In this document: piece after piece, positions 1-37,429 of the stretch | How positions within the stretch are numbered: the first letter of the stretch is position 1 | How the letters are laid out: each line of letters opens with the position of its first letter | IMG/VR virus record: IMGVR_UViG_3300037755_000063 | Location: 1-37,429 of that record | Reading direction: 5' to 3' (one strand) | DNA: 37,429 bases | DNA from: a virus | Taxonomy: Duplodnaviria > Caudoviricetes | Program-made: the position numbers and the translations under genes | Notes under the pieces: model-generated | What the model was told of the DNA's origin: nothing | Database searches by the model: none | Seen by the model: only the letters and a program-made list of their open reading frames with translations

Positions 1-1
1 C

Positions 2-367
2 TTAAACTGTGGGGGCTGCACTATAGCTTTCACACCATCTAAAGAAATGGAAGCTATTTTTGTAGCAATGGCTATATGCCATCCAAAGGATCAGTTTGTA
101 AAAAAAATAGGTAGAGAGTTGGCAGCAGAAAGACTTAAATCCAAGGATGGGCCATTAGACATTGTTCTATTTAACCATCCTTACTCAGATGCCGTTCGGC
201 TCTGGTTCATGCAATACTTCGATGTTAGTCTGGTCCACAATGAAGGCCGCTGGATGACAGACTGGTTATCCCTTGAAGATGAAGATGCAGCAGAAGATGA
301 CGAAACTATAGATGAACCTCAATTAATCAAATACGAGGACTACGCTGAAGATTTACAGCGCGTATAG
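2..367 (+). CDS. Hypothetical phage protein, probably 5'-truncated by the window edge
   Basis: Frame is open upstream of the ATG at 47 back to base 2 (LNCGGCTIAF...); A-I-C-H-P-K-D-Q-F-x-K-K-I-G-R motif; acidic tail. Confidence 0.6.
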   Translation, partial: LNCGGCTIAFTPSKEMEAIFVAMAICHPKDQFVKKIGRELAAERLKSKDGPLDIVLFNHPYSDAVRLWFMQYFDVSLVHNEGRWMTDWLSLEDEDAAEDDETIDEPQLIKYEDYAEDLQRV

Positions 368-1004
368 TCGCTTCTTCTATCCTTTTGATAAGTTCTTTCC
401 TGAAGCTGAATGTATCCACTTGCCCAAAAGCAAGTGCGAATTTTCTGGCCCAGGGGCTCTTATTATTTGGGGTGGTGGCGACATACATCCATCCTTATAC
501 GGAAGACCTAATTATGCATCAGGTACAGGAAAAACTCTATCTGATAGAGATATAGTTGAGGTAAAGCTTTTAGAAAAAGCTATTGAAGCTAAAATTCCAA
601 TTCTTGGCATTTGTCGGGGTGCTCAGTTAGGATGTGCCGCTGCAGGTGGAATACTTATACAACATGTTAATGAACATGGTCGAAACCACATGATGGCTAC
701 TTCCGATGGTAAAGAGATGGTCACATCAAGTTTACATCATCAAATGATGTTTCCTTGGGAAGTTGAGCATGAGCTAATTGCATGGGCATCTCCCGCCCGC
801 TCTAATGAATATGTGGGTATAACAGAAGAAGAAGCAAAACATATTCCGAAAAAGGAAGAACTTTATATTGAACCTGAAATTGTTTGGTTCCCAAAAATAA
901 AATGTTTAGCTATTCAAGGGCATCCAGAATTTATGGATAGTCAGTGTTTATTCAACCTTTACATAAAGGAATTATGTGGAAGATACGGAATTACCCACTC
1001 CTGA
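345..1004 (+). CDS. Class I glutamine amidotransferase (peptidase C26 / gamma-glutamyl hydrolase-like); proposed CTG start at 345
   Basis: GGGDIHP, PILGICRGAQL (catalytic Cys) and QGHPEF (His-x-Glu) motifs; frame open from TAA 324-326; GAGGA 335-339 lies 5 nt before CTG 345; track start is TTG 420. Confidence 0.85.
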   Translation: MKIYSAYSRFFYPFDKFFPEAECIHLPKSKCEFSGPGALIIWGGGDIHPSLYGRPNYASGTGKTLSDRDIVEVKLLEKAIEAKIPILGICRGAQLGCAAAGGILIQHVNEHGRNHMMATSDGKEMVTSSLHHQMMFPWEVEHELIAWASPARSNEYVGITEEEAKHIPKKEELYIEPEIVWFPKIKCLAIQGHPEFMDSQCLFNLYIKELCGRYGITHS

Positions 1005-1515
1005 TTTCTTAAAAGATTTTGATATAATGAAATTTAAAGGACGTTTATGGATGGAAGATAGAGCTATGCCCAAAAATAGAGATGTAAAAATAAAAATTAA
1101 AAAATTAGACAACTATTTAAATATGTTTTCATTCGGTACATCAGAGTGTCAATACATGCGTCTTTACTTCCAGGAAGCTCCTTGTGGTAATTGTGGTGTT
1201 ATGCAAATGTCTTCTCCTTATTTTATGTTAGGTGAAGAATATACAAAAGATTTTCTAAAATATTTTGAAGCTTTTTCTAGAAGTAGAAATAAATCAGTTC
1301 TTATTGGTAATGACGGTGTAGACAGAGCAGTGTGGAATTCAATTAAAACCTATGGAAAAGGCTACACTTTCATTGAAGCAGGATGGAATAGAAACTATGA
1401 TAAAAGTTCTCCGCATAGAGTGGGCCTTTTTTACAAGAATATAGGTGAGCATAGTTACCCTGACATCTACGGCTTAGGAAAAGCATTTGACCCTCCCAAT
1501 TACAATCGGAGCTGA
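976..1515 (+). CDS. Hypothetical protein, possible degenerate GNAT-fold (CGNCG motif)
   Basis: AAGGA SD before GTG; shares [C/N]CG and C-terminal N-x-N/R...V-x-x-F-x-K pattern with 10098..10541. Confidence 0.55.
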   Translation: MEDTELPTPDFLKDFDIMKFKGRLWMEDRAMPKNRDVKIKIKKLDNYLNMFSFGTSECQYMRLYFQEAPCGNCGVMQMSSPYFMLGEEYTKDFLKYFEAFSRSRNKSVLIGNDGVDRAVWNSIKTYGKGYTFIEAGWNRNYDKSSPHRVGLFYKNIGEHSYPDIYGLGKAFDPPNYNRS

Positions 1516-2317
1516 CCCCGAATTCTTTTTAGTAAGTAAGCTTAGTGGTGGTTTAACGAGTGCTATTAATAAAGTGGGAGGTACAAAGGAACAGCCTAAA
1601 GAACTATCACGGCCTGGGTTCTTTGTACAAGAGGATAATGTGGCAGTTGAATTTAACATCCCCCCTGCAAAAACATTAAAAGAATTTGTAGATTCCGTTG
1701 ACTGGTCTATTAAAGAAATCACTTCTGCTGTAAATGAAAAGCATCTTCGTCCAAAGATTTCTGCTGCTGAGATTTTTCCTCCTTACGAACTTCTGGACCC
1801 ACGTGCACAGCGGTTTGGTTGTGATCCTGATTATAATGCGTGGTTTGAAGGCGCGATGAATGGTAGTCCACAGGCAAGGAACTATTGCCTTCGCTCATGT
1901 GGAGGACACATTCACGTAGGTGTAAAACGTAGAACCGAGAACAAAGAACAAAAAGTGTGGGACATGGTGAGAGCTATGGACCTCTACTTAGGTGTTCCTG
2001 CAGTAATGATGGACACAGATGTAGCAAGACGGGAGCTTTATGGGCAAGCAGGCGCTTTTCGTTACCAGACATATGCCCCCTTAGCATGGGAGTATCGAGT
2101 TCTTTCTAACTTCTGGATTTCCTCTCCCGAACTCGCGGGATGGGCTTATAAACAAACCATTCGGGCAGTTAATCATGTCTGGAAACTCGGGCATAAGAAA
2201 TTTGAGAAACTATTAGCTACAGATGAATTAGGAGATAAAATTCAGGATTGCATTAATAAGTCAGATGTTACCCTCGCTCAACATCTCATCACTGATTATG
2301 ACTTGGTTACAGTCTAG
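1487..2317 (+). CDS. phiEco32-like COOH-NH2 ligase type 2 (glutamine synthetase-like fold)
   Basis: IGADPEFFL, EDNVAVEFNIPPA, FGCDPDYNAW, GGHIHVG, RRELYGQAGAFR, EYRVLSNFW motifs. Confidence 0.9.
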   Translation: MTLPITIGADPEFFLVSKLSGGLTSAINKVGGTKEQPKELSRPGFFVQEDNVAVEFNIPPAKTLKEFVDSVDWSIKEITSAVNEKHLRPKISAAEIFPPYELLDPRAQRFGCDPDYNAWFEGAMNGSPQARNYCLRSCGGHIHVGVKRRTENKEQKVWDMVRAMDLYLGVPAVMMDTDVARRELYGQAGAFRYQTYAPLAWEYRVLSNFWISSPELAGWAYKQTIRAVNHVWKLGHKKFEKLLATDELGDKIQDCINKSDVTLAQHLITDYDLVTV

Positions 2318-2991
2318 TGCCTCAAGAGTTTAGTCCTGATCTTAATAAAAAATATAAAACTACTTATGTAAAGTATGAAAAGGAACTTATATACGTTCAA
2401 GGATTTGAAGATCATAGGGATGATAAAGGTGATATATATCAACAACTATATTTGTCAGATGGTAAACAAGAAAAACAAATACCTTTTGATGAGGACAAAC
2501 TAGAAACAATCTCTCCAGATTCATGTTTCTTTAATCCTTATCCATTAAGTTCTAAAACTAAAAATCATAAAGGAGCAAGAAAGTTCATTCGATCCCCAAA
2601 AAGACAATGGCAAAGAAGTTTGTGTGAAAACGTTGGATCATTATCATCTCCTTTAAGACATCTTTATGGAGCATATAATGTAAGAATTCCTTGGGATGAT
2701 TCAACATTTAAATTCCCAATTGTTAGGGGACTGTTAGAACAAACTTATCCTGGGATTGATGAAGCCATGAAGTTAGTTAAAATAGCGGGGGCTGTTGCAA
2801 TAGGGCCTCTTCATTGCCTCACTGTTTCTTCCATTGGTACAAACCCATTACTATCATCACTATTTGGATTCATTGGAGAAGTTGATCCAAGGAATCAATC
2901 TATTCTCATTCATCATCGACCCGCTTTACAGGAGACACTAGATTTTGTATATAGAACGAACCAAACACGCTGGAAAGTAGTTTATGCCTAG
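2317..2991 (+). CDS. Hypothetical protein within the ligase operon
   Basis: 224-aa ORF, TAGTG-coupled to the upstream ligase and overlapping the amidoligase start. Confidence 0.7.
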   Translation: MPQEFSPDLNKKYKTTYVKYEKELIYVQGFEDHRDDKGDIYQQLYLSDGKQEKQIPFDEDKLETISPDSCFFNPYPLSSKTKNHKGARKFIRSPKRQWQRSLCENVGSLSSPLRHLYGAYNVRIPWDDSTFKFPIVRGLLEQTYPGIDEAMKLVKIAGAVAIGPLHCLTVSSIGTNPLLSSLFGFIGEVDPRNQSILIHHRPALQETLDFVYRTNQTRWKVVYA

Positions 2992-4282
2992 AGTAGAAGC
3001 TCTTCCTCTTATACGTCCACAACGGTATGAATGGATAGAGAATGCTATAGAGGCCGGAGGGATACGAGTAGGACCTCCTCCAGCCCCTCGAAAAATAAAA
3101 GTGCCTGACATGAACGAAATAGATTTTGATAAAACTCCTATAGGTGATGTATTTGGTATACAAACACAAACACTCAATAGTGAAATTATTAAAGATTTTA
3201 GTCAGTGGCATCCTCAACTTTTTGAGAATAGGTATAAATTTCGAGATAAAAATGTTCATATTGGATTGGAAGTGGAAGCAGAGAACATATTAAAAATTGA
3301 TCCGCAGCTTACTCTTTGTTTTTGGTCTGTTCATGAAGATGGTTCATTAAGGAATAGAGGAAGAGAATTTAAAACCTATCCAATGCCTCTTCAATATAGT
3401 GAAGCCGCTTTAAAACAACTATTTAATTCTTTGAACAAAGATGTGGATTTTTCCAAAAGAACTTCTGTTCATGCTCATATTGATATGAGACAGCTTTCTA
3501 TGTCCCAAAGTATGGGAGTTCTTTACACATATGCAGCGATGGAGAATTTATTGTTTAAGTTTGCTGGTGCAAACAGAAGGAACTCTATTTTCTGTGTTCC
3601 TCTTATAGAAACTGATTTACTATTTCATAATCATGGTAAACCAGTAGACATGTTCTTACAACTCTTAAAGAAATGGCAAAAATACACAGCTCTTAATTTA
3701 AAACCTCTACAAACTTTTGGTACAATGGAATTTAGACAACTCCCAGGCACAGATAACATTCAACAGATTTTGATATGGTTGGATTTGTTGACACATATTC
3801 GTGTATTTGCCTATCGCTATCCATTAAAGCACATCATCACCCAAATTTCTGAATTGAATACATCTTCGGCATATAAGCATTTTGTAGATGATGTATTCGA
3901 TTCGTTGTCTGTTTATCTAGACACCAGTAATTTACAAAATGATATGGAGAAAGCCTGTTATCTCATTAAAAATTCCCCGGTAATAAATGATTTTAATCAG
4001 AAGGTGTGCTCTTCAAAAGAGAAACAATCTTCTTTTGCTGAATTTTTTAAACCTTCTGAAGAAGAATTTTCTGAGAATGAAATAAAAACCATTACAACTT
4101 TAGGAATGAGATTTTTTCCTCATAGTCTTTCAGATAATTTAACAAACTGGAATACGATTAGAAAAAATTGGACACAAATATGGAGAATAGCTAATGCAGA
4201 AAATCGCACTTTAATGAATAGTTTAAAATACAAAATATTTGAATCAAATCCAGAGGAACAAAATGAAGAGGCAAATTTCTAG
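2984..4282 (+). CDS. Putative amidoligase (amidoligase_2-like)
   Basis: IGLEVEAE, HEDGSLR, RTSVHAHID, KYTALNL, GTMEFRQ motifs. Confidence 0.88.
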   Translation: MPRVEALPLIRPQRYEWIENAIEAGGIRVGPPPAPRKIKVPDMNEIDFDKTPIGDVFGIQTQTLNSEIIKDFSQWHPQLFENRYKFRDKNVHIGLEVEAENILKIDPQLTLCFWSVHEDGSLRNRGREFKTYPMPLQYSEAALKQLFNSLNKDVDFSKRTSVHAHIDMRQLSMSQSMGVLYTYAAMENLLFKFAGANRRNSIFCVPLIETDLLFHNHGKPVDMFLQLLKKWQKYTALNLKPLQTFGTMEFRQLPGTDNIQQILIWLDLLTHIRVFAYRYPLKHIITQISELNTSSAYKHFVDDVFDSLSVYLDTSNLQNDMEKACYLIKNSPVINDFNQKVCSSKEKQSSFAEFFKPSEEEFSENEIKTITTLGMRFFPHSLSDNLTNWNTIRKNWTQIWRIANAENRTLMNSLKYKIFESNPEEQNEEANF

Positions 4283-4627
4283 ATGTGTAAATTTGCTTGG
4301 TGTGCTGGATTATTTTGTGGAGAAGGATCAGCAGGCGTGGATAAAAATGGGCAACTCCAATTAAGTATCGGTATGCTTGACCATGTGGCAATTGAAAAAT
4401 TTGCTTCAGTTATGCGAATTACGATTCCAAAGAATCGTAGGTTCAAAGTTAAAGGCCGCGTTAATGTATCATATAATGCCCATATTAAAGGTGGAATATT
4501 TGCTAGAGTTCACTTAGGTGGTCCCTATGCAGCATATGTAGCTCGGGCAATGTTACCCTTTTTAAAAGGAACAGCCAAAGGAACCCAAATCACAAATGCA
4601 CTAAAACGCTGGAAAGGAGGCAAATAA
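4283..4627 (+). mobile_element. Free-standing single-motif LAGLIDADG-like homing endonuclease ORF inserted in the ligase operon
   Basis: N-terminal AWCAGLFCGEGS resembles the LAGLIDADG helix with the acidic residue kept; basic 114-aa protein; sits between amidoligase and GATase. Confidence 0.65.
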
Positions 4628-4628
4628 A

Positions 4629-5951
4629 ATTTGTGGCATTGTAGGTCTTATTTGTAAAAATAAGAATGGTTTTTATACATTCCAAGCAGATTTATTTACC
4701 AACATGCTTCGGATGGATTCTATCCGAGGTGAAGATTCAACAGGAGTTTTTGGTGTAACAAAGTCTGGAGAATTAGACTATTTGAAGGGGGATGCTGATG
4801 GGTATAAATTCACAAATTGTGATGATTACAATAAATTCTGTCAAAGAATGATTAAGAATTATAACATTGTGATTGGGCATAATCGGAAGGCAACTAAGGG
4901 TGCGATTAGTGCTCAGAATGCACATCCATTTGTTCAGAAGCACATTTGCTTAGTTCATAATGGAACCATTCATAACAGCAAAGACCTCAACACTGAGGTG
5001 GAGGTGGATAGTGAGGCTATCGCTCACGCATTGGCGGATCACGACGCTCCGGCAGCACTTAAAAAGCTTAGTGGGGCGTTTGCTCTCGTGTGGTTTGATA
5101 AGAAAGATAAGACCCTTTCTTTAGCCAGAAACGATCAACGTACTTTGCACTTGGTTGAGTATGATAATTACTGGGTTATTTCCAGTGAGATTGGCTTGCC
5201 TTTATGGTTACAGGGTAGAGAGGCACGAAAGCACATTTCACATGCTCTCGTTCCAACAAATAAGATTTTGATGTTTAACTTAAATGATTTGGATGCTGTT
5301 CCAAAAGAAGTTGAATATGAAGCATACAAGTATTATACACCCCCTGTAAAAGACTTTAGTCATTATGCTCCTCGATCTAATCCCCCGATTGTTAGGCAAT
5401 TTCCTCGTGGTGCAGCAAGTCAATTGCCAGTTTTGTTAGATGGCACAAACAAAGTTCAAGGTTTAAAAACTGGGGATGTTGTAAAATTTAAAGTGGAAAG
5501 TTATGACGAACAAGTTGGAGATCGTTGTCTGCTTGGTCATCCAATCTTTGGGGAAGATTTAGATGAAAACATTTATGTGCAAGCCATAGTCCCAAAGGGA
5601 GAACAGATTCATACCTATTTGTCCCAAGGTGATTTCTTCACTGCAACTGTTGTACATGTTAGGCAAATGGGTCATAGGATGGTTATTTTCGCTAGAGACC
5701 CTATATTGTGTAAGTTGGTTTCAGATATTGGAGGTGAGGTTCATGATGTTAATGAAATCACCCCTGTTTTAAAGACAGGATGTAGCAGGTGTTTTAAAGA
5801 CATGTTTCTTAAAAATATAGGACAAAGTGTGGTGCAGAAAAAGAAAGACGGGACATGGCGTAAAGTTTGTCCTACCTGTGTAGAAGCATCCATCCAACAA
5901 GCAAAAGAGAACAAAGCCTTGATTATTCCTGCACCAAATTATGTTCAATAA
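4629..5951 (+). CDS. Class II (Ntn) glutamine amidotransferase with C-terminal CxxC...CxxC; starts at ATT 4629
   Basis: ATT-TGT-GGC-ATT-GTA-GGT gives (M)CGIVG, in frame with the track ORF at 4704; AAGGAGG 4614-4620; GHNRKAT, NAHPF, HNGTI, VDSE, GAFALVW motifs. Confidence 0.9.
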   Translation: MCGIVGLICKNKNGFYTFQADLFTNMLRMDSIRGEDSTGVFGVTKSGELDYLKGDADGYKFTNCDDYNKFCQRMIKNYNIVIGHNRKATKGAISAQNAHPFVQKHICLVHNGTIHNSKDLNTEVEVDSEAIAHALADHDAPAALKKLSGAFALVWFDKKDKTLSLARNDQRTLHLVEYDNYWVISSEIGLPLWLQGREARKHISHALVPTNKILMFNLNDLDAVPKEVEYEAYKYYTPPVKDFSHYAPRSNPPIVRQFPRGAASQLPVLLDGTNKVQGLKTGDVVKFKVESYDEQVGDRCLLGHPIFGEDLDENIYVQAIVPKGEQIHTYLSQGDFFTATVVHVRQMGHRMVIFARDPILCKLVSDIGGEVHDVNEITPVLKTGCSRCFKDMFLKNIGQSVVQKKKDGTWRKVCPTCVEASIQQAKENKALIIPAPNYVQ

Positions 5952-6729
5952 GTTTATTGTTTACCCATATAATTTAGGGTCGGCCTCGGCTCGACGCCTT
6001 GCTGAAAGTCTAAACACTCGGAGAGTGCGGCCGAATGGTACATACTATCATCATCGTAGGCACGGTGTGATAAACTGGGGAAATTCAACTCTTCCCCGGT
6101 GGAGCACTCCCCGTGCCTTAGAGAACATGTTAAACAAACCACAGAATGTTGAAGTGGCTTCAGACAAAGTAGCTACCTTTCGCAGGCTGGAACAACACAT
6201 TCCTGAATGGACAACCAACATTGATGTTGCTCGTGGTTGGATTGGTCATCCAAGATTTGGCAGGAAACTTAATGCTGTAGTGTGCCGCACTCTTACTAGG
6301 GCCAATAGTGGTCGAGGTATTGTATTAGCCAGAACTATAGAAGAAGTGGTACCTGCTCCTCTCTACACAAGATATACACCAAAGACTGCAGAATATCGAG
6401 TACATGTTTCATCTAGATTTGGAATTATTGATGCTGCTCAGAAAAGAAGGCGAGATGGGTTTGAGGAGAATGAAAGAGCAAATCAATACATTCGTAGTTG
6501 GGACAATGGGTGGGTTTTCTGTAGAGAGGGTTTGGAACTGCCTGAAGAAGTCAGGAGAGTGGCTGAAGAGTCCATTCATCATTTAGGATTGGATTTTGGT
6601 GCGGTGGACGTAGGCCACCATCCTGAGCATGGGACTACTGTATATGAAGTAAATACAGCCCCTGGATTAGAAGGTCAAACATTAACTAACTACACCAATA
6701 TGTTTAGGAGGTATCTTGGCAATGACTAA
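5941..6729 (+). CDS. ATP-grasp peptide ligase (RimK-like, phiEco32-type)
   Basis: INWG, SDK, SGRGI, EYRVHV, GLDFGAVDV, YEVNTAPG motifs. Confidence 0.9.
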   Translation: MFNKFIVYPYNLGSASARRLAESLNTRRVRPNGTYYHHRRHGVINWGNSTLPRWSTPRALENMLNKPQNVEVASDKVATFRRLEQHIPEWTTNIDVARGWIGHPRFGRKLNAVVCRTLTRANSGRGIVLARTIEEVVPAPLYTRYTPKTAEYRVHVSSRFGIIDAAQKRRRDGFEENERANQYIRSWDNGWVFCREGLELPEEVRRVAEESIHHLGLDFGAVDVGHHPEHGTTVYEVNTAPGLEGQTLTNYTNMFRRYLGND

Positions 6730-7246
6730 GCTTCAAGAAGAGAAGCGTCTAATCAATTGCAAGCTTAATAATAAATACAAAGAGGCATTAAAAGCAAGTA
6801 AGAGACTCATTAAAAAGAAAACTGTAACTATTCCTTCTCCTTGGGAGGCTAATCCATATAGGCAAACCACTATATGGTATAAAGACAAAATCAATTTAGG
6901 TAGATGGCCTACTTATAGTACTTTCCGTAGACTGTCCTGTTGTGGTATTGATGAGGGGATGTTTGGTACCTTGATGGCTTTATGGACTTCCCATAAATGC
7001 TGGCATAAAGATTTTGATTCTTTTGTTGCTTGGTGGTTGAATAATAAAGGACGAACGAGACAAGATTGTCGTATATTCATAACTGGTCTTCCTGTTAAAG
7101 TGAAGAGAAATTCTGGGTATAATCAAGCATTCTATAAGAAACTCCGTAAAACCCTCTTAAGTTGGGGATGCCAAGAATTGGTAAAAACACCATATAAAAA
7201 TCTAAATTCCCGTAACTATTTATCTGTTCTTGTTGGTCAGTTCTAG
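6716..7246 (+). CDS. Hypothetical protein, possible degenerate GNAT-fold (SCCG motif)
   Basis: GGAGG SD; SCCGI and C-terminal YKNLNSRNYL pattern shared with 976 and 10098 ORFs. Confidence 0.55.
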   Translation: MAMTKLQEEKRLINCKLNNKYKEALKASKRLIKKKTVTIPSPWEANPYRQTTIWYKDKINLGRWPTYSTFRRLSCCGIDEGMFGTLMALWTSHKCWHKDFDSFVAWWLNNKGRTRQDCRIFITGLPVKVKRNSGYNQAFYKKLRKTLLSWGCQELVKTPYKNLNSRNYLSVLVGQF

Positions 7247-7248
7247 CC

Positions 7249-7488
7249 ATGCGATGCAAGGCTTGTGATGTCCTACTCACCGATTTCGAGTCCACTATTA
7301 AATGCATTAATAGTGGGGATTTTCTTGATCTTTGTAGTGTGTGCCGCGGTTACATCATTAATGTGGTGGATACTACGGAGCGTTATGATCTCTATGACCC
7401 AGATGTGGACACTCTTGAGTACGACACCATCCAAGAAGGCAATGAACGACCCACTGAGTCTTCCTCAGAAGACGATAATGAGATTTAA
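7249..7488 (+). CDS. Small Zn-finger protein upstream of primase
   Basis: MRCKACD...DLCSVC, acidic tail. Confidence 0.7.
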   Translation: MRCKACDVLLTDFESTIKCINSGDFLDLCSVCRGYIINVVDTTERYDLYDPDVDTLEYDTIQEGNERPTESSSEDDNEI

Positions 7489-7762
7489 GTGTAAAGTGTG
7501 TCATGAAAAATTTAAAGTGTCTAGCAGAGAAAATGCTTATGAAGAAATTAAGTGTGGAAAAATAAAATGTCCTCTTATTCCAAAACAAATGGCAACTAAA
7601 ATTGAAACTTTTTCTCCAAGAGAAGAAATTTTGCTCTCCTTCGATCAGGATTTTGATCCTGAACCTTTTAATATTGTCACTTCTTGGGAATCCCCAGAGA
7701 TTCCTAAACAGAATCCCCAAATTCATTTAGTAAATGATAATGAATTTAATGGATGGTGCTAA
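7478..7762 (+). CDS. Hypothetical Cys-containing protein (likely start ATG 7478, not 7265)
   Basis: MRFKCKVC...C-x4-C; starting here avoids a long overlap with the preceding ORF. Confidence 0.55.
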   Translation: MRFKCKVCHEKFKVSSRENAYEEIKCGKIKCPLIPKQMATKIETFSPREEILLSFDQDFDPEPFNIVTSWESPEIPKQNPQIHLVNDNEFNGWC

Positions 7763-8721
7763 TGGAAAAAGAAAGATGCCCAAAATGTGCTGAAAAGGGA
7801 CAGGATACAAAAGGAGATAATTTAGCAATTTATCCAGATGGACATGCTCATTGTTTTGGATGTGGTTATCATAAAGGAATCCCAACTTATGAAAGGGTTA
7901 GACAGCTTTCCCATGGAAAGCCCCTTCCTGTGAAAAATGTAGATGAAACTTATGATTTCCCTACGGATTACACAACTGACATAGCACTTCCAGCTTTAAA
8001 CTGGCTTAAATCCTTTAGTATTACTGAGGAGGAAATAAAGAGGCATAGAATGGGGTGGAGTGATGAGAGAAAATTACTAATATTTCCTGTTCTAGATGGT
8101 GGTGGAGACCTAATTATGTGGCAAGGCAGAAGGTTTAGTCCCTCAAAACCAATGGTAGAGCGAGGGGAAGATGGTAAGTTATATCCAAAGTATATTACCA
8201 AAGGGCCAGTTTCAGATATATTGCATTTAGTGGGAGTGAGCACAGACCCAAAAAACACTATAATCTTGGTCGAAGACCTGATTTCTGCCATTAAAGTAGG
8301 GCGTACTTATCAGTCCGCCCCACTCTGGGGTTCAAACATACCCCTAAAACTGATTCAGAGGCTCTCAGGACGATTTAACAGCCTGGGGGTATGGTTGGAT
8401 AGGGACAAGATGGATGTGGCCCTTAAAGCGGTCCTACGGGCCTCACAGTACCTACCGTCTTATTTGATTACTTCTGTGTTTGACCCCAAGGGATATAACA
8501 CCAACGGTATTCAGGAATTAGTGGAAGAGGCTATAGGAGATAAGATTGAGGAAAATGGTATGTTATCTACTAAGGAAGCTGTCTCCCAAGCATGTAGGAG
8601 ACTGTCCTATGTTGAAGCAATTAAGAAATATCCTTCACATATTCGTAACCTCACAGACTACACAACTTATAGAAATTCCTTTGATAATGTAGAAAAGCAT
8701 GAAGTTATTGGACCTTTATAA
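7753..8721 (+). CDS. DNA primase (N-terminal Zn-binding domain + TOPRIM)
   Basis: CPKC...DNL...HCFGC; WQGR, PKY, LVEDLISA, WLDRD TOPRIM motifs. Confidence 0.9.
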   Translation: MVLMEKERCPKCAEKGQDTKGDNLAIYPDGHAHCFGCGYHKGIPTYERVRQLSHGKPLPVKNVDETYDFPTDYTTDIALPALNWLKSFSITEEEIKRHRMGWSDERKLLIFPVLDGGGDLIMWQGRRFSPSKPMVERGEDGKLYPKYITKGPVSDILHLVGVSTDPKNTIILVEDLISAIKVGRTYQSAPLWGSNIPLKLIQRLSGRFNSLGVWLDRDKMDVALKAVLRASQYLPSYLITSVFDPKGYNTNGIQELVEEAIGDKIEENGMLSTKEAVSQACRRLSYVEAIKKYPSHIRNLTDYTTYRNSFDNVEKHEVIGPL

Positions 8722-8729
8722 AAAAGTGC

Positions 8730-8758
8730 TTGACAAGAATCAGAATCTTTGGTATAAT
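8730..8758 (+). promoter_or_regulatory. Consensus sigma70 promoter upstream of helicase
   Basis: TTGACA (8730-8735), 17 bp, TATAAT (8753-8758), with extended -10 TG at 8750-8751. Confidence 0.9.
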
Positions 8759-8776
8759 AATAGGTATGGAGAAGAA

Positions 8777-8857
8777 ATGAAAGAAAGAAAAGAAAGTGGA
8801 GTAAAGAAAAGAAAGAATAAACCGAACCCCTCCGGGGGTGAGGTTTATAATACATGA
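8777..8857 (+). CDS. 26-aa basic leader peptide (MKERKESGVKKRKNKPNPSGGEVYNT) coupled to helicase
   Basis: GGAG SD 8768-8771; stop overlaps helicase start (ATGA); runs through hairpin 8817-8848. Confidence 0.45.
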   Translation: MKERKESGVKKRKNKPNPSGGEVYNT

Positions 8858-10098
8858 ATATAGAACTTAGTCTACTTCGGCTTCTTTTGAAAGAAGCCTC
8901 GTTCAAGGAATATTATAGGTTTGTTAACATTCCCGCTTCATTGCGGGAAGTTAAGCTATTGTTCCATTCTCTAGAAGCGTTGCACACGAAATACCCCGGA
9001 ACAGACAAAACCGTGGCTGATTTGGAAGTCATGGTTCATATGTGCTACCCGCAGATGCGGGAGCCAGAGAAGGAAGCAATCAATGCTCTATGTAGACAGG
9101 TTAAGTCAATTGAAGTTTCGGATGTTATTCTTCTCGATTTGGTCAGACAAGTACAGATGCGTTCTGAGGCGCAACAGCTTGCGATTAAGGCGCTTGAAGT
9201 GTCGGAAGGCCGTAACAGTCTCACCTCACTTCAGGAAATTTGGGAGCGCATTCAAAAGAAATCTGTATCAGAGGATGAGCTAGATGAATCTAAATACTTT
9301 GTCACAGATGACCTCTTCGAGTTGGAGAAGCATACTATCATGGGGCCGGGGCTTCGTTGGCGACTTAATAGCCTCAATCTTTCCCTCGGTCCTCTCCGTG
9401 TTGGTGATTTTGGTTTTGTCTTTGCTCGCCCTGAATCTGGGAAGACTACTTTCCTAGCGGATCAATGTACACATTTCGCAGGTCAAACAGACAAGCCCAT
9501 TGTATGGTTCAACAATGAAGAACAAGGTCAGAAGGTTAGGCTCAGGACATACCAAGCGGCTCTTGCCCTCCGAACGGACCAGTTGTGGACGAACAAAGAG
9601 AAAACGCTTAAGGACTACAGGGAAATCACAAAGGGCAACTTACACATTTATGATGATGCTACAATTCATAGAAAGGATGTCGAAAGAGTCATAGAAAAGC
9701 GAAATCCCTGTCTTATTGTATTCGATCAGATTGACAAGATTAAGGGGTTTGATGCTGATAGGCCAGATATAGTGTTTGGCAGAATTTACCAATGGGCCAG
9801 AGAACTCGCTAAAAATCGGTGTGCAGTGGTTGGAACCTGCCAAGCCGATGGCACAGGAGAGGGAGTTCGCTGGCTCACCATGTCCAATGTTGCAGAGGCA
9901 AAGACCTCTAAACAAGCAGAAGCCGATTGGATTTTGGGTATTGGTAAGTCTAATGATGGGACACAGGAAGATGTAAGGTTTTTAAACATTAGCAAGAATA
10001 AGTTGTTAGGAGATAAAGACACTGACCCCAACCTCCGACACGGGAGATTTGAAGTGTTTCTCAAACCCCAAATTGCTAGATATGAGGATTTCATCTAA
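8854..10098 (+). CDS. Replicative SF4 (DnaB/T7 gp4-like) helicase
   Basis: Walker A ARPESGKTT, FNNEE, Walker B IVFDQ, CQAD, QAEADWILGIG, KNK. Confidence 0.92.
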   Translation: MNIELSLLRLLLKEASFKEYYRFVNIPASLREVKLLFHSLEALHTKYPGTDKTVADLEVMVHMCYPQMREPEKEAINALCRQVKSIEVSDVILLDLVRQVQMRSEAQQLAIKALEVSEGRNSLTSLQEIWERIQKKSVSEDELDESKYFVTDDLFELEKHTIMGPGLRWRLNSLNLSLGPLRVGDFGFVFARPESGKTTFLADQCTHFAGQTDKPIVWFNNEEQGQKVRLRTYQAALALRTDQLWTNKEKTLKDYREITKGNLHIYDDATIHRKDVERVIEKRNPCLIVFDQIDKIKGFDADRPDIVFGRIYQWARELAKNRCAVVGTCQADGTGEGVRWLTMSNVAEAKTSKQAEADWILGIGKSNDGTQEDVRFLNISKNKLLGDKDTDPNLRHGRFEVFLKPQIARYEDFI

Positions 10099-10541
10099 TG
10101 GGCTTTCAGTTAGACAATCCCAATACTGCTGCTCAAAATATAAAGAAACTTGCAACATCATTGACACAGTGGACTTTCAATGATATCACTGTACGAGTTA
10201 GAACAAGTCCCTTTCTTATTGAATTGTTATGGAAAGACCAAGGTAGAAATGTTGCTGGATTTACCTTAATGGAACAACCAAATTGTTGTGGAGTTCTCAT
10301 CTCCACAAAGACATTTGTGGAGAAAGCTTATCAGAAGCAAGGAATTGCTCAAGGCATGATGCCGTTGAAAGAGGCTCTTGCTAGAGAATATGGCTACAGT
10401 TGTTTGGTAGCCACCGTGAATGTGACTGGCAACCCAGCCGAAGTTCATATTTTGAATAAAAATGCTTGGGTACAAGGAGCATCATTTGTAAACAAACGAA
10501 CTAAAAATACTGTAGCATTCTTCACAAAGGTATTGCAATGA
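10098..10541 (+). CDS. GNAT-like acyltransferase with CCG motif
   Basis: YQKQGIA resembles the acyl-CoA binding motif A; C-terminal L-x-K-N-x-W pattern. Confidence 0.65.
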   Translation: MGFQLDNPNTAAQNIKKLATSLTQWTFNDITVRVRTSPFLIELLWKDQGRNVAGFTLMEQPNCCGVLISTKTFVEKAYQKQGIAQGMMPLKEALAREYGYSCLVATVNVTGNPAEVHILNKNAWVQGASFVNKRTKNTVAFFTKVLQ

Positions 10542-10684
10542 TCCCTACACAACCACAGCTTCCTATCCCTAAACGTAGGAAAGAAGATAAACCAGTGGAA
10601 AGAGATTTAACACAATATGCCTGTAAAACTCTTGAGCAGTATTTACAGCAATATCCCATTAAATGTATGGATGATGTGGAATGA
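10538..10684 (+). CDS. Hypothetical 48-aa protein (not in track)
   Basis: MIPTQPQLP...; ATGA overlaps at both ends. Confidence 0.55.
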   Translation: MIPTQPQLPIPKRRKEDKPVERDLTQYACKTLEQYLQQYPIKCMDDVE

Positions 10685-10869
10685 ACTCATTCCCCATCCT
10701 ACCGGAGATGAACCACCTAATGGCTCTTGATCCCACTCACGTGTGTAAAGTTCTGGATAAAGAAATGGCTGATTGGGGTAAAGAGAATGGATGGATTCAT
10801 AGTTATTCTGATGAAGAAGACAATGAAGGTATGGCCTATCCTTGCTACGAAGAGGCACTTGGGGGATGA
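10681..10869 (+). CDS. Hypothetical protein
   Basis: ATGA-coupled small ORF in helicase-polymerase interval. Confidence 0.55.
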   Translation: MNSFPILPEMNHLMALDPTHVCKVLDKEMADWGKENGWIHSYSDEEDNEGMAYPCYEEALGG

Positions 10870-11042
10870 ATAAGTACACCATCTTCCGTATGGACTTGAG
10901 TGATGGGTCTACGAAAGCCTTAAAAACAGTGGATTCTAAACAAGAAGCAGATAGGAAGGTGGCGAGTTTTCAGAGGTTGGTGACTAGGCTAGAGAATAAG
11001 AGTTCTGAGGATTGGAAGTATTTCTGGAAAGTTAATGAATGA
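10866..11042 (+). CDS. Hypothetical protein (likely start ATG 10866)
   Basis: ATGA overlap with previous stop. Confidence 0.55.
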   Translation: MNKYTIFRMDLSDGSTKALKTVDSKQEADRKVASFQRLVTRLENKSSEDWKYFWKVNE

Positions 11043-11257
11043 AAAGAGATAAATGGGTAGTGGAAGACCCAGATAGAGTGGTGCATATAATAGAAAGAGA
11101 TGAGAAGGGTGTGTGGTGGGGTGCAGAAAACTTAGGGCAACATTTCTATGAACAGAGTGCTAAACATTTAGCCAAACAAGGAGTGTTACGTTCTATGGAA
11201 AATTCGTTAGAAGATCATGGAAGCTGGGGACATTATACATGGATTCGTCAGCAATAA
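11039..11257 (+). CDS. Hypothetical protein
   Basis: ATGA-coupled ORF. Confidence 0.55.
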   Translation: MKRDKWVVEDPDRVVHIIERDEKGVWWGAENLGQHFYEQSAKHLAKQGVLRSMENSLEDHGSWGHYTWIRQQ

Positions 11258-11417
11258 AATGCTGGAACATTCGCCAACCATAAGACGGGTAGAAGAATAT
11301 TATGAGGATGGGGCTCTTCTCTCTAAGTATTGGTTTGTCACTCACAAAGGAAAGGAATATGGGCCATTCAAAGAGTATGATGACGCTGAACGCACTAAGT
11401 ATGAGTTGATGGGATAA
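11217..11417 (+). CDS. Hypothetical protein (may start at the internal ATG near 11259)
   Basis: ORF fills the gap, TAATG-coupled to next gene. Confidence 0.5.
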   Translation: MEAGDIIHGFVSNKMLEHSPTIRRVEEYYEDGALLSKYWFVTHKGKEYGPFKEYDDAERTKYELMG

Positions 11418-11809
11418 TGAAAAAAGAACTAGATAGACAACTCTGTGAGAAATATCCTGAATTATTCAGGGGCCGTCATAAATCAATGATGGAAACTCTT
11501 ATGTGCTGGGGATTTGAATGTGATGATGGATGGTTTGAAATTATAGATAATTTGTGTTTAGAGTTAACAGAATATTGTAAGAAGCATGACATTGAAATCC
11601 CAGAGGTTGTACAGGTAAAAGAGAAGTTTGGGGGTTTACGGTTTTATCTTGGAGGTATACATAAAGATCATTTTGATGCCATTTATAAAATAATTTCTAA
11701 AGCTGAGGGTTTGTCATATGTAACATGTGAAGTGTGTGGATTACCCGGTAAACCTAATAAGGAAGGATGGATTCGTACTACATGCCCGGAACACGTTACG
11801 CAGTATTAG
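11417..11809 (+). CDS. Conserved-type phage hypothetical protein
   Basis: ECDDGWF, QVKEKFGGLRFY, CEVCG-x-PG...C-x2-H motifs. Confidence 0.75.
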   Translation: MKKELDRQLCEKYPELFRGRHKSMMETLMCWGFECDDGWFEIIDNLCLELTEYCKKHDIEIPEVVQVKEKFGGLRFYLGGIHKDHFDAIYKIISKAEGLSYVTCEVCGLPGKPNKEGWIRTTCPEHVTQY

Positions 11810-12960
11810 ACACAGAATCTTCGATTTACGCGAAAGGACATCCATTTGCTTCTAGAAATCAATTATGCCTTGTTGGTCTTCGGATTAATGCTGTTAACCA
11901 TATATGGGATATCGAATACACATCAACACCCTACGGTTCCTCATTGGTTCAACTTAATGATATTTTGGGGGGCGTTGATCTTGTTGTGGGCTTTAATCTT
12001 AAGCATGACCTTAACTGGCTAGACCGCTATGGTATTCGCTTACGCGATCATGTTCGTGTATTTGATTGCCAACTTGCTGAATTTATACTTAGCAATCAGT
12101 CTACCCCTTTCCCTAGCTTGGATGGCTGCTGTGCTAAATACGGCCTGCCTCGTAAGCTTGATATTGTTGATCGTGAGTATTGGAGCAATGGAATTGACAC
12201 CCCCCAAGTCCCGATGGAGGTTCTTTACCCCTATCTGGAAAATGATCTGGAGATAACTGATGGGCTTTATCAAGTTTTGGATCGAGGAATTATTCGATCA
12301 GGCCAATCGGCGCTATGCCGATTGTGCATGCAAGACTTGCGAGTGCTCCAAGAAATGGAGACAAATGGAATTAAGATTGGATGGCAAGCCATGGCCGACC
12401 GAGCTGCCCGAACGGAGGAAGAATTAAATGGAATCAACCACCGAATCTTATCTTTTGTCCCTGAAGCATGTAAAGCAGTGTTCAACACCAGCAGCAACGA
12501 TCACATCTCTTTACTATTGTACGGCGGAAGACTCAATACTAAAGTTCCACGACCTACAGAACATACATATAAAACTGGACCTCGTGCCGGAGACACTGTT
12601 ACTCGAAATAAATGGGAAGACTTACACGTTGAATTCCCAAGGCTCGTTGATCCCCTTCCAAAAACCGAGCTTGCTAAAGACGGATTCTGGTCAACAGGAG
12701 CTGATGTTCTAAAAGAGCTTTCTGGGGGGCCAAAGAAACTAATAGACCTGCTGCTAAAGCAGGCGGGAGTAAGCAAACTGCTTACGACCTACTATCACGG
12801 CTTCCCGGCCATCAGAGAGAAGATGGACTGGCAGGATGGAATGCTACATGGTCAATTTAACCAATGTAATGTAATCACTGGCCGTTTGTCCAGTTCGCGT
12901 CCTAACCAACAGAACATGCCAAAGGATATGGATGAATTCATCACCTCTCGTTTTAACTAA
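11767..12960 (+). CDS. DNA polymerase family A, N-terminal subunit (3'-5' exonuclease + thumb region)
   Basis: ExoI LDTES, ExoII GFNLKHD, ExoIII YLEND, METNGI, TGRLSSSRPNQQN; stops before motif A. Confidence 0.9.
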   Translation: MDSYYMPGTRYAVLDTESSIYAKGHPFASRNQLCLVGLRINAVNHIWDIEYTSTPYGSSLVQLNDILGGVDLVVGFNLKHDLNWLDRYGIRLRDHVRVFDCQLAEFILSNQSTPFPSLDGCCAKYGLPRKLDIVDREYWSNGIDTPQVPMEVLYPYLENDLEITDGLYQVLDRGIIRSGQSALCRLCMQDLRVLQEMETNGIKIGWQAMADRAARTEEELNGINHRILSFVPEACKAVFNTSSNDHISLLLYGGRLNTKVPRPTEHTYKTGPRAGDTVTRNKWEDLHVEFPRLVDPLPKTELAKDGFWSTGADVLKELSGGPKKLIDLLLKQAGVSKLLTTYYHGFPAIREKMDWQDGMLHGQFNQCNVITGRLSSSRPNQQNMPKDMDEFITSRFN

Positions 12961-13162
12961 AATTGAAGGTGGATATAGAGTTGAGTGGGAAAATGGGGTT
13001 TATATAGGTGATATTCTAATGAAGGAAGATGGATTTTATGATTTCTGGCCTATACAACATGGGGGTTATTGGCCTTCTTATATACTTCGAGTTATAGCTG
13101 ATAAGTTAGACGAAATTAACAAACCTTGGCAAGATCAGATTGATAATGATCCAAACATCTAA
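12932..13162 (+). CDS. Hypothetical protein inserted between polymerase halves
   Basis: 76-aa ORF, DGFY-x-FWP...L-x2-IADKLDE-x-N motif. Confidence 0.6.
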   Translation: MNSSPLVLTKIEGGYRVEWENGVYIGDILMKEDGFYDFWPIQHGGYWPSYILRVIADKLDEINKPWQDQIDNDPNI

Positions 13163-13313
13163 ACTAGATTTGCCTAAACCAGAAGTCTCTAAATCAGAGA
13201 CTGGTCTCCATTTATGGAAGTATTCAACTAATGAAAATTATGAAATCAGAACCTGTCAACTTTGTGGGGAAATAGAAGCCTATGGACCTGGGGGTTGGTC
13301 ACACGTTTATTAA
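13146..13313 (+). CDS. Hypothetical 55-aa protein (not in track) between polymerase halves
   Basis: MIQTSKLD...H-x-W...CQLCGE... Confidence 0.5.
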   Translation: MIQTSKLDLPKPEVSKSETGLHLWKYSTNENYEIRTCQLCGEIEAYGPGGWSHVY

Positions 13314-13325
13314 TAGGAGAGTCTA

Positions 13326-14063
13326 ACGCTTATCCATCTTGATGTAAAAAGTTTAGAACTGGTCACGGCTGCCTACCTTAGTCGTGACCCCACCCTGACA
13401 GAAGAAATTAAGAATGGGGTCGATATTCATGCGTCAAACCAAACTCGGTTCAATTTACCCGAACGGGTTACCGCCAAAACCTTCGTCTTTAGACTAATAT
13501 ATGGCGGGCAGGCATATTCCTATGCCCACGACCCAGCATTTAATCACATTTCTAAGTCTCAGAAATATTGGCAGAAGATAATTGATGAGTTTTATACAAA
13601 ATACCCTACCATTGCCCAATGGCACCAAGGATTGGTCAGGACGGTGCTAGAGACAGGGCAATATGTGGCCCCTACGGGGAGAGCTTACACCTTCCCCCGT
13701 GCTGATGTAGCCCATCGTGAGTGGTTCTGGAGGCCAAAGATACTGAACTACCCTGTTCAGGGGTTAGGGGCTGACTTAGTGGCTATTGGTAGGGTAACTA
13801 TGTGGAAAAGGCTAAGAAAATTGAGGGTTCCAGTCCTTTTTCAAAGCACCGTCCATGATTCTGTCGATTTAGACCTTGACAGCAAGCTCAATCCATGGTA
13901 CAATATATGTAGGGTGGTAGAAAATTCAATACAAGATATTCCCATTAATTTCGAACGTTTGTTTAATGTTCCTTTTGACCTCCCTTTAAATTGCGAAATA
14001 ACCTATGGACCAAACCTGAGAGACCAACAAAAATATGAGCCAAATAACAATCCTGAAAGTTGA
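13326..14063 (+). CDS. DNA polymerase family A, C-terminal catalytic subunit; starts at ACG 13326
   Basis: Frame opens after TAG 13314-13316; AGGAG 13315-13319; motif A LIHLDVKSLE, DIH, motif B RVTAKTFVFRLIYG, NYPVQG, motif C TVHDS; track start 13632 omits motifs A and B. Confidence 0.9.
   Translation, partial: TLIHLDVKSLELVTAAYLSRDPTLTEEIKNGVDIHASNQTRFNLPERVTAKTFVFRLIYGGQAYSYAHDPAFNHISKSQKYWQKIIDEFYTKYPTIAQWHQGLVRTVLETGQYVAPTGRAYTFPRADVAHREWFWRPKILNYPVQGLGADLVAIGRVTMWKRLRKLRVPVLFQSTVHDSVDLDLDSKLNPWYNICRVVENSIQDIPINFERLFNVPFDLPLNCEITYGPNLRDQQKYEPNNNPES
13876..13904 (+). promoter_or_regulatory. sigma70 promoter embedded in the polymerase coding sequence
   Basis: TTGACA (13876-13881), 17 bp, TACAAT (13899-13904), extended -10 TG at 13896-13897. 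Confidence 0.8.
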
Positions 14064-14589
14064 GAAAGAAGTGTCTCCTAAGGGATACACAGTCACCAAC
14101 GTAAGTTATAAAAATGCTGAAGGTAAAGTGAAGGGAATGAAAGTGTTTCCCTTTAAGGAGCAGGCGGCAGTAGCCGCCTCCTTTGCAGACGCCTCTCCCG
14201 GAGATGTTTATGAAGCAGCTTTCCGTAAGAACGATAAGGATTTTTGGGAATTCGCCCCTACACCCACTAAGACAGGTGCAACTGAGAAAACTGTGAGCAC
14301 GCAAGCGGCAGGTGCGAGTGGAGGTACGACACGAAGCAATTGGGAGACGAGTGAGGAGAGAGCTGCTAGGCAGGTGATGATCGTTAGGCAGAGTAGTTTA
14401 GAAAGAGCTTTACAATATTTTGAATTGACAGGACATAAAAAGGCTGATCTTTCTGAAGTAATTGCTTTGGCAACTAGGTTTGTAGATTTTGTTATGGGAC
14501 GAGAATTTGCAAGCTCCCTTGGAGCGCAAGCATTCAAACCTGAAGTAAAAACCGCTACGAAAGCGGTGAACACAGGAGATGTTGAATAA
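14035..14589 (+). CDS. Putative single-stranded DNA-binding / replication accessory protein
   Basis: Beta-rich N-terminus, flexible linker, IVRQSS motif; position between polymerase and exonuclease (function inferred from context). Confidence 0.5.
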   Translation: MSQITILKVEKEVSPKGYTVTNVSYKNAEGKVKGMKVFPFKEQAAVAASFADASPGDVYEAAFRKNDKDFWEFAPTPTKTGATEKTVSTQAAGASGGTTRSNWETSEERAARQVMIVRQSSLERALQYFELTGHKKADLSEVIALATRFVDFVMGREFASSLGAQAFKPEVKTATKAVNTGDVE

Positions 14590-14798
14590 TGGCTAGAGAA
14601 TATGTATTGAGTGAGGATGTACCCCCTCAAATTTTGAGGGTTTATGATGAACCGGGTTTAAGCTGGCGGGATGCTAAGAAAAATCTAAGACAGTGGTATT
14701 TGAATAAGGCACATGAAATTCGTGGTATGAGAGAGCGGGATGCTTTAGTATTGGTCCCACGAGAAGTTATGGATGATTCTGAAGATAGGGTAGTTTAA
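14589..14798 (+). CDS. Hypothetical protein
   Basis: TAATG coupling, GGAG SD. Confidence 0.6.
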   Translation: MAREYVLSEDVPPQILRVYDEPGLSWRDAKKNLRQWYLNKAHEIRGMRERDALVLVPREVMDDSEDRVV

Positions 14799-14897
14799 AG
14801 AGTGCATCCAGCTTTGATAATTTTTATTTCAGGGATTAGTATTGGAATATCTCTAACTACAATTGCTTTTACATTAGTACTTCTATAAAGAGTGCAT
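14796..14897 (+). repeat. 12-bp direct repeat TAAAGAGTGCAT (14796-14807 and 14886-14897)
   Basis: Exact match read from the sequence. Confidence 0.8.
14802..14888 (+). CDS. 28-aa hydrophobic peptide (MHPALIIFISGISIGISLTTIAFTLVLL)
   Basis: GTG start, single TM-like stretch, bracketed by 12-bp direct repeats. Confidence 0.4.
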   Translation: MHPALIIFISGISIGISLTTIAFTLVLL

Positions 14898-15035
14898 AAC
14901 CCGGCTAGAGGGCTCACCAGTCCAACAGGGCTGGTGGCCTAGCTGCTCACCCCCGAGTGCTGGTGGAATTCCAGCGAGGACTTGGTGTCTGGAGCCGGGC
15001 CTTACAATGCGTCGCAAGCGAGCTTGCTCGCGCCA
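14893..15035 (+). ncRNA. Candidate structured ncRNA (three-way junction) upstream of tRNA
   Basis: GC-rich intergenic island; closing stem CCCGGCT/AGCCGGG, hairpin CACCAGTCC-AACA-GGGCTGGTG, arm CCGAGT/ACTTGG with GCTGG-7nt-CCAGC, then GCGAG-CTTG-CTCGC. Confidence 0.6.
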
Positions 15036-15110
15036 GCCCTATTAGTTCAGTGGTAGAACGCGGAGCCTGTAACTCCGAAACAGAGGTCCGATTCCGTCTA
15101 TGGGGCACCA
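15036..15110 (+). tRNA. tRNA-Thr(UGU), non-canonical
   Basis: Acceptor GCCCTAT/ATGGGGC-A-CCA, D arm GTTC-AGTGGTA-GAAC, anticodon stem CGGAG/CTCCG with loop CCTGTAA, T arm AGAGG-TCCGATT-CC(G)TCT. Confidence 0.85.
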
Positions 15111-15123
15111 ACTATGAGGAAGA

Positions 15124-15825
15124 ATGACAACAGCTTTAATTGATGGTGATTTGGTAACATATAGATGTGCAGCAGTGTGCGAGAATGCGGGAGAAGGTTT
15201 AGCCATATGGCAATGTGACCAGCTTATTTCAAGAATATTGGAGGATGTTAATGCAGACAATTGGAAGATTTTCCTCAGTGGAGACAACAACTTTAGATTT
15301 GCCATATTCCCTGACTACAAAGCTAACCGAAGAGATCAGCCTAAACCTAAACATCTCGAAAGACTCAGAGAGTATTTGGTGCTTGAACACAACGCCTCAA
15401 TTGCCGACGGATGCGAAGCTGACGATGAATTGGGAATCGAAGGCACCCGGCTTGGCCCTGATGGAGCTGTCATTTGTAGTCTCGACAAGGACCTCCTCCA
15501 AATTCCTTCTACGAACTACAACTTTCACCGTCGGGAACTACGACGAATCTCTCCTGAAGAGGGACTTAGGACTTTTTATGAACAAGTTCTTATCGGAGAT
15601 TCGGTTGACAACATTAGCGGATGTAGAGGAATCGGTAAAGCAAAAGCTCCAAAACTTCTTGAGCAATGCCGTACAGAATCTGATTATGTCGAAGCAACTT
15701 GGAGGGCTTACGAAGCTGCAGGACAATCAGAGCAAGACTTCATTAGAACCTGTAGACTCTGCTTCATCTTACGACAGAGAGATGTTCATTGGCGACCTCC
15801 CCTAGACTTGCCGTTACAACCATAG
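15124..15825 (+). CDS. 5'-3' exonuclease (T7 gp6 / flap nuclease-like)
   Basis: LIDGD, YKANR, EADD, DKDLLQI, GDSVDNI-x-G-x2-GIG motifs. Confidence 0.92.
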   Translation: MTTALIDGDLVTYRCAAVCENAGEGLAIWQCDQLISRILEDVNADNWKIFLSGDNNFRFAIFPDYKANRRDQPKPKHLERLREYLVLEHNASIADGCEADDELGIEGTRLGPDGAVICSLDKDLLQIPSTNYNFHRRELRRISPEEGLRTFYEQVLIGDSVDNISGCRGIGKAKAPKLLEQCRTESDYVEATWRAYEAAGQSEQDFIRTCRLCFILRQRDVHWRPPLDLPLQP

Positions 15826-15977
15826 GTTCTAAAGTAGAAATATTTAATGAAGATGAGGAGTGGTTATATGGTAAATGGTGGTCAGGGGCACAGTGGATTC
15901 CGTGCCGTTGGTTTAAAAATGGGCGATTTACGGAGGATCGGGAATGCTCTCTGGATTTGAAATTATCGGAGTTGTAG
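15789..15977 (+). CDS. Hypothetical Trp-rich protein
   Basis: 62-aa ORF filling the gap. Confidence 0.5.
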   Translation: MATSPRLAVTTIGSKVEIFNEDEEWLYGKWWSGAQWIPCRWFKNGRFTEDRECSLDLKLSEL

Positions 15978-16015
15978 TAATATTGTTCATTGCAGTGCTA
16001 TTGATTTGTGAATGA
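15944..16015 (+). CDS. 23-aa hydrophobic peptide (MLSGFEIIGVVVILFIAVLLICE)
   Basis: GGAGG SD 15932-15936, 7 nt before ATG; single TM-like stretch. Confidence 0.45.
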   Translation: MLSGFEIIGVVVILFIAVLLICE

Positions 16016-16409
16016 TTCCGCTCGTAAAAAAGGAGCGTCGGGTGAAAAAACACGAAATTCAGGGAACTGGACACAGGCCCGTTACAACTCCTTCGTCCGC
16101 AGTGCCCTCCGAGGCGCTTTCCGTAGATGGCAACCCAAGTATGATGTACTTAAGGATGCTTATACGCGAGTCAAACAGAATAAAGCGTCGGGCAGACAAG
16201 CAAAGCATTACAGATGTGCAGTGTGTAAGAAAGAGTGGCCCCTTAAGCAGATGTCAGTTGACCACAAAACGCCAATTGGCACCTTCACTTCTTGGGATGA
16301 TTTTATTGAACGCCTCTACTGTGAAAAGACCAACCTCCAAGCCCTCTGTAAAAAATGTCACCTCATTAAATCGAACAAAGAAAAAAAGGAAAACAAGAAC
16401 AAAAAATGA
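16008..16409 (+). CDS. HNH-family endonuclease
   Basis: CAVC...VDHKTP...NLQALCKKCH; WT-x-ARY-x-SF-x-RSALR N-terminus. Confidence 0.85.
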   Translation: MNDSARKKGASGEKTRNSGNWTQARYNSFVRSALRGAFRRWQPKYDVLKDAYTRVKQNKASGRQAKHYRCAVCKKEWPLKQMSVDHKTPIGTFTSWDDFIERLYCEKTNLQALCKKCHLIKSNKEKKENKNKK

Positions 16410-16627
16410 AAATAAAGGCGCTCTACGAAAACAATGAAGGGCAACATGAATTGAACGCTGTACTCACGGAAGATCAGCTTAAATTCTTAATAGAATACGC
16501 TCTGCTAGAGCTTCTTCGCAAGGGACTCATGATCCCAGAAGTGCATAATGATCAAGTAACACTCATTGAGTTTGGAAAAGTAAATGCTACGGAGACTGTT
16601 GATAATGAAGATACTCGTCCTTCCTGA
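16406..16627 (+). CDS. Hypothetical protein
   Basis: ATGA-coupled ORF. Confidence 0.6.
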   Translation: MKIKALYENNEGQHELNAVLTEDQLKFLIEYALLELLRKGLMIPEVHNDQVTLIEFGKVNATETVDNEDTRPS

Positions 16628-17369
16628 TACACAAATAAAACCTGGAGTTCCTCTCGATCATCTAGCTTGTGCCGGTCGTTATATTGTTGCTAAGCAGCCA
16701 GATGTAGTGGTTATGATTGGAGACTGGGCGGACATGCCCAGTCTTTGTTCGTATGATGTAGGCAAGAAGAGCTTCGAGGGGCGGCGCTACAAACAAGACA
16801 TTGAAGCCTCCCACAAAGGAATGAAACTATTACTATCACCAATAGACGAATATAATAAGAAACAAAAAGCTGCCGGAAAGAGGCAATACAAACCCCGTAA
16901 AGTGTTGTGCATTGGAAACCATGAACAAAGAATTGTGAAAGCGGTGGAGTCTGATGCTAAGTTGGAAGGTGTCCTATCCCTTGATGATTTAGGGTTTAAA
17001 GACTATGGATGGGAAGTATATCCATTTCTCCAGCCTGTGGTTATTGGGGGTGTGGCCTTTTGCCACTATTATCCTTCTGGCTCACTAGGAAGAGCTACAG
17101 GCTCTGCGAGAGCCATTTTGAATAAGATGCATATGAGTTGTTTCGCTGGGCATCTACAAGGCAGAGACATTGCTTTTGGTAAAAGAGCTGATGGTACAGA
17201 GATTACGGCCATCATTGCAGGTTCATTCTATCAGCATAATGAAGATTATTTAAGCCCTATGACTAATAACCATTGGCGTGGCCTGTTCGTCTTACACGCC
17301 GTAAAAGATGGGAGCTTCGACGAGATGGCAGTCTCTGTCGAATATTTGAAGAGGAAGTATGGAAAATAA
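16605..17369 (+). CDS. Calcineurin-like metallophosphoesterase (likely start ATG 16605)
   Basis: LVLPDTQ, GDWAD, GNHE, CHY, AGH motifs. Confidence 0.88.
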   Translation: MKILVLPDTQIKPGVPLDHLACAGRYIVAKQPDVVVMIGDWADMPSLCSYDVGKKSFEGRRYKQDIEASHKGMKLLLSPIDEYNKKQKAAGKRQYKPRKVLCIGNHEQRIVKAVESDAKLEGVLSLDDLGFKDYGWEVYPFLQPVVIGGVAFCHYYPSGSLGRATGSARAILNKMHMSCFAGHLQGRDIAFGKRADGTEITAIIAGSFYQHNEDYLSPMTNNHWRGLFVLHAVKDGSFDEMAVSVEYLKRKYGK

Positions 17370-17709
17370 AGAAGTTGATCCTTATGGAAAACAACAACAA
17401 GAACCTGGGAGTAAACTAGATGCAGGAAAGATTGCAGTCACTAGAGGTTGTTTACACTATTTCCCCAAATCCCTTACGGAAGTTGCCCGACTCAGTACCA
17501 TTGGGGCCAACAAGTATTCATGGAAAGGATGGGAAAGCGTTCCTGACGGGATTAATAGATATGCTGATGCTCTTGGACGACATGAGCTTGCAATTGCAGG
17601 TGACTACACCAGAAGGGACCCTGACAGTGGAGTCTTGGAGGCGGTCGCCGTAGTATGGAATGCGATGGCACGCTTGGAATTAATCCTTGAGGAGCAGGAG
17701 AAAAAGTGA
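17359..17709 (+). CDS. dATP/dGTP diphosphohydrolase-like (DUF5664-type)
   Basis: GSKLDAGK, GANKYS-x2-GW, RYADALGRH, AVVWNAMA. Confidence 0.8.
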   Translation: MENKEVDPYGKQQQEPGSKLDAGKIAVTRGCLHYFPKSLTEVARLSTIGANKYSWKGWESVPDGINRYADALGRHELAIAGDYTRRDPDSGVLEAVAVVWNAMARLELILEEQEKK

Positions 17710-17855
17710 GTCTATGGCTAATTATTGTTGTGACAGGCTGTTATCTAATAACAGCCATCCTGCAAATGCTCCACGGCAATCATGGCTTTAGTCTCATGTG
17801 GTTTGCATATGCAATGGCAAATGTTGGCATCATACTGGCTGGAGGTACTAAATGA
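17706..17855 (+). CDS. 49-aa membrane protein (not in track)
   Basis: GTGA overlap; two hydrophobic segments, YAMANVG motif. Confidence 0.65.
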   Translation: MSLWLIIVVTGCYLITAILQMLHGNHGFSLMWFAYAMANVGIILAGGTK

Positions 17856-17905
17856 CTTCGTTCATCTTTGATGAACTCGTGCGCTCCGAAGGAGCGGCTT
17901 CATGA
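17852..17905 (+). CDS. 17-aa relay mini-ORF (MTSFIFDELVRSEGAAS)
   Basis: GGAGGT SD, ATGA overlaps at both ends, passes through hairpin CGCTCC-GAA-GGAGCG. Confidence 0.45.
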   Translation: MTSFIFDELVRSEGAAS

Positions 17906-18060
17906 AATCTGTCAATGAACTCTTAGATGATTTGGCTCAGGAATTATATCAACTTCAAATTGCTTCTTATAGACATAATATTGGTTTCAATAAAGCAGAA
18001 CAATTAGTAGGACAAATTAGATATGCATACCAATATAGGTGTGGTCCTGATGAATCCTAA
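17902..18060 (+). CDS. Hypothetical 52-aa protein (not in track)
   Basis: AAGGAG SD, ATG 17902, MKSVNELLDDL... Confidence 0.55.
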   Translation: MKSVNELLDDLAQELYQLQIASYRHNIGFNKAEQLVGQIRYAYQYRCGPDES

Positions 18061-18496
18061 ACCTGTGGTGTATTTGATTGGCTCATTGAGGAACCCTGAA
18101 GTGCCTCTCATCGGGGATGCCCTCCGAGAGGCTGGATTTGAAGTGTTCGACGATTGGTTTGCCGCTGGTCCCATTGCAGATGATTCATGGATGGAATATG
18201 AAAAAGGACGTGGTACACATTATAAGGATGCCCTAAATGGTTTTGCTGCAGAACATGTTTTTGAATTTGACTTTCATCACCTTAATCGTAGCAGCTTTGG
18301 CATATTGGTACTTCCAGCAGGAAAATCAGGACATCTTGAAATTGGTTATTTGGCGGGACAAGGTAAACCGACTTATGTCTTATTTAAAGAAGAACCTGAA
18401 AGATGGGATGTGATGTACAAATTTATGAATAATGTATTCTTTTCCAAAGAGGAAATGGTTAATGAGCTTAAACTTAAACATTTTGGAACGAAATGA
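18050..18496 (+). CDS. Nucleoside 2-deoxyribosyltransferase-like protein
   Basis: VYLIGS, L-x3-GFEVF, D-x2-HL, LVLPAGKSGHLEIGY. Confidence 0.75.
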   Translation: MNPKPVVYLIGSLRNPEVPLIGDALREAGFEVFDDWFAAGPIADDSWMEYEKGRGTHYKDALNGFAAEHVFEFDFHHLNRSSFGILVLPAGKSGHLEIGYLAGQGKPTYVLFKEEPERWDVMYKFMNNVFFSKEEMVNELKLKHFGTK

Positions 18497-18801
18497 ACTT
18501 AAACACCTTAGCTAAGGAATTCTGTGACAATGCCACAAAACATGGATTTTGGGAGACCCCGAATCGAGGAGAACGAATTGCTCTCATGCATAGCGAACTA
18601 TCGGAAGCTCTTGAGTACATACGAAAGCCAGCAGCAGATGATAAACTTCCTCAGTTCTCAGGTGAGGTTGTCGAACTCGCTGATGCTGTCATTCGGATTC
18701 TTGACTATTGTGCTTTTTACAGTCTTCCTATACATGAAGCTGTAATGGCTAAACATGAATATAATATCAAGAGGCCATACAAACATGACAAAACCTTCTA
18801 A
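18493..18801 (+). CDS. MazG-like nucleotide pyrophosphohydrolase
   Basis: IALMHSELSEALE, ELADAVIRILD, K-x2-YN-x2-RPYKH. Confidence 0.85.
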   Translation: MNLNTLAKEFCDNATKHGFWETPNRGERIALMHSELSEALEYIRKPAADDKLPQFSGEVVELADAVIRILDYCAFYSLPIHEAVMAKHEYNIKRPYKHDKTF

Positions 18802-18836
18802 GCACATAGAGAGACTACTTACTTACAGGCGACATT

Positions 18837-19196
18837 ATGTCTGAAAAGAAAAAATGCTATATTGCAGGCCCTATGAGAAGTTATGCCTATTTCAATTTTC
18901 CGGCGTTTGATGCCGCTGCAGCATATCTAAGAAATGCTGGTTGGGAAGTATTTAATCCTGCGGAAAAAGATAGAGAAATCCATGGAGAAGAGTTTGAAGC
19001 AAGGAATGAGAATGGATCAATTGAAGAAGCGGAACAACAAGGATTTTCTCTTAGAGAAGCTCTTGCAGTGGATACCAATTGGATTTGTAAGCAGGCTGAT
19101 GCTATTTACATGTTAAAAGGTTGGGAGGATTCGGGGGGAGCTAGGGCAGAACATGCTTTGGCACATGCTCTGAGACTGGAGTTTATATATGAATAA
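18837..19196 (+). CDS. DUF4406-type nucleoside deoxyribosyltransferase-like protein
   Basis: YIAGPM, NFPAF, NPAE, DAIYMLKGWEDSGGARAE. Confidence 0.8.
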   Translation: MSEKKKCYIAGPMRSYAYFNFPAFDAAAAYLRNAGWEVFNPAEKDREIHGEEFEARNENGSIEEAEQQGFSLREALAVDTNWICKQADAIYMLKGWEDSGGARAEHALAHALRLEFIYE

Positions 19197-19542
19197 TAAA
19201 AACGGGAATAGCCCGAATAGGACTATGACCTATTGGGATAGGGTGAAGGCTTTAGCTTGGGCACTAAAGGGAGATGGGTGTAGTAAGGTGCCTGATTTAA
19301 ACTACCGTTCCTGCTGTGATGAACACGACATTCATTATCGCACTGGAATGACTATAGATGGTGTTAAAATAACACGGAAGGAAGCCGACAGTCGATTTTT
19401 AGTATGTATGCAAAAGAAAGGAATGGTGCCCATTTTAGGGACACACATAGTCCCCTTCTTTTACTGGGCAGCGGTGAGATTGTTTGGTGAAACTGCATGG
19501 GACAGGGATAAAGGCTTTTATGAATCACCTGACTCTGAGTGA
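19189..19542 (+). CDS. Phospholipase A2-like / DUF1353-like protein
   Basis: DGCS, CCDEHDIHY, R-x-EAD-x2-F, AVRLFG. Confidence 0.6.
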   Translation: MNNKNGNSPNRTMTYWDRVKALAWALKGDGCSKVPDLNYRSCCDEHDIHYRTGMTIDGVKITRKEADSRFLVCMQKKGMVPILGTHIVPFFYWAAVRLFGETAWDRDKGFYESPDSE

Positions 19543-19720
19543 AATTATGCAGCAATTGAAACAACTTGATGAGATTAGTCTCATGGAGCTTCTCAACATT
19601 AATTCAGAAGACTTAGTGGATCGCTTTAGCGATCTCATTGAAAATGACCCAAATAGATACGAGCGGGAGTTACAGCAATGGTTCCCAGAGGAAGACGATG
19701 AAGACAATCCCTTGGATTAA
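19520..19720 (+). CDS. Acidic hypothetical podophage protein
   Basis: DE-x2-L-x-ELL-x-I-x-SEDLVDRF motif; likely start ATG 19520. Confidence 0.65.
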   Translation: MNHLTLSEIMQQLKQLDEISLMELLNINSEDLVDRFSDLIENDPNRYERELQQWFPEEDDEDNPLD

Positions 19721-19985
19721 AACTAAATACCCATTAGTCTTGGTGCAGTGGGATGATGCTGCGGGTCTTAGGGATGGGTGGAAAGCTACTCATGAGAAAC
19801 CAACACCATACATTGCTCTGAGTTCTGGATGGCTCATTCATGATGGTCCAGATCATGTTGTCATTGCACAGGATACAGACGAAGAGGGTTCACACAATGG
19901 CCGTACTCAAATTCCGAGGGGTATGGTGAAAAGAGTGAAAGTGCTGAAAAAGGCTGACAAACCTAAAGAGAATGGGAATAAATGA
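19698..19985 (+). CDS. Hypothetical phage protein
   Basis: V-x-WDDA...S-x-GW...IP-x-GMV motif; likely start ATG 19698. Confidence 0.65.
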   Translation: MKTIPWIKTKYPLVLVQWDDAAGLRDGWKATHEKPTPYIALSSGWLIHDGPDHVVIAQDTDEEGSHNGRTQIPRGMVKRVKVLKKADKPKENGNK

Positions 19986-20407
19986 CCACTATTGCCTATG
20001 ATGGCTATACTCTAGCTGGTGATTCTCTGGGAACTTACGGGGATACAAAACTAGATATACCCATTCCAAAAGTTCAAGTTTTATATAATAATAAATGGAA
20101 AGCAATGGCATGGTGTGGTCAAATGTCTCAGGCCGAAAAAGTAAAAGACTGGATTATTTATCCTAATCAAGAAAAACCAGAGACGGAAGGATGTAGATTT
20201 ATGTTAATTGACCAAGATAACAAACCTTGGTTGATGGATCAACACCTTATTCCTGTCCCATTACCAATCCCTTTTGCGCTCGGTAACGGGGAAAATTTTG
20301 CTATTGGTGCAATGGCCGCAGGTAAAACTGCGAAAGAAGCTATAGAAATCGCATCCAAATATGATGCTTTTACTGGGGGAGAAATTTTTGAAATTAAGAT
20401 TGTTTGA
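19982..20407 (+). CDS. HslV/proteasome beta-like Ntn peptidase
   Basis: MTTIA N-terminal Thr, LAGDS, ALGNG-x2-FAIGAM, D-x2-TGG. Confidence 0.8.
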   Translation: MTTIAYDGYTLAGDSLGTYGDTKLDIPIPKVQVLYNNKWKAMAWCGQMSQAEKVKDWIIYPNQEKPETEGCRFMLIDQDNKPWLMDQHLIPVPLPIPFALGNGENFAIGAMAAGKTAKEAIEIASKYDAFTGGEIFEIKIV

Positions 20408-20573
20408 GTCTGAATGGTATCCCGTTTACACATTCAATGATTTAGGTTATTCACGAGAAGTAGAAATAAAGAATGAACTACATCAAAGATATCAAAGAGT
20501 GATGAAAGAGTTTGACGATTTACAAGCTGAATTGGGTCGAATATATGATGAAGTTGCGCTTATTACGAAATAG
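20361..20573 (+). CDS. Hypothetical protein (start uncertain)
   Basis: ORF fills gap; coiled-coil-like C-terminus. Confidence 0.5.
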   Translation: MMLLLGEKFLKLRLFESEWYPVYTFNDLGYSREVEIKNELHQRYQRVMKEFDDLQAELGRIYDEVALITK

Positions 20574-20964
20574 ATTTCATGACCTGTTTACTACAGGTCA
20601 ACTCTATCTTAATGATGATTACTTCTGCTTTACTTTAGAAGATTGTGTACGTGAAAAGGAAGGGGTAGCTATTAACAAATGGAAGGAAGATGGTATAACT
20701 GCCATCCCTCGTGGGATATATAAGGTGGTGTTTCAAAACAGTCCAAAGTTTGGCCCTGACACTCTCACCTTGCTTAAGGTGCCTGGATTTACTCACATTA
20801 GAATTCATAGTGGGAACACTCATGAGGATACGGAGGGTTGCATTATTGTTGGTTATCGCATTACTCGTGATGGGGTTATCGTTCCGGGGACCACTCGCCC
20901 GGCTCTTCGGGACTTAAAGAAAGCTCTCAAAGGGCACAAAGAAATTAGTATTCAGGTTATATGA
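20545..20964 (+). CDS. DUF5675-type putative endolysin (L,D-transpeptidase-like)
   Basis: T-x-G-x-L, FTLED, TAIP-x-G-x-Y, SPKF, IRIHSGN, DTEGCIIVG. Confidence 0.75.
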   Translation: MMKLRLLRNRFHDLFTTGQLYLNDDYFCFTLEDCVREKEGVAINKWKEDGITAIPRGIYKVVFQNSPKFGPDTLTLLKVPGFTHIRIHSGNTHEDTEGCIIVGYRITRDGVIVPGTTRPALRDLKKALKGHKEISIQVI

Positions 20965-20976
20965 GGCGATAGCTAC

Positions 20977-21213
20977 TCATTTAAAGAGAAAGTTGAACCA
21001 CTTAGCAATGTCTCCAAATTGTAGGGTAGCAATAGCCACTACAACAATTCCTAAAAATTTAATCACTTTGAATACAGTCTCAGCAGTAGCAAACTTGGTG
21101 CTAACTAATTCAGTAAGGGAGTCCACCTTCTGCTCTACCCTCACTAAATCAGATTTTTGTTCTTCTTGTTTGGCTAATAAATAGCCAATATTTTCTTCGA
21201 CAGTTTTCATCAC
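20977..21213 (-). CDS. Putative holin-like membrane protein
   Basis: Coiled-coil followed by one hydrophobic helix; last gene of the virion arm, next to the endolysin candidate. Confidence 0.5.
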   Translation of the reverse strand: MMKTVEENIGYLLAKQEEQKSDLVRVEQKVDSLTELVSTKFATAETVFKVIKFLGIVVVAIATLQFGDIAKWFNFLFK

Positions 21214-21566
21214 ATTATTTTTCCCATTGGTTCCACCATCCCAGGTGGAACATGCATTTGACTCTCTTCAGTGTACTCGGGAGCCACTTGCCAATTCTGT
21301 TCCACATTCCTAGTTACTTTTCCAGCATAGTCTTGTTGGTCTGCTTGTTGTTCTTCTCTGAGTTGGTAGTTGGTTCTTAATTCCCTCATCATACCATCAA
21401 TAGGGCGTTCCCCAAGAGTATCTGAATAGGTGAACCATTCAGGATACCACTCCCGTAATTGATCCATCCTAATCTCTAATTCACCTTTAAGCTGTTCACT
21501 CTCTTCCTGAGCCTTCACTTGCTCAGGAGAATCCTTAGACATATTTGGATCAAGATTATTTGGCAT
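21210..21566 (-). CDS. Hypothetical acidic protein (likely start ATG 21566)
   Basis: GGAGG SD and TGATG overlap with the 1527-aa gene. Confidence 0.6.
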   Translation of the reverse strand: MPNNLDPNMSKDSPEQVKAQEESEQLKGELEIRMDQLREWYPEWFTYSDTLGERPIDGMMRELRTNYQLREEQQADQQDYAGKVTRNVEQNWQVAPEYTEESQMHVPPGMVEPMGKIM

Positions 21567-24500
21567 CAGCGAGGCCCCTCCGGGGACGACTGCCCTTCCA
21601 GTTGTTGGTATAACATCCACAGACGCTGTTGTTTAGGCGTCATACCCTGACCTGTAGCCCTAATGTCAGCTTCTACAAGGCGGTTAAAAACTTCGCGTTT
21701 AACAGCAGTTTGGAGTTCTTGTGAACTAAACCCCTTCTCGGCAATGCTTTGCCAAAGGGTAGGCAAGCGTTCCATGTCCTTATTACTAAGTATGATGTCT
21801 ACAGCCCTACTCACATCTTTAGTCATTGTCTTTAGACGTTGCTTGGCTGTATAGAATTTAGTCTTTTCATCCCGCTCCTGGGTTGTATAGGTGCCTAACC
21901 TACGGGCTGTCCAGTCCTTCTCAGTGCGGGTGTAGGGGCCTGCAGCCCCTCCAGCCTCAGCATAAGGCTGTCCTTCAGGAGTGTACGTTTTCTCAATAGG
22001 TCCCCAGGCCGGGAATCTGGGTGTCACTCCCTTAAAAGCTTCCCTCTTTTCCGTGGGTCCTGGAATGTTGCTTTCTCCAGCAATACCAGTTGATTTAGCA
22101 ATCATACCACCAAATTTAGCAGCCTCTCCCCAGAACTGAAGTCCAGGAGCAGACCAGAATTGCTGTTCAGCTAAGGAAGGGGAGGCAAAGGTGGGACCTA
22201 CGGATAGGTCAAAAGGAAGGGCTTCCGACAGGAGGCCATACCTTAAGGCAGGGGACTTGAACTTAGAGGCAATCCACTCTGTACCTGTGGGGATGTTATA
22301 TCCCCACAAATCATTAGCCAATTTAGCTAAAGCGTCCCATTCCTTAACCCCCACAAACCCTAACATACCTGCTGTTAGCAGACTTGTAGACAGGAAGGCC
22401 CCTAATGGCAATTGCTTGGCTACAGAACCCTCTAGGAGGCCCTGGCCGCTTAGTTTGGTGTACTCCCTTAGGGTACCCAGCCAGGTAGTTGCAAAGCTTT
22501 TAAGAGGGCTCATAGCCATCCCTACCAACCCTGTTCTAGAGAAAATGTGTGGTTTTTCATAGAACCTCATGGACACCATATAATGGTCCGTCATTTCCCT
22601 AGCTACCTTATAAATCTCCATCTTATCTTTGGCTATCTTGTCATAGCCCATTTCCCTAAGCATTTCCAGAAACATATGTGCGGCTGGCCTACGGACAGTC
22701 TGCCCCTCTATCCACATAAGGGTGGATAAGCCTGAAGCATGATCTATTAAAGACCTCTTATAATGGGGTGAGGAGTCGCCTGCATAGGTAGACCAGTCAT
22801 ATTTGAAGGTGGCATCAAAAGCATTCACCTTAGCAAGGTTGGTAGCATCCTTAGACTTGTCCCATTTACCATATTCCGTCAACCCTCTAGCCATAACATT
22901 CATAATTTTAGCCGGATTAATACCGGCTTGGGCTGCCATAGACAGAAGTTTAGGAGGCATGAATGAAGGGGATTGAATAAGCTGAGCAGCAATGTGGATG
23001 GGGTTAAAGAATCCCAATAATAGAGTAGTTTTAACCTTATTACCTTGTCTCAGAAAATCTCTAAGAAATCGTTGGGGCAGCCGGAGCTTGCCGAGACTCC
23101 CTATTGCAATAGTGCCACTGACTGTGGCTGATAATGTACGGGATAGCTCATCAAAGGTTTTGTTTGAACCACCTCGGGCTTGGTCAATAGCCTCAAGAGC
23201 CCATGTTTTCGTGTACGGAAGATGATCTGCTTCTTTAAGTTCTCTAACCTGGGTGTGAATTTTATCAAGTTGACGATTCGCCAAGAAATCGTAGGCTTGG
23301 CGAATACCTCGTTCATAAACTTCTTCATATTGTCTGACCCCCTTAATTCCACCTTCAGTGCCACGGGCACCTTTAACACCCTTACGTTTTAAACCATGTT
23401 TACCAAACCCCAACCTACGATAGCCCTCGTGAATGGCCTTAGCAGCAGGGTCTCTAGCCTCTTTGGAAAGTTGTCGTAAGACAGCCTCCAATTGAGAGAA
23501 ATCCATTTCTCCACGAGGCACTTCTTCCACAATTTCTATTTTATATTCAGGGAAAGACCTTTTAATCTTCGCCTCATTAGGACGTAAATAGGAACCCTCC
23601 ACTTTAACAGTGTTGCCCTCTTTATCTATAAACTTGGTCCTAAAAGGACCATCAAAGGTGGCAGAAGACCAATAGTGGGGGAGTTCTTGGATGCTTTCCT
23701 TGCCTTCGGCAACTAGCGCCTTATTAACCTCAGCCAACATTTGCTTATTAACCTTCACTCGGTCTAAATAAGACTGTAGTTCATTACGAGCCAAATCTCT
23801 CCCAATTATTTCTCTGGCTTTAGCTTGAATTCCAGCCTCTCCAATCCATGCTTGTTCACCTTGGAGAGCTTGTCCCACTTCGTTAGTGGCAATCTTCTGT
23901 TCTTTGTTAAAATTCTTCCATAAGTAATTGGCTGTACCAGGATCAGGGGCTTTACGACTAGCCCCATGCAGAAGGCTGTTAGCCTTCTGGATAGCTTCTT
24001 GTTTAGCCCAGTGGATTTGGGAAGAAGTCCAAGAAAGGAGAGGATTGCCTTGAGCAATGAATCTACCTTGAATGATTTTACCAATAGTATTGTAAGAGGC
24101 TTGATCTGCTAATGTGTCTTTCTTAACATCTTTAAGGGTGGCAGCCACTTCTTCAAGAGTTCTCCGGTCAGCATACTGTCTTTGGAGTTGTTCAGCCCCA
24201 GACGTAGCAGCCCCTTCTGAGGCATGAGCCTTTGGCTCAGCTACAGGCTTATTACGAGCAGCCCAAAGAGCTTTAACAGCCTCTTCAGGAATCTTAACAC
24301 CTTGGTCTTTGAGTTGTTGTTTGAAGTCTTTGAGTTCAAACGCACCAGGAGATAATTGATCAGGTGATTTGTCATAGAGGCGTCTGACTTCAGAACTAGA
24401 CCCTTGAATAATGTCTGCACCCACCCGAATCAATTCAGAGAGGTAGTTGTGCTTGTTCTTGTCGAAACCCAGCAAATTGCCAATAGCTTCTACGAACCGA

Positions 24501-26149
24501 TCCCAATATGTACGTAAGGTGCCCTTACGCATATGAGAAGGAAGCTTAGTACGAGCAAGGAGAGCTTGGAACTCAGGGTTAGTAAACCCCTCAGCAATAA
24601 ACTCATGAATGTTCTTTAGACCATAGGGGAGAACTTTATCCCCTTGCATTTGAATGTCTCTGAATGTATTATACAGCCCTTGAAGTCTTTCAACAGGCCG
24701 TGTAAGGTGTGCAGCAATGGGTCTACCAGCTCTTACTCCCTCAATAGCTCCATATGTACCAGCATGAACAAATTCATGTAGAGTGAGGGCTTCTTTCCCA
24801 GTAGATTCTAAAGGAATGAGGATGGAATGTTTACGAGGATCATAAGCAGCTTGGGAAAACTCACCAGTAGCTTTTTGTACTTCCGCCAAACTCTTTATCT
24901 CCACTTTAGGACTAAATTCCTTGTCGTCAAGTAACAAACGAGCAAGTTCTTTATAGTAGGGAACTTGAGAAGCATCTCTAATAGCTTCTAAGTGATTACG
25001 TGGAGTGGAGGGAATCTCTTCAAAGTATCCACGCGCATTATTCCATCTAAGACCAGTTTGGAGTTCATGAAGTTTAGCATTAAAGCCGGGTGTACTTTTA
25101 ACATCAGCACCTACAGGTTGATCAGGAACAACCCTTTGGGTTTCCTGACGAGCTTCTTGCATTTTCTGTTTCACTGCCTCAGCAGCAGCCAAAGGGTCTG
25201 AATAGACATCTTTAGAGACGGCCTCGGGGCCGATCATATGAGGCTTACGAGGGGCCATAGGAGGGGGCATAGGTCTGTTCTGCACCGACCTAGCCTGCTC
25301 TTGTAAAACCATTTGTCGGGCTGTTTCTGCCTCAGCAATGACTCTTACATCTTGATCGAACTTAAGTTGATCTGCTCCAGCCTTAGCCTCAGCCTTAACT
25401 TGATCTGGTATGCGGGCTAACTTCCCTCCCTGTCCAAGCTGTGGAGCTTGGTAGTCTTTGGGATAACGGAGCATCAAATTATCAAGTTGTTCGTAAGCTT
25501 CTGTATAGGCTTTTTGTTCAGCTTCAGTTCGTTGAATTTTAGCCTCGGCTTCCGTAGCCTTGTCCAAGATTTCCTGAGCTTTCTGCATTTCTACTTGTCT
25601 AGCTCTTCCCCCACGAATACCTCGAAGAGCCCCTACAGCAGGGCCACCAACAGCCCCGAACTCAAATCCCGCCTCACCAATCGCCCTACCAACTTCAGAA
25701 ACAGGAGCTTTTTGTAATGTTTCAGGGGAAGTAAGCGGGTGTTTAATAGCTTCGGGTAGACGCCCAGCCCCCATTCCCACTTCTCTTTTAAGGTATTCAA
25801 ACCCCTCCCCTAAACCCTCAGAAAATACTTTACCAGCAGTAGAACGAGGCTCATAGGTTAGAGCCTGCGTAGTTTCTCCTGCTGCTTTAGTTGCTCCTTC
25901 TAAACCTTCTCCTGTGGCTAAACCATATAACCCTCTGGCACCACCAGCCGCCATACCAGGAATTACCGAGGCCATAGAGAGCATGGTTTCAGGAGCACCA
26001 ATAGCGCCTGACATAGCTCTTTGTCCCACATTCATTTGGGACAACTGCTCCATGGGTGGTGTAGGAGCTAATACATTGGCAATGGCATCGTCTTCCATAT
26101 CATCAGGAAATTCAATTACCTGATCGTTAAACTGAACAAACTTAGCCAT
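21566..26149 (-). CDS. Large internal virion / DNA ejection protein with zincin-like metallopeptidase domain
   Basis: 1527 aa; VIEFPDDM N-terminus; LHEFVHA and HEFIAE motifs; last of three ejection-type genes. Confidence 0.75.
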   Translation of the reverse strand: MAKFVQFNDQVIEFPDDMEDDAIANVLAPTPPMEQLSQMNVGQRAMSGAIGAPETMLSMASVIPGMAAGGARGLYGLATGEGLEGATKAAGETTQALTYEPRSTAGKVFSEGLGEGFEYLKREVGMGAGRLPEAIKHPLTSPETLQKAPVSEVGRAIGEAGFEFGAVGGPAVGALRGIRGGRARQVEMQKAQEILDKATEAEAKIQRTEAEQKAYTEAYEQLDNLMLRYPKDYQAPQLGQGGKLARIPDQVKAEAKAGADQLKFDQDVRVIAEAETARQMVLQEQARSVQNRPMPPPMAPRKPHMIGPEAVSKDVYSDPLAAAEAVKQKMQEARQETQRVVPDQPVGADVKSTPGFNAKLHELQTGLRWNNARGYFEEIPSTPRNHLEAIRDASQVPYYKELARLLLDDKEFSPKVEIKSLAEVQKATGEFSQAAYDPRKHSILIPLESTGKEALTLHEFVHAGTYGAIEGVRAGRPIAAHLTRPVERLQGLYNTFRDIQMQGDKVLPYGLKNIHEFIAEGFTNPEFQALLARTKLPSHMRKGTLRTYWDRFVEAIGNLLGFDKNKHNYLSELIRVGADIIQGSSSEVRRLYDKSPDQLSPGAFELKDFKQQLKDQGVKIPEEAVKALWAARNKPVAEPKAHASEGAATSGAEQLQRQYADRRTLEEVAATLKDVKKDTLADQASYNTIGKIIQGRFIAQGNPLLSWTSSQIHWAKQEAIQKANSLLHGASRKAPDPGTANYLWKNFNKEQKIATNEVGQALQGEQAWIGEAGIQAKAREIIGRDLARNELQSYLDRVKVNKQMLAEVNKALVAEGKESIQELPHYWSSATFDGPFRTKFIDKEGNTVKVEGSYLRPNEAKIKRSFPEYKIEIVEEVPRGEMDFSQLEAVLRQLSKEARDPAAKAIHEGYRRLGFGKHGLKRKGVKGARGTEGGIKGVRQYEEVYERGIRQAYDFLANRQLDKIHTQVRELKEADHLPYTKTWALEAIDQARGGSNKTFDELSRTLSATVSGTIAIGSLGKLRLPQRFLRDFLRQGNKVKTTLLLGFFNPIHIAAQLIQSPSFMPPKLLSMAAQAGINPAKIMNVMARGLTEYGKWDKSKDATNLAKVNAFDATFKYDWSTYAGDSSPHYKRSLIDHASGLSTLMWIEGQTVRRPAAHMFLEMLREMGYDKIAKDKMEIYKVAREMTDHYMVSMRFYEKPHIFSRTGLVGMAMSPLKSFATTWLGTLREYTKLSGQGLLEGSVAKQLPLGAFLSTSLLTAGMLGFVGVKEWDALAKLANDLWGYNIPTGTEWIASKFKSPALRYGLLSEALPFDLSVGPTFASPSLAEQQFWSAPGLQFWGEAAKFGGMIAKSTGIAGESNIPGPTEKREAFKGVTPRFPAWGPIEKTYTPEGQPYAEAGGAAGPYTRTEKDWTARRLGTYTTQERDEKTKFYTAKQRLKTMTKDVSRAVDIILSNKDMERLPTLWQSIAEKGFSSQELQTAVKREVFNRLVEADIRATGQGMTPKQQRLWMLYQQLEGQSSPEGPR

Positions 26150-27144
26150 TAACGAATGGGCTCCACTTTACCTGTTTGAGGATTGAATCTATGTGTGGCC
26201 CCACCACCGGGAGCAGTTCCCTGCTGCGAACCATATTGAGGCATTTGAATACCAGGAGTTTGTGGGAATCCAGAAATTTGTGGCTGTATGCCACGTTGTT
26301 GTTCACGCTGATAGGCGGGTAAAGCGGCGTTGTATAATGCAGTAGCCATTTGTTTAATCTGAGGATCAACATCTGGATCATTAATAACCAACATTGCCGC
26401 ATGCACTTGCTCAGTGGCTCCCTTACCAGAAGCTTCTTTTAATATCTGTACTGAAGACTTGTTTTTAGCCGCTGTTCTAGCTTGGGCAGCTTGAACAGCC
26501 CCTTGGTTAGCCAATCCCTGCCTCTTCAAATCATACTCCCCACGCATTCTTGTACTGTCCATAGTCTGACGATAGGCAGGTTCAGTTTGACTCTGGAGTT
26601 GTAACCATTGCAAAGCACGTTGTTGTGCTTCCTGGGGATTACCTGTATCTAAAATTCCTTGTAAAATTTTAATACTAGGATCACCCGGCTTTAGTCCAGA
26701 ATCTTTAATTTTTGTTCCAACTCTCGCAGCCCAGTCTGGACCAGCAGGTTCTTGAGCAATCACTTGGACAGCTTTAGCAATACCTTGCTGACCACGGGCT
26801 AATTCTTGTTCGCCTTGGGCTAGTCCAATTTTACCGGGCTGTGTAGCCTCAGTGAACTCAGTGTTTAGTTCCTGACCACGAGTTGTAGCTTCTAAACCAC
26901 GAGATTGTACAGGGAGGTCTCGGACCGTAGCATCTCTAGTCGCCTGTCTAGCAGGAGCACCTTGCACCAAATCTTCTAGAGTGAGTTGTGTGGCAGCTCC
27001 CATTCTAGTGTCTTGCATACGGGCCATTTCTTCATAACGGTCTCGATCTCTAGAATAGAACATACCTGCCAACCCACTAGATGGTTGCCAACCATATTTT
27101 GGTCTTACAGATTCTGGATTGATATAATCAATTTCCGATGGCAT
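26149..27144 (-). CDS. Internal virion / ejection protein
   Basis: Gln/Ala-rich helical 331 aa; position in ejection cluster. Confidence 0.6.
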   Translation of the reverse strand: MPSEIDYINPESVRPKYGWQPSSGLAGMFYSRDRDRYEEMARMQDTRMGAATQLTLEDLVQGAPARQATRDATVRDLPVQSRGLEATTRGQELNTEFTEATQPGKIGLAQGEQELARGQQGIAKAVQVIAQEPAGPDWAARVGTKIKDSGLKPGDPSIKILQGILDTGNPQEAQQRALQWLQLQSQTEPAYRQTMDSTRMRGEYDLKRQGLANQGAVQAAQARTAAKNKSSVQILKEASGKGATEQVHAAMLVINDPDVDPQIKQMATALYNAALPAYQREQQRGIQPQISGFPQTPGIQMPQYGSQQGTAPGGGATHRFNPQTGKVEPIR

Positions 27145-27153
27145 TGTTTATTC

Positions 27154-28407
27154 CTAGAGAAAGATGTTCTGGTAATCAGTGGGCTGGTAGTTCTGGAATG
27201 AACCACCTGAACCCAAACTGGAAGAAGGCTGATTACTACCCGAAGGCCAGTTCTTGATAATTTGATCTAATCCATACCCAGCAATTCCATAAGGGGCTTG
27301 TGCAGCTCCCATAAGAGCAGGAGCAAATTGACCCGGAGCCTGAGATTCACCTCGACCCATAGCCAAAGGCCCGACAGCTCGAAGATAATCAGTAGTACCT
27401 CCATGTAAACTCTTGGCAATTTCCATTGGCATATTGCCAGACATGTCATAACCCTGGGAAGCCATTTTACGAGCTGTAGATTCTGCTATAGAACGTCCAT
27501 AGTCTGTATCACCAATACCCCGAGTTGCAGCTTCATATAAAGGCTCAAAATAGCGGCCTTGCTGGCCTCGCCATTGGTCTGATTCCATTTGTTGTTGCAT
27601 TAAATTCTCAGCAGTTTGTCCGGCTTTCTGAGAACCCATATATTCTAAAACAGCCCCAGCTAAATTTCCCCAAGGCATAGCTCCAGCCACTGTCTTTGCG
27701 CCTTGCATTAATCCGCCTAGACCTCCAGCAGTGCTCGCCGTTCCTGCGGCGGTTCCAGCACCAATGCCAGTAGCTCCACCAGCACCAGAAGTAATACCAC
27801 CTCCAAGAGCACCAGCACCCATAGCCCCTTCTGCTGTAGGAGCAGCCAAACCAGCACTTAAACCTCCCTCAGAGGCAGTGGCTGTTAAACCACCACCTAA
27901 AGAAGCTCCTTGTGGATTTACACCCCATGCAGCATCTGCTAATGTAGCCCCTGTTCCAGCACCACCAGCAGAACCAGCCGCTGTGCCTCCTGCGAATTCA
28001 CCAGCAGCACCATAAGCACCTGTGGCTTCGGTTCCTGTAGCTCCAGCACCAGCGGCAGCAGCACCGCCAAAGACACCGGCCAGACCACCACCAGCGACAG
28101 CCAGCAAAGGCAAAGCATCACGCCATTTTCCGCTGCTAGTAGCTGCAATCCGATTAGCCGCATCAGTTGTAGTGAGCCATTGCAACGATTGTGGTATCTT
28201 GCTGACATCACCACCATTCATTGCATAAGCAGAAATTATTCGATAGGCCGTAGCAATTTCTTGACCAAATTCAGTTTGTTGAGACAGTCCACCATATTCA
28301 TCTCGTGCTGAATTTGCCCATAAAGAACCATCGGCAGCAGCTTGAGAAATGCGAATTGCATTCTGAAGATCGGCGTCTGTAGGAAAATAACCTTCTTGAT
28401 ATCCCAT
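27154..28407 (-). CDS. Gly/Ala-rich DNA pilot / ejection protein
   Basis: Long Gly/Ala tract with hydrophobic segments; follows tail stabiliser gene. Confidence 0.65.
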   Translation of the reverse strand: MGYQEGYFPTDADLQNAIRISQAAADGSLWANSARDEYGGLSQQTEFGQEIATAYRIISAYAMNGGDVSKIPQSLQWLTTTDAANRIAATSSGKWRDALPLLAVAGGGLAGVFGGAAAAGAGATGTEATGAYGAAGEFAGGTAAGSAGGAGTGATLADAAWGVNPQGASLGGGLTATASEGGLSAGLAAPTAEGAMGAGALGGGITSGAGGATGIGAGTAAGTASTAGGLGGLMQGAKTVAGAMPWGNLAGAVLEYMGSQKAGQTAENLMQQQMESDQWRGQQGRYFEPLYEAATRGIGDTDYGRSIAESTARKMASQGYDMSGNMPMEIAKSLHGGTTDYLRAVGPLAMGRGESQAPGQFAPALMGAAQAPYGIAGYGLDQIIKNWPSGSNQPSSSLGSGGSFQNYQPTDYQNIFL

Positions 28408-28449
28408 GCTATCGCACCTCCGGTGCTTGCAAGTTCAATTTATTAAACG
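28405..28449 (-). repeat. Copy A of a ~45-nt two-hairpin leader element; encodes mini-ORF MAFNKLNLQAPEVR (28453..28409)
   Basis: - strand CGTTTAATAAATTGAACTTGCAAGCACCGGAGGTGCGATAGCATG; near-identical to 32392..32437. Confidence 0.85.
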
Positions 28450-28452
28450 CCA

Positions 28453-28830
28453 TTATTTAATTGCCCCTGCAGTTGTTAGAGCCTGCCATCCTGCACCAGA
28501 CTCATAGAATAGATTCTCTAGTGTTGCTAGAGTTACTTTGATGATAGTACGTTCTGTACCACCATTATCATAATGTATTTGCACTGTAGCTGAGGAAGTA
28601 TCAGCATTATGGACTGATATTGCTTTAATAATACGGCGTTCTCCTGCTTCAGGAGCACTAACTAATACTACATCTGTGGTTCCATTAGAAACACCATCAC
28701 TATGTGCTGCCGTAGAAAACCCGGCAGAATTGGTTGTTTCATAATGTACTGACCAATGAAGTTCATTAGTAGATACAGCTCCACCAAGAACAAGTTCCAA
28801 TGAAGTAACTGTGGTGTTTAAAACAATCAT
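28453..28830 (-). CDS. Virion-associated beta-rich protein
   Basis: 125 aa, TAATG-coupled within the tail cluster. Confidence 0.6.
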   Translation of the reverse strand: MIVLNTTVTSLELVLGGAVSTNELHWSVHYETTNSAGFSTAAHSDGVSNGTTDVVLVSAPEAGERRIIKAISVHNADTSSATVQIHYDNGGTERTIIKVTLATLENLFYESGAGWQALTTAGAIK

Positions 28831-30368
28831 TATTTCAAACCCTCAGAGTAATACAAATCTATAGCTTCTAATCTAAGAGCTTCAGAGGATGTGTTAGAGA
28901 ATCTAAATGCTCTCCTACGAAACTGACCTAAGTTATTTAGATATTTATCATCATTAACCATGTCTACGGTACGAGCAGTAGAGAATGAATCATAATCATC
29001 ATCAGACCAACTAATAGACATATTGGTAGAAGATAGTGTATTATCTGCCACTAAATGTAATTTATGTAGTCTCTTCTTATTAGTATTATTCAAATCTACT
29101 TTGGAAGTCTGTAACAAAAATTCATAATTTGATCCATCATCAGTAAACACTGGGTTTACTGGATTGACAATATAAACTTTTCCGTCTGTACTTCCACGAC
29201 TGATGGAAAAAAGAGCTTCTGTAGCGGCTGAAGAAGCAGCGAATTTATGCCATAGGATTTGTGAAGCAGGCACCCACTGATGCCATGTTTGATCTTCAAC
29301 ACAATACACCCACGTAATAGAACCATACATCGCAAAGATAAAACTTTTACCTCTTATTTTTGCAGCAGTAAGTCTAACAGTTGATCCTGCTTTAGTTCCT
29401 AAGAAGGCATCAACAACATTATCAGAAATACGAACAGGTTTAAATCCATCCAACATATATACAGATATAGTGCCTACATCAGAACTAGCTACCCAAGCTA
29501 CATTATCTTCAAAAGGAACTATAGCCTCTGGTCCAATACAACCAATACGAACAGAAAGTTCTTTCATTCGCTCTAAAGGTGAACCATCAGGATTTCCAAT
29601 ATCCCGATAAAACTCTAAGGTTTCTTCTCCAAAAGCAATAATCAAATCCTTATATCTTGCAAGTCCCACACCTCTATCTGGATAAGTATTAGCAGAAATA
29701 AATCCTGAAGCCGACCAGGCAGTTATTGAGGCTCTGTCACTATTTTGGATACGACCACTGGTTGTCATAATGAATGTATAACCATTCATATTAACAGGTG
29801 AACCTGTAATTGTTAAACTATTATTACTTGGAAAGTTTCCATCAGTAATTTCAGTAATTGATCCCCCATCCTGATAATAATACATTTTATTATCCGAAGA
29901 AGGAATCAATAGGGTAGGCGTAGAGCCTACCGTCGCTTCCACAATATCTGTGGCTGTTCCAGTGATTATGCCTAAACTGGAAGTTCCATTATATATAGTG
30001 CTATTAGTATCTCCAAAAGCAGAGATAACTTCGTTTCCTAATCCTGTCCAAATTTTAATAGCAGTTCCAATATTGCCAGAAGCAGGAGTAGTGTTAGTAG
30101 CAAAACCAGGACGTTTATAACAATAAAATTTAGTTGTTCCCGTAATTTCCGTTGTAAGTTTATCTGGAATAACATTAATAAATCGTTGATCTTTTCCAGT
30201 GAAAGCTGTCAAATTACCAACAATCATATCTCCTACAACACCAATACCTACAATACCGCTATCTACATCCGTATCAAGAGCAGTAAATAAACGAGTATTG
30301 AATTCCCCTACTAATGGGATTCTAGTTGGCTCAGTACGAGTGTTTGTAGTAGTAGCAGTGCGGGCCAT
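28830..30368 (-). CDS. Tail nozzle / packaged-DNA stabilisation protein (P22 gp10-like)
   Basis: 512 aa beta-propeller-like; FGEETLEFY...LER...IGC, SWSDD, LG-x-FRRRAFRF. Confidence 0.8.
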   Translation of the reverse strand: MARTATTTNTRTEPTRIPLVGEFNTRLFTALDTDVDSGIVGIGVVGDMIVGNLTAFTGKDQRFINVIPDKLTTEITGTTKFYCYKRPGFATNTTPASGNIGTAIKIWTGLGNEVISAFGDTNSTIYNGTSSLGIITGTATDIVEATVGSTPTLLIPSSDNKMYYYQDGGSITEITDGNFPSNNSLTITGSPVNMNGYTFIMTTSGRIQNSDRASITAWSASGFISANTYPDRGVGLARYKDLIIAFGEETLEFYRDIGNPDGSPLERMKELSVRIGCIGPEAIVPFEDNVAWVASSDVGTISVYMLDGFKPVRISDNVVDAFLGTKAGSTVRLTAAKIRGKSFIFAMYGSITWVYCVEDQTWHQWVPASQILWHKFAASSAATEALFSISRGSTDGKVYIVNPVNPVFTDDGSNYEFLLQTSKVDLNNTNKKRLHKLHLVADNTLSSTNMSISWSDDDYDSFSTARTVDMVNDDKYLNNLGQFRRRAFRFSNTSSEALRLEAIDLYYSEGLK

Positions 30369-30386
30369 GTTTAGTTCTTATAGAAC

Positions 30387-31259
30387 TTACGTTTTAATAA
30401 TATACATGGTAACAGCAAAAGGTTGCATGATGTTCGCGGCTACGTTGCCTCCGGTGTTTTGGTTAGTTGCAGTCGTACCGTTAGCGCCTTGTGTGGTGTC
30501 TGTCGCTGATAGAGTTGTGCTATAGGAAATTGCCGTAGTTGAACCACCACCTGTAACGCCTGCTGTTATTGTATGTGTGTGCGAATCCTGCGTGTGCGTA
30601 TGCAGCAACTGCTCCGTGCTTTTCTGCGCGTGTTCTTGTTCACCACCATATTGACCCACAGTACGGGCCGTATAGGTGTGGGTTAGAGTTGCTGTTCCAG
30701 TGCCACTAATAGTCTCATCAGGAGTTCCTGCTTGAGCTAATGCCAATGTTGAAGCAAATCTGACATTAGTAGAAGAAACACGAACAGCATAGTAAGTTGG
30801 ACCAGCCGACATAGAAGTAGTAAACCCAGTTAGGGCTGACAACACTACAGTCATGCCTGTAATCCACTTTGTATCATTTGCTGTGACGGTGAAACCATTA
30901 CCACTAGAGGCGGTTACATCTTCTGTAGTTGTACCAGTACCTGAACCAATAGGGACTCTACCACCTAAAAAAGGAACATTGAAGGTGGTTGATCCATCTC
31001 CTACACCCCATGTTGTACTAATAGCAGTAAAGAGTCGGCTATATGTAGTACGACTTACAGCCGCCCCATCACAAGCTAACCAGTCAGTTGGGGCTGAAGT
31101 ACCAGCATAGGGCACAACCATACCGGCAGGCAATATAGATTCTTTTACTGCTGCAATATTAGTAGGATCACTAAAAATTGTATAATGTAACCTATTAATA
31201 TCATTGAACCAATCTGCAGCAGTTACGGTAACATTATCAGTAAAAGTAGTATCAGCCAT
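30387..31259 (-). CDS. Short tail fibre with tail-collar domain
   Basis: PAGMVVPYAG-x2-AP-x2-WL-x-CDG-x-AVSRTTY-x2-LF...GDGSTTFNVP; C-terminal NIMQPF...YIIK. Confidence 0.88.
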   Translation of the reverse strand: MADTTFTDNVTVTAADWFNDINRLHYTIFSDPTNIAAVKESILPAGMVVPYAGTSAPTDWLACDGAAVSRTTYSRLFTAISTTWGVGDGSTTFNVPFLGGRVPIGSGTGTTTEDVTASSGNGFTVTANDTKWITGMTVVLSALTGFTTSMSAGPTYYAVRVSSTNVRFASTLALAQAGTPDETISGTGTATLTHTYTARTVGQYGGEQEHAQKSTEQLLHTHTQDSHTHTITAGVTGGGSTTAISYSTTLSATDTTQGANGTTATNQNTGGNVAANIMQPFAVTMYIIKT

Positions 31260-31285
31260 GCTTCATTTCCCTCGTCAATTCGCTT

Positions 31286-32266
31286 TTAAGCATTCTCATT
31301 TTCAGGTTGTAAAAATACACTTCCTTCTTCATAAATTGTCTCCAAAGCCTCATCTCGATAGGCTTTGGCTTCAGCAAAGAGGGCTTGTCGTTCTTTTAAA
31401 TCAAGTCCATGTTTAGGACCAAGCAAAGCTGCTAGTTCAATGACAATGGATAGGTAGAATTCTTGTGGAAAATCTGGATTGTCTGTGCTAGCATCAAAGT
31501 CCTGGAAAGGTCTTTGGTAAGTAAATTCTATAATGTGGTCCCCACTATTAAAGCGGGGGTAAATAAAGATAGTGCCAAACCAAGAGGCTGTTGTTGCCGG
31601 ATCGGCTGTTGAACTCCCCAGTCTGGGATCGTAGTAAATACGGTTAGGCGTACCTTCGGTAGTGCGGTTGCCAAGATTGAAATAGTCGCTTCGCTCCTCA
31701 GTGGTAATTTCCCAGGAAGAACCACCAGCCACTTCGAGCATGTTCGCATTAATTATACGGATTGGTCTTTGGACACGATCCGTAGATGCTGTATAACTGT
31801 AGAGTCGATTACCCGAAGCAGCAGTGTCGTCAATGGCTGCTGCCACTGTAATTTGTGTAGAGGAATCGACACTGGAAATAGTAGTCCAATGCATTGTGCC
31901 ATCGTCCATCTCAATGCCTACTTGATCTCCTGCAGTCATTCCTGTGCTGTCTGTGACACTAAGAATGGTCTGTGCATCTGCTTCATCAGCACTAAGAGTG
32001 GTTGTAGTGTAGTCCGTCACTACATGGCTGTTAGTATCAATACTCGACACTTCCGTAGTGGGGAGAATGAAGCCCCTTTTCAATGCCCACAAGGGCATTC
32101 CCACTGTAGCTCGATGTTTAACGAGCATGTTCAATAGGCGAGCAGCCTCTGTTACAGCAGCGGCTGTTGGAGTTTCTCCTTCACCAATGGCTCCAATATA
32201 CAAAAGAGCATCAGTGATAAGATTATCACGAGTAACTGTGAAGCTAAACGATCCGGACGAACTCAA
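31286..32266 (-). CDS. Head-to-tail adaptor (P22 gp4-like) with an inserted beta domain
   Basis: I-x-DAL-x2-IG...GETP...A-x2-LLN; G-x-P-x2-IYYD; DFPQE...LAA-x-L; GGAG SD before TTG. Confidence 0.7.
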   Translation of the reverse strand: MSSSGSFSFTVTRDNLITDALLYIGAIGEGETPTAAAVTEAARLLNMLVKHRATVGMPLWALKRGFILPTTEVSSIDTNSHVVTDYTTTTLSADEADAQTILSVTDSTGMTAGDQVGIEMDDGTMHWTTISSVDSSTQITVAAAIDDTAASGNRLYSYTASTDRVQRPIRIINANMLEVAGGSSWEITTEERSDYFNLGNRTTEGTPNRIYYDPRLGSSTADPATTASWFGTIFIYPRFNSGDHIIEFTYQRPFQDFDASTDNPDFPQEFYLSIVIELAALLGPKHGLDLKERQALFAEAKAYRDEALETIYEEGSVFLQPENENA

Positions 32267-32352
32267 GAGAATTTCTCCATATTTTTATGGTAATAGGCTC
32301 GTTTATTAGCCCTATCTTTTTCTAAATTTCTTTCTCTCCAGGCAACACCCAT
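32263..32352 (-). pseudogene. 29-aa basic ORF, possible endonuclease N-terminal remnant
   Basis: MGVAWRERNLEKDRANKRAYYHKNMEKFS; resembles the helical W/Y-x3-N-x-EK repeats seen before HNH domains; TTGA overlap with adaptor start. Confidence 0.35.
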
Positions 32353-32391
32353 AATTAATCCAATGAATTATCAAAAGTACCACTGAGAACT

Positions 32392-32437
32392 CATGCTAGA
32401 GCACCTCCGGTGCTTGCGAGTTTAACTTTGTTAAACG
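32392..32437 (-). repeat. Copy B of the ~45-nt two-hairpin leader element
   Basis: - strand CGTTTAACAAAGTTAAACTCGCAAGCACCGGAGGTGCTCTAGCATG. Confidence 0.85.
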
Positions 32438-32674
32438 ATAGCATTCTTGTTCCTCTGTAGCGGTGCAGTTGTTCATTGGGCGAAGTCCGCCCTTGCCGTC
32501 TGGCTTCCTCCAACGCAGGCGCACTCGCTCATACCCAATCTGTAGTGGTACAGGGAGACGGATTCCAAATGCCCGTGCAACAGATGCCTGAATCAGCGAC
32601 ACCGGGTTTGGGCGAACGTAGACTGGATCATCCACGTAGGGCTGGCCCTCGCGCTCTATGGCCGTCTTAAGCAT
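32396..32674 (-). CDS. Hypothetical 92-aa protein downstream of tailspike (likely start ATG 32674)
   Basis: TAATG overlap with tailspike stop; ends KLNSQAPEVL inside element B. Confidence 0.5.
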   Translation of the reverse strand: MLKTAIEREGQPYVDDPVYVRPNPVSLIQASVARAFGIRLPVPLQIGYERVRLRWRKPDGKGGLRPMNNCTATEEQECYRLTKLNSQAPEVL

Positions 32675-34527
32675 TACAGGCTCCCGAATTTGGTCAGAAC
32701 CCATGCGGACCCACTGTAGGTCACTTCGCACCATTCTCCAGCAGCCAGAGCCTTCAGCGGGCCAGTGCCTACGTTGAGGTTGAACGCTCCGACAGCAGGA
32801 CGTGCAATGTGAAACTTTGCCCCTGCGTAAGCGCCCGTCGTAGATAGTGTCACCGCTCGATCAGCGGTAAGCTCCGTCGCCCAAATTTGCGTTTCTTCTG
32901 ACTGCCGAGTTGTGAGGGTCTTGGCTGCATCGCCTACGTCAGCAGTGACGCCAAGCCCAAACTCTTCTAGCTCTCGCCAACTTGTGACATTAATGAACCT
33001 GTAGTACGCGCCATTCCTGAGTTTCTTGGGGGCAGAGCCGAACAGAGAGATGGTCGATCCGTTGTGGTGGATAGTCGTGTTGTCGTCGGCACAGCGAACG
33101 ATAATCTCCTGACCTTTAACCCCGCCCGTGAAATCTGTAATAGTCGTCGGGTTAGTATTGGCTGTCGTGAAGAACTTTGCCCCGGCAACGCTAGGCGTAG
33201 CGGAATTTGCTGTCAGGGTGGCTAGTTGGTTGTCGTCGAAAATGAACGACGATCCGTTAGCGGTGGAAATAAACTCTGCAGTGCCTGAACCGGACGACGT
33301 TGGGTTAAAGTGCTTATTCCTGTTGCTAAAGCTGTTGATGGTGTCGTTGAACCCATACTTGGCAACCTTCGCCACATTGCTTAGTGCTCGACAGTTGGAG
33401 GTCTGGTTACTTCCGCTTCCAGAGAAATTCCAGTTGTCGTAGGTGTTCGTAGTTTCCTGAGAGTTATTCAGGCCAATACAGTTTGAGAATTGATTACTGG
33501 TGCCTATGACATTCCATCCGTGGCCAAAGTTGAGATCGGCCCTGCTGTCTGAAATTCTGTTTAGTGTTGCCGCGCTGGTAAGGTGAATGCCCTCGTCGGA
33601 AATTTCTCCGATGAGTTTCGTGTAAAAGCCGTTCGACCCACGGATGACAATCCCGCACAGGTAGGCGTTGGCGTCGCTCAGTGCCGACAGGGACGCAGTG
33701 CCCTCGACGTTGTTTGCCATCTGGTCTTTGCCGGAGAAATCAAACACGCCGGTCTTGGCTGATTGCGTCCCAAGCAGACAGTTTTGCCCGTGCAGTTGCT
33801 CGTAGATGCAGCCAATGCACGAGCTATCTTCCAATATGGCTTCGTCAGAAAAGTTGTCGATGAAGCATTGGGCTACCACCCCGGCCCTGACATCTCGGAA
33901 ATGCACACCGAGTCCGGCTGTCGCTGCGCCGATGCCACGTATCTGCAACCCTATTACTCCACAACTACGGGTCGTAGCCACTGGGGTGTCAACTACTGCG
34001 CCCGCAGCCACCGCAGTAAGACGACCACTGGTAGTATCGAATTGGTTAGGGCGCACAAGCCCGCCTCGCAGAATTACGCCAGTGGCGAGCGTGACATTAC
34101 ATTTGACCTCTACGCCACCAGGAATCCAGATGTCGCCACCGCCAGCAGCGGCTACGTCATCAATGGCTTCCTGCGCCTCCGTAGTCTCGTCAGTGCCATC
34201 GGCATCTACCCAATCTAGGATGGAAACGATGTCGCGCATCTTCTCTTGCGCGGTGCGGTCTGTTCTGGCCCCTATACCGGACTGGGCGAAGCCAACAAGG
34301 GAGGAGCCGGTAGAGGCGGCGAGATCAGATACAACTTCATCAATCGCATCTTGTACCGTTCCTGCAGCAACCGTACCTGTAGGGTTGTAGCCAACTATAG
34401 TGGCACCAGATGAACCAGCTAAATCTACATCCCCAACACTTAAAGTGCCAGTTACATTAAGATCATCATTAACCTCAACGTCAACCGCACCATTAGATTG
34501 TATTGTATCAACTTTAAGTAAGGACAC
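32674..34527 (-). CDS. Tailspike / receptor-binding protein with pectate-lyase-like beta-helix
   Basis: RTAQEKMRDIVSILDW...DGTDET-x2-AQ-x-AID...GG-x-IWIP-x-G entry motif then Asn/Gly/Ser-rich repeats; likely start GTG 34527 (GGAG SD, TAGTG overlap). Confidence 0.82.
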   Translation of the reverse strand: MSLLKVDTIQSNGAVDVEVNDDLNVTGTLSVGDVDLAGSSGATIVGYNPTGTVAAGTVQDAIDEVVSDLAASTGSSLVGFAQSGIGARTDRTAQEKMRDIVSILDWVDADGTDETTEAQEAIDDVAAAGGGDIWIPGGVEVKCNVTLATGVILRGGLVRPNQFDTTSGRLTAVAAGAVVDTPVATTRSCGVIGLQIRGIGAATAGLGVHFRDVRAGVVAQCFIDNFSDEAILEDSSCIGCIYEQLHGQNCLLGTQSAKTGVFDFSGKDQMANNVEGTASLSALSDANAYLCGIVIRGSNGFYTKLIGEISDEGIHLTSAATLNRISDSRADLNFGHGWNVIGTSNQFSNCIGLNNSQETTNTYDNWNFSGSGSNQTSNCRALSNVAKVAKYGFNDTINSFSNRNKHFNPTSSGSGTAEFISTANGSSFIFDDNQLATLTANSATPSVAGAKFFTTANTNPTTITDFTGGVKGQEIIVRCADDNTTIHHNGSTISLFGSAPKKLRNGAYYRFINVTSWRELEEFGLGVTADVGDAAKTLTTRQSEETQIWATELTADRAVTLSTTGAYAGAKFHIARPAVGAFNLNVGTGPLKALAAGEWCEVTYSGSAWVLTKFGSL

Positions 34528-34898
34528 TAATATATCTCCAGAGTACAAACAACAGTAAGAGTATTAGAAATTTCGACAGGTCCTTGTACTCTAGCTTTAA
34601 TTACTTCAGACATTAATTGAAGTTCACTTGCAGAAATTTCTCTAAATGTAGCTGTAGCACAATTTACCGTAGGCCCTAAAAACATATTTGAAGATTCTGG
34701 TCTTGTAAATGCTACTTTCTGATTATCAGCACGTGGACGAACAAATTCTTGAGGATGTCTGGGTTCAAGGTCTTCGGCACAAACTATAAGACCATCCCAT
34801 CGTTTAAATAATTCAGACGATCTTTTTTTCCATCCGCATACTTGGCAAATACCAAGCCATTCTCCAAACTTCCAACCAGGAGTTGTTTGTTTAAACAT
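34527..34898 (-). CDS. Zn-finger virion-region protein, paralog 2
   Basis: TTPGW-x2-G-x-WL-x-ICQVCG...W-x-GLIVC...RHPQEFVRPR. Confidence 0.75.
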   Translation of the reverse strand: MFKQTTPGWKFGEWLGICQVCGWKKRSSELFKRWDGLIVCAEDLEPRHPQEFVRPRADNQKVAFTRPESSNMFLGPTVNCATATFREISASELQLMSEVIKARVQGPVEISNTLTVVCTLEIY

Positions 34899-34900
34899 TA

Positions 34901-35209
34901 TTATTCGTTGATGGTGTCTGTAGTATTAAAAGTGCCTGATGGAATATCATCTGCACCAGTATCCTCATATGTAACATCTACGAGCACATCTGTTGGTTCA
35001 GGGCTAGTCCAAGGCACTGCCTGAGCATCTGGTCTTGGGCGTACAAACGTCTGTGGATGGCGAGTTTCCCAACATGTATCTTTACAAACAATAAGATTGG
35101 TCCAAGGCTCTTTGGCTACCTCTGTGTTAGTTCTTTTGAAACCACAACGGTCACATATAACTAACCACTTGCCTAATTCCCAACCTGGGGTTGTCTTTTG
35201 GAAAGACAT
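34901..35209 (-). CDS. Zn-finger virion-region protein, paralog 1
   Basis: TTPGW-x2-G-x-WL-x-ICDRCG...W-x2-LIVC...RHPQTFVRPR. Confidence 0.75.
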   Translation of the reverse strand: MSFQKTTPGWELGKWLVICDRCGFKRTNTEVAKEPWTNLIVCKDTCWETRHPQTFVRPRPDAQAVPWTSPEPTDVLVDVTYEDTGADDIPSGTFNTTDTINE

Positions 35210-35213
35210 GTTT

Positions 35214-35915
35214 TCATTCCACCTTTTCTAAGGTTTTATTCAAATAGTCAATAAGTTTATAATCGAATTCTTTAGTACCTACATGCTTTAGGTTAATGCT
35301 TGGATCAATAAATATTTTACCACCACATTCATCTGTCCAACGACAATAGAAGGAAATGTCTTCTCCTAAGTAATTCCCATCAACTACTCTAATATCAAAA
35401 TAGCGAGTTAGGCGATCCTCATTACTTACAATTTCTTCAACGTAAGGTTTCATAGCAGTGAATACACTGCGATCTATGATAACGAAACCAGCACCAAATC
35501 CCAACACTTCAATGAGACCATCCTCATTGGTTTCTAAACAACGATCTTTCACTTTTAGAAAGAACTTAGGAGGGTCTTTCCTTACTGGATATACTGCCCC
35601 AACTATTGGGTATGCTAGCGCTCCGTTACCGGAGCTTGCTAATTTATGAGAATGACAAATTAGATTGATGGCATCTTGGGGTTTCCAGATGATGTCTCCA
35701 TCAATAAAGAACAACTTCTGGCAATCGGTTTCTTTTAGAAACCTATTCACCAACCTACTTCTACACAAATCAATCAGAGCACTTTCTGTGCCCCAAAGGA
35801 AATTAACTTGAACTCCTGCTGCTTTTAGGGAAGCTGTAGTGGAAGCTAGAGCAACTGCGCTTTCTATTGGCAACTTACCGTCATACACTGGAAATGTAAA
35901 ACAGACGGAATTCAT
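35214..35915 (-). CDS. GT-A fold glycosyltransferase (GT2-like)
   Basis: LFFIDGDI (DxD), GAGFVII-x-RSVF, GEDISF, L-x-HVG. Confidence 0.85.
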   Translation of the reverse strand: MNSVCFTFPVYDGKLPIESAVALASTTASLKAAGVQVNFLWGTESALIDLCRSRLVNRFLKETDCQKLFFIDGDIIWKPQDAINLICHSHKLASSGNGALAYPIVGAVYPVRKDPPKFFLKVKDRCLETNEDGLIEVLGFGAGFVIIDRSVFTAMKPYVEEIVSNEDRLTRYFDIRVVDGNYLGEDISFYCRWTDECGGKIFIDPSINLKHVGTKEFDYKLIDYLNKTLEKVE

Positions 35916-35916
35916 T

Positions 35917-36816
35917 CTAGTATTGTCTTCCCCGCCAAAATTGACTCCGTGATATATTTGGATAGCTTATACTATTCTCTAAGGAGGCGATTGGGGCATC
36001 TATTGTATCGTTGCCTTCTCCACCACTTGCTGTTACTGTAGGGGCGAATGTGCTCAGCAACAGAGTTGCTGTTGCTGGCGTCGCTGTTTGGTTTGCTGTT
36101 GCTGTAACGGTTGGTGCAAACAAACTTAATGCTAAACTTAATTTATTAGGTGTTACTAACTGATTCTCTGTTGCTGTAACCGTAGGAGCAAACAAAGAAG
36201 TTGTTAAACTCGCCGTACTCGGCGTCACTGTAATCCCAGAACCCCCTGTAACTGTAGGAGCAAATGGGCTTAATGTTAGTGTCGCTGTTGTTGGTGTAAC
36301 CAACTGATTTGCTGTCGTCGTGATTGTTGGAGCGAAGGAACTCAGCGACAACGCTGCTGTAGTTGGTGTAACTAATTCGTTCTGTGTTGCAGTGACAGTC
36401 GGTGCAAATGTAGCAGTTGTTAATGCAACAACATCTGGTGTAACTAATACACTAGCATCAGTGACTTCAACAGTTTCTGTTGAAGAAGTAACAGTATAAC
36501 TTCCACCACTGGTTGGTGCACCTACTATACGAATTGTATATGAACCAACTTCCGAACAATCAATAGTAATTGAATTCGCTGATGCTGAATTAGAATTGAC
36601 TAAGGGATTAGTATCAGCAGTAGTAAGTCCAGTCCCTGAAGAGGCAATAGTGACAAAACCTGCGCCACTATCGACCTCCCATTTCATATCATATCGTTGA
36701 ACTCCACCACCCCCGGCAAAACCAGGAGTACCAGTAAAGGTAAACTGATCGTTTACCGATGCGTCAACTGGCGCTGCAGGCGCACTGAGAGTAATACTAT
36801 TTAAAACTCGTGCCAT
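35917..36816 (-). CDS. Thr/Ser-rich virion protein: Ig-like N-terminus plus six 24-aa repeats
   Basis: Repeat consensus xVTPxxxxLxxSxFAPTVTxTxNQ. Confidence 0.7.
   Translation of the reverse strand: MARVLNSITLSAPAAPVDASVNDQFTFTGTPGFAGGGGVQRYDMKWEVDSGAGFVTIASSGTGLTTADTNPLVNSNSASANSITIDCSEVGSYTIRIVGAPTSGGSYTVTSSTETVEVTDASVLVTPDVVALTTATFAPTVTATQNELVTPTTAALSLSSFAPTITTTANQLVTPTTATLTLSPFAPTVTGGSGITVTPSTASLTTSLFAPTVTATENQLVTPNKLSLALSLFAPTVTATANQTATPATATLLLSTFAPTVTASGGEGNDTIDAPIASLENSISYPNISRSQFWRGRQY
36016..36447 (-). repeat. Six diverged 72-bp (24-codon) tandem coding repeats
   Basis: FAPT[V/I]T recurs every 24 residues, aa ~124-267. Confidence 0.85.
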
Positions 36817-36821
36817 CTAAT

Positions 36822-37247
36822 TTATGCTAACGTGAACACTCCGCTTGTATGAGCTGCAACAGTTAACGTATTACCGTCAGTAGCAGTCACATCTGCTGGA
36901 GTGTCATCTAATGTACAATAGCAAAGTACGTTACCACCTACTTCATAAAGCACTGCAAACCTAGCGACAATTGAACCACTTGAAGCCGTCCACACCGGGT
37001 CGGTATCAATATCTACTGTAACGGTTGTCGTTCCTGAAAGAGAGAACGTAACTGCAATACCACCAGCCGTATAGCCATTATTACCCGCGTGTTCATTGCT
37101 TACACCGGCAAAAGTTGTGCTACCAGCACCAATATCTGAGGTGGATAGGAACAACGCACATTTATATGTGTCACTGTCAATATCGAATGTTCCATCAAGT
37201 AAACTGGTTCTACCAGCATTGGTAAAACTCCATGCAGAAGCAGCCAT
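36822..37247 (-). CDS. Virion structural protein
   Basis: D-x2-SDTYK-x-AL, GYTAGG, W-x-AS-x-GSI-x-AR-x-AVLY; AAGGAG SD. Confidence 0.7.
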   Translation of the reverse strand: MAASAWSFTNAGRTSLLDGTFDIDSDTYKCALFLSTSDIGAGSTTFAGVSNEHAGNNGYTAGGIAVTFSLSGTTTVTVDIDTDPVWTASSGSIVARFAVLYEVGGNVLCYCTLDDTPADVTATDGNTLTVAAHTSGVFTLA

Positions 37248-37262
37248 ATATTTTTAATCTCC

Positions 37263-37427
37263 TTATGCTAATTGCCGGCGATTTAAACGGGCATATTTGG
37301 GGGAACGAACACCACCACCCCCATACATATTGTCAGCAATTAAATCAAATAAATCTCCATTACTAACAGCATCGGCTGTAGAAGTTGTTGAATGTGTTAA
37401 AGCACCTGTAGCTGCACCAGAAGATGG
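37263..37427 (-). CDS. 3' end of an upstream gene (partial)
   Basis: Open frame from the window edge, ...PKYARLNRRQLA then TAA at 37265-37263. Confidence 0.6.
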   Translation of the reverse strand, partial: PSSGAATGALTHSTTSTADAVSNGDLFDLIADNMYGGGGVRSPKYARLNRRQLA

Positions 37428-37429
37428 TG

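Follow-up and report, generated by a model that had tools for sequence, protein, structure and literature searches.

What is the non-coding island that abuts a tRNA-Thr gene in this phage genome, and what might it do? The first-pass annotation saw in positions 14893-15035 a single GC-rich structured RNA, built on a three-way junction and able to switch between alternative pairings. The composition is as described, with 66% GC in the island vs 43% in the window (the whole stretch of DNA analysed, 37,429 nt), and the listed sequence features all lie at the positions given for them, including GCTGGTGG at 14930 and 14959. Rfam returned nothing over 14893-15035, either at the gathering cut-off or at E<=10. 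The three-way junction is borne out by homologues with covarying stems, and the proposal of a new phage structured RNA adjoining a tRNA agrees with both the lack of an Rfam match and the strong covariation reported below. The suggestion that RNase P, cutting at tRNA base 1, would free the 3' end of this RNA is plausible. The proposed switch, the single unit and the tRNA-specific role fared less well.

Anatomy of the element and its genomic setting

The window is a 37-kb virus record, ~79% complete, which encodes amidoligases, a primase, a helicase, an exonuclease, an HNH nuclease and a DNA polymerase in two genes. Its nearest cultured relatives, judged from two proteins, include the Methylophilales phages MEP401/402 and an Alcaligenes phage; MEP402, which is filed under Zobellviridae, has the same gene order, and we regard the phage of the window as a Zobellviridae-like podophage. 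Since MEP402 keeps this order with the small ORF and the exonuclease gene just 9 nt apart, and lacks the tRNA/RNA islet, the non-coding stretch is an islet inserted in this clade. Elsewhere in the window, the family A DNA polymerase (11767-14063) is divided into two genes with small ORFs between them, as it also is in MEP402, and glutamine amidotransferases, an amidoligase, a COOH.NH2 ligase and an ATP-grasp-type enzyme cluster at 420-6729, where they probably form a modification pathway. A promoter scan upstream of the element gave 2 sites vs 1.8 expected, none above chance. No RNA run was found among those containing the sequence, and run X19, probably DNA, does not extend over the element; neither result bears on expression. 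The features of the locus are collected in Table 1.

Table 1. Features of the element and its immediate neighbours (window coordinates)
Feature	Position	Strand	Evidence or remark
28-codon hydrophobic ORF, GTG start	14802..14888	+	stop 11 nt before P1; not present in relatives
Module A, conserved three-way-junction RNA, long-armed variant	14900..14999	+	fold, homologues, near-identical contig in run X8
P1 5' strand CCCGGCT	14900..14906	+	partner 14993-14999; two-sided changes in 6/7 pairs over 10 copies
J1/2 joiner AGA	14907..14909	+	family consensus AG, extra A in window; U-A-G invariant 10/10
P2 arm: GGGC/GCCU base and 9-bp hairpin 14915-14936	14910..14940	+	alignment, fold
J2/3 joiner AGCUGCU	14941..14947	+	family consensus ACUGYU, extra G in window
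P3 arm, base CACC/GGUG	14948..14987	+	family conserves the base alone; rest is extension and cap
P3 cap hairpin GCUGG-UGGAAUU-CCAGC	14959-14975	+	7-nt loop
J3/1 joiner UCUGG	14988..14992	+	invariant 10/10
P1 3' strand AGCCGGG; 3' boundary of module A	14993..14999	+	covariation; run X8 contig breakpoint
Linker CCUUACAAU	15000..15008	+	matching linker in L001 ends at tRNA-Gly base 1
Module B, small hairpin unit: GC-NN-CGCAA, tetraloop hairpin, GCC-A/C	15009..15035	+	L001 homologue; relocation in X2/X5
tRNA-Thr(UGU), CCA encoded	15036..15110	+	ARAGORN and Rfam

Module A follows the family order P1, AG, P2, ACUGYU, P3, UCUGG, P1'. Folding energy is by itself a weak argument for it, z being -2.6 for 14900-14999 and -2.0 for 14893-15035; the real support for the fold comes from the homologues. 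P1 has a pair probability of 0.79-1.0 when the element is folded in isolation, which goes down to 0.06 in a fold of 14860-15110, because its 5' side is able to pair with the tRNA 5' strand; co-transcriptionally, P1 would form before this competitor. A further extension of the junction by TGCAT (14893-14897) and ATGCG (15007-15011) had been suggested: the letters are present, yet the pairing has a probability of 0.1-0.3 and no equivalent was seen in homologues.

The window copy is unusual in both arms and in its core. Its P2 arm measures 31 nt, vs 12-15 nt in the other nine aligned copies, with one U-G in the 9-bp hairpin, and the P2-closing pair is G-U where the family has G-C. The base of P3 is able to slip along the C run to CCGAGU/ACUUGG, the conserved register being 2.9 kcal/mol worse than the slipped one. 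Relative to the family the joiners carry two one-base insertions, while CUGCU and UCUGGA are exact. Given the extra A and extra G in the core and the disfavoured P3 register, this copy may be a weakened family member. The hairpin capping P3, which we take to be T-loop-like, is present as annotated; its ViennaRNA probability is 0.05, yet forcing it costs only 0.5 kcal/mol. In the family as a whole, RNAalifold proposes C-G, U-G and G-U pairs between J2/3 and J3/1, none of which varies; such non-canonical pairing may extend P3 onto P1 as an irregular helix, unproven because the bases are invariant.

Module B carries the tetraloop hairpin GCGAG-CTTG-CTCGC at 15018-15031. The register of this hairpin, already noted in the first reading, is backed by the GAAA-looped counterpart in the closest relative (L001:1882-1912), which has another stem sequence; the calculated probability is 0.17 vs 0.62 for an equal-length rival, GCAAG/CUUGC. 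The CCA directly before the tRNA is likewise present (15033-15035), but is not a conserved feature, being CCC in L001. Window positions 15002-15040 are also matched with 5 differences, in a different context, by a 12.9-kb contig of run X7. Module A was rejected as a tRNA or tRNA-like RNA: NCCA follows P1 in 0/6 single copies, the CCA of module B is not conserved, and ARAGORN and Rfam found nothing tRNA-like in the element region besides 15036-15110. In the tRNA-Thr(UGU), position 33 is C rather than U and the T stem is bulged; L001 shows both traits (C33 in L147 as well), and the tRNA might be a nuclease-resistant variant.

Homologues of the junction in podophages and T4-like phages

Podophage homologues were located by gene order, not by fold. 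In L001, whose exonuclease is 96% identical, the same slot holds a different cassette, comprising a 55-nt junction, tRNA-Gly, a tRNA-like RNA and a module-B-like hairpin, followed by the same tRNA-Thr. L146 (67%) and L145 (69%) have two further versions of the junction directly before tRNA-Thr. The P1 strands of the four podophage copies are CCCGGCU/AGCCGGG, CCCAGUU/AACUGGG, GGGACU/AGUCCC and AUCUGGCU/AGCCAGAU. P1 ends 6-9 nt before a tRNA in L001, L145 and L146; the distance from the preceding stop codon to its start, measurable in five single copies, is 6-13 nt. Nine distinct relatives have a tRNA ahead of the exonuclease gene; the element was found in the DNA examined of three, which are the three closest. 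Model R2 matched 2/80 metagenome loci and 1/50 whole viral records of exonuclease relatives (30 further viral loci were covered as flanks only) and 0/5 named phage genomes. A junction descriptor tolerant of arm length, tuned to admit the window copy, gave one match in the window and none in 300 shuffles of it; in 169 exonuclease loci it gave three matches, 3/3 in the expected slot.

Other stable-RNA candidates occur in these islets. The tRNA-like RNA of L001 (1802-1881), undetected by ARAGORN and Rfam, ends in CCA and has acceptor, D-like and T-like arms with a 9-nt anticodon-like loop, and related phages have other structured non-tRNA stretches with closing stems just upstream of tRNA-Gly (L211:1657-1784, L292:2097-2250). 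On the upstream side, the 5' part of a 69-codon ORF (window 14590-14668) is identical in L001 at the DNA level and contains a perfect hairpin at 14624-14640. A 12-nt perfect direct repeat, TAAAGAGTGCAT, flanks the 28-codon hydrophobic ORF (14796-14807 and 14886-14897) at about the points where the relatives' cassettes join, which suggests a recombination joint.

The island had been read as a single 143-nt unit ending in CCA, which does not agree with contigs from other sequencing runs, where modules A and B swap order or separate. In runs X2 and X5 (one study) the ORF is followed first by module B and then, after about 60 unread bases, by the 3' end of module A and tRNA-Thr. A contig of run X8, from another study, agrees with 14887-14999 save for one difference; it does not have the small upstream ORF and diverges exactly after 14999; the long-armed module A is thus present in a second study. 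The reversed order in X2/X5 and the occurrence of A without B in X8 indicate that A (14900-14999) and B (15009-15035) are separate cassettes.

This reshuffling also bears on the proposal that one 143-nt RNA toggles by partner exchange between the two copies of GCUGGUGG, which we consider very improbable. Both swaps can be drawn, and P3 and module B of the window fold have near-equal local registers. The swapped pairs, however, have probabilities below 0.01, cost 6.3 and 11.7 kcal/mol and are absent from homologues; the repeated 8-mer turns up in 273/2000 shuffles of the stretch (14%), its second copy sits in an arm that the compact homologues lack, and modules A and B are reshuffled independently.

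Beyond the podophages, a conserved-joiner pattern found the fold in 7/18 viral loci, and a second, overlapping pattern scan found it in 14/101 loci, corresponding to six distinct sequences (12 of the 14 loci have all stems of at least 4 bp, and 2 have one P1 mismatch). Four of these six are nested twins or a triple in T4-like contigs, behind a promoter of TTGAC-TATAAT type (sigma-70-type). In these nested arrangements the outer copy is circularly permuted, with P3 open, and a ~10-bp helix is common to the two junctions; the third copy in L397/L462 is a P3-open monomer. In L383 a single copy separates a gp32-like gene from the ribosome-binding site of a recA-like gene, with no adjacent tRNA, and in G008 the junction element stands at the head of a non-coding cluster that includes a manA-like RNA. 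The first-pass annotation proposed a role specific to tRNA processing, with which the occurrence of the same junction far from any tRNA is at odds. After the junction in L459 (1571-2010) we observed ~450 nt of non-coding DNA with a manA-like RNA at 1804-1991 (46 bits vs a cut-off of 55); manA is reported to occur in T4-like cyanophages (PMC2864571).

In the alignment of 10 distinct copies, near-invariant joiners (U-AG / ACUGYU / UCUGG-A) surround three variable stems. Pairing holds in 96% of 150 cells, 12/15 pairs have two-sided changes, and the covariation score is 0.83 vs 0.28 for shuffled alignments and at most 0.21 for slid partners, the sequences being partly related. These figures lean high, because motif and fold were the criteria by which the six non-podophage copies had been chosen, and four of the six are closely related; the invariance of the joiners is inflated as well, because 6/10 aligned copies were found by patterns that fix them. 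Cross-matches between podophage and marine copies are independent of this selection bias: a model built from the four podophage copies matches the marine copies with E 6e-5 to 2e-4, and model R3, built from the six non-podophage copies, finds L146 (E 9e-10), L001 (E 2e-8) and only half of L145. R3, built from compact copies, missed the window copy, probably owing to its long arms. The C(UUCG)G loops of two marine copies, together with promoter orientation, indicate that the sense strand is the RNA; its folding energy is lower in 8/10 copies, a weak strand test, the difference being <3 kcal/mol in three podophage copies. On this comparative evidence we conclude that the junction RNA family is real and undescribed, and that the window adds to it a single, P1-closed, tRNA-adjacent, long-armed form in mid-operon, which extends the family to podophages.

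Comparison with known RNA classes

Searches outside this set returned little. Rfam found nothing over the element in L001, L145/L146, L305/L314 or L459/L460/L462 (E<=1), and blastn of the window, L001, L314, L146 and L383 stretches against cultured phages gave tRNA parts or short chance matches only. Viral scans with window-sequence patterns recovered the L001 contig alone (1 match; 1/11; 1 with the tRNA pattern); with 19/64 parts scanned for one such pattern, L001 was 1 of 120 loci listed, the others being chance or coding. The tRNA-Thr pattern had no match in metagenome contigs, and 0/26 matches of one narrow pattern in cellular genomes fold. A model match at window 22415-22485 (E 0.07-0.09) lies inside a long ORF and was taken as chance. 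Literature searches retrieved no description of the ACUGYU/UCUGG junction motif; the part of the supplements of Fremin et al. 2023 that was searched holds no match to the motif words (PMC10690425), and the remaining supplements may include it.

Several classes were rejected on specific features. A riboswitch would need an expression platform, which the element lacks, and the genes and RNAs downstream (tRNAs, a recA-like gene, the non-coding cluster and unrelated early ORFs) point to no common regulatory target. Sponge RNAs of CsrA/RsmA present repeated ANGGA in hairpin loops, a word absent from 9/10 sense regions. The element resembles the 16S S15 junction, the ykkC riboswitch, kink-turns, boxA and xrRNAs in some respects, but does not fit them in strand order or key bases.

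Among self-cleaving RNAs, hammerheads have the core strands CUGANGA and GAAA; CUGANGA was found in 0/10 regions on either strand. The strand-swapped twin of the marine phages presumably resembles dimeric hammerheads. The element shares with hammerheads I-III a small three-way junction, a conserved unpaired core, permutation and tandem copies in phage operons, polycistronic phage RNAs being reported to contain hammerheads in tandem and in each of three permutations (PMC3088659). It differs in lacking CUGANGA, in its joiner lengths of 2/6/5 and in the absence of an Rfam match. Theta ribozymes, which have the HDV pseudoknot fold, are alike in being structured RNAs that sit at most a few bases from a phage tRNA gene. 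They are tied to the tRNA 3' end (10.1101/2023.06.13.544163), whereas module A precedes the tRNA and is a simple junction with no conserved pseudoknot in the alignment and no Rfam match. The 7-nt-loop hairpin of the window and its GCUCA and GCAAG words resemble, in our estimation, parts of twister-sister. The catalytic centre of twister-sister and TS-like ribozymes is an internal loop of 5 and 6 nt with the cut at a conserved CA (PMC11620745). The present element is a three-way junction in which CA follows GYU in 3/10 copies, the hairpin is not conserved and Rfam gives no match. Closer in kind are phage decoy RNAs (pseudo-ToxI, RNA anti-CRISPRs) and the non-tRNA stable RNAs included in the T4/T5 tRNA clusters, all small, repeated or co-processed with tRNAs, and acting or possibly acting in trans; their fold differs from that of the element, sequence likeness having been compared via Rfam only.

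What the junction may do

The reading that we prefer, at a probability of roughly one in three, is that module A is a binding module released as a decoy RNA. It would be transcribed on the + strand within the phage replication operon, having no promoter of its own; host RNase P, cutting at tRNA base 1, would free its 3' side, and an endonuclease acting at the A/U-rich 5' linker would free its 5' side. Once trimmed, the small stable RNA would serve as a decoy, capturing through its junction a host protein, possibly one with a role in phage defence or RNA decay.

The form of the family is consistent with this. Its fold has a near-invariant junction with free arm length and loops, in two strand topologies and in arrangements of one to three copies, and the element stands between a stop codon and stable-RNA genes. 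Conservation in the junction with covarying stems and free loops is what a recognition pocket or surface would be expected to show. Since the junction occurs both P1-open and P3-open, the chain entry point is immaterial; this disfavours a directional exonuclease block or an expression platform and places the function in the junction itself, independent of chain direction, which leaves catalysis or binding. The marine T4-like phages carry twins (~10 bp apart) or triples just behind a promoter, and the podophage element lies in a swappable islet of stable RNAs (tRNA-Thr, tRNA-Gly, tRNA-like RNA, module B). Copy number aids binding, not a single cut, and we prefer a dose-dependent binder because of the extra early-transcript copies and the place among swappable stable RNAs. 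Phage tRNAs, for their part, have been proposed as a counter to host defences that destroy tRNA (PMC10264068). Against a decoy, the sequence suggests no partner (besides the scarcity of ANGGA, boxA and C/D box are absent in all sense regions), the gp32-recA copy in L383 has no neighbouring tRNA for release, and the window copy departs from the core in its two insertions and P3 register and loses P1 in the longer fold.

Self-cleaving ribozymes are just as typically permuted and placed at intergenic sites in phages (PMC3088659), and a new small ribozyme class that would cut the polycistronic transcript inside the junction is a possible though rather unlikely alternative. It comes close behind the decoy because hammerheads share permutation, tandem copies and phage sites (PMC3088659). 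A cut here would part the mRNA from the tRNA precursor or give early messages a 5'-OH end. The size (~50 nt), the three stems with a conserved unpaired core, circular permutation and variable arms, and the intergenic sites 6-13 nt past stop codons would all suit a ribozyme, as would the precedents of hammerheads permuted and in tandem in phage polycistronic RNAs and of theta ribozymes beside phage tRNAs (10.1101/2023.06.13.544163). However, the element has no known catalytic core, no Rfam ribozyme match and no conserved pseudoknot that we could see, the 5' ends of tRNAs are already made by RNase P, and it is not obvious what a phage would gain from cutting a transcript two or three times within 150 nt of its promoter.

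The position of the copies could also point to a protein-binding site that acts in cis, through which the transcript would be protected or processed (as a stabiliser, a nuclease guide, or an antitermination signal heading untranslated stretches). All copies lie at the start of untranslated RNA, either behind a promoter or 6-13 nt past a stop codon, and the post-stop copies have tRNAs, the non-coding cluster or a ribosome-binding site downstream. We consider this reading unlikely: two topologies and strand-swapped twins are ill-suited to a directional signal, module B intervenes between the stop codon and A in X2/X5, and 6/9 related tRNA islets have no copy in the DNA examined. A small-molecule or ion aptamer, whether the sensor of a riboswitch or a sponge (e.g. 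one that soaks up an immune signalling nucleotide), is in our judgement improbable. A compact junction in which ~15 bases hardly vary, with tandem copies where expression is early and high, would suit it; against it stand the missing expression platform and common downstream gene, which speak against a riboswitch, the absence of the fold among the cellular pattern matches (one pattern), and the absence of any clue to a ligand.

We tentatively envisage the junction as the core of an undescribed RNA class traded as a cassette among unrelated phages, which would be either a new ribozyme class or a sponge for a host-immune protein or signalling nucleotide, supplied as 2-3 early copies or by release from a tRNA islet. 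The family is probably under-counted, since long-armed members escape models built from compact copies. This 50-nt fold, whose core is fixed and which exists in two topologies and in naturally long, short, single, twin and triple versions, lends itself to direct tests of function; evidence of self-cleavage or binding would mean an additional ribozyme class or a counter-defence based on RNA. The family, which reaches from large T4-like phages into small podophages, moves with tRNA islets, and this bears on what such islets supply besides tRNA.
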